Part shown: positions 1 to 64,000 of the stretch, one piece after another | Layout of the letters: each line of letters starts with the position of its first letter | How positions within the stretch are numbered: position 1 is the stretch's first letter | Origin: an uncultured virus (IMG/VR IMGVR_UViG_2061766007_004155) | Lineage: Duplodnaviria; Heunggongvirae; Uroviricota; Caudoviricetes | Length of the DNA stretch: 64,000 bases | Reading direction: 5' to 3' (one strand) | Virus record (IMG/VR): IMGVR_UViG_2061766007_004155 | The notes under the pieces: generated by a model | Seen by the model: only the letters and a program-made list of their open reading frames with translations | Databases searched by the model: none | What the model was told of the DNA's origin: nothing | Made by a program: the position numbers and the translations under genes

Positions 1-808
1 TTGAGNNNNNNNNNNACGCTCCTTGAAGATTTCAACTTGTTGATTTCCGCCTCTGATACACTTGAGCGCAATGCAGAGTCTCTCAGAGAGCGGACGCTTA
101 AAACAATCCGTATCGGTTCCTATTCATCTGTTGCCAGAAACTGGCTTCCTTCAATTCTGGCTGCATATAAGTTTTCAAGCCCGGAGACAGCCACCTCACT
201 TTCCATGCAAAGCATAGTGGACCAGTATAATGCTGTTAAAAATGAGGAGCTGGACTGCGCGATTGTCAGTTATCAGGAGGATCTGATGTCCGGCCTGATT
301 TGGACTCCTCTTCGCGATGATGAGCTGGTTGCAATCCTTCCGGGTTCCTGGTCTGTTGAAGAAGGTTCCTTTCCGCTGGAATATTTTGCAGGCATGGAAT
401 TCCTTATGCCGTCAGGTGGTTTTGATATGGATATCATGCCGATCTTCCAGTCTCTCTCTCCGAAGCAGCTTCCTGATTTCCGTTACACCAATATGGAGGA
501 TGCAACAATTATCCAGATGGTTGCCCACGGGCTTGGCGTGAGTATTCTCTCCCGCCTGGTCATACAGGACAGCAAAGAACATCTGGCCGTAGTTCCTCTC
601 CAGCCTGCAGCTTTNNNNNNNNNNTGGACTTGGCGTGAGTATTCTCTCCCGCCTGGTCATGCAGGACAGTAAAGAACATCTGGCCGTAGTTCCTCTCCAG
701 CCTGCAGCTTTCCGGAAACTCGGTGTTATCGTGAAGGACAAGCGCCAGAATGAAAAAGCTATCCGCAACTTTATTGCCACAGCAAAAGCAACGCTCCGGA
801 ATCTCTAA
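1..808 (+). CDS. LysR-family transcriptional regulator (5'-partial, host-like; duplicated segment around the gap)
   Basis: LysR substrate-binding motifs (IRIGSYSSVARNWLP, DATIIQMVAHGLGVSILS). Bases ~530-614 are near-duplicated after the N gap; the C-terminus RKLGVIVKDKRQNEKAIRNFIATAKATLRNL ends at TAA 806-808. Confidence 0.8.
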
Positions 809-838
809 AAATTCTGGCATCCGTGCGTAAGAAAACAG

Positions 839-868
839 TTGACATCCGCACATCATTTGTGGTATTAT
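839..868 (+). promoter_or_regulatory. sigma70-type promoter for tRNA-Gly
   Basis: TTGACA (839-844), 18-nt spacer, TGgTATTAT (-10 at 863-868), directly upstream of the tRNA. Confidence 0.65.
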
Positions 869-894
869 CTTTTGGCTGACGAGGGAATGGCCGT

Positions 895-937
895 GCGGGT
901 GTAGTTCAATGGTAGAACACCAGCCTTCCAAGCTGGA
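895..937 (+). tRNA. tRNA-Gly(TCC), 3' part lost in N gap
   Basis: GCGGGTGTAGTTCAATGGTAGAACA CCAGC CT TCC AA GCTGG: D arm and anticodon arm with TCC. Confidence 0.9.
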
Positions 938-1601
938 NNNNNNNNNNGCCTGCCTTCTGGACGGAGGACGAAAAGACGATCACTGTAACGGCAGAAGAAA
1001 AAGAAAACCTCTACACCAAGGTGGAGGATACGCTGGAAAATGATCAAGACGGAACACTCATGATCTTTAAACGAGAGAAACCTGAACCCAGCAAAGCGGA
1101 ATAAACAGAGATCCCCCGGAGAAATNNNNNNNNNNGTCAGACTACCGGGGACTTTTGCTTTTTAAGGAGATGTATAGAAACAGAGAAATCTGAGGAGATT
1201 ATAAGGGATAGGGCTTGGGCGTGTCAAGAGGCAACATATTGTGAGGTATGGGTGGGGTATATAACAGATTAGGATCAGGTGTGTAGCAGGGCAGTACCAG
1301 GTGATGGTCAGGTAGGGATGGTCATAAAGAATGCTTTGGGATTTATATAAGTTCCGAAGCATTTTTATGTATTGCGGCGGTATATATAATCGTATTGCCT
1401 TGAGGGGGTGATATGAGTGGGCAAGTGCGGAATAGTGATGATAATTATAGGGTTGTTGTTAGTGGCGATAGCTGGACTGTTGTTTTTTGTAGCGGTATCG
1501 ATATCGACTGACGAAGGTAAAGATGAGTTCGAGAGGGAACAGGCGGAGATCAGTAAGGAAGTAATGGAAATGATGAAAGAGCTGGGAGGAGATGAAGAAG
1601 A

Positions 1602-1895
1602 GTGAATGACAACGTAAATCATCCGTCACATTACACACAGGGCGGTATAGAGTGTTTAGACGCTATTGAAGCAAGTATGCCAGCTGAAGGATTTCAGGAC
1701 TATTGCAAAGGGAATATCCTGAAATACATTTGGAGATACAGGTTCAAGAATGGCATAGAGGACTTGAAGAAAGCTCAGTTCTATTTAGGCAGAATGATAA
1801 AGTCCGTAGAGAATATGACAACAACGAGACTTCCGGTAGGAGAAATACAATCTGCGGACGGATTCCATGAATACGTATACGAAGGGGGCGAATGA
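1602..1895 (+). CDS. DUF3310-family phage protein
   Basis: Signature DNVNHPSHYTQGGIECLDAI...GNILKYIWRYRFKNGIEDLKKA. Confidence 0.85.
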   Translation: MNDNVNHPSHYTQGGIECLDAIEASMPAEGFQDYCKGNILKYIWRYRFKNGIEDLKKAQFYLGRMIKSVENMTTTRLPVGEIQSADGFHEYVYEGGE

Positions 1896-2077
1896 GTAAG
1901 AATGACAGTTATAGAGAAGAAACCTGTGCCGATATATGAAGTTGAATGCATTGAGTGCAAATCAAAGATTCAGTATAAGGCATCAGAGGTATCGTGGTAT
2001 CACATTACTTGCCCCGTATGCGGTATATCTCTTTGGGCGAATACGATTGTGCCTGTTAGGATGGAGGAAGAAGGGGG

Positions 2078-2389
2078 ATGAATAATGTACAATGCAGGAA
2101 ATGCGCGTTTTACACGCCGGAGTGGTGTCCGGAGAAGAGAGACAGCTTAGACCCGGATTTAGTCCGCGACTGCGATTATTACAGAGTGAGAACAAACTAT
2201 GATAGAATCCGTGGCTTTAACGAAGAAGAGATGGCAGGATTTATGGTTGCGGAACAAATAAGTGCTATTTTTGCTTTTCTCAACGTGCTTGGTAATGAGG
2301 ACTTTCTCAATGATTTTACTGAGGAAGCAAAAACGGAAGTAAGAGGAATGGTGGAAGAGAAACTACACTGGCTGAAGGAGGAATCATGA
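2078..2389 (+). CDS. Phage hypothetical protein
   Basis: ORF with RBS, overlapping neighbours in an early operon. Confidence 0.6.
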   Translation: MNNVQCRKCAFYTPEWCPEKRDSLDPDLVRDCDYYRVRTNYDRIRGFNEEEMAGFMVAEQISAIFAFLNVLGNEDFLNDFTEEAKTEVRGMVEEKLHWLKEES

Positions 2390-2739
2390 ATTACGTATAC
2401 GTAGTTAGTGCGATTAACCTGGCTGGCTTCAACGTCGGAAACAGAGTAATAAAAATATTTGAGGACGAGGAAGATGCGGCAGACTTCTACCATACGGTTG
2501 ATTGTACGTATGATTTGGTATGGATAGATAAGTTGCCGATATATCCGAAGAAAGAGGTAACTAAATGAAAGAGTTCGTAGATAAAGAAAAGCTATTAAGG
2601 ATCATAGATAACGCGATGTTTCAGGCGAAATCCTATGACGGTGGCTTGGATGCCGATACAGCGTTAAGGATACTGAACAACCTGAAGCTGTATATCAAGA
2701 CGATGGAAACAGTAATGATTTCGGAAAAGGAGATTTATA

Positions 2740-3339
2740 ATGATTGATAAAACGGTATTACAGAATCACGATATGGTATGGAGTGCTTCTACGTTGGCTG
2801 GCGACGGTGGCTGTGGTTGGGATGACTGTTGCGATGATGAATACAAATATGACGGCATTGTTGAGCTTACTTCTGAGAATATGGCAGAGAATATCGCCGA
2901 ACTTGACGAAGAATACTATGGAATCTTTGATGAAGGACACATCAGCCCGTGGAAGAAGGAAAGCACAGGAGAAGAGGCAGAAATATATGTATTCACGAAA
3001 GAGCAGCTGCAAACTCTTGAAGACAACAGAGCATATATAAGAGAGCTTTTAAAAGAACTTACTTCTGAGTTTGAAAATCTTTTGAATGAATATCTGAATT
3101 CCTGTGAAGTTGCCGGTGTAAACAGAATCCTGCGCTCCGGCGATGCAATGATAGTATTTTGGGATGACGGTGATAAGACCGTAGTAAAGAGGGCGGCTGA
3201 CGAGAAAGACTCTGACTATGCAGCATTCACAGCTGCTTTAGGTAAGAAGATATACGGTAGCAACTCAAAGCTGACGCGGTTCATCAAGAGCCACATAGAA
3301 TATCAGGAAAAGAAAGAGAATAACATCTATGCTGAATGA
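2740..3339 (+). CDS. Phage hypothetical protein
   Basis: 199-aa ORF; C-terminal IVFWDDGDKTVVK motif typical of phage proteins. Confidence 0.65.
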   Translation: MIDKTVLQNHDMVWSASTLAGDGGCGWDDCCDDEYKYDGIVELTSENMAENIAELDEEYYGIFDEGHISPWKKESTGEEAEIYVFTKEQLQTLEDNRAYIRELLKELTSEFENLLNEYLNSCEVAGVNRILRSGDAMIVFWDDGDKTVVKRAADEKDSDYAAFTAALGKKIYGSNSKLTRFIKSHIEYQEKKENNIYAE

Positions 3340-3557
3340 AGAAACAGATATCATGTGCGTAAGCGACGAAGTAAAACCGGAACTGTTTAAGTCTTATACA
3401 ATATGGCAGATATTCCTGACGCTGTTTTCCATGCTGTTCTGTATTGTGTTTGTATGTGGAATTACGTATTTAACGGTTGTAACAGGGGAGAAGAGGTTTG
3501 CGTTCTTTTATCTTCTCCCAGCTGCTTGTTATATATTTGGATGAAAGGGGTAAATAT

Positions 3558-3929
3558 ATGATCCGTTTATATAATAATTATTATATCAGTGCGGATGCAA
3601 ACAACTTTACTTTAAAGAAGACTCTTATAAACAAAAGTAAAGCCACGGGCGAAGAATACGAAAAGATGATGACCGTTGGTTATTTTGCTTCTCTCAACTC
3701 GTTGTATAGTCATTTTATCAGGGAAGTCGAGAAAGACGTTCTGATGGATGAGAACGTAAAGACTTTGGCTGACTTCATCAGCGGAATGGATAGTGTAATA
3801 GCTGAACTGACATATACGATAAACTCTTTTGCAAACCTGAGTAACAGAGACAAATACTCAAAAGAAGGCGTTGATGGGATTAAAGAGGTTCTCCGCAGGG
3901 ATTTGGAAGAAGGGGAAGCTGAAGAATGA
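3558..3929 (+). CDS. Phage hypothetical protein
   Basis: ATG at 3558 after AAAGGGG RBS; coupled to next gene. Confidence 0.6.
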   Translation: MIRLYNNYYISADANNFTLKKTLINKSKATGEEYEKMMTVGYFASLNSLYSHFIREVEKDVLMDENVKTLADFISGMDSVIAELTYTINSFANLSNRDKYSKEGVDGIKEVLRRDLEEGEAEE

Positions 3930-4273
3930 CGGTTGAGTTAGAACTTTTAAATGACTTTAGGATTGTAAGTGAAAAAGTAAAAGAGTTACAGAGGGAGAAT
4001 AACAGCCTACGCAGTCAAAACAAGATTCTTAAAGAGAAATACGAAGACCTGTGGGTGCAGAACAAACTCCAAATGTCAAAGATAGTAGAGTACCGCCGAT
4101 TAATAGAACACTACGAAGACGGCGCTCCATTGTATGTTCAGGTAGACACTTAATATGAATGAGGAATTATTAGTAGAGCTTATAGCAGTTCTCAAAGGAA
4201 TACAAGTGGAATTGTCAGGGATTGGCATTGTACTATTGCTTATGCTTTTGTTTAAGAACATGGGGAAGAAGTA

Positions 4274-4561
4274 ATGCAGAAACCAAAGAAGAAAAATAAA
4301 GAGATACCTGAATTTGAGAGAGGACGAGAACGTGGCAGACGCGAAGGTATAAACGAAGGCTATGAGTTCGCAATGGTAATCATCCTGATGGTTCTGAAAG
4401 ACAAGTTCGGAACATCGAATGAGGAGATACGCCGAATAGCCGAAGACATACAGTCCTATACTGCGATGGTCAGGTCAGGTAGAGTGCGCTTTGACCTCAT
4501 GAAAAATACCTTACTTAACGAGTATGGAATATCGTTTAAATGGAGACATGATGCCAAATGA
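4274..4561 (+). CDS. Phage hypothetical protein
   Basis: 95-aa ORF in an operon. Confidence 0.6.
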   Translation: MQKPKKKNKEIPEFERGRERGRREGINEGYEFAMVIILMVLKDKFGTSNEEIRRIAEDIQSYTAMVRSGRVRFDLMKNTLLNEYGISFKWRHDAK

Positions 4562-4961
4562 TGAGATAAAGAGGAAACACCGCAAGAAAAAGAAACATAA
4601 AGATATACGCTATGACGACGATGAACTACACCTGACAAAACACGGAACGAAACGTGCAAGGGAGAGACTTGGTATTCCGAAGAATGCGATAAAGAAGAAT
4701 GTAGAGAGAGCATTGAAATTCGGAGTTCCAAGAGATGACATATTCGGGCCTTTCAGACGATACGTTGATGCCATATATCACGAATACGGTACTGCAAACA
4801 ACCTGAGAGTGTATAACAGGCACATTTATATTATTTGCAATGATGTATTAGTGACAATCCTGAATGTTCCGTATAAGTATTTTGATATAGCGGATGTAGT
4901 TCAGAGGAGAAGAAAAAAACAATTGGAGGAAAGTAATGGTAAATCCGGAAGACGTAGTTAG
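4548..4961 (+). CDS. Hypothetical protein, possibly DUF4258/RelE-like fold
   Basis: LHLTKHGTKRARERLGI ... VLVTIL pattern. Confidence 0.45.
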   Translation: MMPNDEIKRKHRKKKKHKDIRYDDDELHLTKHGTKRARERLGIPKNAIKKNVERALKFGVPRDDIFGPFRRYVDAIYHEYGTANNLRVYNRHIYIICNDVLVTILNVPYKYFDIADVVQRRRKKQLEESNGKSGRRS

Positions 4962-5867
4962 TAGAACAAGAGTTTATGGTGTATCTGAGAGCGTTTGCGC
5001 GTCCAAATATCCGTTTGCTACAGATTTAAGTTATTGCAATGATGATATAACAATGACGCAGTTCAGATTAGCTCAAGCTCCTGCTGGAAGCGGGGAAGAT
5101 ACATTCCTACACGGAATCGTAGTTCAGTTTGACCTGACGTTTCCTATCACGGTTTGGAAACAGGCAGAGAGATATCACTTCTTAGAGTTTGTAAGCTTAA
5201 TTAGTGGGCGTTTATCTCAGTGATGGGATAAATTATAAGGTGGTGAACCTGTAAATACAGGGTGTATCGAAAGATGCTAACGGTCAACTAACCCGAAAGG
5301 GTAAGGTGGTAAGAGAACCTAAGTCCTGAACGGATATGGCAATACCGTGCCGAGCTTTTATTGACACCAACTTTAAGAGGTTGTCACAAAAGAAGGTGTA
5401 ACGACTAAATTGATTGTATCGTAACAATCAGAGAGGGGACATTTGAAATTCATGTCCCTGTAGCGCCACCCATCTCAGTTCGAGATGAAGAGATAGTCTA
5501 ATCCCGCTATTATAATAGCGTTAAAGTATCTTGAAAAAGAGGGTATAAAGCACAAAGTACAATGCACAAAGCAACAGATTTTGATATTGACAGCCAATGC
5601 AGTGAGTATGTACACCCTGAAATCAAAAAGATCATAAAGAAACTGATTGCAGAGTATAAAGAAGCACCTACGGCAGAGAAAGAACTTGTGATATTAGACA
5701 GTCTGCCAACGGGATTCCTTCTTACTGCAAGGATGACAACGAACTATCAGCAACTCAAAACAATATATAGGCAAAGAAAAATGCATAAACATCCATATTG
5801 GAGAGCATTTTGCAAATGGATAGAAACATTGCCTTATAGCACGTTCATTATAGGGAAGGGTGAGTAA
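4936..5867 (+). CDS. Intron-split phage protein, join(4936..5197,5551..5867); possibly a distant ThyX-like family
   Basis: Removing 5198-5550 gives the in-frame junction ...ERYHFLEFVS-S-QSTMHKA... continuing to TTNYQQLKTIYRQRKMHK...WRAFCKWIETLP. The function call is weak. Confidence 0.8.
5198..5550 (+). ncRNA. Group I self-splicing intron (IA-like), no ORF
   Basis: Exon ends in T (5197) and intron ends in G (5550). P3 GGTGGTG(5239-45)/CGCCACC(5464-70); P7 GACTA(5403-07)/TAGTC(5494-98) within AAGAGATAGTC; P8 CATCTC/GAGATG; two extra hairpins between P7 and P3'. Confidence 0.9.
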
Positions 5868-6053
5868 CCATAGAGTGCTTACCGCCGTCTGAATATAAGA
5901 AGAAAAGGCGCAGACAGCAAGTAAATGATGCTGTTAAACGCCATCGCAAGAAATTCCCTGAAAAACTAAAAGAGCGTGACCGACAGTATTACATACTCCA
6001 TAAAGAAGAACGCAAGGTAAAAAGAAGAGAGAAGCGCAGAAAGGAAAAGGAAG

Positions 6054-6284
6054 ATGGAGGCATTGACGGATAAAGAGTTTGCTGATAAAATAGGAATGTT
6101 TTTAGATGAGTACATTCAGCAACCTGACGGGGGCAAAATCCCAAGGACTATTCCGTACTTCAGAGAAGCATTTAAAGTGCTGTTGGCAGAAGGCATTTTT
6201 AAGAGTCCTGAAGAGATCAGAAAAGCTTGTCTGAAGACACAGTATGCTATCATTCCTAACTTCCTTTTTGAAAATATTTCTTGA
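6054..6284 (+). CDS. Phage hypothetical protein
   Basis: 76-aa ORF with AAGGA RBS. Confidence 0.55.
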   Translation: MEALTDKEFADKIGMFLDEYIQQPDGGKIPRTIPYFREAFKVLLAEGIFKSPEEIRKACLKTQYAIIPNFLFENIS

Positions 6285-6290
6285 TTTCTA

Positions 6291-6558
6291 TTGCAACCAC
6301 GTTGCACCAACAATTTAAGTTTAATGGATTAAAAGTTCTAAAAAACAGCAAATAATCCTATTAAACGCAAGAATTTCCCAATTGAAATTCATTCATTCTA
6401 TGAATGGGGTTCAAGAGGCCGGGCGTTCAAATCGCCCCACTCGGACTGAAAAAGTACCGAAATCTTAATGGTTTCGGTATTTTTTATAACTTTTTACCTA
6501 TGTTTTATATTCTTGAATACAGAGGAATCTTCTCTTGTTGCAACCAAAGTTGCACCAA
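6291..6558. other. attP site: tRNA-Pro(GGG) 3'-half core (6401-6446) flanked by arm-type repeats
   Basis: TGAATGGGGTTCAAGAGGCCGGGCGTTCAAATCGCCCCACTCGGAC covers anticodon arm to acceptor with no 5' half. TTGCAACCA-N1-2-GTTGCACCAA at 6291-6310 and 6538-6558. Adjacent to the integrase. Confidence 0.8.
6449..6486 (+). terminator. Intrinsic terminator after att core
   Basis: TACCGAAATC-loop-GGTTTCGGTA followed by a T run. Confidence 0.7.
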
Positions 6559-6565
6559 ATTCCTA

Positions 6566-6594
6566 TTGACGATAGCCATTCAAGATGGTATAAT
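6566..6594 (+). promoter_or_regulatory. Near-consensus sigma70 promoter
   Basis: TTGACG, 17-nt spacer, TGgTATAAT. Confidence 0.7.
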
Positions 6595-6667
6595 TAGCTT
6601 GCCGGGGTCAGAGAAGCGAACACTCTGACCGCATAGAATGCTCATTGGCAGATTCCTTTCAAAATAC

Positions 6668-6712
6668 AAAATGCCCTATAGGATGTGTGCAGTCCTATAG
6701 GGTGTTTTGTTT
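6668..6712. terminator. Bidirectional intrinsic terminator downstream of integrase
   Basis: AAAATGCCCTATAGGA...TCCTATAGGGTGTTTT. Confidence 0.75.
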
Positions 6713-6714
6713 TA

Positions 6715-7851
6715 TTATATATTATTTGTTATTGTCCTTAGATCATCGAGGTTGACGTCCTGATAATACCGAAGCATTTCAGATGATGTATGCCCAATCA
6801 GTTCCAACTTATCCTTATCGGCGCCGGATACCCGTTTCATTAAAGTGGCGAATGTGTGACGGCACGAATGCGGTGAGTATTTGTGTACGCCATTAGACAG
6901 GACAGGGTTTTCAATCTCACATTGTTCTAAAACTTTGTAGAAAACATTTTGACGGAAGTGAGAGTAATCCCACATAGCCCCCTTCGCAGTCTGAATAAGT
7001 GGGCCTCCCGTCCTACCCCCAATGATAGATTCTATATAAGGGAGAATCTTGGGAGAGACTGTTACAGTCCTGTTTGTTCCTGCTTCGGTTTTAGAACCGC
7101 CTACGAATGCTTTTTCTTTCCTGTCATAGTCTTTTACAGTCAAAGCAAGAAACTCGGCAGGGCGAAAACCAAGATATATCATACAGTAAATCCAATCCGC
7201 ATGGTCAACCTTACCTATTGACGTGCGGATTTTTTCTATTTCATCATCAGAAAACGCTGATCTAGGCTGTGGGTCATCTCCTGTTATCTTTAAATACTGT
7301 GCGAGATTTATGTTATCTGGGACAGCCTGACGTGGGATGCCGTACTTATAAACCAATCCGCATACAGCTTTCATGTTTTGCTGAGTTCGTTTCCCCTTAC
7401 CGCAGTCATCCAAGCATTCCTGTAGATCATCAATGTCTATGTCCTGCATTCGGGAGAACCAAACAGGCTCGAAATATTTTATAGCAGCCTTATAACAATC
7501 CATAGTTGATTTCCCTGCCTTGTGGGTAGGAAGCCATTTATCATAAAGCGCTTTAAACGTGATATCTTTCTTCTGCTTCCTGACGGGTTCACTTTGCAAA
7601 CGGGGAAGTGAGGCAACTGCTTCTTTCTTGGTATCAAATCTCTGCGACTTCGTTTTCCGTTTCAGCTTGCCGTTGTCATCAAGATAGTAACCGACAGTTA
7701 CAATAGCCCTGTAACGGTTTCCGTCTTTATAGACAGTACCCTGACCATTCCCGCGCCGTCTTAGCTTCTTCTCATGTATTTGCTTCTTACCACAATAAGG
7801 GCAGAATGCGAAATCGTCTTGTATTAACTTATTACATTTAACACAATTCAT
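6715..7851 (-). CDS. int: Tyrosine integrase
   Basis: GFRPAE (R), SKTEAG (K), HSCRH (HxxR), LIGH, YYQ (Y); N-terminal zinc ribbon and RRGNGQG arm-binding region. Confidence 0.95.
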   Translation of the reverse strand: MNCVKCNKLIQDDFAFCPYCGKKQIHEKKLRRRGNGQGTVYKDGNRYRAIVTVGYYLDDNGKLKRKTKSQRFDTKKEAVASLPRLQSEPVRKQKKDITFKALYDKWLPTHKAGKSTMDCYKAAIKYFEPVWFSRMQDIDIDDLQECLDDCGKGKRTQQNMKAVCGLVYKYGIPRQAVPDNINLAQYLKITGDDPQPRSAFSDDEIEKIRTSIGKVDHADWIYCMIYLGFRPAEFLALTVKDYDRKEKAFVGGSKTEAGTNRTVTVSPKILPYIESIIGGRTGGPLIQTAKGAMWDYSHFRQNVFYKVLEQCEIENPVLSNGVHKYSPHSCRHTFATLMKRVSGADKDKLELIGHTSSEMLRYYQDVNLDDLRTITNNI

Positions 7852-7888
7852 AATACATAAAAATCACAATAGTATTTGGAGTTATCTA

Positions 7889-8317
7889 TCATACGGCTGC
7901 AGATGACTCGGAAAGAACAACAGTATCTTCCTCTTGGGGTTGCGGCATTCCATATTTTCTTAGAATAGCATAGACAGCAAATTTGTCTTCGTCGGTTGCT
8001 TTCGCCCAAGCATCGAGAAGAGCTTGATTATTATTGGTAATAAATTTTTCTTTATTTTTCTTTAAAGATATTTTTGGAGATGAGCCTTTATCTGTCCCCA
8101 TTAAATATTGTACAGAAACACCTAAAACAGAAGCGATTTGAACAACCATGCTCTGCTGAACGGCTGCTTTACCCTTTTCAATTTTACTAATTGATGTTTT
8201 GTGCTTATATCCAAGCCTTTCAGCAAGCTCATCTTGTGTCATATTTGCCGACAATCTGCTTTGTTTAACTCTGTCTCCAAACTCTATAAAGAATTGAGGA
8301 TTTAACGATGTATCCAT
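7889..8317 (-). CDS. CI-like XRE repressor
   Basis: HTH MTQDELAERLGYKHKTSISKIEKG; divergent from a Cro-like gene. Confidence 0.9.
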   Translation of the reverse strand: MDTSLNPQFFIEFGDRVKQSRLSANMTQDELAERLGYKHKTSISKIEKGKAAVQQSMVVQIASVLGVSVQYLMGTDKGSSPKISLKKNKEKFITNNNQALLDAWAKATDEDKFAVYAILRKYGMPQPQEEDTVVLSESSAAV

Positions 8318-8335
8318 ATTATCACCACCATATTA

Positions 8336-8445
8336 CATTTTAATTACAAATAATTAAATTGTCAAGAGTTTTTGACGTATTTATCAAATAATGTTGACAA
8401 CCATTCTACTTTGTGATATTCTTTGCGAGTAGCATGAAATTCTAC
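8336..8445. promoter_or_regulatory. Lysis/lysogeny switch: divergent promoters and 17-bp operators
   Basis: TTGACA on + (8394-8399) and on - (8360-8365). Imperfect palindromes GTTGACAACCATTCTAC (8393-8409) and GTAGCATGAAATTCTAC (8429-8445); third copy GTAGAATAATAATCTAC at 8671-8687. Confidence 0.7.
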
Positions 8446-8463
8446 AAGAAAGGAGGATAATAT

Positions 8464-8679
8464 ATGACCAATACTCGAATGCTAAACAAATGTATAGATG
8501 AAAGCGGATACAAATTGTCCTTTATTGCTCATAAACTTGGGCTAAGTCCTTATGGTTTTGCACGTAAAAGGGACAACAAGTCGGAATTTACAGCACCGGA
8601 GATAGATGCGCTGTGTACGATTCTGAATATCGATTCAGATATGATGATGTCTATTTTTTTTGCAAAAGAAGTAGAATAA
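8464..8679 (+). CDS. Cro-like HTH regulator
   Basis: 71-aa HTH (FIAHKLGLSPYGFARK...EFTAPEI) divergent from the repressor. Confidence 0.85.
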   Translation: MTNTRMLNKCIDESGYKLSFIAHKLGLSPYGFARKRDNKSEFTAPEIDALCTILNIDSDMMMSIFFAKEVE

Positions 8680-9226
8680 TAATCTACAATATTTTCGAGA
8701 AAGGTTTATGGGAATGGGCTACCCGAATTTGAAAAAATATGTTGAATTTGAAAAGGCCATAAAAAAAGTCGGAGAAGACAGATTGAAGGCGTATATCCTT
8801 TCAAAAGGTCATAAGATTTCCAAGTTTGAGAGGAACATGAAAATCATTGTTTATACCATTCAACATGGGCCTACTGCAGCATCAAAAGTATTTCATGTTA
8901 CCGAAAGCTATCCGTCAATGATTCTCTACAAATATGGCCGATATGCAGAAGAATTAGCGAAAATTATTGATCGTGAAAGGGAACAATAATGAAAGAATAT
9001 TGGCTTGACCCACCCGAATATTCGATTCCTGTTTGCCCTATATGCGGAGAGGAATGCGAAGAGATTAAGAGAGACTATTTCGGAAAAGTTTGTGGTTGTG
9101 AAAATTGCATTACTTCAGAAGATGCGTGTGAATGGGCAGTAATGGAAGAACGAGACGAAGAAGCGGCTTATGGAGATTATCTTTATGATATGAGAAGGGA
9201 TTTAGAAATGGAGAGGAGACACGGCG

Positions 9227-9448
9227 ATGGCTAAGAAAAGGTCGCAGGATGACAAAATTTACGATTATTTATTAACGCATCCAATAATCACACAAGCTAT
9301 GGCTACAGAAATATTTAATATCACTCGATTGTCAGCGAGAATCTACGATCTTAAACAGTTGGGCATCGCAATTGGTTCTCGCATGGTTTATTACACGAAG
9401 AAAGACGGAAGCACCGGCAAGTATGCAGAGTATTGGTTAGAGATATGA
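9227..9448 (+). CDS. Winged-helix HTH protein
   Basis: ITRLSARIYDLKQLGIAI motif. Confidence 0.7.
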   Translation: MAKKRSQDDKIYDYLLTHPIITQAMATEIFNITRLSARIYDLKQLGIAIGSRMVYYTKKDGSTGKYAEYWLEI

Positions 9449-9660
9449 CATTTGAACAGATTAAACAATCACATAAAGATATGCTGACTTGCGCTGATGT
9501 TGCAACAGTGCTCGGATGCAATGCTTATACTCTTCATATGCAAGCGCAAGAACGGCCTGAACTGCTTGGGTTTTCAGTAATTTGCATGGGTAGCAGGGTA
9601 AAAATACCACGCATAGCATTTATTCGGTTTATAGAAGGAGAATTAAATCATGGCTCTTAA
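9445..9660 (+). CDS. Excisionase-like HTH protein
   Basis: MLTCADVATVLGC...RVKIPRIAFIRF, MerR/Xis-like. Confidence 0.55.
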   Translation: MTFEQIKQSHKDMLTCADVATVLGCNAYTLHMQAQERPELLGFSVICMGSRVKIPRIAFIRFIEGELNHGS

Positions 9661-10096
9661 TTACTGGATGCCATTGGAAAGCAAAAAAGCAAAAGGCTAT
9701 TTCATTGTTCGTGATGTGAAAGACGAAAGAAGGTATGGCTCTGTATTCCATTCCCGTCTGGAAGATGCACAGAAAGCATGTGACACTTTAAATAACATGA
9801 TCGACATGGGTGAACGCAGGAGAAAAGATAATTGGAAGGAGAGAAAATATGAGCAACTTCGCAATGCTGAGACTAACTGACCAGATAACTGTTGTGTTCT
9901 CCGTTCTTATTGTCGTGATGGCGATTGCAACGATGATTGTAGTAGGTAGCAACAGTCTGAAAAACTTGTTCAGGGAAATGTTTCTCGGCTTACTTCGGAA
10001 AATGGAATCCTTCTCAGACAAGTGGTTTTCTGATGATGAACCGTTTGATGATGAGTGGATGGACAGAGAAGCTTATGAGAAGACGAGGATACCAAG

Positions 10097-11426
10097 GTGA
10101 AACAATCATCTCTGTTTGAAGGCACTGATCCATTAAAGATTACAAAACCTATCAGGCTAATAGAATTGTTTGCTGGAATCGGCGCTCAAGCAAAGGCTTT
10201 GGAAAATCTCGGTGTCCGATTTGAGCATTATAGGGCAATTGAGATAGATAAAAATGCTATTGCATCATACAACGCAATCCATGGGACTTCCTTTGCCCCA
10301 CAGGACATTACAAAGGTTTCCGGTAAAGAACTTGGGATAACAGATACAGACAAATATACATATATCCTTACATATTCTTTCCCATGCCAGGATTTATCTG
10401 CTGCAGGAAAGCAACTCGGGATGTCTAAAGGCTCTGGGACAAGAAGTGGATTGCTATGGGAAGTTGAACGACTTCTGACTGAAGTAAATGAACTTCCGCA
10501 GATACTTCTCATGGAGAATGTGCCACAAGTCATTTCGTCTCAAAACGTCGGAGATTTTTCTAAATGGATTTCGTTTCTTGATTCCATCGGTTACACAAGC
10601 AAATATCAGATTCTCAATGCGAAAAACTACAACATTCCGCAGAACCGTCAGCGGTGTTTTATGTTGAGTTGGCAGGGAGATTACTACTATGACTTTCCGT
10701 CACCGGTAAAGCTTGAAAAAAAGCTTAGATATCTCTTGGAAGACGAAGTGGATGATAAATACTTCATCTCAGATACTCTTCTCGAAACTTTCATACGATT
10801 TCACTACAAAGCCATTGATGTTGGAAACGGATACCGGTTCACACCGATTGACTTTGATTCGTTAGAGAGAGAGAGAGAGAGAGTTGTTAAATGTATCACA
10901 ACCAGACCATGCCAGCACACAGAAGATAATTTCATCCTTGTTTCAAGACAACAGGATTGTAAAGGTTGGAGAGATGCGAGGTCACAGCTATGACAGCTTC
11001 AGACAATGGCGTGGTGTTTATTCCCCCTATGGTTTACTCCCGACAATACTTGCTAATGTCGATTGCGGAGATAATTCGTTAAAGGTAATTGTCTATGAAA
11101 AGTGACGAAAATTGCGTTTTAATAGGCATAATGGGGGGGGTGGATACGAAAAAATGCTTGAATCCGACAGAAGAGTATATAGCTGCGATGGTTTGTCTCC
11201 GACAGTTAGAACCGTAACTGGTGGTAACAAGGAATTGAAAGTTGAGGATTTGAAAGGCCGTGTCCGGAAATTAACGCCAAGAGAGTGTTGGCGGCTGATG
11301 GGATTCTCAGATGAGGATTTTAACAAGGCCGCTACGATTAATTCTGATGCTCAATTATATAAGCAAGCTGGCAATAGTATCGTTGTGAATGTACTAATGG
11401 CAATTTTCAATGAAATGATAGGGTAA
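10097..11426 (+). CDS. C5 cytosine DNA methyltransferase split over several frames (10097-10993, 10884-11105, ~11095-11426)
   Basis: Motif I ELFAGIG, IV SFPCQDLS, VI ENV, VIII PQNRQR in the first ORF; IX RKLTPRECWRLMGF and X YKQAGNSI in the last ORF. Confidence 0.9.
10864..10883 (+). repeat. (AG)10 simple sequence repeat in methyltransferase
   Basis: Ten AG units counted directly. Confidence 0.9.
11133..11140 (+). repeat. G8 homopolymer in methyltransferase
   Basis: Eight G counted directly, at a frame break. Confidence 0.9.
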
Positions 11427-11432
11427 TAAGAA

Positions 11433-11990
11433 ATGATACAAAGAAACGAAAAGGGACAGTTTAAGAAAGGATGTCATTGGCGCACACCAAAATCTTACTA
11501 TGACAGAGATACTTTATATGACCTATACATTACTCAAAAGAAATCATCATCTGAAATAGCAAATATGTTTAACGTCACTCCCGGAGCAATACAGTTTTGG
11601 CTACGAAAACTTGATATACCAAGACGAGGTACAAGTGAAGCAAGGGAAGCGAAGTATTGGGGAGCTGCCGGAGAAGCTAACCCTATGTTTGGGAAATCCG
11701 GTGAATTAAATCCCAACTATAAAGGTGGTATAGCTCCGGAGAGACAGCGATTGTATTCAAGCACAGAATGGAAAATCCTTAAACAGTTGGTGATAGAACG
11801 ATCAAAAGGGGTTTGCGAGAGATGCGGCGAGCCAAGCAACCGACTCAATATACACCATGTTATCCCGTTGGAAGATGGCGGAGAAATATTGTGCGATAAG
11901 TCAGAACTTGCAGCGTTATGCCCCAAGTGCCATACATTCGTTCACTCTAAGAGAAATGTAGAAAATGAATATATAAAGCACCCTGTTTAG
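11433..11990 (+). CDS. HNH endonuclease
   Basis: CERCG...NIHHVIP...LCPKCH. Confidence 0.9.
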   Translation: MIQRNEKGQFKKGCHWRTPKSYYDRDTLYDLYITQKKSSSEIANMFNVTPGAIQFWLRKLDIPRRGTSEAREAKYWGAAGEANPMFGKSGELNPNYKGGIAPERQRLYSSTEWKILKQLVIERSKGVCERCGEPSNRLNIHHVIPLEDGGEILCDKSELAALCPKCHTFVHSKRNVENEYIKHPV

Positions 11991-12015
11991 CCTTATGTGA
12001 TGAGAGGTAAATGGT

Positions 12016-12552
12016 ATGCCATCGTGCAAGAAAAAGAACTGTATTTACTATGTGAACAATAAATTTTACGGATGCAACTACTACTTTGTTACAGGCCAAT
12101 CTAAGTTATCGCAAGTTTCTAAAGGTGAGAAGTACGATATTGAAAATTGCCAATTCTACGATAGCGGGAAAAAGAGAAGCGCAACAAAAGCAATTGTATT
12201 GGATTCCGCTGAACACGATGAGGTAATCAAGCAAGTATTTGAAATAGACAGGCAAGCTGTCGCGGAACTATTTAATCAAGACCTTTGCGATGCTGATATC
12301 GCTATGCTTTTAGAAACAACGCCGATGGCGGTTGTTAAAGTAAGACGGCAGAAAGGAATGCTTAGAACAATGTCAAAAGGCGGTAGTATCAGACGTATCA
12401 ATTGGGATGAAGTCGATTCAATGCTTCATGAAGGATATTCGGATATTGCTATAGCAATGACAGTAAAAGTCCCGTTAGAAGTTATTTTGCGGTACAAAGA
12501 CCTTATTGCGAAGAAGAAAGCGGAAGGGGGTGTAGTTAGTGAAACCATATGA
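12016..12552 (+). CDS. Phage protein with tandem HTH-like segments
   Basis: DADIAMLLETT and SDIAIAMTVKV repeats. Confidence 0.5.
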   Translation: MPSCKKKNCIYYVNNKFYGCNYYFVTGQSKLSQVSKGEKYDIENCQFYDSGKKRSATKAIVLDSAEHDEVIKQVFEIDRQAVAELFNQDLCDADIAMLLETTPMAVVKVRRQKGMLRTMSKGGSIRRINWDEVDSMLHEGYSDIAIAMTVKVPLEVILRYKDLIAKKKAEGGVVSETI

Positions 12553-13207
12553 AAAAATCCTGTTTGAGAAAGAACAGGGATACAAAGGCGATGACGGAGG
12601 AGACAGATACTCTGCTTATGTTGACGGGAAAAAACGCGCTGAACATTTGAAGTTCAACGAGTTGATTGAGCTGCTCAACATATTGGAAGAAAGTAGGGGC
12701 GAAAAGTGAATGGCAGGAGATCAGATAGCATTGTTGTTAGAATGGCTATCGGTGCTGTTAACCCTTGGAAATCACCCGACGCTAAATCCCCTGTGAACTT
12801 TAACAGATTAGTAGATTCACAAGAGCAAATTGAGAAATGCCTATCATGCTCAAAGTGCGATTGCACTAACTGTTTACATGGCAGGAAATCAACATACGTA
12901 TCAAAAAAACTTGCTTCGTTTCAGCCGATAGCTGAAACAAGATGAAAGGATATTATGAATCTATTTACTGAAGGAAAGCAAATTACATATTCTTCTTTTA
13001 GCGAAGACGAGATTGCAAAGAAGTACGAAAAAATACCTGAGTGCCAATATAATTCGGGAGTGAGTTGCGAATTAAAGGGAAGAAAGTGCGCGAAATGCGG
13101 ATTTAATCCTATTGTATCTGAATTGAGAATCCAAGCTATTAAGTTGGGCGATACGCATTTCCTGCGTTTTACTGACAGGTATTATGCAGGAACTAAAGGG
13201 ACTGAAT

Positions 13208-13852
13208 ATGATTCAGTACAAACACTTTAATGACCGTAAAGCTTGGCTTAAAGGCAGGATTAGTTTCCCAGGCATAGGGGCAAGCGAAGCTCCTGCAATA
13301 GTAGGTGCTTCTGCATGGATGACCGCAACAGAACTTTGGGAGATTAAAACAGGACGTAAAACACCAAAAGACATTTCTGATAATGAGTTTGTAAAGTATG
13401 GCACTGAAGCTGAAGAACATATCAGGGGACTGTTTATGCTGAAGCATGAAGATTATCAGCTTACTTACAGACCATATGACTTTGTTTATCAGAAAGAACG
13501 TCCGTGGGTTAGATGCACCCTCGACGGGGAGTTAACGTCGGAAGACGGGGAGCAGGGGATTCTTGAGGTTAAAACCCATATGGTTCGTGGCAAAAGCGAT
13601 TTGAAGCTGTGGGATAACCGAATACCCGAAGTTTATTTAATACAAATACTCCATCAGTTTTTATCTACGGAATTTACCTTTGCATTCCTTACCGCTGAAC
13701 TTATATTTCAGAACTTCGATTCGCAGATAAGGACATACTATTTCAGCGCAGATGACTACCGCGAGGAAATGGATTGGCTTTTTTCTGAAGAGGAAAAGTT
13801 TTGGGAAAGCGTTCAGAGCGGTAACAGTCCATCAGTAAAACTAATTATATAA
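13208..13852 (+). CDS. YqaJ-like viral recombinase exonuclease
   Basis: WLKGR..GIGASEA, G..AE, TLDG, LEVKT, YLIQ motifs. Confidence 0.92.
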   Translation: MIQYKHFNDRKAWLKGRISFPGIGASEAPAIVGASAWMTATELWEIKTGRKTPKDISDNEFVKYGTEAEEHIRGLFMLKHEDYQLTYRPYDFVYQKERPWVRCTLDGELTSEDGEQGILEVKTHMVRGKSDLKLWDNRIPEVYLIQILHQFLSTEFTFAFLTAELIFQNFDSQIRTYYFSADDYREEMDWLFSEEEKFWESVQSGNSPSVKLII

Positions 13853-13861
13853 GGAGCATGT

Positions 13862-14725
13862 ATGGAATTTGTTGTTACAACAGACTTAACAAAGTTACAG
13901 CCGAATGAAATTCAATCGAATTTCGATGAGACAAGAAAGTGGCTTGAATCTGCTCTTGCACCATATACCGCTATGGTGGTTTCCGAAGATGCAATAGCAG
14001 ATGCCAAAAAGAAAAGGGCAGAGATCAACAGAGTGAAGTCCGCATTGGACGAAAAGCGCAAAAGCGTTAAACGTCAGTGGGTTCAGCCGTATCTCACATG
14101 GGAAAAGCAAGTTAATGAGTTAATTGCTCTGTGCGATGATGCTTCTTCCAATATCGATACTCAGGTGAAATCATTTGAGAATGACGTTAAAGAGCAGAAG
14201 AAAGCTGAATTGGAAAAGTTCTTCAATGAGAACGCAACAGCAGCTGACGTTGATTTCTACATCAACTTTGAAATGTGCTTCAATCCGAAGTGGCTTAACT
14301 CAACCGTAAAGATTGAGACAGCCAAAGACGAAATTGACAAGTACATTGAAGAAACAGTTGATGACTTGAAAACTATTGCTGACCTTGAAAGTGATTATAA
14401 CGAAGAGTTATTTACCACTTATAAGGAAACTCACGATATCAAACGCGTTCTCGCAAGGAACAAAGCGCTTGCTGAAATGAAAAAGGCAAATGAGGCGCGT
14501 ACAAAGCCGTCTGACGAATGGAAATCATCTGAGAATGTAAATCTGCCTTGGGGAGAAGAAACGCCCCAGACAATGCCTAAAACGCAGAAAGAGAAGCCTG
14601 AGAAGATGTATGACTTGCTCCTTCAACTGAAGCTGACGATGGAACAAGCAAAGAATATCAAACGCATTATGGGTGAACTTGGCATTGAAATTGTAAAATC
14701 TAAAATGAAGGAGAATAAAGAATGA
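13862..14725 (+). CDS. DUF1351-family protein
   Basis: Coiled-coil AKKKRAEINR...KWLNST; lies between YqaJ and RecT. Confidence 0.8.
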   Translation: MEFVVTTDLTKLQPNEIQSNFDETRKWLESALAPYTAMVVSEDAIADAKKKRAEINRVKSALDEKRKSVKRQWVQPYLTWEKQVNELIALCDDASSNIDTQVKSFENDVKEQKKAELEKFFNENATAADVDFYINFEMCFNPKWLNSTVKIETAKDEIDKYIEETVDDLKTIADLESDYNEELFTTYKETHDIKRVLARNKALAEMKKANEARTKPSDEWKSSENVNLPWGEETPQTMPKTQKEKPEKMYDLLLQLKLTMEQAKNIKRIMGELGIEIVKSKMKENKE

Positions 14726-15540
14726 AAGCACAAGCACCGAAACCCGTAGCAAATAAGCAGAGCCTTGCAGTTAAAGACTCTAATGACACTCCCGTAATTT
14801 ATAAGGACAATGATGGGAATGAAGTAAAACTCTCGCAGTATATTGTCAATAAGTATATTTCTCCGGGTCAGGAATTTAGCGCAGCCGAATGCTGGGCGCT
14901 GATTAATCTCAGTAAGGCAAGGGGTCTTAACCCTGTCAACAAGGATTGCTATTTTATATCCTACGATGGGAAGCCACAGGTTATTGTTAGCAAGGATTAT
15001 TATACGAAACGTGCTTGCAAGAATCCGAACTATCTTGGCAAAGAGAATGGCATTGTCATCCTCAACAGAAATGGTGAGGTTGAAATGCGGGTAGGAACTA
15101 TCAAGCTTGACGATGAGGAACTTCTTGGCGGTTGGTGTAAGGTTTATATGGCGAACCTTAAATACCCTGTTACTGTTACGGCATCTCTTAATGAATACGC
15201 AAAGATGGACAAAGACGGTAAACTGCAAGCCACATGGAAAACCAAGACCTGTATGATGATTGAGAAGGTTGCTATCGTCAGGGCGTTGAAAGAGGCTATG
15301 ACAGAGGAGTTCGGAGGAACTTATGCGGCTGAAGAATTCGGAGACGCTGAAGAAGACATTTCCTCTAAGGCAGAAGACGTTCCTCCCGAAATTCAGAAGG
15401 TAAAGAAACCCGAAAAGGAAGCCAAAGCGCAGGAAGCTGAATTCGTTGAAGTAGATGATTCGACAGGCGAAGTCATTGAAGAAGATGAAGACGATGACGA
15501 TGCTGAGTTCCGCGAAATGCAGGATAGTTTCTTTAACTAA
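14722..15540 (+). CDS. RecT/Bet single-strand annealing protein
   Basis: GLNPVNKDCYFI...GGWCKVY...W...MIEKVAIVRALKEA; acidic tail. Confidence 0.9.
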   Translation: MKAQAPKPVANKQSLAVKDSNDTPVIYKDNDGNEVKLSQYIVNKYISPGQEFSAAECWALINLSKARGLNPVNKDCYFISYDGKPQVIVSKDYYTKRACKNPNYLGKENGIVILNRNGEVEMRVGTIKLDDEELLGGWCKVYMANLKYPVTVTASLNEYAKMDKDGKLQATWKTKTCMMIEKVAIVRALKEAMTEEFGGTYAAEEFGDAEEDISSKAEDVPPEIQKVKKPEKEAKAQEAEFVEVDDSTGEVIEEDEDDDDAEFREMQDSFFN

Positions 15541-15552
15541 GGGGGTTAGATA

Positions 15553-15906
15553 ATGGCTCTTCTCAAAATCGGTGATAACGCTATTTGTTGGGGCAGCGCA
15601 GCGAACATAAAGAATCAGATTACTAAGTCGGGGAAAGCTGTCACTTCATTCTCTATACAGTACGGGAAAGACGGAGACAACAAGCTATTCCAAAACTGCA
15701 ATGCTTGGGGCGATATGTCTCGGAAGTACCTCAATCGTCTCGATAAGCATGATTCTCTTATCGTTGCTGGCAGATTGGAGAAAGACGATTATTGGTCTGA
15801 ACGCAATGGGAAGGATGAGTATAAGCTTATAGTCGAATGGGCGAATGTACAGGAGCAGTTCGACGGCGATGACGTTGACGAAGAACTTGACCTTAACGAT
15901 ATCTAA
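15553..15906 (+). CDS. ssb: Single-stranded DNA-binding protein
   Basis: OB-fold pattern NCNAWG...LIVAGRL; acidic C-terminus. Confidence 0.8.
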   Translation: MALLKIGDNAICWGSAANIKNQITKSGKAVTSFSIQYGKDGDNKLFQNCNAWGDMSRKYLNRLDKHDSLIVAGRLEKDDYWSERNGKDEYKLIVEWANVQEQFDGDDVDEELDLNDI

Positions 15907-15987
15907 CGCATAGATGGAGATGTGTGTGGACATGTCCACTGATGTGTCCACACATTATAAAAACAGATTAATTCGGAGCTTGCTTTT

Positions 15988-16772
15988 ATGGATAGATATT
16001 TTGTTGTTCAGGAATGGATGGTAAGAGATGCAAAATTAAGTGGGCTTGATTTGCTCATTTATGCCATTATTTTTGGGTTCAGCCAAGATGACGAAACGGA
16101 GTTCTTCGGTTCTCTTTCGTACTTGAGAGATATGACGGGATATTCTAAGCAATCTATAATAAACAGCCTGAAAAAGTTGGTTGATACAGATATGCTTATC
16201 CGAAAGGAAATATTTATTAATGGCGTTAAGACCGTCCGTTATAGAGCAAATTTTAAAAACTTTAATGGTGGTCAAGAAACTTTACCACCTAGTCAAGAAA
16301 CTTTAACGGGGGTGGTCAAGAAACTTGACCAGGGTGGTCAAGAAACTTTACNNNNNNNNNNNNNNNNNNNNNNNNNNNNNNNNNNNNNNNNNNNNNNNNN
16401 NNNNNNNNNNNNNNNNNNNNNNNNNNNNNNNNNNNNNNNNNNNNNNNNNNNNNNNNNNNNNNNNNNNNNNNNNNNNNNNNNNNNNNNNNNNNNNNNNNNN
16501 NNNNNNNNNNNNNNNNNNNNNNNNNNNNNNNNNNNNNNNNNNNNNNNNNNNNNNNNNCTGTTGATCCGAAAGTATTTTTCGATTACTTTTACGTAGGACA
16601 TTGGATAGACAGTCAGGGGAATCCTGTAAAAAACTGGAAGCAGAAGTTGATTATGTGGGAAAACCACGGATGGGGGAGCAATGACAAAGGAACAACTACT
16701 CAGAATAGTGGAGAGAGCAAAGGAGAATCAAAGCGGGACTTCAGCGGGATCAACTTCTACGACGTATACTGA
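15988..16772 (+). CDS. Phage replication initiator (gapped)
   Basis: N-terminal winged helix. After the gap, frame VDPKVFFDYFYVGHWIDSQGNPVKNWKQKLIMWE...DVY* ends at TGA 16770-16772. Confidence 0.8.
16267..16351 (+). repeat. Iterons / putative replication origin within initiator gene
   Basis: Four copies of GTCAAGAAACTT at 16271, 16292, 16315 and 16337, running into a 206-N gap. Confidence 0.8.
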
Positions 16773-17460
16773 ATCCCTTGATGACTTTGACCTTGGAGGA
16801 TTCCACTGCGAACAATGCAATGACAAGGGTTATTTGCTTCGGAAAGACGAAAACGGGATTGTGTGGTCACGTGAATGCCCTTGCATGAAAAGACGCAGAA
16901 CCGAACGCAATATTAGAAAAAGTGGCGTTTCAGATATGCTGAATAGATATACGTTCGACAGCTACATTACCGATACTCCGTTAAGGAAGAAAATAAAGGA
17001 TATAGCGAAGAAATATGTCGATAGCGATAAAGGATGGATGATTGTATCGGGGAGAAGCGGTAGCGGTAAGAGCCACATATGCGTAGCTGTTTGCGGTAAG
17101 CTGATTGAAAAAGGCGAAGAGATGAGGTACTTATCGTGGAGAGACGATTCCGTACATCTGAAGTCGATTCTCAATACTCCTGAGTATAAAGAGGAAGTTG
17201 ATAAGCTGATTAAAGTTCCTATCCTTTATATTGATGACTTCTTTAAAGGGACTGTTTCTGACGCTGATATAAATCTTGCATTTCAAATACTGAACGGTAG
17301 ATATAACGATTCAAAAAAAAGAACGATTATATCAACCGAACTGTCAATGGAGCAGATATTTTTACGGGATGAAGCGGTTGGCGGTAGAATATTTGAAAGA
17401 AGTCGTGGGTTCATTGTCAGCGCTCCCGATGAAAACTTTAGAATGAGGGCATATGAATGA
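16681..17460 (+). CDS. DnaC/IstB-like AAA+ helicase loader
   Basis: Zn finger CEQC...CPC, Walker A GRSGSGKS, Walker B LYIDD. Confidence 0.9.
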   Translation: MTKEQLLRIVERAKENQSGTSAGSTSTTYTESLDDFDLGGFHCEQCNDKGYLLRKDENGIVWSRECPCMKRRRTERNIRKSGVSDMLNRYTFDSYITDTPLRKKIKDIAKKYVDSDKGWMIVSGRSGSGKSHICVAVCGKLIEKGEEMRYLSWRDDSVHLKSILNTPEYKEEVDKLIKVPILYIDDFFKGTVSDADINLAFQILNGRYNDSKKRTIISTELSMEQIFLRDEAVGGRIFERSRGFIVSAPDENFRMRAYE

Positions 17461-17831
17461 CAAACTATGACTTAATGCAGATGATGCCGAAGGATAAGCT
17501 GACGGAAATGCTTCTTGACTTTGCTCTGAAATGTCAGGAAGAGGATGAAAAGTTTTTCGATGTTGGGATTGCAAGGTATGACAAGATAGAGAAGTGGCTG
17601 TCATCTAATGTGAAGGGTGATCCTGCTGATTGGGAGAAAGATTTCATATCGGTTTTGGATATTCAGCCATCAGTTTATCAGGCGTTGTATATGCAAGGCA
17701 TTCGCACATTAGGTGATTTGGCAAAGTATAGAGCTTATGACCTGAAAAGAATTCCGCATATCGGGGATAAAGGAGTCGAGCAGATACTTGAGCAATTTGA
17801 ATTTGCTTCAGGAGTTAGGCTTAGACCGTGA
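17457..17831 (+). CDS. Protein with RNA polymerase alpha-CTD-like domain
   Basis: ISVLDIQPSVYQALYMQGIRTLGDL...DLKRIPHIGDKGVEQI resembles the alpha-CTD helix-hairpin-helix pattern. Confidence 0.7.
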   Translation: MTNYDLMQMMPKDKLTEMLLDFALKCQEEDEKFFDVGIARYDKIEKWLSSNVKGDPADWEKDFISVLDIQPSVYQALYMQGIRTLGDLAKYRAYDLKRIPHIGDKGVEQILEQFEFASGVRLRP

Positions 17832-17986
17832 ATAGAACAAAAAGGCTACAAAAGTCAAGATAAATGTGAGATTTACATAATTTGCATTCACACCTTGATT
17901 AACGTAGCCTTTTTATTTTTACCTTTTTATGGTAAAGAATTTAACGAACGGGAAAAAATCTTCTTGAAGTCGGGAAAGAGGTAGTT

Positions 17987-19042
17987 ATGGCGACAACGGA
18001 AGAAAAATGCTATTGCGCTGTTTGTGGTAAAGAGTTATCAGATTCAAACAGTTGGAAATTGCCGGACAAACTCGGAATAAGATATATACCGTATTGCCTG
18101 TCCTGCCAACAGAAAGTGTTCATGTGGCTATCATCCTGCATAGGATATAAGCTTGCAATGTTTTTCATGTGCGCACAAATGAACATCCCTTATCTGCCTA
18201 ATCTGTTTTCGGAAATTAAAACATATCAGGGCGATATGGGAGCATGGGTTGGCTATATAGTCGCGGTCAGGAAATCGGACAAGGAACGTGGCGGCGGATT
18301 AAGAGGGTTTGAGAACGGCGTTACAGATATAAAGAAAGCGTTTAAATCATATAACACTTTGCAAGTCGATGACGAAATGCTTTCTGACGAGGAATATCAG
18401 AACGGGATTAAGGCGCAGTTGGAGCTTTGGGGAACAGGCCCATCTACTGCACCGTATACTCCCGAAGATTATGAAATCTTAAATAAGCAATACATTGCTT
18501 TAACTGAAGAAAGACCGAACAGGAACACACAAGCAGAGCTTGCAATAATAAGAATCTGCAAGTGGACGTTAGAGCAAGAAAAGCTTATTGCCAAAAAGGA
18601 ATATGCCGATGCTCAGAAAATCGGAAGCCTAATAGAAAAAGAAATGGCTTCTGAGGAACTGAGAAAGAAAGACTCCAAGGTGCAGAACATGGCTCGGTTA
18701 GATGACATTGTTCTTGCAGTCGAAAGAGCGGGGCTGAATATTCCAGATGAGGATGAACTCCTCACAATGCTTGCAAATCATTCGTTCCACCCGATGTACG
18801 GCTATTGCCGTGATGCGGCAGATCAAATGCTGTTGCAGATAATTAACTCTTCAAGGTGGAATGAAGGACTTACGGAACTCGACAGGTTGCCTGATGGTGT
18901 AAGAATAACTGATGATATCGGAGAGTTCTCACCGAAACCTGACTCCACAGAAAAGTATCTATATAAGGAACTGCAATTAGTTCCGATGCAGAACGAAGCT
19001 ACACCGCCTATAAACTCCAATGAAGAGGGGGTGGTGCAATGA
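17987..19042 (+). CDS. Hypothetical protein, possible terminase small subunit
   Basis: Zn-finger N-terminus; overlaps the terL start; call is positional only. Confidence 0.45.
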   Translation: MATTEEKCYCAVCGKELSDSNSWKLPDKLGIRYIPYCLSCQQKVFMWLSSCIGYKLAMFFMCAQMNIPYLPNLFSEIKTYQGDMGAWVGYIVAVRKSDKERGGGLRGFENGVTDIKKAFKSYNTLQVDDEMLSDEEYQNGIKAQLELWGTGPSTAPYTPEDYEILNKQYIALTEERPNRNTQAELAIIRICKWTLEQEKLIAKKEYADAQKIGSLIEKEMASEELRKKDSKVQNMARLDDIVLAVERAGLNIPDEDELLTMLANHSFHPMYGYCRDAADQMLLQIINSSRWNEGLTELDRLPDGVRITDDIGEFSPKPDSTEKYLYKELQLVPMQNEATPPINSNEEGVVQ

Positions 19043-20871
19043 GTAGACCGACTTCGGAATTCGTTTTAAACAAAAAGCTTGGAAAGTTCGTAAAGCGTGA
19101 AACACGGCAAAACGTGAATTACGAAATCTTTGAAACAAGGCAATGGCAAATTCTGTTGTCGTTCTTCTGATTCAGGTATTATCCTGACATACTCATTGAT
19201 ATCTGTGAAGGGGATAACCCAGAGTTCCATCTTAGTTTAATAAACCGTGTAATGCTTAGAGCTTCGGCAAGGTATGAAAGAGTATTCTTTTATGCTTCCC
19301 GCGGCACAGGTAAAACAACGGATATTATTTTTGATAGATGCGTAAAGGGTGTTTTGTGGCCGGGTGAAATCGTCGGTTATTATGCTCCGACGGAAACACA
19401 GGCAGCGCCTATTGCGTCTAAAGCATTTGCCACACTCCGTAGGAATGCGCCTCTTCTTGCTGATTTATGGGAAAAGCCAAGAGACAGCAAGGCAAGCTTC
19501 CTCCTAACGACGCCCCACGGAAGCCAATTCAACATGAAGATAGAGCGTGGTGTTGATACATCATCTCTCATAGCTGAAGAGGCAGGGCAGGAGGACAAAA
19601 ACCCATTTGATTGGGAGAACTTCAATCAGATTGTTCTTCCGACAAATAGACGTGAGTATAAAGTTAACGGCGTATCCCCAAGGGGAGCGGTTAATCTTCA
19701 AGTAATATACATTACGTCAGCATCCCGAAAAGAGAATCCTGCATATGCAACTTGCATGGCAATTCGAGAAGGGATGAAAAACGGGGAAAGCGCTTTCGCT
19801 TGTTGGATTCCTTGGCAAACGGTTGTGCTTTCAAGGATGAAATCTTTGGCATATTACCGCAATCTAAAGAGGCAACTAACGGCAGAGCAGTTCCAACGTG
19901 AGTGTGAAAGCAAATGCACAGGGTCTGTATCAAATCCTATCGTTAAAGACAGTGATCTTCAAGCAAGCAGAAAAGTAATGCTTATGGAAGACAGACACTG
20001 CGGGGATAAGGATTGCTTTTATATAATCGGGTACGACGTTTCTTCCCGTGATATAGTGGGAAATGCTATGACAGCTATGGCTGTGCTGAAGTGTGAACGT
20101 CAGTACAACACAAGCATATGGGACAAATATAAGAAGTCCTGCGTTTACATCACTGATGCTCCACCACCAAAATCGGCAGAAGAACACGCCATGCAAATAA
20201 AGCAGAGATGGCGCGATTATATGCTCGATGGATGCAAGGGAACATTCCTGATAATAGACGCAAGGTCTTATGGACAGTCCGTTATAGAACAGCTTCACAG
20301 GGATTTGGGAGATGGGTTGCCCCCGATGGCAACGATAACTCACGAAGAACCATACAGAGCGCTTGAGCTTGAAGGAGCGGTTGCTTGTATATATCCGATG
20401 CAAGCGTCAGGCATGTCAGGACGTGATCCTAACTCCGAAATGCTTGACTATATTGAGCGCGAAATAGAAAACGGAAACCTGAAATTGCTTACTCCGAACA
20501 TCGTTGATGCTACAAAGGCGTACAAGCTGAAGCACAACATAACAGATGACAGAGATGATGCAAGAATACAGCACCCGTACCTGAAAACAAACAGGTTGTG
20601 TCAGCAGATTGGGAATCTTCAAAAGAAGTATTCACCTATGGGATGGACAGAGAAAGAGATTTCAAACCGAATCCCTAAAGACGAATGGTCTGCGCTACTA
20701 TATGCTTCACGTTTGGCACAGCGATTTGAAAAAGAAGAACTGTACTATGAGAACAGAAGTCAAAACGCTTGGGAGAAATATGCTTCTCAGTACAATGAAA
20801 CGAGCGGGCTATCTGATATTGTCATAAAAACGAGGAGCGTAAAACGGCTTGGACGAGGAGCGGTAAAGTAA
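19039..20871 (+). CDS. terL: Terminase large subunit (in-frame TGA at 19168-19170)
   Basis: Walker A ASRGTGKT, Walker B-like LIAEE, nuclease IGYDVS; ATG 19039 is in frame with ORF 19252-20871. Confidence 0.88.
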
Positions 20872-21224
20872 TGACAGAACTCAAGAAGAATAAGATTTGG
20901 GGCTGTATTACAACAAGTGAAGCTGTTGAATGTTTAAGAAATTATAAATACTTCTTTGCTAACGCCGACCACTGTTTAGTTATTTCAACCGAACAGCCTA
21001 AAGGAACTGTCCTGATGACGGATGAGTTCATTAAACGGTTTAAAGCAGATGATTGGCAATGGCTTGAATCTGTTCTCGATGAAGTTCGTCAAGAACAGAT
21101 TGATAACAATCCGGAACTTGCTGAAAAGAAAGAAAAAGAAAATGAGATTTTTCTGAATAAGTTCCGACAAGGCTTAATTGATTGGAGGGAAGCGAATGGC
21201 GGAAGAACAAGTGAAAACAAATAA
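20871..21224 (+). CDS. Phage hypothetical protein
   Basis: Coupled ORF between terL and portal. Confidence 0.6.
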   Translation: MTELKKNKIWGCITTSEAVECLRNYKYFFANADHCLVISTEQPKGTVLMTDEFIKRFKADDWQWLESVLDEVRQEQIDNNPELAEKKEKENEIFLNKFRQGLIDWREANGGRTSENK

Positions 21225-23019
21225 AATATCTGTTTCTTCTGATTCGTATTCTACCCTTGCAAGAGGAATGATGGGGCTTCAGCAAGAGTTCTCAGATATT
21301 CCTGTAGAAGAAGCGTATAAGATATTTATTGGCGCTGGTGGATATGGCGCAATGCTTAAAGAGCCGTTTGTTCAGAACAGACGCGTAAAAGCATACGACA
21401 CGCTACCTGAAGACGTTTCTAAAGAAGACCTCGTTGACATGATAAAACAGCCGAACAACAATGAGTTGGAATTAAGGGCTGTATCTTCAACGCTTGCGTC
21501 TACAACCAAGACATATGACCTGATAATGCAGACATATCAGGACTTGCTTACATATGATTGGTACATTCATCCGACTTATACGCCTGTAAAAGTAGACATA
21601 GAAACGCAGAAACGTGATTTGTTCCTTGCAGAAAAAATAACACGTTCGATTGACCCGAAGAGAATGGGGCATGAAATTGTCGGTAAATGCGTTCAGTATG
21701 GAAAAGCATTTTATACTCCGCGTGTTTCGGCTGACAAAGCTCACAACAAAGTCAATTATGCGTTTCTGCAACAGCTTCCAGAAGATTGGTGCAAGATTGT
21801 AGGCTTTAACAACGGGCCTGGGAAATATACGATTGCATTCAACATGATGTATTTCCTCGAACCAGGAACGGATTGGAGACAGTTCGGGGATTTGTTTGAG
21901 CCTTATATCCAAATATTCTCCGAAGTAGTTGAAAGCCGTGAGAAATACGTTTATTCATCAGTTTCAAAATCTTTTGTTATTAATCCTGATAAGTTTAATC
22001 AGCTTAAAGCAAACAAGACAATTGGAAATCCTGAATGGTATGTTGTCGGGAATACATATTACTATTGGGTTTTCCTCCCCGCAGACAAAGTAATCACATT
22101 TGAGATTTCAGATAGGACAACGGCTGTCGTACCACCAAATACGGGGCTGATGGTTTCGATGCTGTCCATTCCAAATTACGAAGCGGCTCAGATGGAGATT
22201 GTTCTTAATCCGTTGACAAGCATCATGACAGGAGAAATACCTGTTTATGAAACGAAAAACATCCCGAACGCTGATCCAATGGCAGTTTCCCCGTCGCAGA
22301 GAGAATTGTTTGAGCGGTTCTGGTACAACATGCTCTACAAAAACAACACTTCGGGAATTGGATTTTATGCAGCCCCGTTTAAAAATATGAAACTACAGAC
22401 TGTTTCTGATACAGTCTCAAATACTGATATTGCTACAACGGCTGTGGCAGATCAAATTCAGAAGTCAGGACTTGCGGCTCTTATTCCATCCACGAATGAC
22501 CCGAAAGTTGGCGTAGCTCAATTGTCAGCGATGATAAATGCGGCTTACCCGAAAATCATTTATCGAACATTTGAGAAGATGATGGATGCTATTTTCGAGT
22601 CGCTTAACCTAAAAACACCTTTAAGGTTTGAAATGTTTGGAGACATATTCTCCCGCGAAGGTGAGCTTGAAGCGGCGAAGGCAGGAATGACATTAGGAAT
22701 CCTGAACGACACGCTTAAATATAATGCAATGAATGGGTTGACGATTCTTGATGACTTGGCGATAAGTGATTTTGTCCATGCAACAGGAATCCTTGACAAG
22801 AGAATCCCGCTTATCAGTACATATTCTGCAAAGCAGAGTGAAGCAGGGCTTCCGCCGAAGGGAGAACACAGTGCAGATGTAATAAATCCTGAAGCACAAA
22901 AGATTCTAAACCCCGCAGGAAGACCATCTGAGTACGGGAGTGAGTCAAGTCAAAAGACCGAAACCCGTACAATTGCAAAAGAGAATATGAAATCTCTGAA
23001 GAAACTTTTTAGAGGATGA
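21196..23019 (+). CDS. Putative portal protein
   Basis: ~600 aa after terL and before head genes; positional. Confidence 0.65.
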   Translation: MAEEQVKTNKISVSSDSYSTLARGMMGLQQEFSDIPVEEAYKIFIGAGGYGAMLKEPFVQNRRVKAYDTLPEDVSKEDLVDMIKQPNNNELELRAVSSTLASTTKTYDLIMQTYQDLLTYDWYIHPTYTPVKVDIETQKRDLFLAEKITRSIDPKRMGHEIVGKCVQYGKAFYTPRVSADKAHNKVNYAFLQQLPEDWCKIVGFNNGPGKYTIAFNMMYFLEPGTDWRQFGDLFEPYIQIFSEVVESREKYVYSSVSKSFVINPDKFNQLKANKTIGNPEWYVVGNTYYYWVFLPADKVITFEISDRTTAVVPPNTGLMVSMLSIPNYEAAQMEIVLNPLTSIMTGEIPVYETKNIPNADPMAVSPSQRELFERFWYNMLYKNNTSGIGFYAAPFKNMKLQTVSDTVSNTDIATTAVADQIQKSGLAALIPSTNDPKVGVAQLSAMINAAYPKIIYRTFEKMMDAIFESLNLKTPLRFEMFGDIFSREGELEAAKAGMTLGILNDTLKYNAMNGLTILDDLAISDFVHATGILDKRIPLISTYSAKQSEAGLPPKGEHSADVINPEAQKILNPAGRPSEYGSESSQKTETRTIAKENMKSLKKLFRG

Positions 23020-23025
23020 TGAATC

Positions 23026-24456
23026 ATGGAGCAGAAAGTGAAAGCAACGGAGGGGAAGATTAAACTCCTTGCTTCTAACAATAAGTTTTTGTACCCAGTT
23101 GAAATATGGGCATTGAATGAGAAGGTAAATCGGAACGGATGGAAGTATACGAAAATTGCTTCCAGACTTGAACTTTTCCGAAATATCCCTATTCTTATCG
23201 CCTATGAAGCGGGGGGAAGAGTTGTAGGTTCGGGACACAACTATGACCTTCGCAGAGATGAAAATGGGGAAGAATATGCTTCATTTACCGCAGCCGATGC
23301 AGAAAGGATTGTCGGTTGGGTTCATGATAAAGCCAATATCCGTATCGAAAAAGATGAAGAGGGTACGGACTGGGTGGTAATGGATTCCTATTTATGGTCA
23401 TGGTATTCAAAGGAGACTGTTGATGCAATTGCCAGTGAACAGGGCGCTGGGATGAGTGTCAGCATTGAAACTTTGGTTACTGAAGAGCATATGGAAGGTG
23501 ATGTTGCAGTAGAAGATGATTATGTGGTACTCGGCATCACGATATTGGGACGGGGCGTTTCTCCTGCTGTAGAGTCGGCAAGAATCAAGTCCCTAAACCA
23601 CTTGTCTGAAATGAGAGAAGCAATGCACTCTAATGTTTTGAAGGCGGCTTCTTACATTGAAGACAGAAATGAAAATGTACAGGGAAAAAATAATTCTAAC
23701 GAAAGGGTGACTAAATTGACCTATTTCTCCAGAAAGCAGTGCGCCGAACTGAGCAAGAGGTTTGATGGTTATACCGTCATCGCGGCGGCACAGGGTGACA
23801 AAGTAATCCACGTCGCGCTTCTGTCAGACAATGGCGATATTGCTAAATATGAAATGAACAGTATCGACGAAACGATTGCTGTTGAGAGAATCAAGGCTTG
23901 CGAAGGAACAGTTACGTTTGATTGCGACAACTGCGACAACGCAGAAGAGAATTGCGATAACGCTATGACGGTTGATCTGTCCGAAGCGATTGCAGCAATG
24001 AACGAAGTCGTGTCCAAAGCAAATGAAGCCCGTGAGAAAGCAGAAGAAGACCTTCGCAAAGCGAATGAGTCTATTACCGCAGCTATGGGGACGATTGCGG
24101 ACATGCGTAATGCCGAAAATGCAAGACGTGTACAGAGCGCAAAGGAAACTGCGAAGAGAACACTGAGTGCTTTCAATGCGAATTCCGCTTTTGAAGTATC
24201 CGAATCTGTTCTTGAAGCAATCAACAACGACATTGACAGTGGCGTGTACACAGAGCGCGTTAATTCTGATGGCGCTTGGGTTGGCGATGCTGAAGTCGAA
24301 CTGAGAGTGAAAGCCATCTGCGCTGACGAACAGCAGAAGTTCAATCAGGCTAACGCCGAAAAGAACAAAAATACCTTTATTTGGGAGAAACTTTCCGAAC
24401 AGGAAGACGATGGCTCTATCGGCGCTCTCCTGAAGCGTAAAGGCATCAGAGAATAA
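23026..24456 (+). CDS. Prohead protease/scaffold fusion
   Basis: VNRNG...MSVSIE...LGITILG...PAVESA protease-like N-half; coiled-coil C-half. Confidence 0.65.
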   Translation: MEQKVKATEGKIKLLASNNKFLYPVEIWALNEKVNRNGWKYTKIASRLELFRNIPILIAYEAGGRVVGSGHNYDLRRDENGEEYASFTAADAERIVGWVHDKANIRIEKDEEGTDWVVMDSYLWSWYSKETVDAIASEQGAGMSVSIETLVTEEHMEGDVAVEDDYVVLGITILGRGVSPAVESARIKSLNHLSEMREAMHSNVLKAASYIEDRNENVQGKNNSNERVTKLTYFSRKQCAELSKRFDGYTVIAAAQGDKVIHVALLSDNGDIAKYEMNSIDETIAVERIKACEGTVTFDCDNCDNAEENCDNAMTVDLSEAIAAMNEVVSKANEAREKAEEDLRKANESITAAMGTIADMRNAENARRVQSAKETAKRTLSAFNANSAFEVSESVLEAINNDIDSGVYTERVNSDGAWVGDAEVELRVKAICADEQQKFNQANAEKNKNTFIWEKLSEQEDDGSIGALLKRKGIRE

Positions 24457-24475
24457 TTAAGGAGGATAAAGCATC

Positions 24476-25057
24476 ATGTCTTTTACTGCGAACACCGCTT
24501 TTGAAGCGCGTATCACAAATAACGAAAACGACATTCTGTCCCATGTGGCTGGCAAGTATTTCGTAAGCACGACTGCTACCGACTGCGATGCAGGACGCCT
24601 TGTTGTTGCCGATTCTCTCCTTGACTGTGAAGGATTCACGGGAGTCAAGAATGAGAACACTTGGAAAATGGTTGACGCTACTGACGCGACCACTTTCGAT
24701 ACTCCGATTTATGCTTGCGACACCTATGACAATCAGCTTGGCACTGTGAAGGGCAATAACTACTTCATCGGTACTGAGACTCTTGGACTTGGTGTTCCCG
24801 CAGGACGTTACGGAAACTTCACTCGCATCCATTTTGACGGACAGAGCCGCTACCGCTTCGGCGTTGGCAACTTCAGCACAACGGTTGGTGCAAACGGCTT
24901 TGCAACGATTGATGACGGCAAGCTTGTCCCGGCTGCTTCTGCACCGACTACGGCTGGCACTCCGTACTTCATCATTTCCGGAACTGGCAAATTCATCGAA
25001 GGCGCTTGGGAATCCTTTGACTACTACGATGTTATTGCCACGAAATGCTCCGGTTAA
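24476..25057 (+). CDS. Putative head decoration protein
   Basis: Between protease and capsid genes; strong RBS; beta-rich. Confidence 0.5.
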   Translation: MSFTANTAFEARITNNENDILSHVAGKYFVSTTATDCDAGRLVVADSLLDCEGFTGVKNENTWKMVDATDATTFDTPIYACDTYDNQLGTVKGNNYFIGTETLGLGVPAGRYGNFTRIHFDGQSRYRFGVGNFSTTVGANGFATIDDGKLVPAASAPTTAGTPYFIISGTGKFIEGAWESFDYYDVIATKCSG

Positions 25058-25082
25058 TTAACTTGTAGGAAGGAGAACAACA

Positions 25083-26309
25083 ATGGAAAGACTTTCTCTC
25101 AATTCTCTGTCTCCCAGCGTGTTTCAGATTCGTGCAAATGAGACAGAAGACCACAGCAAAGCACGTGCCGAAATCGTTTCGATGGGCCGCCTGCTTGCAT
25201 ATGAACATGGTCGTCGTGGACAGGCAGCTGTCAAGAGCGCTATGCACATGAACGATGCTGTTGCAGCACAGCACGTTACTGATATTGAATACAGCAAACT
25301 GAACGAGAAGTTTCAAGCTGAACACCTCCTGTACGCCGCAAAGAAAGCTTGCGCAGTTACAGGCGAATCCGCTCCTGAATCTTTTGAAGAGTTCAAACGT
25401 CAGGGAATGAACTTCTACCGCAACAACACTTTCCTGAAAGTGCTTCAGGGTCTGTATCAGGAAATCGTGTACCCGATTCTTCCCCGCGTTTATTCCGAAG
25501 CTGTCAGCGTGTTCGCTGATGTTGTTGAAGTCGGCTTTGCTGAAACCTATCAGCTTACAATCGGCTCTGATGATATTCCTATCTTCCAGGATAGCGCTTG
25601 GGGTGCTTCCCGCAGTGTTCCTGCGAATCGTTTCTATTCCAAGGACATTACTCTTAACCCACAGCCGAAGACCGCTGAAATCCGCATGAAATGGCATCAG
25701 CTTGTCGGCAACAATGTTGACTTCGGGCGCTTCTTCGCGAACCTGTCCGCAGGACTCTATGCCAAGACAATGGGCATGTTCCAGGCTGTTCTTACGGCTC
25801 TTGCTTCCGACACAACGAAGATTCCGTCTGCTCTGATTTACACCTTCGGTTCTGTGAACTGGGTTACACTTGCCAACAAGCTTGCAGCTCTGAACAACAC
25901 GAATATCAATAACATTCGTGCTTTCGGTAATGCAATTGCTCTGTCCAAGGTTCTTCCGACTCAGCAGACAGGTTCTTCCAACACTGCTATGGACGCGGCA
26001 CTTGCTACTCTGCTCGGTGTTGACTACATCCGCAGTGGTTACATGGGACAGTACATGGGCGTGGGTCTGTATCCGCTTCAGGATGCGATTATCCCCGGCA
26101 CTCTGAACACTATCCTTGATGCACAGAAGATTTGGCTCATGGCATCCAATGCTGTTAAGCCGATGACAATCTGCTACAACAGCGCGAGTCCCATCGCAAT
26201 TTCAATTTCTGCCGAAGAAACTGCCAGCTTTGAGCTGATCTTTAATCTTACGGTGGCTTTGGATATGGTCGCAGTTGTCGCAGACAAGTGCGGTCTGATT
26301 ACAATCTGA
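25083..26309 (+). CDS. Major capsid protein
   Basis: 408 aa, strongly biased codon usage, position, followed by a terminator. Confidence 0.7.
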   Translation: MERLSLNSLSPSVFQIRANETEDHSKARAEIVSMGRLLAYEHGRRGQAAVKSAMHMNDAVAAQHVTDIEYSKLNEKFQAEHLLYAAKKACAVTGESAPESFEEFKRQGMNFYRNNTFLKVLQGLYQEIVYPILPRVYSEAVSVFADVVEVGFAETYQLTIGSDDIPIFQDSAWGASRSVPANRFYSKDITLNPQPKTAEIRMKWHQLVGNNVDFGRFFANLSAGLYAKTMGMFQAVLTALASDTTKIPSALIYTFGSVNWVTLANKLAALNNTNINNIRAFGNAIALSKVLPTQQTGSSNTAMDAALATLLGVDYIRSGYMGQYMGVGLYPLQDAIIPGTLNTILDAQKIWLMASNAVKPMTICYNSASPIAISISAEETASFELIFNLTVALDMVAVVADKCGLITI

Positions 26310-26317
26310 TTACAAAA

Positions 26318-26350
26318 CTGAAGGGGTGGAATTACCCCACCCCTTCAGCA
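26318..26350 (+). terminator. Hairpin after capsid gene
   Basis: CTGAAGGGGTGG...CCACCCCTTCAG. Confidence 0.65.
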
Positions 26351-26457
26351 TCTTCTTCATAATGCTTTGCAGTGCAAGAGAAATATATGCGGTAACAGTA
26401 TATGTCGGTGCAACTCCGACAGCCGAAATTGAGAGCCATAAAGAAGGGAGAATAGAA

Positions 26458-27168
26458 ATGGCTGGTAGAACCAAGAAAACAAACACAGCAGAACCTGAAG
26501 TAAAAGCAATCGAAGCAAAACCGGCAGAAGTAGAAACAGCAGATAAACGCGATATCGAGATTGAATCTCTAAAACAACAGCTTGCAGAACAGCAGAAGAT
26601 GTTTGCTGAAATGCAGGAGATGTTGAAACAGGCACAGTCAGCGCCAAAGGTTGTACAGGTTGCACCGCAGGAAACCGAAAAGGTACATTGCCTGTTTGAA
26701 GCTGAAGTTGCTGACGATAACATCTATTCAATCGGTGAGAATGGAAGATTCGGCAGAATAATTGGTAAAACGGGAAGTTTCTTTGTCCCCAAAAATGAGC
26801 TTTCAAGCGTGATGGACAGTTCGTTCCGTTATATGCTTGAAAACAGATGGATTATTATTGTGAGCGGGCTTACTGATGAAGAGAGAGAAGCCTTCGGCGT
26901 AGATTACAAAGAAGGGGAATATCTCGACAAGAGAGCATTTGCGAAGATGGTGGATATGGGAGAAGAGATTCTTGATATCTATCCGAAACTTTGCAGAGGG
27001 CATCAGGAAATGGTAGCAAAGCGCTACTATGAAGCATATCTAAATAGGAATCCAAAGGTCACAAGAGAAATTGTTGTTGAGCTAAACAAACTCAGCAAAA
27101 ACGCAGGAAGCGAAAAAGGAGATTTCATCGGCATTATTGAACTGATGAATGAAGCTGATACTAAGTAA
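26458..27168 (+). CDS. Phage hypothetical (head-module) protein
   Basis: Likely start ATG 26458 after AAGGGAG RBS. Confidence 0.6.
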   Translation: MAGRTKKTNTAEPEVKAIEAKPAEVETADKRDIEIESLKQQLAEQQKMFAEMQEMLKQAQSAPKVVQVAPQETEKVHCLFEAEVADDNIYSIGENGRFGRIIGKTGSFFVPKNELSSVMDSSFRYMLENRWIIIVSGLTDEEREAFGVDYKEGEYLDKRAFAKMVDMGEEILDIYPKLCRGHQEMVAKRYYEAYLNRNPKVTREIVVELNKLSKNAGSEKGDFIGIIELMNEADTK

Positions 27169-27301
27169 TCACGAAAGGGCGTGAAGCCCTATGGAATTTA
27201 ATCTGTTCTTCAACATTCTGTTGATTTTCGTGATCTTATTAATTGCGACAACGGATGATGATGAACACAACAAGAAACCTTAACGGGAGGATGTGTAAAT
27301 A

Positions 27302-27985
27302 ATGGGAACGTCTTTTGAAAAGATTGAGCAGAGGGCAATGATGTATATCAAAAACGATAGCTCTCTCGACCAAGACCTCATTACACGCCTCCCGCTTTTT
27401 TACAATCGGATGAAGGCATACGTGATGGCAGGGAAAGCTTACTTCAATAAGCCCCCTAAAATGCCGACGGTTTTAAGCGCGTATGAAGAGCCTGAGTTTG
27501 AAGAGTATTTCTATACGTCTGACACAACGAAAATGGCTCCAGCCACCGTAAACACAGGCGTAACGGGCTATACTATTTGCTCGGCGGGAATTATTGAAGA
27601 AGATGTATATGGTACGCCACAATATACGCCGTTTGAAGTTGAGAGCTATGATCCAGAGACAGGCGACGTAATTATCAATGCGGAAATAGACGAAGGCGAA
27701 ACGATAGTCATTGACTTCTATAAGAGCGGAGAATTTAACGCCGACTTGGATGATGAGCAGATTGAAATTCTTGCTTACTGCGTTTATGTGGCGTGGGAAA
27801 ACCGCTTTGAAAATAATGTTCTCGAAAGAGCAGCTAAAATCCGTGACAGCGGATTTACGCCTATTAGCGAAGCTTCCCACATGGATGCAAACACAAACAG
27901 GAACAAACAGGTTTACGACATTTTACAGGATTGGCTCAGAAGGTATGAGCAAAACTGCAAATATATAGAAGTTGTAGGAATCTGA
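27302..27985 (+). CDS. Putative head-tail connector protein
   Basis: Position in the structural operon. Confidence 0.45.
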   Translation: MGTSFEKIEQRAMMYIKNDSSLDQDLITRLPLFYNRMKAYVMAGKAYFNKPPKMPTVLSAYEEPEFEEYFYTSDTTKMAPATVNTGVTGYTICSAGIIEEDVYGTPQYTPFEVESYDPETGDVIINAEIDEGETIVIDFYKSGEFNADLDDEQIEILAYCVYVAWENRFENNVLERAAKIRDSGFTPISEASHMDANTNRNKQVYDILQDWLRRYEQNCKYIEVVGI

Positions 27986-27998
27986 GAAAGGAGCGGAC

Positions 27999-29315
27999 AT
28001 GCCTGATTTAAACAAAATTGCAAGAGACGCAATACTGCTTGGCGTAACAGGAACTGTCCGCAAATCGAATAGCGCCGCCAAAAGAACAGGATTGCAGAAG
28101 CAGTATTTCAGAGACGAGACATTGCTTTATACAGAAGATGTAGGTGCATTAGCAAGTAATGTATATGAAACTGCATCTCAGGGGATCAACTTTAACGATT
28201 GGTATTCTTATGTGCCAATAAAAATCAGAGTTGATAATGCTGTTCAGGTAAGCTCCGGTGAATTAATGACGGACGATTGGATGAGAATTTACATCATTCA
28301 GCCGACAGGAATAGATACAATAGGGCAAGGCGCTTATATGTACTTTGACTCGAATTGGTGGATGGTTTACAAGCCAAAAGGAGTTCTTACAGTAAGAGGG
28401 CAAGCCCTTGTAAGGCGATGCAATACCGTCATTAATAAGCTTGATTATTATGGGAACATCGTTTCTGTTCCTATGGCGTTTACAAAACTTGGCACATTAG
28501 GAAATGCGCCAAACGTTACAGAGAATATGATTCTCAGTAAGAACTATATGAACTGTTACTGTCAACTGAACAGTATAACAAAAGAGTTTACAGAGAACAC
28601 AAGGATGATTCAGGGGAAAGCGGCTTATGCAATACGTGGCATAAACGATTTTACCCGTGAATATACAGAAGACAGAGACAGCGTTCATATAATGGCTTTT
28701 ACAATTGAACGCCAAGAGCCGTTAGAGCAAGACAGCATTGAGCTACAGGTAGCAGATTATTATAGCTTCTCTTGGGTAGTGTCTTTAAAAGGCAATGACC
28801 ATATGGTTTTAAATTCTACTCAGCAGATAGTTCCGACGAGCTACAGGAATGAATGTTTGGTTGAAAGCACAGAAGAACATCCGATTACTTATCTGTTTGA
28901 AAGCTCGGATGAAAGCGTTTTAACAGTAGACGAAACAGGAGTTGTAACACCTGTAGGAGAAGGAACAGCAACTGTAAGAGTTAAGTTAGAACAGAACAAA
29001 GAAAAAACGCAGAGCATAGATATAAGTGTGTCGGCAATAGGAGAAAGCAAAGCGATATTTACCACTACGCCGATAAATGCTCTTGATGAATATGATTCTT
29101 GCCTTGTTTCAGCGGCTTATCTCGAAAACGGGATAGAGACTGAAGAAGAAGTTAATTTCAGCTTCTCAGGGGCTTCTGAGCGTTGTTACAGCGCAACCAA
29201 GGTTGGACTCAACACGTATGAGATACGTTGCTTCAACGCGTCTAAAACGCCTCTAATCGTTACGGTAGAGGCACACGGAACAACAGACACCATGAGCATT
29301 AAACTTTATCCATAA
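27999..29315 (+). CDS. Putative head closure protein with Ig-like (Big_2) domain
   Basis: FESSDESVLTVDETGVVTPVGEGTATVRV Ig-like motif. Confidence 0.6.
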   Translation: MPDLNKIARDAILLGVTGTVRKSNSAAKRTGLQKQYFRDETLLYTEDVGALASNVYETASQGINFNDWYSYVPIKIRVDNAVQVSSGELMTDDWMRIYIIQPTGIDTIGQGAYMYFDSNWWMVYKPKGVLTVRGQALVRRCNTVINKLDYYGNIVSVPMAFTKLGTLGNAPNVTENMILSKNYMNCYCQLNSITKEFTENTRMIQGKAAYAIRGINDFTREYTEDRDSVHIMAFTIERQEPLEQDSIELQVADYYSFSWVVSLKGNDHMVLNSTQQIVPTSYRNECLVESTEEHPITYLFESSDESVLTVDETGVVTPVGEGTATVRVKLEQNKEKTQSIDISVSAIGESKAIFTTTPINALDEYDSCLVSAAYLENGIETEEEVNFSFSGASERCYSATKVGLNTYEIRCFNASKTPLIVTVEAHGTTDTMSIKLYP

Positions 29316-29472
29316 TTACTACCGCTTGCCGTCAGCGGGATATAAAAGACGGCTTGCAATTGGAAAACTGAAGCGGGTCAGTCTGCGGAATGCGATTGGC
29401 AACGATTGCGTTCTATTTTATAACCGCTTTCAAAACCTTGGTACGGCACTGCCAAATTTAAAGGAGACAACT

Positions 29473-29727
29473 ATGGAGTGCAAACACGCTTATTTCAAAG
29501 ATAATGAACCATATGTTTTGTGCGATTGCGATGAAAAGCCACGCACGAACAAGCTTGAAGACCTGACTAAAGCAATGTGCGGTCATCAGAGGTTTTGCCC
29601 CAATATCAGGGCGTGTGCATTGCTTCCAACATGGAAAACTTGCTCAAAGCTTTTACGTGCAATAGAACCTGTTGAAAATGTGACCCCAGCAATAACACAG
29701 AAAGCAACTCGGAAAAAGAAAGATTAA
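29473..29727 (+). CDS. Small Cys-rich phage protein
   Basis: Start ATG 29473 after AAGGAG; MECKHAY...LCD...CGHQRFCP. Confidence 0.6.
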   Translation: MECKHAYFKDNEPYVLCDCDEKPRTNKLEDLTKAMCGHQRFCPNIRACALLPTWKTCSKLLRAIEPVENVTPAITQKATRKKKD

Positions 29728-29773
29728 TTTCCAACAAGAAGCATTGCGTAAAAAAGAAGGGAGTTAGAAACGC

Positions 29774-30370
29774 ATGGCTATTGAGATTACCAAAGAACAG
29801 TTGAAAAACGCAAGAACCTATATTCCTATAGCAGCTAAAGAGATACTTGCAGAGCAGATTGCGGGATGGGTAATGGAATCTGTGGAGATGACGAAAGATT
29901 CAGCATTCCCCATGCCACCGATGTGGAAAGAAAATAGAGCGGCAAAGAATCTGCTGATGTTAGGGATTCTCTGCAAATACTATTTGGACGTTGATTTTGA
30001 GTGCCAAAGTGTTCGGCTTTTGGAAAATGGTAAAAGCGTTGGAGAACAGGAAGTTGATTTTTTCCCAACAACAGAAGCGTTTGACGAATTGGCAAGTTCG
30101 ATGATTTTAAATCAGCTTGAACGTTTGAAAAAAGGGAACAGTGATATTAGCAATATCATCTTTGATATTTTGTATGATTACAAAACATTAGAGCAAATGG
30201 TTAATGCTGAAATCAAAGAACTGCTTTCTCGAAAAAATGATGTTGTTGCAAGGGCAGTTGATATACTCGCGTTTGTTGGGTCAGAAAAAAATCTTGAATC
30301 TCTTAAAGACGAATTAAACAAACTGCAATCCGTCACGAAAGAGCAGAAGGATGTGAAAGCCAATGGCTGA
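29774..30370 (+). CDS. Phage structural-region hypothetical protein
   Basis: 198-aa ORF with RBS. Confidence 0.6.
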   Translation: MAIEITKEQLKNARTYIPIAAKEILAEQIAGWVMESVEMTKDSAFPMPPMWKENRAAKNLLMLGILCKYYLDVDFECQSVRLLENGKSVGEQEVDFFPTTEAFDELASSMILNQLERLKKGNSDISNIIFDILYDYKTLEQMVNAEIKELLSRKNDVVARAVDILAFVGSEKNLESLKDELNKLQSVTKEQKDVKANG

Positions 30371-31055
30371 TGAATGGCTCGGAAGAGAGCCAACAACTGA
30401 ATCACCTTATTATCCTTTATGGAAAGCGGTAACTGCACCAACTTTAGCGGGTGCTGAAGAGCTTCCATATGTTATTACAAAGTATCTGTGCGACACAGCC
30501 GATTCGCAGTATACGCCACCGTCTGACAACAGATTTCCAAGGGCAAGGCTGAAAAAACTGCTTTATTGGGATTGCGCTAAACCGCTTGAACAACCATTGC
30601 CAACAGATGCACAGATACGTGCAATTAGATTTGACCCATTGAATCCGGCTAATCCTCCCGATAAAGAGAGAGGATATAGGATATTTTCACAGGAATTTGC
30701 ACAGCAAGCACAGTATGATGCTCAGACAAGACTTCACGTCTATCTTGGAGCTACAAATAAGAACGCCGAAAACACATTGCAAGGTCACAACGGTTTTATG
30801 TACCGCCAACAGATCATTATAAAAGTAATGACCAACTACGACTTTGAATGCAACATGGAGATGACGGCAAACTCCAGAACATATAACATTGTTCAGGCGA
30901 TTGTCGAATCTATTAACGGCGTTGTTTTTAAGGGCATGAGTCCACTTCTTGTGCAGTCTATATCAAAAATAGATGATGAACGAGTGAACTTAGGCTTTAA
31001 GATATACGGATTGATTGATGTAGCAGGGGAAAGCCCGAACGTCAATTTTATCTGA
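30363..31055 (+). CDS. Putative tail completion protein
   Basis: Position before the tail genes. Confidence 0.4.
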   Translation: MADEWLGREPTTESPYYPLWKAVTAPTLAGAEELPYVITKYLCDTADSQYTPPSDNRFPRARLKKLLYWDCAKPLEQPLPTDAQIRAIRFDPLNPANPPDKERGYRIFSQEFAQQAQYDAQTRLHVYLGATNKNAENTLQGHNGFMYRQQIIIKVMTNYDFECNMEMTANSRTYNIVQAIVESINGVVFKGMSPLLVQSISKIDDERVNLGFKIYGLIDVAGESPNVNFI

Positions 31056-31093
31056 TAATTTTGTAACTCATTCGCGGGAGGAAAGATTGAGAA

Positions 31094-31915
31094 ATGGGAA
31101 CTGCGATTGATGAATATAAACCGTTTGTCCGTAGAAATGAGCCAATTGTTTTTAACGGACTTTCATTCAGCCCATTGAAGGTTGAGCAGATTGCCCTGTA
31201 CCAAGCTGCTAAGCCATCATTTGAGTTGATGCAGTCATCTTTGCCACCAAAATTGGCAACACTCTCTTGGTGCGAATGCTTAGAAGCATTAGACATGCAA
31301 GGGAAAGAGAAGGGGAAGGAAACCGTCTTTCTTACAATAGTATTGGTTACAATAGCGATTGCAACAGGACTTCCGAAAATGCAAGAAAACGGAGAAGAAG
31401 TATATCCGATAAAGGAAGTTAGGGCGAAAGACGGCAAACTTCTTTCTTTCCTGTTTGGTAGTTTAGATAACCCAACACTTATATCCATGAGTGACATGGA
31501 TGAAATAAGAAAAATAATAGCCGCACAAAACTTGTACGAAATCCCTGACGAGTCATGGAATCCTGACTTAGTTCGTGCGAGAAGGCATTTAGCGGCTAAT
31601 GCGCAAAAAAATATCAAATATGATATTGACGCATTGGTTCACTCAGTAGCATTAAACGCCCATGTAAATCCATCAGAAATTTGGGATTGGACTATACGAG
31701 ACTTTGTATTAACACAAGAAGCGATAGACAGGACACTAAATTATAAGATATTCACAACAGCGGAGTATTCAGGATTAATCAAGTTTAAAAATGGAAACCC
31801 ATTCCCTTCGTGGAAGTTTGACAAGAACATTGACATGCCAACAGAGTTCAAGACGATAGGGCAACTTGATGCTGAAGCAAATGGGCTTTTGGGAGTTACT
31901 GAGAAAGAAATTTAA
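31094..31915 (+). CDS. Putative tail assembly chaperone-like protein
   Basis: NPSEIWDWTIRDF motif. Confidence 0.45.
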   Translation: MGTAIDEYKPFVRRNEPIVFNGLSFSPLKVEQIALYQAAKPSFELMQSSLPPKLATLSWCECLEALDMQGKEKGKETVFLTIVLVTIAIATGLPKMQENGEEVYPIKEVRAKDGKLLSFLFGSLDNPTLISMSDMDEIRKIIAAQNLYEIPDESWNPDLVRARRHLAANAQKNIKYDIDALVHSVALNAHVNPSEIWDWTIRDFVLTQEAIDRTLNYKIFTTAEYSGLIKFKNGNPFPSWKFDKNIDMPTEFKTIGQLDAEANGLLGVTEKEI

Positions 31916-31938
31916 TCATATAGGAGGATTTACCCAAA

Positions 31939-33075
31939 ATGGCTGTTTCTTTTAAGAAGAAATCACTGTTTTCTAAGGGAATTATTCATGCTGAGTTCTT
32001 TGACTCGGAAACCGATGACCTTATTGGCTATTCGGCATATGTAAGCAACTTTGGGCTTGCGGGTTCTATGAACAACGGCGAAGTCGCCGCTGGCCCAGGC
32101 TCCATGTTGGTAATGTGCATTCCTGATACAGCACGTCTTAACGTTACTGCACAGACCGCTGATACAGACCTGAACAGCCTCGCACTTCCTGTCGGTGGTA
32201 CGGTAGAAGGAAATGGCGTTATTGAGACTGTTATCGGTGTTGCAGCCACAGGCGCATCCCTGACTGTTTCTAACGCTGTCACTCCTTATGGTGGGAAGAA
32301 CGGAGCTGTCGCATATGTTCTCACATCCAGCGGTTCTGACAAAGCATCTGTTGAAGCTTCTTCAGGAATTGCTCACACTGTCAATCTTGACGGAACAATT
32401 GCCGATTTTACGGCTGTAAGTGGAAACACTTATTGCGTGAAGTATTTCGTTACGAACTCTTCCGCAGAAGTTCTTTCCATCCCTGCACTGTTTGCTCCGA
32501 AAGTGGTACGCGCTCACTTCGCTGTTAACCTGTATGCGAAAGAGGGCGGTAGCGATGTTATGTCTTCTTCTATCGTTGGCATTCGTCACTATTACTTCCC
32601 GTATTACTTCTTCACGGCAGCGATGAGTGAGACAGCTTCTCAGACCGAAACCGGAACAGTAGACCTGTCAGGCACATGCCTTACTTATGAAGAAGCAATT
32701 GAAGCAGGAAACTGCGCATCTATCGGCAATCAGCTTTATGGCTTCATTGTTGATGAGATGATTGGCGCGAATAGCTCCACTTCTAAGGTTGATGGACTTT
32801 ACTTCATCGGTCTTGGCGCTGGCGCCACCGTTGTGAGAACGCAGACAATTTCTCTGCCCATTAAGTACAGCGTAAATGGTGTTCTGACAAATATCTCTGA
32901 TATGAGTCAGGTAACATTCACAAGCTCTGATACAACGAAAGCTACTATTCCTGCTCACAGCAATGTGGCAACAGGCGTAGCAGCGGGCAACACAACGATC
33001 ACGGCATCTGTTACGAACTCTTCCACGGGGGCAACTTATACTGCTACCTGTGTGCTGACAGTAACAGCATCTTAA
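31939..33075 (+). CDS. Major tail tube protein with C-terminal Ig-like domain
   Basis: VTFTSSDTTKATI...ATGVAAGNTTITAS...ATCVLTVT; biased codon usage; followed by a hairpin. Confidence 0.75.
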   Translation: MAVSFKKKSLFSKGIIHAEFFDSETDDLIGYSAYVSNFGLAGSMNNGEVAAGPGSMLVMCIPDTARLNVTAQTADTDLNSLALPVGGTVEGNGVIETVIGVAATGASLTVSNAVTPYGGKNGAVAYVLTSSGSDKASVEASSGIAHTVNLDGTIADFTAVSGNTYCVKYFVTNSSAEVLSIPALFAPKVVRAHFAVNLYAKEGGSDVMSSSIVGIRHYYFPYYFFTAAMSETASQTETGTVDLSGTCLTYEEAIEAGNCASIGNQLYGFIVDEMIGANSSTSKVDGLYFIGLGAGATVVRTQTISLPIKYSVNGVLTNISDMSQVTFTSSDTTKATIPAHSNVATGVAAGNTTITASVTNSSTGATYTATCVLTVTAS

Positions 33076-33085
33076 AGAAGGCTTT

Positions 33086-33113
33086 AGCCCCTACTCTTTA
33101 TAGGGTAGGGGCA
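33086..33113 (+). terminator. Hairpin after major tail gene
   Basis: GCCCCTACTCT-loop-AGGGTAGGGGC. Confidence 0.6.
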
Positions 33114-33180
33114 ATGCCCTATAAACTTAAAAGTACGTTCACGATATGAACGCAGTTTTAAATTTACAGGGGTGATTAAA

Positions 33181-33558
33181 ATGTCCCTTTTATCCGATTA
33201 TACATCAATTATAAGACCGAAAATAGACAGCGCAATTTCTGATGCAATGTATGCGTGGGTAGACCCGTTTAAAGAGACTATAAATGAAGTGTCAGGGGAA
33301 TATGATGGGCCAAGCAGTAGACCAATGCTGTTCGGCGATGGAGAGTATTCCGAAGAAGTTGGAAGTGATTATGTTTCAATAACAAACATTACTCCAATGC
33401 AAGGCACAGATTACGGAGTGCCTGAAGTGGTATTTGTAGAAGAAGGATTGGCAAACTACAACATGCCTGGGGCAAGACCTTTTATGGAAGCAGCAGGAGC
33501 AAAATTCGCTGACGGAGAAGGGTCTACAATTCTACAGCAATATTTAGATAGTATATGA
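33181..33558 (+). CDS. HK97 gp10-like neck/tail protein
   Basis: FVEEG...MPGARPFMEAA motif. Confidence 0.6.
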   Translation: MSLLSDYTSIIRPKIDSAISDAMYAWVDPFKETINEVSGEYDGPSSRPMLFGDGEYSEEVGSDYVSITNITPMQGTDYGVPEVVFVEEGLANYNMPGARPFMEAAGAKFADGEGSTILQQYLDSI

Positions 33559-33582
33559 TACGCGATTAGAGGAGTGAACTGA

Positions 33583-36500
33583 ATGGCTGCAACAGTACAA
33601 GTAAATGTAAACGTTAATGATGCTGAAGCATTAGTTCGACTCAGCAACTTAGATACACAAATAGATGCTCTTAATAAAAAGAGCATAGACATCAAAGTAA
33701 ATACTGGCGGGGNNNNNNNNNNNNNNNNNNNNNNNNNNNNNNNNNNNNNNNNNNNCAAGCCGGTTTTTCTACATCACAACTTGGCGCACAAACAAAACTT
33801 ACTTCTCGAATCGTTGAAGGCGAAGTTGCTAAAGTAGTAGGAACTTGGGAACAAGGAATCGGGAAAACCGTTAAAGCGTCATCTGATGGCACAGTTCAGG
33901 TAACAGAAGATTATAAAAAGCAAGCAAAGGAATCTGAGAAAGCAGCTGCTGAACAAGAAGAAGCCACAGCAAAAGCATGGGCTGGAATAAAAAGAGTTAC
34001 CCAAATTGGAGCAGCAATTGCAACTGCGTTTATTGCTAAACAAGTAAAAGAATCTCTTGGCACGATGAAGGATGTTGACACTGAGCTTGCCAACATACGG
34101 AAGGTAACAGGGGAAAGCGAAGAAGCAATCGCAAAACTTGGGAATGAAGCATATGAAACGGCTTCAAAATATGGTGTAACAGCCACAGAATTTCTAAGTA
34201 GTGCGGCTGACTTCGCAAAAGCAGGATATGATAATTATTCTGCGCTTGCAGAATTAGCAATAAAAACTCAACTCGTCGGCGATGTTACTGATGAGACGGC
34301 TACGAAATTCCTTTTATCGGCAGATGCAGCTTATAAATTTGGCGGGAATGTAAGAAAACTTTCTACTGTACTTGATAGAGCGAACGTAATTGAAAACAAC
34401 TACGCGACCTCAATTTATAAGTTAGCAGAAGGACTCCCTGTTGTAGCTAGCACAGCATCAATGGCAAACATGTCTATTGATGAACTGATGGCCGCTCTCG
34501 GAACAATTACAGCAACAACTCAAGAAACAGGGCGTAAAGCAGCAACAGCACTTCGCGCCTTGATTATGAACATAACGAAACAGGTTGGTGAAGTATTAGA
34601 AGACGAAAACGGATCATTTGAAGTAACTGAAGAATCAGTTAAATCAATGACCGATGCATTGAGAAAATACGGATCAGAAGCAATTAAGGCGGCAATAGCT
34701 ACAGGAGATATTGTCGATCCTATGGAGGCTATACGCTCTCTGGCAACCGCATATCAAAATGGTGATTTGTCCAGAAGCGAACTGTTTGGAATACTAACAG
34801 ATGTTGGCGGTAAGCTTAGAACTAACCAATTAGCTGCCCTTGTCGAGAATTTTAGCATGTTTGAAGAGATGCTTGGTCTTGTAGAGAAATCTTCAGGAAG
34901 TGCAGACCAAGAAGTATCTATAATGCTCGACACATGGGAATCAAAAATTAACCAACTCGACAATACGTGGACTAAACTTGTATCGCATATAGCAGATACT
35001 TCTGCAATAAAAGGTGCAATTGAAGGAATTATTGGGTTAATTGATGGTTTAGATAGTGCTATTACAGCAATAAATGAAAACCAAGTTGAGAGGGCAGAGA
35101 GGAAGCAAGAAGAGGCAGAGAAAAGCTACGAAGATTTATTCGGAATCGGGGGAGAATACAGGGACGAATTAGATGCGTTAAGAGCTAACGCAGATAAATT
35201 AAATGAGTTCGATAGCAAAAGGCTTCAATACCTTACTGAGCAAGAAGCAGCAATGCGCAAACAGGTTACTGATGCGCAAGAATTAACAAAAGCTCAGAAG
35301 GTAGATTATCTTAATGAAACCGTGTATGGAGACATGGTATATGAAAACGGTGAATTTGCTTATCAGGAAGAATTCACACGGGCATATGCACAACTCCAAG
35401 CGTTTCAGAAAGATTTTAATGAAGCTGTTGTCGATGACGGCTCAAAAAACAAACGGCAAATTTCCGAAGCATTAAACGGAATGCTTTCCGAATACAGCGA
35501 ATTCTACGGATTAATAAAAGGTTTACGTGATGAGGGCGTAGATGTAGGAGAAGACGCTGAAGCTTTTGCAAAAGCATATGAAAGCGCAATGACAAGGGCA
35601 ACGCAAGCTACACGGGAAGCTGCTGAAGAAGAAAAACAATTTGGAGAGCTAACACTCAAAGAACGGTTTGAGCTTTATAGTGGAGACAAAACAGAGCTTG
35701 AAGAACTTGCACAGATGGAGGCTGAAGAAGCCTTATCTGAAGCATTTGAAGAGCCGATTGAAGTTGATGTTCCTGTCTCTCCACATATAGACTTTGAGTT
35801 TGATGGTTCGTTCTTCCATGACAATGACGTTCTTGATGAAGTAAATGATTTTTTGCGCGATCAAGAAGAAGGGGCAGAACTTCAGTTAAAGATTTCCAAT
35901 GTCAGTGAAACAGAGGATGACATTGACGGAATAGTTAGTGCCTTAGAAGATGTCCCTGGTATTACTGACGTAAAATTTGAAGATAACGCAATTACTTGCG
36001 AAGGGAATGTAGATGCTCTACATGAAGCAATAAATGCGTTGCCTTCAAGCAAGACCATCACTATTTCACTTGTAACTGTTGGGTCACTCCCTGACGTTAC
36101 TCCACATGCGAGTGGTACAAGAAATGCTTCTGGCGGTCTTTCTCTTGTTAATGAGCTTGGGCCTGAATTAATTTCTGATAACGGAAAAGCATACATTGCA
36201 AATGGCGGTAAACCAGCAATAGTAAACCTCGGTAAAGGCGCTATTGTTCTTACCGCAGAAGAGACACGTCATGCATTAGGAAACGCCGCAATAAATAGTG
36301 GTATTAATGCCTATGCTTCAGGACTGTTTAACCAAACAACAAGTGGGAAAACAAGCCAAATACTAATTACTTTGCCAGCTGGGGAGCAGAAGCAATTTAA
36401 TTTAGGAAACACAAGAACAGGGCTTCTTACTATATCAAGCTTAAAGAAAGACAGCGGAAGCACAGATTCTGGCAACGGTTCGGGAGGCTCAGGAGGCTCA

Positions 36501-37631
36501 GGAGGCTCAGGAGGCTCAGGAGGTTCGGGAGGGTCAAAAAATGATGACGATTCAGAACCATCAAATCCTTGGGATGATAAAGAGAAAAAGCTTAAAGAAG
36601 AGCTTGAAGCATTAGAAGAACTTGCTGAGTGGTATCACAACCAAAAGAAACACGAAGACGAGCAAGCAACCTATCAGAAAGCCATTGAAAAAGTAGATGC
36701 TCTTAGAAAAGAGTATCTAAATGCAGGGTTTGATGAGACGGCAAAAGAAGTAACCACTCTTGCAAATAAGATTTTCGATTACGAAGAGGATGTTGCAGAC
36801 GCAAAAGCCCACGCAATTGAAGACCTTGAAGATGAGTTAGACATTCTTGAATCTCAGATTGAACTTGCAGAAAACCAAGGTGATCTGAACAGAATGTTAG
36901 AGCTTCAGAATGAAGCTCAGAAAAAAGTAGCTGAATTAATTGGCGCATATAGGGCAGCGGGATTCAGTGACACATCTCCTGAAATACTAAAATTGGCGAA
37001 CATGGGATTTGATTATGCATCGAATTCAGGCTCGACAATGAAAGACCTGTGGAAGAACCTGATAGATGCTATCAACGATATGCAGGACACGCAGGACGAT
37101 GCGAATGAACTTGCTGAGAAACAATTAGCTGTAGACGAAGCAAGGGAAGCCCTTCAAAATGCGCAGAATCAGCGTACAGTACGTATTTTCAACCCCGTAA
37201 CAGGGCAATGGGAATGGGTAGCTGATTCAAAATCAGTCCAACAGGCAGAAGAAAGCCTTAAAAAAGCCGAAGAATCGCTCCTGAAAGAGCAACAATCTCA
37301 GGAACTTGATGCGATTAAGAAAGCGATGGAGAACGGCGGTTCTCTGAACGATGTAACGATTGGGCCTGGAATTTCCGCTTTGCTATCAGGCGCAAGCCTT
37401 GAACAAACAAATGCTTTTGCTTCTGCTTTGGGTGTTCTTTCGGGCGGTTTAGGACTTTCGGCAGATACAAGTTCTAAATCTATCTTTGATTCTGTTGATA
37501 GCCACGATAACGTGACACAGTACACATTTAACGGCGTAACGATTGACGCAGCTACAGCAGAGAATACCACGCTTGCTGAACTTACAAGAATGATTACTCC
37601 TTTGGCACTTACAACAAATATGCCAGCTTGA
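33583..37631 (+). CDS. Tail tape measure protein (gapped near 5' end)
   Basis: TP901-like TMP core (VDTELANIRKVTG...); frame is open from the gap at 33756 into ORF 34065-37631; also contains LVNELGPEL. Confidence 0.9.
36483..36536 (+). repeat. 9-bp tandem repeat GGAGGCTCA encoding a (GGS)n linker
   Basis: Four exact and two degenerate units. Confidence 0.85.
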
Positions 37632-37646
37632 TAGGCGGTGAATATC

Positions 37647-37946
37647 ATGGGAGTAAATGACGGAGTGGCGTTTTGGAACGCCTTAAAAGCAAAGATTAAA
37701 TCACTTATCAAGCAGGAAACATCGAACTGCTTTAAGGTAGCAAGGTACGATGTGACGAGCGCCCCCGATGGAACGACTATCGGGGTGACGCTCCCTGAAG
37801 GCAACAAGGAAATACAAATACCGTACTCACAGGAAGTAAGTACAGCGGTAATTGGTGATACGGTATTAGTCGGTTGGTATGGATCACTTTCAACAGCAAG
37901 AGCAATTTGGTTCGGGAAAGGATTTGAAGGGCAACCGTTGGAATAA
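37647..37946 (+). CDS. Putative baseplate/tail protein (OB-like)
   Basis: IGDTVLVGWY pattern; follows TMP. Confidence 0.45.
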   Translation: MGVNDGVAFWNALKAKIKSLIKQETSNCFKVARYDVTSAPDGTTIGVTLPEGNKEIQIPYSQEVSTAVIGDTVLVGWYGSLSTARAIWFGKGFEGQPLE

Positions 37947-37973
37947 ATTAAGGCATAAAGGAGTAATGAATTT

Positions 37974-38708
37974 ATGGCTTCATACAATTTAGGGCAAGCG
38001 GCGATAATTAATAGAGGAGCTTACTCACCGTCAGCAACCTACAATCAGTTGAATACCGTATCACATCGTGGCGGTACGTTCATGTGTATTGTTAGCTGTT
38101 CCAATATTGAGCCGGGAGTTAATGCAACATGGAGAAACTATTGGGTGCAGACAGCTATCGGCGTGTATTCTGGTGCAGTTACTGCAACAGGCTCAAATGT
38201 AACAGTAACTTTTACAATGTCAGACGGGACAACAATTCCTCTGACATATCCTGCAACAGCTATAGCGGCAAACACTATAACGAACGCAATGTTGGCAGAG
38301 TTAATTGCTGTAGAGCATGGCGGAACAGGCGCAAATACTGTGGATGGCGCACTGACAAACCTTGGTATACCGACACCATTTAGCGTTGCAAATGGAGGGA
38401 CGGGCGCTGACAATGCCGATGACGCAAGAGGAAATATAAATGCACAAGTACAGGCAGTTACATATGCTGTTTCACTTGCGGGTGGTGCTTCTTCGTGGAC
38501 AAAGACGACGGATATAAACAGCCAACCGTTAACAGACATATTGTCGGGAAGCAATTTGGTTGTAGCTCCTGCTCCTGCATCGTGGGCGGATTATAGAAAC
38601 TATGGCGTTAGGATGACAGCACAAGCAGACCATTCTGTAACGTTTACTGCGGAGACAGCAGTTCCGTCGGGGACGAATCTCACAGTCAATATCCTTGTGT
38701 TCAACTGA
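37974..38708 (+). CDS. Tail fibre-like protein
   Basis: Repeated VEHGGTGA/VANGGTGA motifs. Confidence 0.7.
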   Translation: MASYNLGQAAIINRGAYSPSATYNQLNTVSHRGGTFMCIVSCSNIEPGVNATWRNYWVQTAIGVYSGAVTATGSNVTVTFTMSDGTTIPLTYPATAIAANTITNAMLAELIAVEHGGTGANTVDGALTNLGIPTPFSVANGGTGADNADDARGNINAQVQAVTYAVSLAGGASSWTKTTDINSQPLTDILSGSNLVVAPAPASWADYRNYGVRMTAQADHSVTFTAETAVPSGTNLTVNILVFN

Positions 38709-38735
38709 TAATACTCCGCAGGAAGGGGGCGTACC

Positions 38736-40370
38736 ATGTTATTTCAGCCAACAAACATTGTTCCTGATGAAGTGAACGGGCAAGGCTGTGTTGATGTTAC
38801 AGAAGACTTAGAGGTTAGTTGGCAAGTTAACGGCGACAGCCCAATGGTTTCTTACCAAATAACAATCTATGAGAATAGTGCTACGTCCACTGAGCTTTTC
38901 TCGACAGATGAGATTTCTCTTGATGAACCGTTTTGGGGAAGAGACGAAAACGGAGATATTCAGCGTTTTTCGGCAATTATTGAATCATCTGATTTGTCAA
39001 CAGCAGGAATAGTTAACGGGAACGAATACAAACTCATGATAACTCAGTGGTGGGATTCCGAAAATAGCGTTACACAATTGACAGCTTCTGTCTTCGTTAC
39101 AAGGGATGCGCCACAGCTTGCAATTAATTCTTTTATCATCCCTGTTACTACGAAATCTCAAACATTTGAAGCTTCATATTATCAAGCGCAGGGAGATGCA
39201 ATCAACAGTGTAAGGTGGATGGTTGCTGAAGCGGCTGATGAAAGCAATCCTTTGCTTGATACAGGCGACATTGAGGGTACAGGAATCCTGAGAGTTGCTT
39301 ATGACGGCTTCTTTACAGGAATTAGATATGCAGTCCGATGCATTGTAACAACACAATATAACATTGTGGCTGATACAGGATGGGATGAGTTCGATGTTGA
39401 GTATTCCCTTATACAAACGACAGGAACTGCTACAGCTTGTCAGTTATCTTATACGAATGCTGTGTTTATTCAGTGGGATAAGATACCAAACGCCTACGGA
39501 TACTCTGTAATGAGGCAGAAAATTGGGGAAACAAGGCTCACAAAAGTCGTTGATGTAGATAACACAGTTGGTCAAATTCGAGATTACGAAGCACAATCAA
39601 ACGAATCTTATATCTATTATGTATATCCTGTCGGGCAAGTGTCTTTCCTGTCCGGCCCGATGGTAACAGAACAGGTAAATGTAAAATTTTGGTTTTGGAC
39701 GATACTTGAAGCGGTTGAAACGAGCAAAAATGTGTTCACAGCCATTGCAGCTCACTACTTCAGATACGCTGATGGCGGTGTAAAAGAGGGAGCAATCTCC
39801 AATAATAACACGCCAAACATCGAAAAGAACTTCACAAAGTATCCAACAAGGCAAGGTGTGACCGCAAACTACAAAACAGGAAGTTTGACAGGATATATCG
39901 GCTCTATAACCGAAGATACGCACGAATACACCGATACTGTCAAGGAAGTTGATAAAGTAATGGCTTTGTCTTCTTCAAAAAACACGCTGTTTTTGATTGA
40001 TCCTAAAGGACATTTCATAAGAATTCATACAAGCGGCGCCATTACATCGCAAACTCAGGTAGAGAAAAACGTTATGCCTCAGTCAGTTACTGTTCCTTGG
40101 GTTGAGATTGGGCCAGCAGAAGGGATTACAGTTACATCTACACCTGAAGATACATTCTACCCAACAGATAACATTATTTTCACTACTTTGTACATAGATA
40201 TTACGACAGGTGCGCTGATGTGGAATGTCCCGAACAACTATTCAAACGGTTCTATGCTGTCTCTTAACAGCAACGGGGCATTAATTCAGACAGCAAGCGG
40301 CTCATTTACTGAAGCAACGATGACGATGAACGCTACGACAAAGATTGTTACAGCTACTCTCGATGATTAA
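38736..40370 (+). CDS. Tail/baseplate protein with FN3-like segments
   Basis: VSWQVN..YQITIY and DYEAQSNESYIYYVYP patterns. Confidence 0.6.
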   Translation: MLFQPTNIVPDEVNGQGCVDVTEDLEVSWQVNGDSPMVSYQITIYENSATSTELFSTDEISLDEPFWGRDENGDIQRFSAIIESSDLSTAGIVNGNEYKLMITQWWDSENSVTQLTASVFVTRDAPQLAINSFIIPVTTKSQTFEASYYQAQGDAINSVRWMVAEAADESNPLLDTGDIEGTGILRVAYDGFFTGIRYAVRCIVTTQYNIVADTGWDEFDVEYSLIQTTGTATACQLSYTNAVFIQWDKIPNAYGYSVMRQKIGETRLTKVVDVDNTVGQIRDYEAQSNESYIYYVYPVGQVSFLSGPMVTEQVNVKFWFWTILEAVETSKNVFTAIAAHYFRYADGGVKEGAISNNNTPNIEKNFTKYPTRQGVTANYKTGSLTGYIGSITEDTHEYTDTVKEVDKVMALSSSKNTLFLIDPKGHFIRIHTSGAITSQTQVEKNVMPQSVTVPWVEIGPAEGITVTSTPEDTFYPTDNIIFTTLYIDITTGALMWNVPNNYSNGSMLSLNSNGALIQTASGSFTEATMTMNATTKIVTATLDD

Positions 40371-40402
40371 TACGGTAAAAATACGGGAAGGAGTGAACAG
40401 AC

Positions 40403-41713
40403 ACGAATAATAGATATGCGGAGTATTTAGAAGCACTCAAAACCGATTTTACCAAAATTGCGAAGTTAGAGTTCCTTAATCCGAACGGAAGCGTAGCGTT
40501 TTCCGTCGATAATAACCCAAGAAATTCACGTTCTGGAGCGTTTTTGCAGAGCGGAACAATCACTTGTAACCTTCAGAACGGGAAAAGAAGACAAGCTTCT
40601 GTGACGTTGGCAAACGCAGACGGAGAGTTTGATTATGCTGTAAACAACCTGTGGTTTGGACAACAGGTAAGGCTTTCTGAGGGGTTAATTCTTCCTGACG
40701 GTACAGATTATTATATTAGCCAAGGCATTTTTGAGTTAGAAACGCCAAAAGAAAGCATACAACCAGGGCAAAATCGCATTACTTATACACTTACAGACAA
40801 GTGGGCGAACCTCGACGGAACTCTTTTAGGCAATCTCGAAGACGTTTATGAAGTTGATGCAGGGACAAATATTTTTCAGGCAATGGCATCAATTTTGAAG
40901 CTTGGTAAGTACAATGCGGAGAACGACAGCGTATATCCGATTGATTCAATTACGCCTCTGTTCACAAATTACTATAACGATAAGACGCAAACGCTTACTG
41001 ACGGAACAGTTGTGAACCTGATTGATGCTCCATATGACTTCATAAGCGATGCTTCAGGTACATATGCTGACGTTTTGCTTGGCTTGGCAGAAATGTTAGC
41101 GGCGTGGATTGGGTACAACTCAAACGGTAGATTGGTAGTTGATGCTTCTCAGGAAGACATAGATGACGCTGATAAACCTACGTTGTGGGACTACTCAATG
41201 GATGAAAAACAGCTTCTTGGCATTGATTATACCCACAAAAACACCGAAGTTTACAACGATATTATTGTTGTAGGGGCTACAGGGGATGACAATTTCACCC
41301 CACGTGGAAGAGCGCAGGACACTGACCCGAAATCTTCAACATGTATCAGCAGAGTAGGTCTGAAAACGAAACGGATAGAGATGACTAACTACTACTCAAA
41401 TGATATTTGTCAGTCTTATGCGGATTGGATGCTGAAACGGTATTCTGTGTTGCAAAAATCCGTAACTGTTACTTCAACGCAAATGTTCCACATATCAGAA
41501 AACAGCCTGATAACGCTGAAAAGATCAGATAAAGATGGTTCTCCAAAGGAAAGACACCTGATTCAGAGCTTTTCAAGACCGATTGGGCAGACGGGGAACA
41601 TGACAATTGAAGCAGTCAGCGTAAAAGACCTTCCGCGTCCGTCGATAACATACATGAGCTTTATTGCGGGTATTGCTATTGCGGGATGGACAAAAGCTGG
41701 AACGATTTCCTGA
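40403..41713 (+). CDS. Baseplate hub-like protein (apparent ACG start)
   Basis: Frame open from 40397; RBS AAGGAGTG precedes ACG at 40403; VYNDIIVVG motif. Confidence 0.55.
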   Translation, partial: TNNRYAEYLEALKTDFTKIAKLEFLNPNGSVAFSVDNNPRNSRSGAFLQSGTITCNLQNGKRRQASVTLANADGEFDYAVNNLWFGQQVRLSEGLILPDGTDYYISQGIFELETPKESIQPGQNRITYTLTDKWANLDGTLLGNLEDVYEVDAGTNIFQAMASILKLGKYNAENDSVYPIDSITPLFTNYYNDKTQTLTDGTVVNLIDAPYDFISDASGTYADVLLGLAEMLAAWIGYNSNGRLVVDASQEDIDDADKPTLWDYSMDEKQLLGIDYTHKNTEVYNDIIVVGATGDDNFTPRGRAQDTDPKSSTCISRVGLKTKRIEMTNYYSNDICQSYADWMLKRYSVLQKSVTVTSTQMFHISENSLITLKRSDKDGSPKERHLIQSFSRPIGQTGNMTIEAVSVKDLPRPSITYMSFIAGIAIAGWTKAGTIS

Positions 41714-41730
41714 AAAGTGAGGGTTAATAT

Positions 41731-42036
41731 ATGGCTTTTTTCAAACAAACATTTGTTGACGGCGTAACAGTCGTAACAGCAGCGTGGCTAAACGGCATAC
41801 AGGAAGTCGTTGGAGCAGAGGCTGTTGCGCCTGAGTATAGCCCAAATCAAACATACGCAAAAGATTCTTTAGTTGCTCACGATGGGAAGCTGTATACGAA
41901 TCCAAATGCGATTGCAGCACCCGAACCGTGGACAGCAGGACATTGGACAGAAACATCTTTACAAGCTCTGTTGGATAGTAAAGCGAATGCGTTTGATACT
42001 ATTACAAATGAGCAGATAGATGCTCTCTACGGATAG
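41731..42036 (+). CDS. Small tail-associated protein with carbohydrate-binding-like module
   Basis: VTAAWLNGIQ; YSPNQTYAKDSLVAHDGKLY; C-terminal ITNEQIDALY. Confidence 0.6.
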   Translation: MAFFKQTFVDGVTVVTAAWLNGIQEVVGAEAVAPEYSPNQTYAKDSLVAHDGKLYTNPNAIAAPEPWTAGHWTETSLQALLDSKANAFDTITNEQIDALYG

Positions 42037-42051
42037 TCATAAGGTAATGTT

Positions 42052-42309
42052 ATGAGGACTAAAACTGTTTTGGCAAAAGATTGGCATAGAGTGCCAAGGT
42101 ATCAGGATTACCCATACATGGCCACAATCAAAATTGAGAAAGCAACATCTGATATGTTCCCGTATACGGAATTTGAAAAGGATGAAGCTGAATCAGGAAA
42201 CTATGCAGAGATATGCGAATCCTTTAACGGTGGCGTTTATATCTTTGCTAAAGAACCCCCTGAGAAAGACATAACAGTTAATGTATCACTATTTAAAGGT
42301 GGAATATGA
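42052..42309 (+). CDS. Small tail-associated beta-domain protein (paralog 1)
   Basis: YPYMATI...SGNYAEICESFNGGVYIFAKE. Confidence 0.6.
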   Translation: MRTKTVLAKDWHRVPRYQDYPYMATIKIEKATSDMFPYTEFEKDEAESGNYAEICESFNGGVYIFAKEPPEKDITVNVSLFKGGI

Positions 42310-42312
42310 ACT

Positions 42313-42810
42313 ATGGCTAAGAAGAAGTTGAGCTACAAAGAGAAGATATCTCTCTTAACGGAATACATCTCCGGCGCTCCTTATAAAAAGGGGAAGAGGG
42401 TAATTAAAGATACAGTAGTTTACAGGGCTTTAGTTGACATAGAAGAGGGAGAACCGTGGACTCCTAAACATTGGAAGCTGACAAAGTATGATGAATACGT
42501 TGGGAAAGCAGAAAATGATTTCTTGGAGTTCAAAGACATAAAAGTGATCCCTTCTGCGTGGTATGAATGGAGTCCAAAAGATAATGCGCATAAAGAACTG
42601 TTTAAAACATATCCTTACCGCGCATTCCTGAGTTGCAAAGGCGTTACAGAGAACATGATGCCTTATGTTGTATTTAGTTCGTCTGAAGCATTGAGCGGGA
42701 AATTTGCGAATATAGCCGAATCTGTGCGAAAAGGCGTTTATATATATTCAAAGGACAAGCCAACAGATAAGATTATAGTTCCGTTGGTTAAGTGCCTTAT
42801 AGAAACTTGA
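42313..42810 (+). CDS. Two-module tail-associated protein (paralog 2)
   Basis: N-half resembles 41731 module; C-half YPYRAF...SGKFANIAES...GVYIYSK. Confidence 0.6.
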   Translation: MAKKKLSYKEKISLLTEYISGAPYKKGKRVIKDTVVYRALVDIEEGEPWTPKHWKLTKYDEYVGKAENDFLEFKDIKVIPSAWYEWSPKDNAHKELFKTYPYRAFLSCKGVTENMMPYVVFSSSEALSGKFANIAESVRKGVYIYSKDKPTDKIIVPLVKCLIET

Positions 42811-42830
42811 AGAACAGGAGGAATTAGAAA

Positions 42831-43295
42831 GTGCAATGTTCTCATGCTTATAAAATCGCAAACAGCAAATATATTTTCTGCGATATTGAAGGAACTCCAA
42901 CGTCAACTTCAAGCAATGAAGCAATTGCTCCTTATCTGTGTATATATCAGAATTTCCCGCCATTGGGGAATGGGAATATAGCAAACACAGTAGGATGGCA
43001 GGATTGCCCCAAACTGCAAGAAGCAGAGAGCCATGAAAAAACGGTTCTTGTAGCTGATTGGGTTGCAGACGGAACGTATGAGGATTATCCATATCGCGCA
43101 GCTATTCCCATGCAGGGTGCAACAACAGACAATTTCCCGTATGTAGAATTTCAGCAGAACGAACAGGAATCGGGGAATTACGCCGATGTGTGTATGTCTT
43201 ATGACGGCGGTGTTTATATCTTCTGTAAAGAGATTCCTTCAACAGCAATCAAAGTTTTTGTTTATCTCTTTATTGAGGATGGTGAAGTTGAATGA
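42831..43295 (+). CDS. Two-module tail-associated protein (paralog 3)
   Basis: N-half resembles ORF 29473; C-half YPYRAAI...SGNYADVCMSYDGGVYIFCKE. Confidence 0.6.
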   Translation: MQCSHAYKIANSKYIFCDIEGTPTSTSSNEAIAPYLCIYQNFPPLGNGNIANTVGWQDCPKLQEAESHEKTVLVADWVADGTYEDYPYRAAIPMQGATTDNFPYVEFQQNEQESGNYADVCMSYDGGVYIFCKEIPSTAIKVFVYLFIEDGEVE

Positions 43296-43582
43296 TAGGG
43301 CGTACTAATGCTCTGGTAAGAGCGCTTGTAAGCAGTGTAAACGGTATGTCAGGCGTTGTCATTTTAAACGCGAATATAATATACGATCCATCTGAGACAT
43401 ATGATCCGGATACAATCGGGGCGGAGTTAAAAAACTTTATTACAAATGAAAGCATTGATTCTTTGTATGGAGAAGTGATACCGCCGTCTGAAGAAGGAAC
43501 AGAAGACAATGAGAATGAAATACCTGATGATACAAACAATGACGCAGAAGAAACTTCAGAAGAGGAGGAACAGACAGAATGA
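43292..43582 (+). CDS. Small tail-associated protein
   Basis: VSSVNGMSGVVIL fibre motif; ITNESIDSLY. Confidence 0.6.
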   Translation: MIGRTNALVRALVSSVNGMSGVVILNANIIYDPSETYDPDTIGAELKNFITNESIDSLYGEVIPPSEEGTEDNENEIPDDTNNDAEETSEEEEQTE

Positions 43583-43734
43583 CGTATATTGATGGAACAT
43601 ACTACGGAACATCAACAGAGACAAAACCGACTGACATTAATGAGCCAGCATTTTGGTGGAACATCGACAATACTGACGAACATAAAGTTTATCAGTTCGA
43701 GCCTGAATCAAAACAGTGGATTCCGCAGGATTGA
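43579..43734 (+). CDS. Small phage protein (51 aa, not in ORF track)
   Basis: GAGGAGG RBS; MTYIDGTYYGTSTETKPTD...KVYQFEPESKQWIPQD. Confidence 0.6.
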   Translation: MTYIDGTYYGTSTETKPTDINEPAFWWNIDNTDEHKVYQFEPESKQWIPQD

Positions 43735-43745
43735 GGTGAGCAGAT

Positions 43746-44027
43746 ATGAGTATGGACTTAAAACCTTATATATTGCTTAAAAATAAAGTAAATCAATCTG
43801 CGGAAGCGATATCTGCCATTGAAACTGCTCTTGAAACGTACCCATCAGGATTCTCATATAAAGGCGACGTCGCGTCTGTCAACGATCTTCCTTCTTCTGG
43901 GAACGAAAAAGGGGATTTGTATGTGGTCACAGGAGAAGATAACGCTGAATATATTTGGAATGGTACGACGTGGGTAGCAAGATTTATCGCGATAACGAAT
44001 GAGCAGATTGACAGTTTGTATTCGTAA
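43746..44027 (+). CDS. Small tail-associated protein
   Basis: YKGDVASVNDLPSSGNEKGDLYVV...YIWNGTTW; ITNEQIDSLY. Confidence 0.65.
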   Translation: MSMDLKPYILLKNKVNQSAEAISAIETALETYPSGFSYKGDVASVNDLPSSGNEKGDLYVVTGEDNAEYIWNGTTWVARFIAITNEQIDSLYS

Positions 44028-44042
44028 TAAGGGGGGATAATT

Positions 44043-44339
44043 ATGGCATATTTAGATTATGAAGGTCTTCAGCATTATAAAAAGACAGAGAACGGTCAGA
44101 TCGCTCCTGTCGAGGAATTGACTACTGCTTCACAGGCCTATGCTGTTGGAGAATACTTTTGGTACGAAGGTAATTTCTGCAAAGCGCTAACACCTATTGC
44201 ACAAGGAGATGAGTTTGTGCAAAACACGAACTTCACAGTAGATAAGATGGGGAAAGACCTATATGAAGTTAAATCAAACTTCGATTCGTTAGGGCTGTCC
44301 GTAATCGACGGGAAAATTAATATAACCTATACTATATAA
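44043..44339 (+). CDS. Small tail-associated protein
   Basis: MAYLDYEGLQHY; AYAVGEYFWYEG; C-terminal LGLSVIDGKINITY. Confidence 0.6.
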   Translation: MAYLDYEGLQHYKKTENGQIAPVEELTTASQAYAVGEYFWYEGNFCKALTPIAQGDEFVQNTNFTVDKMGKDLYEVKSNFDSLGLSVIDGKINITYTI

Positions 44340-44352
44340 GGAGAATTAAATT

Positions 44353-45606
44353 ATGAGTATTGTTACTGATCCTATTATTTTGGACTCTACAGGGCATCTT
44401 ATTGTTGAAGGATTGGCAAGGCAAAATCTGCTTTTGAGCCAAATGGTAAGCGCCAACGCGCAAGCAACGCCTGTTGCTACACTTAACGAAATACATCAGA
44501 TCGTTCAAGCAGGAGAAGCGCAGAATGTGTTCTCTATTGGCGATCAGATAATGCTGAATTGGAGCGACGGTACAACAAGTTATGTTCTCCCTTATGATAT
44601 TGTGCATTTTGGAGATGTAGAACTGCAAGATGGGGAAACAGTTCCAGGTATGTTTATTCAAAGCCACTATGCTATGCAAGGCGTACAGTTTGATGCATCG
44701 GAAGCAATTTACGTTGCTACATCGGCTCTACCGGCAGGAACATACTATTTCACAATTGGAACATCATGGGGTACACATTGCGTTTCTGGTAAGACTTATC
44801 AGTTTACAACTACAAAAGAAATCCCTGTTGGTGGGCAGATTATGGTCGGCAAAAACAACGATTGGTGGACATGGGGTGCGCCTGATGTTGCACCATCAAG
44901 TTGGCGTGTACATACATTCTCATCTAATGCAGACACGACTCCACTTGAATCAAATCTGGCTCTGACGGAGGGGAGCAGTGGAACTGCTCTCGGTTCTGTA
45001 GCATCAAGTATCAAATACAGTCAAAGCGGTGTTAACAACTTGCAGAGAGCTGCTTATGGATACAACCGTTGGGGGCAGTCCGCAAATCGTCAGTATTACA
45101 ACAGCACAGCAACCTCCGGTGCATGGTGGACTCCGCAAAACCCATTTGACAGATCACCGCAACAGCTTGCTAATGTCCGTGGGTTTATGGCTGGGTTTGA
45201 CGAAGCATTTCTCAACATAATCAAACCTATAAAAGTTACTACGGCGCTGAATACTGTTACAGACACAGATATTGGAGCAAGTGAAACGACATACGATACG
45301 TTCTTCCTTGCGGCGCTTGAACAGGAATATATTGTGCCACAGGCAAGCGGAGAAGGCGTGTATTGGGAGTATTGGAAGCAGAGACTCGGACTTTCTTCTC
45401 CACAGGCACAAGGTTCGGATGGTACTAATGCCAAGCATATCAGGTACGCATACGATGCAAAGACCTCTGCTCAGTATTGCCGTTTGCGTTCTGCGTTTCG
45501 TGGCAATGCGTGCCATACGTGGCATGTCAACACCGCAGGCAGCGCCGGCACCGGCCACGGCGCCACGTACGCGTTTCGGGGCTGTCCGGCTTGCGTAATC
45601 TGCTAA
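44353..45606 (+). CDS. DGR target protein (putative receptor-binding protein, C-terminal variable CLec-like domain)
   Basis: 3' end matches TR; ends RLRSA...GCPACVIC. Confidence 0.9.
   Translation: MSIVTDPIILDSTGHLIVEGLARQNLLLSQMVSANAQATPVATLNEIHQIVQAGEAQNVFSIGDQIMLNWSDGTTSYVLPYDIVHFGDVELQDGETVPGMFIQSHYAMQGVQFDASEAIYVATSALPAGTYYFTIGTSWGTHCVSGKTYQFTTTKEIPVGGQIMVGKNNDWWTWGAPDVAPSSWRVHTFSSNADTTPLESNLALTEGSSGTALGSVASSIKYSQSGVNNLQRAAYGYNRWGQSANRQYYNSTATSGAWWTPQNPFDRSPQQLANVRGFMAGFDEAFLNIIKPIKVTTALNTVTDTDIGASETTYDTFFLAALEQEYIVPQASGEGVYWEYWKQRLGLSSPQAQGSDGTNAKHIRYAYDAKTSAQYCRLRSAFRGNACHTWHVNTAGSAGTGHGATYAFRGCPACVIC
45465..45593 (+). repeat. DGR variable repeat (VR)
   Basis: Aligns to 46124-46249 with substitutions only opposite TR adenines, plus one extra codon. 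Confidence 0.95.
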
Positions 45607-45617
45607 TCGTATAATCA

Positions 45618-45635
45618 GGGGGTCGCAAGACCCCC
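45618..45635 (+). promoter_or_regulatory. DGR target-recognition hairpin downstream of VR/IMH
   Basis: GGGGGTC-GCAA-GACCCCC, perfect 7-bp GC-rich stem with a 4-nt loop. Confidence 0.8.
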
Positions 45636-45683
45636 AATAAAAGAAAAATAAAATTTGTCATAACACATCAAGGAATATTGTTT

Positions 45684-46064
45684 ATGTCAGTTCCTGTCAA
45701 CAAAAGAACTCACGGAAAACTTGAAGCATATACAAAGGCTTTTGAGCTTGCCACCTATACGCTGAGAATCACAAAAAATAAAAAAGTATTTTCAGAAGAA
45801 TATCAGGAATGTCTAACAGACAAAATTATAGATGCTGCATTGGACATTTATATGCTTGTAGGATCAGCAAATGATGTTTCTGTTAGGTCTGAAAAAGACT
45901 ATCAAAATTTTGTAGATAGATGCGATATGCAAAGAGTGGCGCATAGAAGATGCGGTGATTTAAAGAAATTTATAACACTCGCAAAGCCGATTTTCCATTT
46001 GTCTTCAAAGCGCGTGAAGTATTGGACAGAACTGACGAAAGAAACACAGTGTCTCATTAAATAG
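45684..46064 (+). CDS. avd: Avd-like DGR accessory protein (TAG at 46062 may be premature)
   Basis: ~125-aa basic helical ORF between VR and TR; frame continues past TAG as WMDSDIKRF. Confidence 0.75.
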   Translation: MSVPVNKRTHGKLEAYTKAFELATYTLRITKNKKVFSEEYQECLTDKIIDAALDIYMLVGSANDVSVRSEKDYQNFVDRCDMQRVAHRRCGDLKKFITLAKPIFHLSSKRVKYWTELTKETQCLIK

Positions 46065-46123
46065 TGGATGGACTCAGATATAAAGAGGTTTTCGCGGTTT
46101 TTTGAAGATAAGCAGGGTGTAGG

Positions 46124-46249
46124 CTAAGCTCAGAATTGCCGTTTGCGTTCTGCGAATCGTGGCAATGCGTACAATACGTGGAATGTCAACACCACAGGCA
46201 ACGCCAACAACAACAACGCCACGAACGCGAATCGGGGCTGTCCGGATTG
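46124..46249 (+). ncRNA. DGR template repeat (TR)
   Basis: AAC/AAT-rich copy of VR located between avd and RT. Confidence 0.95.
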
Positions 46250-46389
46250 TGCCAGCAAAGGTTATAAGTTTTCTGCACAGCAGAAGAACACCAAAAAGCC
46301 TGACGCAAGGAGCTGAATCCCTTTCCGAACGGATAAACAACTAATCTATGATGCGGATGACTTTGAAAGGAGCCAGCTCCGCTATAAAC

Positions 46390-47427
46390 ATGGATACCTC
46401 TTTTGATATCGAAAAAGTAATAGGATTTGACGCGTTATATGCCTCTATGTGGAAATGCAAGAAAGGCGTTATGTGGAAAGATAGCACAGCCTCCTATGTG
46501 TTGAATGGAATTGAAAGAACCGCTAACCTTGAAGAGCAGTTAAAAAACGGAACTTATAAGGCAAGACCTACTGTTAATTTCCGCATCCATGCTCCAAAAC
46601 CAAGGGATATAGCAAGTATCACATTTAGAGATAGAGTATATCAACGTAGCTTGAACGACAATGCAGTTTATCCTATTATGAGCAAATCATTTATTCTCGA
46701 CAATTATGCTTGTCAGAAGCATAAGGGAACAGATGCGGCGAGAAAGAGGCTAAAAGAATTTTTGCATAGATACTACAGAAGACATGGGGATGTTGGATAT
46801 GTTGCGCAATTCGACATACATGGTTATTACCCCAATATGCCACATGCAATGACGGAATCATTATTCCGTGAAAAATTACCACCTGAGATTGCGGAAAGAG
46901 TCATTGAAATATTAAATAATCAATACGATGGTGACAATGGATACAATCCGGGTAGCCAACTTATCCAAATAGCAGGTATTTCTGTATTAGACAAGTTTGA
47001 CCACTATGTAAAAGAACAACTTCATGCGAAATACTATATCCGGTATATGGATGATTTTCTAATAATATCAGATGATAAAGAGTATTTATCTTACTGCATG
47101 GAAAAGATGACAACGTTTCTTGCTTCTATGGAATTTGAGATGAATACAAAGAAAACAAGAATATATCCACTGACAGAAGGAATAGAGTTTCTTGGGTTTA
47201 TATATCACCTTACCAATACAGGGAAAGTGATAATGATTGTTCGACCTGAAAATGTCAAACGTGAGAGGAAAAAACTGCGTAGACTTGTTGCAAGGTCTAA
47301 AAAAGGGAGTATTCCAAAGGATAAGGTGGATGAATCCTATGCTGCTTGGCGTAACCATGCAAGCAAAGGAAATTCATATAAGCTTTTGCAACGAATGGAC
47401 GAATATTATAAAAATTTATGGGGGTAA
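46390..47427 (+). CDS. DGR reverse transcriptase
   Basis: FRDRVYQR, QFDIHGYY, RYMDDF, IEFLGF; motif-4 region GYNPGSQLIQ; start uncertain (46348 or 46390). Confidence 0.95.
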   Translation: MDTSFDIEKVIGFDALYASMWKCKKGVMWKDSTASYVLNGIERTANLEEQLKNGTYKARPTVNFRIHAPKPRDIASITFRDRVYQRSLNDNAVYPIMSKSFILDNYACQKHKGTDAARKRLKEFLHRYYRRHGDVGYVAQFDIHGYYPNMPHAMTESLFREKLPPEIAERVIEILNNQYDGDNGYNPGSQLIQIAGISVLDKFDHYVKEQLHAKYYIRYMDDFLIISDDKEYLSYCMEKMTTFLASMEFEMNTKKTRIYPLTEGIEFLGFIYHLTNTGKVIMIVRPENVKRERKKLRRLVARSKKGSIPKDKVDESYAAWRNHASKGNSYKLLQRMDEYYKNLWG

Positions 47428-47432
47428 AAAAT

Positions 47433-47597
47433 ATGTTACTCAAGCGCAGGAGATTAGACTTGTCCGACTTGGCAGATTTGGAAAATGCAGAAGCAATAGC
47501 TGCAAAGAATGCTGCGAACATAGATTATATTGCTATGATGGCAGATATTGAAATTCCTACAGAGGAGGGTATTGATAATGCACAGCCCGAAGTTTGA
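47433..47597 (+). CDS. Small phage protein (54 aa, not in ORF track)
   Basis: MLLKRRRL...ANIDYIAMMADIEIP; precedes the XkdX-like gene. Confidence 0.6.
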   Translation: MLLKRRRLDLSDLADLENAEAIAAKNAANIDYIAMMADIEIPTEEGIDNAQPEV

Positions 47598-47718
47598 TAA
47601 AGTGAAGCGCTATTATGATAGCGGACTTTGGAATAAAGCTATGGTACGCAATGCTGTAGCAAAAGGATGGATTACTGCATCTGAATATGAAGAAATTACT
47701 AACGAGGTATATGAATGA
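47578..47718 (+). CDS. XkdX-family protein
   Basis: FDKVKRYYDSGLWNKAMVRNAVAKGWITASEYEEIT. Confidence 0.85.
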   Translation: MHSPKFDKVKRYYDSGLWNKAMVRNAVAKGWITASEYEEITNEVYE

Positions 47719-47918
47719 AATCGTTAGTAACTCTTGACAGTAAAGAGTTGAGAGCGATAGTAGCGAAAGCACTTCGCATTCCTATTGAGAAAGTCATACA
47801 GCAACGATATAGCATCGCAATTGAAGGATTTACAACAGAGCAAGTTGCTAAGATGCTTAACGAGATAGGAATACAATTTGATGAGTAGTCTGCCAGACAT
47901 TTGTAGCGGTTGAATTGA

Positions 47919-47992
47919 AGTGCTGTGGTGTAACGGTAGCACATGAGTTTTTGACACTCACGGAATAGGTTCAACTCCTATCAGCACCGCCA
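47919..47992 (+). tRNA. tRNA-Gln(TTG), phage-encoded, CCA encoded
   Basis: Cloverleaf: GTGCTG/CAGCAC acceptor, TGAGT-TT TTG AC-ACTCA anticodon arm, ATAGG-TTCAACT-CCTAT T arm. Confidence 0.9.
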
Positions 47993-48159
47993 ATTCAGAA
48001 AGAGAAGCACTATGAAACCGTATGATTTTCAAGAAGCATATGAATTGTTTGTCACTTTATGCAAAGAGTATGGTGTAAAAGTGGAAAATGGAACAGGGAA
48101 GATAATCAGAGATGGGAAACCGTTTGATATTCTTTCCGAAATCCAAAAATAATAATAGG

Positions 48160-48415
48160 AACATTAACAACTACGGTATTCGATGGCGTTAATGCTTGGT
48201 AAGCGAGGCGAAGCCTTTGTATCAAAAACTGTTGGAGAATGTTAAATCCTGCCAAGTCAACGGTATTGTGGTTGTTAATATTGTATATCTTGCATCTTGC
48301 TAAGTGGGCTGATAAGAGATTCAGAATCCAGATGCTTGATGCGTAATAGTAAATGGCACAGCCGCCCGAAGTCCTTAGTGCCACTAAGGGGAATAGTAGG
48401 ACGGCTCTGCCACAT
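48160..48415 (+). ncRNA. Candidate structured non-coding RNA (unassigned)
   Basis: 18-bp stem 48163-80/48262-79 with five G-U pairs; further stems GCATCT/AGATGC and TGGCA-AGCCG/CGGCT-TGCCA. Confidence 0.55.
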
Positions 48416-48432
48416 AAACAAGAGGTACTATT

Positions 48433-49137
48433 ATGATTTTTAACGTAGGGCCAAGTGGAAGTAGAAGTATAGAAATCATAGCAAATGGAACTTCATATAG
48501 ATATATAGGAACTGAAATCAGCAACGAATATTTTAAGATTTCACCTGATGGAGATATGGGGTGGAAGCTTTGGATATACGCCACGGTTGATATTAAGTTT
48601 CATTATTTAGTTAATGTAGACATTTTCGCTGTAGGAAAAGGCGGTAATGGGGCAGCAGCTGGCGGTAGTTTTGAGTACGGATATTATGCAGGAGGCGGTG
48701 GAAGCGGAGGCACAGTTGTTACCGTGAGAAACGTTTCTGTAAATATCGCAAGTGCTTATTCTGTCGTTGTAGGAAACGATGCTACTACAATAGCTGACCT
48801 TGGGATTTCCGCTCCAAGAGGGGGAAACGCAAACGGCAGAAGTGGCGGTACAGCAACTGGCACAAGCGCATGGGGTGGTGGAGGACGATACATCAACGAC
48901 CACACTTATCCTGCAACGAACCTACCGCCAGACTCAGGCGGAGGCGGATATTATGCATTCGGAGAATCTTCCTTTGACGGTATTCAATATGCGAACGGCG
49001 GTGGTGGCGGAGACAGAACGCCTGAAAGCCGTGGCAGAGTATATACCTCAAGAGGTTCTGGAGGAGCAGGAGGATGTTCAGGCGTCGGGCCAACAGGCGG
49101 AATAGATGGCATTGTCTGCATGAGGAATGCATCATGA
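48433..49137 (+). CDS. Glycine-rich domain virion protein
   Basis: VDIFAVGKGGNG...AGGGGSGG...GGIDGIVCMR. Confidence 0.7.
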   Translation: MIFNVGPSGSRSIEIIANGTSYRYIGTEISNEYFKISPDGDMGWKLWIYATVDIKFHYLVNVDIFAVGKGGNGAAAGGSFEYGYYAGGGGSGGTVVTVRNVSVNIASAYSVVVGNDATTIADLGISAPRGGNANGRSGGTATGTSAWGGGGRYINDHTYPATNLPPDSGGGGYYAFGESSFDGIQYANGGGGGDRTPESRGRVYTSRGSGGAGGCSGVGPTGGIDGIVCMRNAS

Positions 49138-49312
49138 TAGAAGTCCCTATTATTTATATCCCAATAAGCATAGTTTTACACGTTTTTGAAATGGCAGGAT
49201 TGTTATTTCTTCTTATAAAAGAGGTATTAGACAATGATTACCGAAGATGAGTTAGAACGAATGGTTAATGAGATGATTGAAGAACAGCGTAAGCTAAAGG
49301 AGAATGAACCTG

Positions 49313-50005
49313 ATGAGTGAACGCGTTGAAGATTCGTCGAAAAAATATACAGTATACGTTCACACCACTCCAGACGGGAAAAAGTATGTTGGAACAACAA
49401 GCAAAGGCTGTGAAGAACGATGGCATAGTGGATGGGGATATCATTCTCAAAAATTTTTTAAAGCCATTAAGGAATATGGATGGAACAATATTGAACATGA
49501 AATTGTTTTAAGCGGATTAAATGAAGAAGATGCTTACAAAGTCGAAAAAGTTCTTATTTGGTTTTTACACACAACGGATGAAAAATTTGGATATAATCGA
49601 TCAATTGGTGGGAAATTTGGAGGAACAGGAGTAGAAGCCCCACAATATATTAGAGATTTAAGAAGCAAACTAATGAATGAAAACAACCCGTTTAAAGGGA
49701 AACATCATTCAGAAGAAACAAAAAGAAAAATTTCAGAAGCAATGATTGGCAAATATTGTGGCGTTAACTCTTCTAGATATGGAGATAAAGATACTCCAGA
49801 GCAAATCGAAAGAAAGCGTATTTTAAAAAGCAAGCCGATTGATATGTATGACAAAAATGGGAATTATATAAAATCTTTTTTAAATTCCTTGGAAGCCGAA
49901 AAAGAAACAGGATGTAATCATTCAAACATAACACGTGTCTGCAAACGAAAAGCCAAAACAATTCATGGATATATTTTCCGATACAAGGGGGATAGCGTAG
50001 CATGA
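49313..50005 (+). CDS. GIY-YIG homing endonuclease with NUMOD3/NUMOD1-type C-terminus
   Basis: TVYVH...KYVGTT, GYN, GKHHSEETKRKIS, SLEAEKETG...ITRVCK. Confidence 0.88.
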   Translation: MSERVEDSSKKYTVYVHTTPDGKKYVGTTSKGCEERWHSGWGYHSQKFFKAIKEYGWNNIEHEIVLSGLNEEDAYKVEKVLIWFLHTTDEKFGYNRSIGGKFGGTGVEAPQYIRDLRSKLMNENNPFKGKHHSEETKRKISEAMIGKYCGVNSSRYGDKDTPEQIERKRILKSKPIDMYDKNGNYIKSFLNSLEAEKETGCNHSNITRVCKRKAKTIHGYIFRYKGDSVA

Positions 50006-50814
50006 GTGAGTTGTCATTTTGGAACAAGCTAAGAGCAAAAGGGCTGTCTGAAAAAGCTACTGCGGCGGNNNNNNNNNNNNNNNNNNNNNNNNNNNNNGGT
50101 GATTTTTCGGATGGATGGGTAAGATCAATAGAATATACCGCGAGAGTAGATAGCGGTGAAATCAGCAGGGAACAGTTTATATATAATGGGCCCGGCGGAG
50201 GCGGTTATGGCGCAGCGCAGTGGACTTTTTGGTCAAGAAAGCAAGGGCTGTATGACTTTGCCAAGGAGAAAGGAACTTCTATAGGCGATGAGCAGACTGC
50301 TGTTGATTGGTTTTTTGAAGAAGTTCAGCAGGGAGAATATAGAAAAACTTGGGATGCTTTGATGGCTGACGGGACAATCTATGATATGACAACCGTAATG
50401 CTGAGAAACTATGAAAAACCTTTTGACCAATCGGATTCTGAAGCTACGTTAAGAACAGGCATAGCGTGGGGAATATACAACAAGTATTCAGGAACGCCCG
50501 AACCGTCTCCTGAACCTACCCCTGAACCACAGCCAACTCCCGAACCAACCCCAAAACCGATAGATACATCAGAGGTCACAATCCAGACATTGATGATAGG
50601 GGATAGAGACACATATAAAGGCGGAGACAAAGGCGTAGCTGTAGCGATGCTCCAAATGGGTTTGAAAAAGAACGGGTTTAGCCTTGGCTTATGGGGTGTT
50701 GACGGAGATTTCGGAGATACAACGCAGAAAGCAGTAAAGGCATTCCAAAGTGAATGTAATTTAGCGGTTGACGGAATTGTTGGACACGACACGTGGCAAG
50801 TATTATTTCAATGA
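50002..50814 (+). CDS. Endolysin: lysozyme-like domain, Pro-rich linker, peptidoglycan-binding domain
   Basis: GYGAAQWT...RK; YEKP; (PEPT)n linker; VDGDFGDTTQKAVKAFQ...VDGIVG..TW. Confidence 0.88.
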   Translation: MSELSFWNKLRAKGLSEKATAAXXXXXXXXXXGDFSDGWVRSIEYTARVDSGEISREQFIYNGPGGGGYGAAQWTFWSRKQGLYDFAKEKGTSIGDEQTAVDWFFEEVQQGEYRKTWDALMADGTIYDMTTVMLRNYEKPFDQSDSEATLRTGIAWGIYNKYSGTPEPSPEPTPEPQPTPEPTPKPIDTSEVTIQTLMIGDRDTYKGGDKGVAVAMLQMGLKKNGFSLGLWGVDGDFGDTTQKAVKAFQSECNLAVDGIVGHDTWQVLFQ

Positions 50815-50823
50815 GGTAGTAAT

Positions 50824-51060
50824 ATGGAAGACGACGAGCTGAAGTATTTACAAAGACGGATTGACGAGTTGCAGGAGCAACTTGACGAACTCAAAGAACA
50901 GCACGAAAACGATGACGACGCAATAGAAAATGAGTTTGAACTTGTTTGGGACAGCATTAATGAGCTTCAGGGAGTTGACCCTGAAAAAATAGGCGAACCG
51001 ATTGAGGACAAAAAGCATTCTATTTTTAACAAGGCAAGGAAATATTTCACGGCAAAGTAG
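50824..51060 (+). CDS. Acidic coiled-coil hypothetical protein
   Basis: 78-aa ORF in the lysis cassette. Confidence 0.5.
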   Translation: MEDDELKYLQRRIDELQEQLDELKEQHENDDDAIENEFELVWDSINELQGVDPEKIGEPIEDKKHSIFNKARKYFTAK

Positions 51061-51558
51061 GTGATACCATTGGACAAGTTGAGTTTTTGGTTAGGCATAA
51101 TTCAGTATGGGGCGGCTGTGCTTATTGCATCAGTCCCGATTATTACAACGATTATCACGAACAGGAAGAAGACCGTAGACAAATTGGATGAGTTAAAGAC
51201 AGAACTCAAAGCGGACATTAAAGCCACAAATGATGATGTGGAATTGGTTAAAAAATCTTTCGCTGAACACATAAAAGATAACGAAGAAGACCAAGCAAAA
51301 CAGGCAAGGCGTAGAATTCTTCGGTTCTATGATGAGTTGTGTGAGGGGAGGGAACACTCAGAAAGTCACTTCGAGGATATATTGGACGATATCGATTTTT
51401 ATAAGTCGTACTGCTTACATAACCCTGACTTCAAGAACAGCCGGGGGGAAAGCGCGATGGATCACATCCAGGAGACGTACAAGCGCTTGAAAGCGAAGGG
51501 TGGGTTTCTCACTTACAAAGGCGGAAAACACACTCCAAAAGCTACACAGACAGCTTAA
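51061..51558 (+). CDS. Membrane-anchored lysis-region protein
   Basis: One TM helix; ARRRILRFYDE...HSESHFEDIL motif. Confidence 0.6.
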   Translation: MIPLDKLSFWLGIIQYGAAVLIASVPIITTIITNRKKTVDKLDELKTELKADIKATNDDVELVKKSFAEHIKDNEEDQAKQARRRILRFYDELCEGREHSESHFEDILDDIDFYKSYCLHNPDFKNSRGESAMDHIQETYKRLKAKGGFLTYKGGKHTPKATQTA

Positions 51559-51585
51559 AACACAAATTAAAGAGAAGGGTATAGT

Positions 51586-51921
51586 ATGAATACATTTTTT
51601 AGTCAGTATCTTACGCAGATTATAGTAATTATTGTTGTTGCAATCGCCACTTGGCTTGGAACTCAGGCTAAGAACCTTTACAAGAAATATATTACTACCG
51701 AAATCAAACAGTCTGTAGCACGTACAGTAGTTAGATTTGTAGAACAGGTTTATGTTGATATCCACGGTGCAGAAAAGCTTGAGAAAGCAATGGAAAAAGC
51801 ATCTGTGATTCTTTCCGAATATGGAATTTTAATCGGCAAGGAAGAACTTGTTGCTCTGATTGAAGCGGCTGTAAACGAATTTAATAATGCTTTTGGCAAG
51901 GAAGTTGCTAAAGCAGAATAA
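51586..51921 (+). CDS. Holin (LL-H-like)
   Basis: N-terminal TM helix; VRFVEQVY...GAEKLEKA...LIEAAVNEFN. Confidence 0.8.
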   Translation: MNTFFSQYLTQIIVIIVVAIATWLGTQAKNLYKKYITTEIKQSVARTVVRFVEQVYVDIHGAEKLEKAMEKASVILSEYGILIGKEELVALIEAAVNEFNNAFGKEVAKAE

Positions 51922-51933
51922 CCCATAAAATAG

Positions 51934-51970
51934 AAAAAGCCCCGACTTTATTTGTCGGGGTCTTTTTTAT
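51934..51970. terminator. Bidirectional terminator between converging arms
   Basis: AAAAAGCCCCGAC...GTCGGGGTCTTTTTT. Confidence 0.8.
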
Positions 51971-52023
51971 TTTTGCGCTTAAACCACGGTTCACCGTCAA
52001 TTTCACAAGCCCACGGAATTACA

Positions 52024-53332
52024 TTGACACTCCCCATGACTAAAGTCAGGGGATTCTTGGGTCATCGAGTGTAGCGCCGAAGTTGCGTCTTACATACTCT
52101 CACCAAGCGTTAGGTTCGGGACTGTCCATCCCTACCGCATATTGTTTATGCTGAGATGCATATACCTTCTTTTAAAATGTTTATAGCTGCATTTTCGTCT
52201 CTATCGTGATGTGTACCGCATTCGGGGCAAATCCACGATCTTATTGCGAGGTTTTTTGCGTCTCTGTTACGGTATCCGCAACATGAACACAATTGAGACG
52301 ATGGGAAGAAAGTGTCAACTACAGAAACGGTTCTTCCGTACCATGATGCTTTGTATTCCAATTCACGGCGGAACTCAGAAAATGAAGCGTCAGATATAGA
52401 ACGTGCTAATTTGTGATTTTTCATCATACCTTTGGTTTTCAGGTTTTCAATGCAAATCACATCATACTTGCGTATTAAATCTGTCGTTGCTTTCTGAATG
52501 CTATCACGCCTCTGATTGGCAATATGTTCCTGAAGTTTGGATAAACGAATCCTTGCTTTTTCGTGGTTTTTACTTCCGAGTTTTTTACGTGACAATCTAC
52601 GGGACAGCTTGCGCAATTTCTTGTCCTGCTTATAAAGAAACTTGTTATTCGGATAGCGCTCACCGTCAGAAGTTGTAGCTAGTGCTTTAATGCCAAGATC
52701 AACACCTACAACAGAACCGGTTGCTTCAAGAGGCTCAATCTCAACATCCGCACAACAGATAGACACGAAGTATTTCCCGGAAGGATTTTGTGATACTGTT
52801 GCTGACAAGATTCTACCTTTAACCTCTTTGCTGATCTTGCATTTTACAAGACCAAGCTTCGGAAGCTTAACTTTTTTATCTACGATAGCAATATTTTCAC
52901 CAACACGCTTAGACTTGTAGCTTTTTCGAGCTTTACGCTTGCTCTTAAATTGGGGAAATCCTGGCGCTTCTCTATTTTTCACTCTTCTGAAGAAATTCTG
53001 ATATGCAGTATCAAGGTCACGAAGAGATGATTGCAATGCTGTAGAATCGACTTCTTTAAGCCATTGAAGTTCTTGTTTGAGGTTGGTTAATTCGTTAGAA
53101 CAGGCATAGTAATTCAAAGTTTCTTTTGTCTCTTTGTATGCTTCAATACGAAGTCCGAGGAAATAATTGTAAACATATCTACAGCATCCGAAAGTACGTT
53201 GTATTAAGTTTTCCTGTATTCTGTTTGGATATATACGAAACTTATATGAATACTCCATGATTAAGCCTCAAACGTTCTTTTGGTTTTCTATGTACTTCAT
53301 ATCTAAAGATAGGGGTATTACGCCACAAAATG
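52024..53332 (-). mobile_element. IS200/IS605-family solo-tnpB element (IS1341-like)
   Basis: On the minus strand TTTAT precedes the left end; right-end hairpin CCCCTGACTTTAGTCATGGGG ends in TCAA; no tnpA. Confidence 0.75.
52146..53258 (-). CDS. tnpB: RNA-guided endonuclease TnpB
   Basis: YKFRIYP, GVDLG (D), IENL (E), CSCCG/CPECG, DRDENAA (D). Confidence 0.95.
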
Positions 53333-53342
53333 ATAAAGTAAA

Positions 53343-54460
53343 CTAACACAGTAAACTAACACATTCGGCTACAATTTCTCCTGCTTTGTAGCACTCTTCT
53401 ACTGTGTTATCCTTGGAGAATGAAACGCGTATTGAGCTTCTTGCTTCTTCATCAGTTAACCCTATTGCCTTTAATACATGGCTTGGCTCTCCATCAGAAG
53501 CGTTACAGGCAGAACCCGCAGAAGCACATACGCCTTTAGCATCCAACATCATTAACAGTGATTCTGCTGAAACGCCATCAAAACGAACATTCAAAATTTT
53601 AGAAGCGTAAACAGGGGAGTTGTAGTGAATAATATCTTTTAGATTCTTTTCATATAAGGAATGCTCTAAACTGCCCATGAANNNNNNNNNNNNNNNNNNN
53701 NTTGATCGTTTTCTCTTGCATTTTCTTTCGCAAGTTCACAAGCTTTCCCGAATCCAACTATTCCTGCTACGTTTTCAGTTCCACCACGAAGACCATATTC
53801 CTGAGACTCCCCGCCGTGAATAAGCGGGAAAAACTTATCAGGCTCTTTTACAAACAATGCTCCAACACCCTTCGGGCCGTGGATTTTGTGGGAAGAAAGA
53901 GTAAGGAAGTCACATTTGAATTTCTTTACATCTAATTCTGCAAAGCCAGCTGCCTGTACGCAATCGGTATGGAATGGTACATGATTAGCTTTGCAAAGAC
54001 TACCTATCATTTCTATCGGGTTCTCAATACCTAACTCATTGTTTGTGTGGATAACGGAAAGCAAAGAAATATTATGAGCATTTACAGATATTTGCTCTAT
54101 GAGGCTGTCAAGATCAACGATTCCTTGAGATGTTACAGGAAGGACAATTAAACCTAAAAACTTTACTATTGAATCATGTTCTGTAGCGGTTGTGACTATA
54201 CTTTTTTGCCCGAAAAGTTTAGCATTATGGATCACCATGTTGTTTGCTTCTGTCCCGCTTGAAGTAAATATAATCTGTTCAGGGGAAGCGTTGATGAACT
54301 TTGCTACCTGTTTTCTTGCGTTATAAACTGCGTCATAAGCGGTTCTCCCCATAGAATGAAGAGAACCCGCATTACCATATGATGACGTTAAGAACGGCAT
54401 CATTGCATCCAAAACAGCCGAATCTATTGCGGTTGTAGCCGCATTGTCTAAATATATCAT
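53343..54460 (-). CDS. Cysteine desulfurase (IscS/NifS family; N gap inside)
   Basis: MIYLDNAATT, FTSSGTEANN, HTDCVQ, SSHKIHGPKGVG, RGGTEN, SAGSAC. Confidence 0.92.
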
Positions 54461-54702
54461 ACGATAATCTTTCCTACCTTCTGCCTTGAGTAGTAGAATG
54501 TACTCCCCAAATATCCACAATGCGGGCATCTAAGGTATGTGTTTCCACGTTTGCTTTCAGATGCGGTATTCCCGTTGGCATAGAACGGTTTTGAACAGCG
54601 TAGGCAGTTTACTGACGCACCGTCATGGATTTCGTGCTGTCTTACTACACCTTCAGTAGAAATGCGCTCAACAATAGGGAACGTAGCTTTATTCATTTTC
54701 AT
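54457..54702 (-). CDS. Small zinc-ribbon protein
   Basis: CLRC...CPHCG. Confidence 0.55.
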   Translation of the reverse strand: MKMNKATFPIVERISTEGVVRQHEIHDGASVNCLRCSKPFYANGNTASESKRGNTYLRCPHCGYLGSTFYYSRQKVGKIIV

Positions 54703-55309
54703 CTTCCTTTTCCATTTTGATATTATAGTGTCGCCCTGTCTTGTAGCATATCTCGTTTGGGAAATATGCGTATGTCCTGCCTTCTGAATCTATACCGGCG
54801 ATATCGTTATCAATACATGTAATAACGAAGCGAACCATACCATTATCCGCAATGACCTCATCACCGACAGAGTATGTGTTATCAAAACAGCTTGACTTCT
54901 TCTCAAAATCTGTTAACAACGAACAGACTTTTTCGTAAGGCATACTAAATATTTCAGAGAAAGAATTCGTGCCGAATATACTCCAAAGCGCTTCTCCGTC
55001 ATGTGAGCAAACCTTTTCGGCGGTTTTCCAAACTACAATATTTCCTAAACGCTTGCCGTCCTCAAACCCTTCAGAATATGATTTGTTCACTGATTCGACA
55101 AACGCTTCTTTCTTTACACAGTTCTTTTCTGCTTCGGCATACCCGCGTTGATATTCAGAAGCTTTTTCTTTTTCACAGCACCGATACCCTTCGTTGTAGG
55201 CATTGCGAAAGTCCTGCTCTATTCCGTCAAGCGCTTTGCTGATAATATTATTGAATCTGCTTTTGCAACGCTCCATTACTTTCTGTATTACACTTTCTTT
55301 GCTTTCCAT
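54689..55309 (-). CDS. Phage hypothetical protein
   Basis: AYNEGY/EYQRGY/SYSEGF repeats; C-terminal VGDEVI. Confidence 0.6.
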   Translation of the reverse strand: MESKESVIQKVMERCKSRFNNIISKALDGIEQDFRNAYNEGYRCCEKEKASEYQRGYAEAEKNCVKKEAFVESVNKSYSEGFEDGKRLGNIVVWKTAEKVCSHDGEALWSIFGTNSFSEIFSMPYEKVCSLLTDFEKKSSCFDNTYSVGDEVIADNGMVRFVITCIDNDIAGIDSEGRTYAYFPNEICYKTGRHYNIKMEKEDENE

Positions 55310-55604
55310 GTTTATTCTCCCCATATTGTTTCCTGCCCGTTTATAGGCTTAATTGTTTTTTGCTTCCGTTTAATAGGTTCAGTGGTAAAACTTTTACATG
55401 TTTTACCACCAAGTCCGCCATCCCACTCCATTAGGTCATCGAATGGGAAACTTTCTTCGCCAAGGAATCGTGCCATTTCTATTGCGTTTAATATTTTACA
55501 GTGCCAACACCTGAATCTTTTGCACTTAAAGCATTGACATTCAAGGAAAAATTCATACTCAGTTCCGTTGGAGAACATGCTTTTGCAAGGGACTTTGTTT
55601 GGAC

Positions 55605-56471
55605 TCATGATTCTTTGTCGAAGAACTTCAACAAGCAATTGATAATTGCGGTATCGTAAGTTCTTGCATCGTGACCACAGTTCGGTATGATAACCAAATC
55701 GCTATTGGCAGACAAATCTGGAACACCATTCAGGAACGTATTATACATCTCATGGGTCTGCGCATAGGCATTGTCTTTATCCCCGCACCCTGCATAGAAA
55801 AACGAAATCGAATAACGACCAATTTCAGAAATAACGTCTTTGATAGATGATGACAGGTCAGCGTGGAAAATAGATGAAGCGCCAAACCAAGAGAACAGGT
55901 CAATACATTCAGGGATAATGTACTTCGGAATCATTGTTGATGTGTAGCTGAAGCCGAATGTGCCGAAGTGTTCACGTGCGTTTGATATGGAAATACTGTC
56001 CGTTCCTTTAGCGTATGTGCTGTAGTTTGATATCATATACGGAAGCAAATCATAACGCAGTTCATTAATAAGCTGATTCCCGTCCAACTCCATAACAGGA
56101 TGACCCTCAACAGTAGCACCGTAATAGGGGAGAGTAACAATGATTGACGGCTCGATAACCTTTGCGTCGATAAGATTATCCAAAACATTCTGAAACTGAA
56201 CACTATACAGAACAGGGGAGTATCTGTGCGCTCTGCTAAGATAACAGGAATACGGCATATCCATGCCAGGTAGCAGAACCATTACATTGTATTCTTTGAG
56301 AGTGTCGTACCCATAGGGAACGTAAATGCAAATAGGTTTCTTAAATGCTGTTGCGGATTTGCCGCTGTACCAATGTGTATGGTACTGAATCTTAATTACT
56401 TCGCCTCTGCGCTTTGACTGCTTCCACAGAGTAGGATCATCTAACGATAAGCAGGGGTAATGAAAATCCAT
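55605..56471 (-). CDS. Alpha/beta-hydrolase, CE1-like esterase
   Basis: IYVPYGYD...YNVMVLLPG; ELRYDLLPYM; GFS nucleophile; GDKD; GH. Confidence 0.75.
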   Translation of the reverse strand: MDFHYPCLSLDDPTLWKQSKRRGEVIKIQYHTHWYSGKSATAFKKPICIYVPYGYDTLKEYNVMVLLPGMDMPYSCYLSRAHRYSPVLYSVQFQNVLDNLIDAKVIEPSIIVTLPYYGATVEGHPVMELDGNQLINELRYDLLPYMISNYSTYAKGTDSISISNAREHFGTFGFSYTSTMIPKYIIPECIDLFSWFGASSIFHADLSSSIKDVISEIGRYSISFFYAGCGDKDNAYAQTHEMYNTFLNGVPDLSANSDLVIIPNCGHDARTYDTAIINCLLKFFDKES

Positions 56472-57181
56472 TATTTCTCTCCTTTGTATTTTCTTTCGCC
56501 GTCAGCACAGAACCATTCTCCATCATGGATATAACTTGCTTGCTTCGGGCAGAAACTTATATTCTTCTTTAAGTGTCTACAATCTTTACATCTTACTACT
56601 TCCACAACGTCGGCAGGATGCAACGCTTCTTTGTGCGCAATCCATCCAATATAGAATCTGCAAGTACCGCTGAAGTCTGCAACGCTGATTAATTCTTCTG
56701 GTTCAAAATTATTGTTTGTTACTTTTCTCTTGCAGTCCTTTGATGGACAGTCTGCCGAAGCACAATAAGTAATGTCAGCCATCTTCGATATCCTCAACCC
56801 ATGTGCAAAACCTCATCCGCACACGCCCACATTTTGTGCAAGTTGCATTCGGCTTATTGCCTTGATATTCAGGTATCTTTACCCTCATGTCGGGAGAAAC
56901 GAACCTTCCGCACTTAGGGCATATTCGATAATAGCTATGGCAATACTCTCCATGACCGTAAACTACAACAGGGACATTTTCTGAATATTCATCTGCCATA
57001 TATTAAGCCTCCGACTTCAACCATTCTAACCAAGCAAGATAGCATTTGCTTCTGTTTCCCTGACATTGCTCTGCGTTAATAGGGCATTGCCTGTCAATAG
57101 GGCAATCTGAGCAATAAGCTATATGGCTAATCCACTTTGCCAACTTCTTATCCTGCTTTGCTCTGATTTTATCCCCATTTT

Positions 57182-57844
57182 TCATATGTTTCTCCTAACT
57201 GATGTAGTAAATGCCTTTTCAACTGACCATCCACGCAAATAAAGCCTGTCATATAGCGTGTGATAGTTGATGCCAAGGCGGTCAGCCCAATAGGATAACT
57301 GCATAGTTTCGCCGTTGTATGTCAGCCATAGCGTTCGTGCTTGGTTATTGTTCTGCTCTCTGACGCTTACCCAACGGCAGTTATTGGGGGAATAACCCTT
57401 ACTCACATCAATGCGGTCTATTGTCAAATCGTCTGCGTACCCATGAGATAACGCCCATTCTTTGAACGGTTCAAAGTGTTTCCAATCCTCACAGACGGCA
57501 ATCCCTTTCGCGCCGTATCTTTCCCACGATGTATCATTAGGGTTTGTACATCTTTGAATGATTCCAGCCCATTCCCGATAGAGCCTTGTGCCAACACCAC
57601 CGTGAATGGTATTTCTTTCTGCACTCCGTTTTGCGGAACAGCATGAACAACGCTTTGTGTTGCCACTTGTAACGGAATTCTTACGAAGCACAACCTCGTT
57701 TCCGCAATCACATCTAAACAACCAATAGTGTTGACCACCCTTAACTCGGTTATCACGATGGTCAAATCTGATAGCCGTTAGTTCTCCAAACTTTTGCTGT
57801 GTAATATCCCTTGTCTTATTTGGTTGGAAACAAGTCCTACCCAT
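57182..57844 (-). CDS. HNH homing endonuclease
   Basis: WLFRCDCG; RYGAKGI; LTIDRIDVSKGYSPNNCRWV. Confidence 0.9.
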   Translation of the reverse strand: MGRTCFQPNKTRDITQQKFGELTAIRFDHRDNRVKGGQHYWLFRCDCGNEVVLRKNSVTSGNTKRCSCCSAKRSAERNTIHGGVGTRLYREWAGIIQRCTNPNDTSWERYGAKGIAVCEDWKHFEPFKEWALSHGYADDLTIDRIDVSKGYSPNNCRWVSVREQNNNQARTLWLTYNGETMQLSYWADRLGINYHTLYDRLYLRGWSVEKAFTTSVRRNI

Positions 57845-58142
57845 CTTTACCCTCCACTTCCGCCGGATACAGCGCATCCAACTTTTCCATATCTGTCTCG
57901 ACAAACAAAACATCCATCTGTGTTGCGTCTTGATTATAAACAGCCAATCCGTGATTTAATCCCCTTGCTGTGCTACCTGTAATCTCCCTGTAGTCAGAAC
58001 GTTGAATCTTGTCAATCACTTCGTCTCTGTCCCAATCCGCCCCAACCAATGCAAGCGGAGAACTGACGAATGTGTGGACTTGTTCTCCTTCTGGAAGCAG
58101 TTCAGTTGCTTGCTGTGTTGTAAGAAATATTCTGCTCATCAC
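57837..58142 (-). CDS. Phage hypothetical protein
   Basis: 101-aa ORF coupled to neighbours. Confidence 0.6.
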   Translation of the reverse strand: MMSRIFLTTQQATELLPEGEQVHTFVSSPLALVGADWDRDEVIDKIQRSDYREITGSTARGLNHGLAVYNQDATQMDVLFVETDMEKLDALYPAEVEGKDG

Positions 58143-58973
58143 TCACCCTCCTCCGCCTTCTCTGCCAATGGGCAACGCAAATAGCAGTAATCTTCATCAC
58201 AGGCATCGCACTCATAGCCAAGCACATCACAAGCGCAAAGCAAATCGTCAACGCTCATGTCAATGACATGGAAGTGTTCGCAATTCTTATCCCAACAGTC
58301 CTTTGGAAATCTGCTCATGTCTCGCCCTCCTCCGCTTCGACGATTTTAGTCCATTCAATCATCTCATTCCATTTATTAACCGCATCGAATTCCGTTTTCC
58401 CTACAGGAGATTTCCTGTGGCAGTTGTTGCATTCATAAAACAAACCTTCTGCTGCCCACCATTTTGCCCTCCTGTTGCAACCACATACGCATGGTAACTT
58501 CTTTGGCATTTTCTTTATTGGAATTAATTTGTAGCCAAGTTTTGCTGCTTCTGCTTTTAATTCAAAAATGTCCATCGCTCATGTCTTCTCCGCTTAATGG
58601 TTTTTCATTCCATACGAAAGCACCGCACAGTTTGCAATCAGCAACAGGCTCTTCTGTCATTGTCTCCCACATTCCGCAACAGAACACACGCTTGTCTCCA
58701 AGTCCGTATTCGTTGGTCGTGGTATGTGCCTTCTTACACATTGGCGATAGTGGTTTGCCACGCAATTGCGCCCTCGATACCCGTTTCATGTTCCATCCTC
58801 CTCATAAAGAATCTTCTTCAGCCTTTTTTTGCACTCATCACATATTTTTGGGACTTGGTTATAGCTACCGTAGTACCCAAATCCAAGCGGAATAAAATCA
58901 TCACAAATTATGCAACTTGTACCAACTTGGCACGGATGTGGTTCAACCTTAATAGTTTCAAAGTCGTCTATAC

Positions 58974-59315
58974 TCATGTTCCATTAATCCATTTAATAAT
59001 TGTTTTGTAAGCATACATTTCCGGGAATTTAATAATCATATGCAAGTTATAACAAGAGATAAGCGTAAAGCCAATGCCAAAACTAAAACCTATAACAGCA
59101 ACAGCTGCGAATATTATATCTGATATGCCATATGCATCTTTTCGATAGCATCTGATGGCCAATAATGTAGACATTGTGCCAATACCAATTAAAATAAATC
59201 CAGCCACTAAGCCGATCCCATTATTGTGGGTGCAGTATTCAATAACAGCCGGAATAATGTTTTCTACCGTTGTGCCAAGCTTTTGGCATATCATCTCGAT
59301 TGTTGTTTCGTTCAT
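58974..59315 (-). CDS. Two-TM membrane protein
   Basis: Two hydrophobic helices; AAAGGAGG RBS. Confidence 0.6.
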   Translation of the reverse strand: MNETTIEMICQKLGTTVENIIPAVIEYCTHNNGIGLVAGFILIGIGTMSTLLAIRCYRKDAYGISDIIFAAVAVIGFSFGIGFTLISCYNLHMIIKFPEMYAYKTIIKWINGT

Positions 59316-59800
59316 GTTTCGTCCTCCTTTATTGCCCCAAGCGGGGCATCGCTACATATAATCTGGTGTGCAGTCACTTCCACCGTAACCGTTTCTGATG
59401 GGGCATCACCCTCTTCCTATTTTGATTTTCAAAATATCGGACTCTCCCTATTCGCGTAAGGGCAAGTGTTATTCCAATCTACATCTTTCCCAAAGTATTC
59501 AGATTTTACACATTTGCAAATTCCATGCGTACAACTGCAAAAGCCGAAACTGTCACAATATAAACAATACAACACAAAGTTTTCATCTTCTATACTCATT
59601 TCATGTTCAATCCTCCTCCGCTCCGGTTGTTATCTCCCAAATATAAAATGGTTTTTCACATAACAATTCTTTTCTTACCTTTAACAGTTTCTTTTTATGC
59701 AATTCAGAAACAATTCTATATGCCACTTCAATTTCAACAGGAAGTTCTTTGCATGTTGGAGTGACAGCACCTTTTAAAATCGTCATGTTTCCCCCTCGAT

Positions 59801-60187
59801 TTAATTCAGTTCCCATCCGTAATGTTCTGCCACAGAAGTGAACTGATTAATTGAGTAATATCCTGTGTCATCGTCATCAAGTTCAAGACCGTTCTCAAGG
59901 ACTTTACACCATGCCCTTACAACCATGCACATCAACCCTGAAGAAATACCGCGTTCATTAATTGCTTTTTGATAGCCAAACTCAACATCTCTCTTCAATT
60001 GCGCAAGAATGTTTTCTTCCGTCCATTCTTTAGGAACATAAGAGCCTTCACCGCCATATCCGAATCCGAACTGTTCCCATTCTTCCACAGGAAGGAATTC
60101 AATAAACCTCTTTGTAAAACGTCTATCAAAAATATAGTCTTCCTCAAACTTACCGATGTGGTTCTTTACATAATCTAATGTTTTCAT
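59801..60187 (-). CDS. Phage hypothetical protein
   Basis: 128-aa ORF with RBS. Confidence 0.6.
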   Translation of the reverse strand: MKTLDYVKNHIGKFEEDYIFDRRFTKRFIEFLPVEEWEQFGFGYGGEGSYVPKEWTEENILAQLKRDVEFGYQKAINERGISSGLMCMVVRAWCKVLENGLELDDDDTGYYSINQFTSVAEHYGWELN

Positions 60188-60747
60188 TCACTCACCATCC
60201 TCATCCCCTGTAATCATAATTGCGAGGTATATATTCATACATATTTCTCCCACGTATTTTTCTTTTTTGGATCATCTGTCCACAAATCGCAAGCTTCATC
60301 ATGTGGAGGGGTTACATTAACAGGAACGCCGACATAATAAAATCCATATTCCTCACATACCCACCCAAGATTTTTAGTCTTTTCGCAGTTAACGCAGTTC
60401 CCACAACTCCGTTCTTCTTCCATTACTCACCATCCTCATCGTCATCGGAAGAATATGATTCTTCGCATTCACTCTCATAGAAATCGTGGTTGGCATACCA
60501 CTCTCCAAGGTCTTCACCATAAGTAAATTCCATCACCAACCATCCTTCCACCTGCACCCATCGCAAGCACCCTCGTGCTTTTTCTCGTACTCACCGCATC
60601 TCCAACACAGTTCGTTCTTGCAGTCTTTCAAATCAATCAGAGCAGTATCTACTTTCTGTAGAATGATTTGCAGTTCGGAATCATCTGCTATAACTTTCAT
60701 CATTGACCGGACATTCTTAATCAATTCACACAGTTCGTCGTACTTCA

Positions 60748-61389
60748 TCACTCACCATCCTTCCGCATGTCAGCACCGTGGGATTGCCTCCAACCTTTTG
60801 TTCTCAATCTTACAGGGCGATTAATGGCATCTTCTACAGACCACCCTGTGTTAAGCCGTTCTTTAAGTGTTGTTTTGCTGATGCCAATTTTTTCGGCAAG
60901 TTGGGTAAGCGTGTATTTATTCCCTTGGTACTCAATTATCCTGTTATTTCTCCTATTGTTCTGTTGTTCTTTCATGGTAACCCATCTGCAATTATTAGGG
61001 GAATAGCCTTTTTCGTTGTTTATCCTGTCAATGGAAAGACCGTCATTATATCCATGCTGAAATGCCCATTTTGCAAATGGCAAATATGAATCCCATTCTT
61101 TGCAAATAGTTATTCCTCTCCCACCATATTCATTAAAATGTGGATGCTTATCGTATTCACATCTTGCATGAATTGATTCCCATATTTTTCGGAGGCGATG
61201 ATTGTTGTATAGTTCGCTTTCTGATATTCCTTTGATTACTTCATATCCTTTGCATTTTGTTTTACTGCGGTAACAACTTGCAATTGTGCATTGCACAACT
61301 CCAAGATATTCGCAAGCGTTTTTTTCTGATTGGAATACAAGATATTCGTCCCCTTTTTTTAGGATATATGGTGATGTTTTATGTTCCAT
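60748..61389 (-). CDS. HNH homing endonuclease
   Basis: YGGRGITIC; LSIDRINNEKGYSPNNCRWV; start ATG 61389 after GGAGGAG. Confidence 0.9.
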   Translation of the reverse strand: MEHKTSPYILKKGDEYLVFQSEKNACEYLGVVQCTIASCYRSKTKCKGYEVIKGISESELYNNHRLRKIWESIHARCEYDKHPHFNEYGGRGITICKEWDSYLPFAKWAFQHGYNDGLSIDRINNEKGYSPNNCRWVTMKEQQNNRRNNRIIEYQGNKYTLTQLAEKIGISKTTLKERLNTGWSVEDAINRPVRLRTKGWRQSHGADMRKDGE

Positions 61390-61702
61390 GCTCTCCTCCG
61401 TTGTAACTGCCGCAGTTGGGGCAGAAGTTGTGAAGTGGTTGAACATGGATTTTTGTGAATACATACCCACATTCAGAACATTTGTAACGGAAGATTTCAA
61501 GACCGTTTAATAATTCAATTCTGTCACCACCGTTGTCTTCCCACTTTCCATGCCTGACTTCCGCAACATCTGCGGATGGGATGGAATCAATGGCCCGAGC
61601 CGCATCCCCACGAATGACCCAACAGTAACCGTCACCGTCTACCTTTGGCACAAGTTTTAGGATGGCGTTAAATGCCGCTTCTCTTTCGATGCAATCAGCC
61701 AT
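61379..61702 (-). CDS. Small zinc-ribbon phage protein
   Basis: IPSADVAEVRHGKW...CSECG...FCPNCG. Confidence 0.75.
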   Translation of the reverse strand: MADCIEREAAFNAILKLVPKVDGDGYCWVIRGDAARAIDSIPSADVAEVRHGKWEDNGGDRIELLNGLEIFRYKCSECGYVFTKIHVQPLHNFCPNCGSYNGGEHGT

Positions 61703-62249
61703 CTGTTTCCTCCTTTGGCGGTTCGGGGAAATACGGAACGCACTTCCATGTCACACCGTTAATAGCGTTCTGCATTGTTTTCTTCGATACTCCGTATCTA
61801 TCAGCAAGTTCTTGAAACGATGTTCCCTTATAGGCGCGTTCCCATCTCGCGTCTTTGACAGTTTTCTTCGTCAGCTTTGATGTTATTTGTTCTTCTCCAA
61901 CCTTTACAACATTGCGCCCTTTGCGTTCTCTGTCGGCTACGTTGTCTGCTCTCGTTCCCAAAAACAGATGCTCCGGGTTTATACAGGATGGATTATCGCA
62001 TTTGTGGCACACTTCAAACCCGTCCGGGATTTCACCATTCCATGTGATGTATGCCAATCTATGCGCTCTTTCAGAACGACGCGTTCCGTCTGTTCGGCTA
62101 CCAACTATTGTGTGTCCGTAGCCGCCTCTTTTGCATCCAGTCCACTCCCAACACCCAGATACGGGATTGACTTTCATGTTTGCTTTAAGACGTTCTTCAA
62201 TTGGCATGGTCGGCATACCGCGTTTTCTTGCGCTATAATCAGGTTTCAT
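61695..62249 (-). CDS. HNH endonuclease
   Basis: CWEWTG; AHRLAY; VCHKCDNPSCINPEHLFLGTRADN. Confidence 0.92.
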   Translation of the reverse strand: MKPDYSARKRGMPTMPIEERLKANMKVNPVSGCWEWTGCKRGGYGHTIVGSRTDGTRRSERAHRLAYITWNGEIPDGFEVCHKCDNPSCINPEHLFLGTRADNVADRERKGRNVVKVGEEQITSKLTKKTVKDARWERAYKGTSFQELADRYGVSKKTMQNAINGVTWKCVPYFPEPPKEETDG

Positions 62250-62598
62250 TTAATCCCTCCGTACTTGGCAACGGCATCCAATGGGTTATGTCTTCCTGCA
62301 TAAAAATTATCCATCGTCCATGATCGCAAACATCAAAGCATACTCTTGAAATATGGCGACCCCAAACTAAAACAGTATGGTCATTTTCCGGCAACCTCTC
62401 ACTCACAGGAATCCACTTCGGCAACTGCGCTTGAAGTTCCTCTATGGCATCAGCTGCATCCAATTGCAAAACGGAATTGCAATTCCTACAATCACGGTCG
62501 CTCTTCATAGCCATACACCCAATTAATTCTTCCGCTTCTCCAGCGCAGTCATGTGTTCCGCAGTATCTAAGGTCTTTTATCAGTTCATCGTACTTCAT
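62239..62598 (-). CDS. DUF551-family protein
   Basis: WIPVSERLPE...ITHWMPLP. Confidence 0.8.
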   Translation of the reverse strand: MKYDELIKDLRYCGTHDCAGEAEELIGCMAMKSDRDCRNCNSVLQLDAADAIEELQAQLPKWIPVSERLPENDHTVLVWGRHISRVCFDVCDHGRWIIFMQEDITHWMPLPSTEGLNET

Positions 62599-62900
62599 GT
62601 TTACTCTTCCATAACCTCCTACATTTCTACAGGCATACCAAATAGTGAGCAAATCCCACTCTCTTTAACCCAACACGGGCAAGTTGAATTCACGTTTTCC
62701 ATAGCCTGTATAGTTCTTAGATAAACAATTACATCAACAATAGCTTCTGCATAGTCAGGGTCTAACCTTTCAGCAATGCATTGCTCGGAATACCTTAACA
62801 GCCTGTTAATCAATTCTTCCAACATCTAAAAAACAACCCCCACCCTATAAAATCTATTGCTATAAAAAGTAACTCAAGTTGTACAAATCCGCAGAGCATA

Positions 62901-63365
62901 TCAGCCAAGCCTCCTCCGGCAGAACTCGGCAATCATAAGCGCATCGGCAATTCCGTCATCATCCGTTCTGCATTTCGGAGTACGTTTCAGAGATACATCA
63001 GGGAAGAGTTCTTTTGCGACCTGAATAGTACGGGCTTTCTTCTCCGCTTTTGAATAATCTTTAGAAAGGTTTAGGCTAAATGTGCGCTTCCAAGTTTGTG
63101 AAGGAATCAATTGAACAGGGATTTTGAATGCGTAACACATTCCCCTTACAAATCCCCAGTTCGTTCCGAAGTTGAATGTTGACGAGATACCTTGCCCAGG
63201 CATTGAACCAACTTTTTCGATTGCCATAACACAATCGTCTTTAGACCATCTATCTAAAGCTTCACGGTAATTTTCTTCATCGAATGGTATAATTTCCACC
63301 CCGTCATCAGAGATGCACACAAGCGCTCCTGAAGCCCCTGGGTCACAGCCAATGTATCTTTTCAA
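62901..63365 (-). CDS. RuvC-like Holliday junction resolvase
   Basis: IGCDPG, IEKV, QTWK, GIADALMIA. Confidence 0.88.
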   Translation of the reverse strand: MKRYIGCDPGASGALVCISDDGVEIIPFDEENYREALDRWSKDDCVMAIEKVGSMPGQGISSTFNFGTNWGFVRGMCYAFKIPVQLIPSQTWKRTFSLNLSKDYSKAEKKARTIQVAKELFPDVSLKRTPKCRTDDDGIADALMIAEFCRRRLG

Positions 63366-64000
63366 GATGCAATACCTTCTTTCTTGTAAATACTCGAAAC
63401 AGTTTTTGCAAAGTTGCTTGCAGTTAATTCGGGGTCAAGGTCTTTAGCGTAAATGGCAGTGGTTTGCAGACGGCTATGACCAAGCATGTTGCTAATAGCT
63501 TCAATGGACGTTCCGCCTGTGAGCGACACAGAAGCAAAAGCATGACGAAGAGCATGAGTTCTTGATGCTTTCTCTTCGCCAAGCACACCGCTTACATAAC
63601 TGTATACTTTTTCAGAGAGTTCAGTTCTTTCAAATCCACGCCACTCACCGCCGTTTGTTACGACACCGAACAGCAGATCATCACTTGTGAGAAGATATGG
63701 TCTTAATCCGCTATTAAGATAATCGTTAACAGCAGACTGCGCTTCCTCTGTAAACGGTACATATCTTGGCTTACCACCCTTTGCAACCTCGCAATAAATC
63801 GTTCCTGTTTCAAAGTTCAGATTCCTGAGTTTAAGATTCCTCAGTTCTATGTTACGCATACCAGATGTGAGGAACACAGTTACGATTGCCTTTTCCCTTA
63901 CAAACGTTCTCGGTGTCCTGCGCCCTTCGGTTGTGTACCTCTCCGCACTCATAAGAGCCATTGCGTCCTGCGCATCAAGGACGTGATCGTATTCCTTGTT
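63362..64000 (-). CDS. Second tyrosine recombinase (XerC/D-like, 5'-partial)
   Basis: SGMRNIE (R), KGGK (K), HALRH, LGH, TAIY (Y). Confidence 0.92.
   Translation of the reverse strand, partial: NKEYDHVLDAQDAMALMSAERYTTEGRRTPRTFVREKAIVTVFLTSGMRNIELRNLKLRNLNFETGTIYCEVAKGGKPRYVPFTEEAQSAVNDYLNSGLRPYLLTSDDLLFGVVTNGGEWRGFERTELSEKVYSYVSGVLGEEKASRTHALRHAFASVSLTGGTSIEAISNMLGHSRLQTTAIYAKDLDPELTASNFAKTVSSIYKKEGIAS

Follow-up and report, generated by a model that had tools for sequence, protein, structure and literature searches.

A BPP-1-type diversity-generating retroelement with a nonsense codon in avd in an uncultured tailed phage

The window analysed here (the whole 64,000-nt stretch of the IMG/VR record IMGVR_UViG_2061766007_004155) contains, with near certainty, a diversity-generating retroelement (DGR) of the target-avd-TR-RT type (Table 1). 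A sequence-only reading had likened it to the DGR of Bordetella phage BPP-1, and the corresponding order of target with VR, hairpin, avd, TR and reverse transcriptase (RT) is indeed found in the window; the same reading had called the element complete, which it is not, because avd of the present copy carries a private nonsense codon. The joint interpretation that we consider likely is that the VR of a probable tail-adhesin gene has been rewritten at adenine sites, and sometimes in length, and that the present copy is impaired by the nonsense codon in avd. A "putatively functional DGR", as curated in passages of Wu et al. 2018 (PMC5758913), has core genes without a premature stop; one such stop is found here and none in 6/6 other runs of the same phage. 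An adenine-tolerant scan of the whole 73-kb record revealed no second VR target.

Table 1. Features of the DGR cassette and its immediate surroundings (positions in the window)
Feature	Position	Strand	Remarks
98-aa gene	44043..44339	+	directly upstream of target; conserved LGLSV(V/I)DG-type C-terminal peptide
DGR target	44353..45606	+	417 aa, DUF6273, predicted C-type-lectin-like core with large inserted region
VR	45469..45593	+	codons 373-414 of target
IMH-like end	45577..45606	+	adenine-free GC-rich 13-mer common to TR, then divergence from TR
DNA hairpin/cruciform	45618..45635	.	GC-rich, 7-bp stem, GCAA loop
avd	45684..46127	+	147 codons when intact, 126 here; phrog_3206 'Avd protein of DGR', E 1.5e-10
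avd 3' end	46114..46125	+	predicted pairing with spacer 46311-46322, cPRT-stop-like RNA duplex
TR	46128..46249	+	122 nt with 34 adenines; AAC repeated four times in tandem (46206-46217)
Spacer RNA	46250..46347	+	stem-loop 46268-46289, duplex strand 46311-46322, short stem-loop then adenines
DGR RT	46348..47427	+	359 aa, open; start alternatively 46390; RVT_1 E 8e-15
XkdX-family small gene	47575..47718	+	downstream of cassette; PF09693 E 1.7e-18

The repeats and their variation between samples

In its part of the window, the pair of VR and TR is the sole repeat that is both long and strong (83% over 125 nt, blastn E 4.8e-30), and with the extra codon of VR scored against AAC all of their mismatches (20/20) lie opposite TR adenines, for which the chance expectation is ~1.5e-11; with this codon left as a gap there are 18-19 substitutions, again all opposite TR adenines. 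About 20 such substitutions had been counted in a manual alignment, with AAT>TAT, AAT>TTT, TAC>TGC and AAC>GGC as examples, and the analysis recovered the count as well as every quoted example, while mismatches off the TR adenines, which would have spoken against a DGR, are absent between VR and TR. The 4-nt 5' extension included in the earlier delimitation of the repeats (starts at 45465 and 46124) also follows the adenine rule. The two repeats had further been described as aligning codon by codon; this does not hold, because a 3-nt insertion in the AAC tract gives VR one codon more than TR and places five NNC codons (45547-45561) opposite the four AAC codons of TR. In-frame indels by AAC slippage are an already described class according to passages of PMC5758913. 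In related loci, 27 TR/VR repeat pairs exhibit 443 A-site and 21 other substitutions, 12 of the latter coming from one unrelated tandem repeat, and the AAC tract differs in length in 5 of 26 pairs (the 27 repeat pairs minus the L010 tandem repeat).

The between-sample comparison was based on contigs of the same phage from six independent runs (X3-X7 and X18). VR diverges between samples by 14-16%, against 0.2-0.4% in the flanks, and 84 of the 85 VR differences listed for the six runs fall on TR-adenine positions. The sole exception among them is a T>C at 45585 in X4; the X4 contig also carries the equivalent T>C at TR base 46241, which is the one TR change among the differences listed, TR being nearly constant over the six runs. 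AAC-tract slippage is indicated in at least 3 of the 7 samples of the present phage, with letters differing in each. The six other samples carry VR alleles different from that of the present copy, together with an intact avd; the single VR found in X1/X2 is no proof of inactivity, since in X3, X4 and X6, where avd is intact, VR likewise assembled as one allele.

Reverse transcriptase and RNA elements

The RT exhibits the YMDD motif read earlier from the sequence (residues 233-236, 47044-47055) and matches phrog_1423 (E 3e-79), a family also matched by Brt of BPP-1. Its best PDB match is 8UB7 (328 aa, E 1e-24), presumably BPP-1 Brt itself, as the length agrees with that of Brt in the RT tree. 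There is a negligible probability that the RT comes from a group II intron, a retron or a defence system and that the repeat is incidental: the NCBIfam models of group II, Drt and retron RTs do yield matches, but none comes near its cut-off (90 of 300 bits at best) and a near-identical list results for BPP-1 Brt, while the adenine-only TR/VR differences recur in the 27 related repeat pairs (443 against 21, see above). In a tree of 15 RTs, which included four group II intron RTs and five published DGR RTs and was built without a retron RT, the RT sits with the published DGR RTs and is split from the group II intron RTs at 100/100, so that the clustering with group II intron RTs named beforehand as evidence against a DGR is absent; the present RT shares a supported clade (97/96) with the RTs of nd12, Lelie, Brigit and Shimadzu. 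A group II intron RT or maturase (LtrA-type grouping, PQG motif) was rejected on the tree and on the score of 90 bits versus the cut-off of 300.

The GC-rich IMH-like end proposed for VR is present in both repeats as CGGGGCTGTCCGG (45577-45589 in VR and 46233-46245 in TR), and by analogy with BPP-1 it may function as an IMH. The GCAA-loop hairpin behind the target stop codon was found as well, at a distance of 11 nt and not 12 as first given; its stability corresponds to a z of -2.8 (2/200 shuffles equally good), and in those related loci that were folded the corresponding site is likewise predicted to form a hairpin, with other stem sequences. The GCAA loop lies outside the 5'-GRNA consensus given for phage DGR hairpins in passages of PMC3240598. 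The features reported for DGR cis-priming RNA, namely an avd:spacer duplex, a stem-loop followed by adenines and an Avd-binding stem-loop (Handa et al., bioRxiv 10.1101/2023.10.23.563531), may have counterparts here: spacer RNA folds are predicted in 13/13 sequences, the predicted duplex is paired in 103 of 104 cells over these 13 sequences, but 6/8 of its pairs are invariant and just one pair is changed on both sides, and the stem-loop at 46268-46289 is predicted to occupy an Avd-binding-like position. The last spacer stem-loop is predicted to be weak in the present copy (-1.9 kcal/mol). The Rfam search left the spacer RNA unmatched, a tRNA being its sole match.

The element resembles that of BPP-1 (mtd-avd-TR-brt; architecture B in passages of Wu et al. 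2018, PMC5758913) in gene order, in an avd stop that abuts TR (here the TAA of the intact frame), in the C-terminal VR with adenine-specific change, GC-rich end and downstream hairpin, and in the YMDD RT of the same PHROG. It differs in the RT sequence (identity ~27%) and RT motif (PGSQLIQ here, IGSLTSQ in BPP-1), in a target unrelated to Mtd in sequence, in the GC element of 13 nt with two T, in the hairpin loop (GCAA, not GRNA), in the broken avd and in a VR one codon longer than TR.

The interrupted avd gene

The avd-like gene noted earlier does have its homologue between the target and TR, but the reading frame is broken in the present copy: codon 127 is a TAG (46062-46064), which leaves 126 codons and separates them from 20 further codons that lead to the TAA. 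Position 46063 is C in 6/6 independent runs versus A here, i.e. TCG (Ser127) versus TAG; Ser127 is also found in four 147-aa cluster members, and 27/27 other Avd ORFs extend beyond the TAG point. Exact-pattern scans with the avd stop region returned 0 matches among viral and 0 among metagenome contigs, from which near-identical records may have been withheld. That the TAG arose from a sequencing or assembly error, or represents one allele in a mixed population, is very unlikely; it is confined to one sample, the probable source of the window, and rare variants are dropped from contigs, but the A at 46063 occurs in two separately assembled runs of that sample (2011 and 2015, ~11x), and both TAG-bearing contigs are otherwise identical to the window.

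The TAG lies one codon before Trp128, and the truncation removes Trp128, Asp132 and Arg135, which each of the 12 other alignment rows retains. The conserved Trp is also present in the Avd of locus L038. The full-length relatives and BPP-1 Avd cover the PHROG profile to position 131, the cut Avd to 113; against an impairment, the latter still comprises 126 residues with a basic pI of 9.3, and BPP-1 Avd itself has just 128 aa. The family remained far below the cut-off of the NCBIfam Avd model (best E 0.015, 5/13 members), and a PDB sequence search with the Avd profile revealed no match at E<=10. Any structural cost of the truncation is presumptive, since the single-sequence model is unusable (pLDDT 44) and comparing profiles to BPP-1 Avd gave no significant result (E 0.61).

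According to passages of PMC6182149 and PMC5758913, cDNA synthesis in BPP-1 needs Avd. If the present element works in the same way, the avd-TR-spacer RNA would fold on RT and Avd, its reverse transcription would be error-prone at adenines, and the cDNA would replace VR, beginning at the GC-rich end beside the hairpin; a slip by one AAC would add one codon to VR. The varied residues may make up the binding surface of a CLec-like domain situated at the tip of the tail. An Avd without its last 21 residues would be expected to support little or no cDNA synthesis, and the VR of the present copy would therefore be the last one written. From the sequence, we regard the DGR of the present copy as probably impaired by the TAG. 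Continued activity, through a 126-aa Avd that retains enough of the helical bundle, low-rate readthrough of the TAG or an Avd supplied in trans by the host or a second prophage, is considerably less probable: the RT is open, TR, the hairpin and the predicted spacer RNA elements are intact, and the cut takes only the end of the Avd family core, but every other aligned member conserves the residues that the cut removes, the 73-kb record holds no second copy of avd or RT, and there is no suppressor tRNA, Gln-TTG being the sole tRNA. Recoding of TAG (code-15 type) was rejected, since reading TAG as sense raises the coding cover only from 0.658 to 0.676, the relatives have TCG, and a suppressor tRNA is lacking.

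Among related loci, 5/12 have lost TR and RT and kept the target and hairpin. In a broader and rather doubtful generalisation for this rumen-phage lineage, AAC slippage might be a routine second axis of diversification, by which the binding loop gains whole codons, and elements that lose avd, TR or RT might recurrently, and possibly under selection, lock in a successful adhesin, with the target and hairpin staying receptive to a TR in trans. The element is a natural experiment with near-identical phages one base apart in avd and one codon apart in VR, and this pair would permit a direct test of the need for the Avd C-terminus, of the frequency of VR-lengthening slippage, and of DGR switch-off as decay versus selection.

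The target protein and its surroundings

The target matches PF19789 above the cut-off (E 2.7e-6) and phrog_19280 (E 2e-32). Structure prediction, suggested earlier as a check for the CLec fold, yielded a model (pLDDT 82.8) with a C-type-lectin-like core predicted to hold VR. The closest solved fold is 9QA6 (Z 17.3, rmsd 2.8, 215 aligned, 18% identity), followed by CLec folds at Z 4-6, a range that the tool calls common, for a model of 417 residues. CLec folds account for most of the best 50 matches in a wide fold search, each of them middling by itself; they include TvpA (2Y3C), with Z 5.3, rmsd 4.4 and 136 aligned residues, as well as 4EPS, with Z 5.6, rmsd 5.0 and 157 aligned residues, and BPP-1 Mtd is not among the matches listed in the fold searches. 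A PDB search with the target sequence gave no match at E<=10 and, by this search, the target is no Mtd homologue; it is classified as a DUF6273/CLec-like protein. Passages of PMC12402451 assign 9QA6 as the DUF6273 N-terminal domain of the IgA peptidase of Thomasclavelia ramosa, which shares DUF6273 with the target but is part of a cell-wall peptidase and no phage protein; likeness of ligands is not implied. With this close match, the binding face of DUF6273 can be modelled on a solved structure.

The target had been proposed to end the tail cassette as the probable adhesin. Its neighbours and fusions support this, and from them we infer a tail adhesin as the quite probable role: a tape measure, a tail protein and a weak tail-fibre match lie upstream, tail-fibre or baseplate genes precede target relatives in 3/7 loci scanned (L007, L026 and L031), and 3/6 long target homologues scanned are fused to BppU_N or YadA-head domains. 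Less likely by a wide margin, the target could be a virion decoration or surface adhesin (tentaclin or Hoc-like) for mucus, glycans or antibodies, not for a bacterial receptor, as might be read from its match to phrog_10993 'Hoc-like head decoration' (E 3e-14) and from the IgA peptidase domain as best solved fold. However, the Hoc-like match (profile 45-225 of 556) does not reach beyond the DUF6273 part, the VR stands at the C-terminus, Pfam reveals no Ig repeats, the gene follows tail genes and has homologues fused to the baseplate domain BppU_N, and a common fold is no proof of a common ligand. A tentaclin proper (N-terminal CLec domain with VR, then Ig domains) was rejected because of the missing Ig repeats and the C-terminal VR.

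Similar DUF6273 CLec-like targets, likewise with C-terminal VR, occur in target 2 of nd4/nd12 (PMC10743442), in the Faecalibacterium phages Lelie, Roos and Pioen (PMC11792537) and in Roseburia phage Shimadzu, whose RTs are 31-38% identical to the present RT. The present phage differs in having a single target and no Ig repeats, and its target of 417 aa, with the inserted region, compares with 234-294 aa in nd4/nd12 target 2. Published work already covers gut-phage DGRs that act on DUF6273 targets, as well as AAC-linked indels and inactivated copies (PMC10743442, PMC11792537, PMC5758913), and the present lineage may be included in the per-element tables of PMC5758913. The phage carrying the DGR is a cattle-gut prophage of a rumen-phage lineage. 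Its host is not fixed, because none of 38 candidate relatives of the target in GTDB genomes was confirmed. One target relative at 74% identity is labelled Oscillospiraceae.

XkdX genes, one of which lies downstream of the cassette, usually come after tail-fibre genes. Shufflon-type docking sites find no support here, as the cassette flanks show only 10-12-nt matches at chance level; the nearest recombinases are at 6.7-7.9 kb and 63.4-64.3 kb. The 98-aa upstream gene has no Pfam or PHROG match, and the LGLSV(V/I)DG-type peptide, which ends the upstream gene in 10/10 related loci inspected (8 of them aligned), is a candidate docking end for the target.

Repeat pair, reverse transcriptase and variation between samples

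The element in the window is a genuine DGR. Both its kind and the family of its target are known, and so are the types of its two non-canonical features, a broken avd gene and an extra VR codon. Self-comparison aligned VR with TR at E 4.8e-30, and each mismatch, read in the target frame, lies opposite a TR adenine; with the extra codon scored against AAC, 20/20 mismatches fall at A, which occupies 36/125 positions (chance ~1.5e-11). The adenine-only substitutions claimed in the sequence-only reading are therefore borne out, and the GC-rich 13-mer, the hairpin and the YMDD motif are all as it described them. Its "codon by codon" alignment was slightly wrong, because VR and TR fall out of step by three bases within the AAC tract, where TR has four AAC and VR five NNC codons (GGC ACC GGC CAC GGC).

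The RT matches phrog_1423 at E 3e-79, as does Brt of BPP-1, and for both proteins the retron and Drt models score far under the cut-off. In a 15-row tree built from DGR and group II intron RTs, it grouped with five published DGR RTs, while four group II intron RTs split off at 100/100. Clustering with intron RTs, named beforehand as a test, was thus not seen, and with A-only mismatches and a DGR-grouped RT the earlier call was right in kind. In the spacer, folding predicts equivalents of the avd:spacer duplex and of the stem-loops known from the BPP-1 complex (bioRxiv 10.1101/2023.10.23.563531); 103/104 cells of the predicted duplex are paired, which lends it modest support, since 6/8 pairs never vary.

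Eight of the 24 runs listed as holding the stretch were compared, all as contigs: X1 and X2, two runs of one sample from which the window itself may come, and six others (X3-X7, X18) from five studies. Among the VR differences listed for these six, 84/85 fall on TR-A positions (the lists cover 26/26 differences in X4, 20/20 in X6 and 23/24 in X3). In the one case off these positions, X4 has T>C at 45585, and the same contig has T>C at the matching TR base, 46241, as copying of TR into VR would predict. Where a run gave one long contig (X3, X4, X6), divergence is 14-16% in VR vs 0.2-0.4% in the flanks. The DGR has been active in the phage population. In related loci, 27 repeat pairs gave 443 A-site vs 21 other substitutions, 12 of the latter from one unrelated tandem repeat.

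Features with coordinates (nt)
Record	Feature	Position (strand)	Remark
Window	Tyrosine-recombinase genes	6715-7851 (-); 63362-64321 (-)	two in one provirus record; second continues beyond window end
Window	113-nt repeat	42142-42254; 43119-43231	68% identical
Window	LGLSV(V/I)DG-type end of upstream gene	44250-44339	just 5' of target
Window	VR	45469-45593
Window	Hairpin	45618-45635
Window	TAG in avd	46062-46064
Window	TR	46128-46249
Window	tRNA-Gln(TTG)	47919-47992	single; ~500 nt past RT
Window	Homing-endonuclease-like gene	49304-50005	NUMOD motifs; immediately 5' of endolysin
Window	IS200/IS605 OrfB (TnpB-like) gene	52146-53258 (-)	370 aa; beyond holin
Window	Aminotransferase class V gene	53343-54529 (-)	labelled cysteine-desulfurase-like; broken by run of N
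Window	HNH homing-endonuclease-like gene	61695-62249
L014	TR with five AAC	4696-4822
L018	TR + RT segment deleted in L022	6585-7901
L022	Junction at 9-nt repeat	6585-6593
L019	Insert of ~700 nt	2711-3400
L020	Insert of ~700 nt	3071-3780

Nonsense codon in avd and loss of TR and RT in related loci

The sequence-only reading had called the DGR complete, which is wrong for this copy: avd comprises 126 codons followed by TAG, past which the frame runs for 20 further codons up to a TAA adjoining TR (the avd stop of BPP-1 likewise abuts TR). TAG is present in X1 and X2, the two runs of the likely source sample (~11x), and TCG stands at this codon in 6/6 other runs (87x in X3, 45x in X4, 4-7x in the others); four cluster members of 147 aa have Ser127, one of which may be the X3 contig. 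Among the loci collected there are 28 distinct Avd ORFs, and all 27 besides that of the window extend beyond the next Trp. The cut removes Trp128, Asp132 and Arg135, which are kept in 12/12 other alignment rows. Avd is needed for cDNA synthesis in BPP-1 (PMC6182149; PMC5758913), and the nonsense codon probably impairs the DGR copy of the window, although 126 Avd residues are still present and the data are contigs, which cannot show activity. Neither the Avd model (pLDDT 44) nor the profile comparison with BPP-1 Avd (E 0.61, not significant) is informative on the cut. TAG recoding in this phage was considered and rejected. A literature search, with most subscription papers outside its reach, found nothing on selected DGR shut-off or on this phage group. 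A 39,669-nt contig (P0193) encodes an Avd of 79 aa, identical to the N-terminal stretch of that in the window; this may represent another truncated allele of the phage or a contig edge.

The target was found in 14 viral loci, 12 of which reach its 3' end; in 5 of these 12, TR and RT are absent while target and hairpin are kept, and decay recurs in this phage lineage. L021 shows a clean loss of avd-TR-RT, in L019 and L020 eight codons of avd remain, with an unrelated insert behind them, L022 (97% identical to the intact L018) is joined across a 9-nt repeat, and L025 retains avd with an altered tail. L050, 98% identical to L020, retains avd, TR and the RT start as far as its contig end. DGR decay itself is already known, because Wu et al. 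dropped more than half of their candidate elements on account of stops, truncations, poor repeats or short contigs (PMC5758913). The insert that replaces avd-TR-RT in L019 and L020 is nearly alike in these two different phages. The 9-nt repeat, common to the avd end and the RT end, is possibly a deletion hot spot.

Extra codon in the AAC tract

Three alleles have the extra VR codon, those of the window, X4 and X6; their TR keeps four AAC, and each pair of the three differs at 4/5 codons of the tract. The codon is missing from X3 and X7, and also from X5 and X18 as read from loose contig ends. In-frame VR insertions were seen in 5/26 TR/VR pairs (deletions in 0/26) vs 14/372 in Wu et al. (PMC5758913), a difference (Fisher p 0.005; 0.02 when the window is excluded) that is overstated, the pairs being related. 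In 120 target homologues, considered without their TR, the segment has 30 residues (n=84), 31 (n=29), more (n=3) or fewer (n=4). Slippage at AAC repeats has been proposed before (PMC5758913; PMC12875486), and no mention of indels was found in the accessible part of PMC4372165; AAC slippage is not new, and only its apparent frequency is notable here. The TR of L014 has five AAC vs four in its close relatives L012, L013 and L015, and the VR of L013 carries a 6-nt insertion.

Target protein and genomic setting

The target is a DUF6273 protein with 1505 homologues at E<=0.001. Its structure was predicted and a CLec fold sought, as the sequence-only reading had proposed (mean pLDDT 82.8, low in the first 30 residues and 60-75 across much of VR). 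Among solved structures the closest is that of the IgA peptidase 9QA6 (Z 17.3), which carries DUF6273 as its N-terminal domain (PMC12402451); below it come mainly C-type lectin folds at Z 4-6, the DGR target TvpA among them. Both the CLec assignment that DUF6273 targets have received (PMC10743442) and the position of VRs at the DUF6273 C-terminus (PMC11792537) agree with this. Most viral DGR targets carry tail-protein annotations (PMC8144416), and a tail role is suggested here by position, by tail-fibre or baseplate neighbours in 3/7 loci scanned, by fusions to BppU_N or YadA-head domains in 3/6 long homologues scanned and by an XkdX gene downstream of the cassette. Or perhaps the target could be a decoration protein? 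A Hoc-like PHROG match would fit this role, the less probable of the two. The conserved LGLSV(V/I)DG-type end of the upstream gene recurs in L001, L006, L019-L021, L025, L027, L033, L038 and L050, the gene bodies otherwise differing, and may serve as a docking end for the target protein.

The window covers bases 1-64000 of a 73,468-base provirus record (completeness 95%, CheckV), with terminase, portal, tape measure and tail genes upstream of the DGR cassette and endolysin and holin downstream. Bovine gut metagenomes make up most of the runs that cover the stretch best, and one target homologue (74% identity) is labelled Oscillospiraceae. The 113-nt repeat is one between small tail-region genes, which have a YPYRA-type motif in common.
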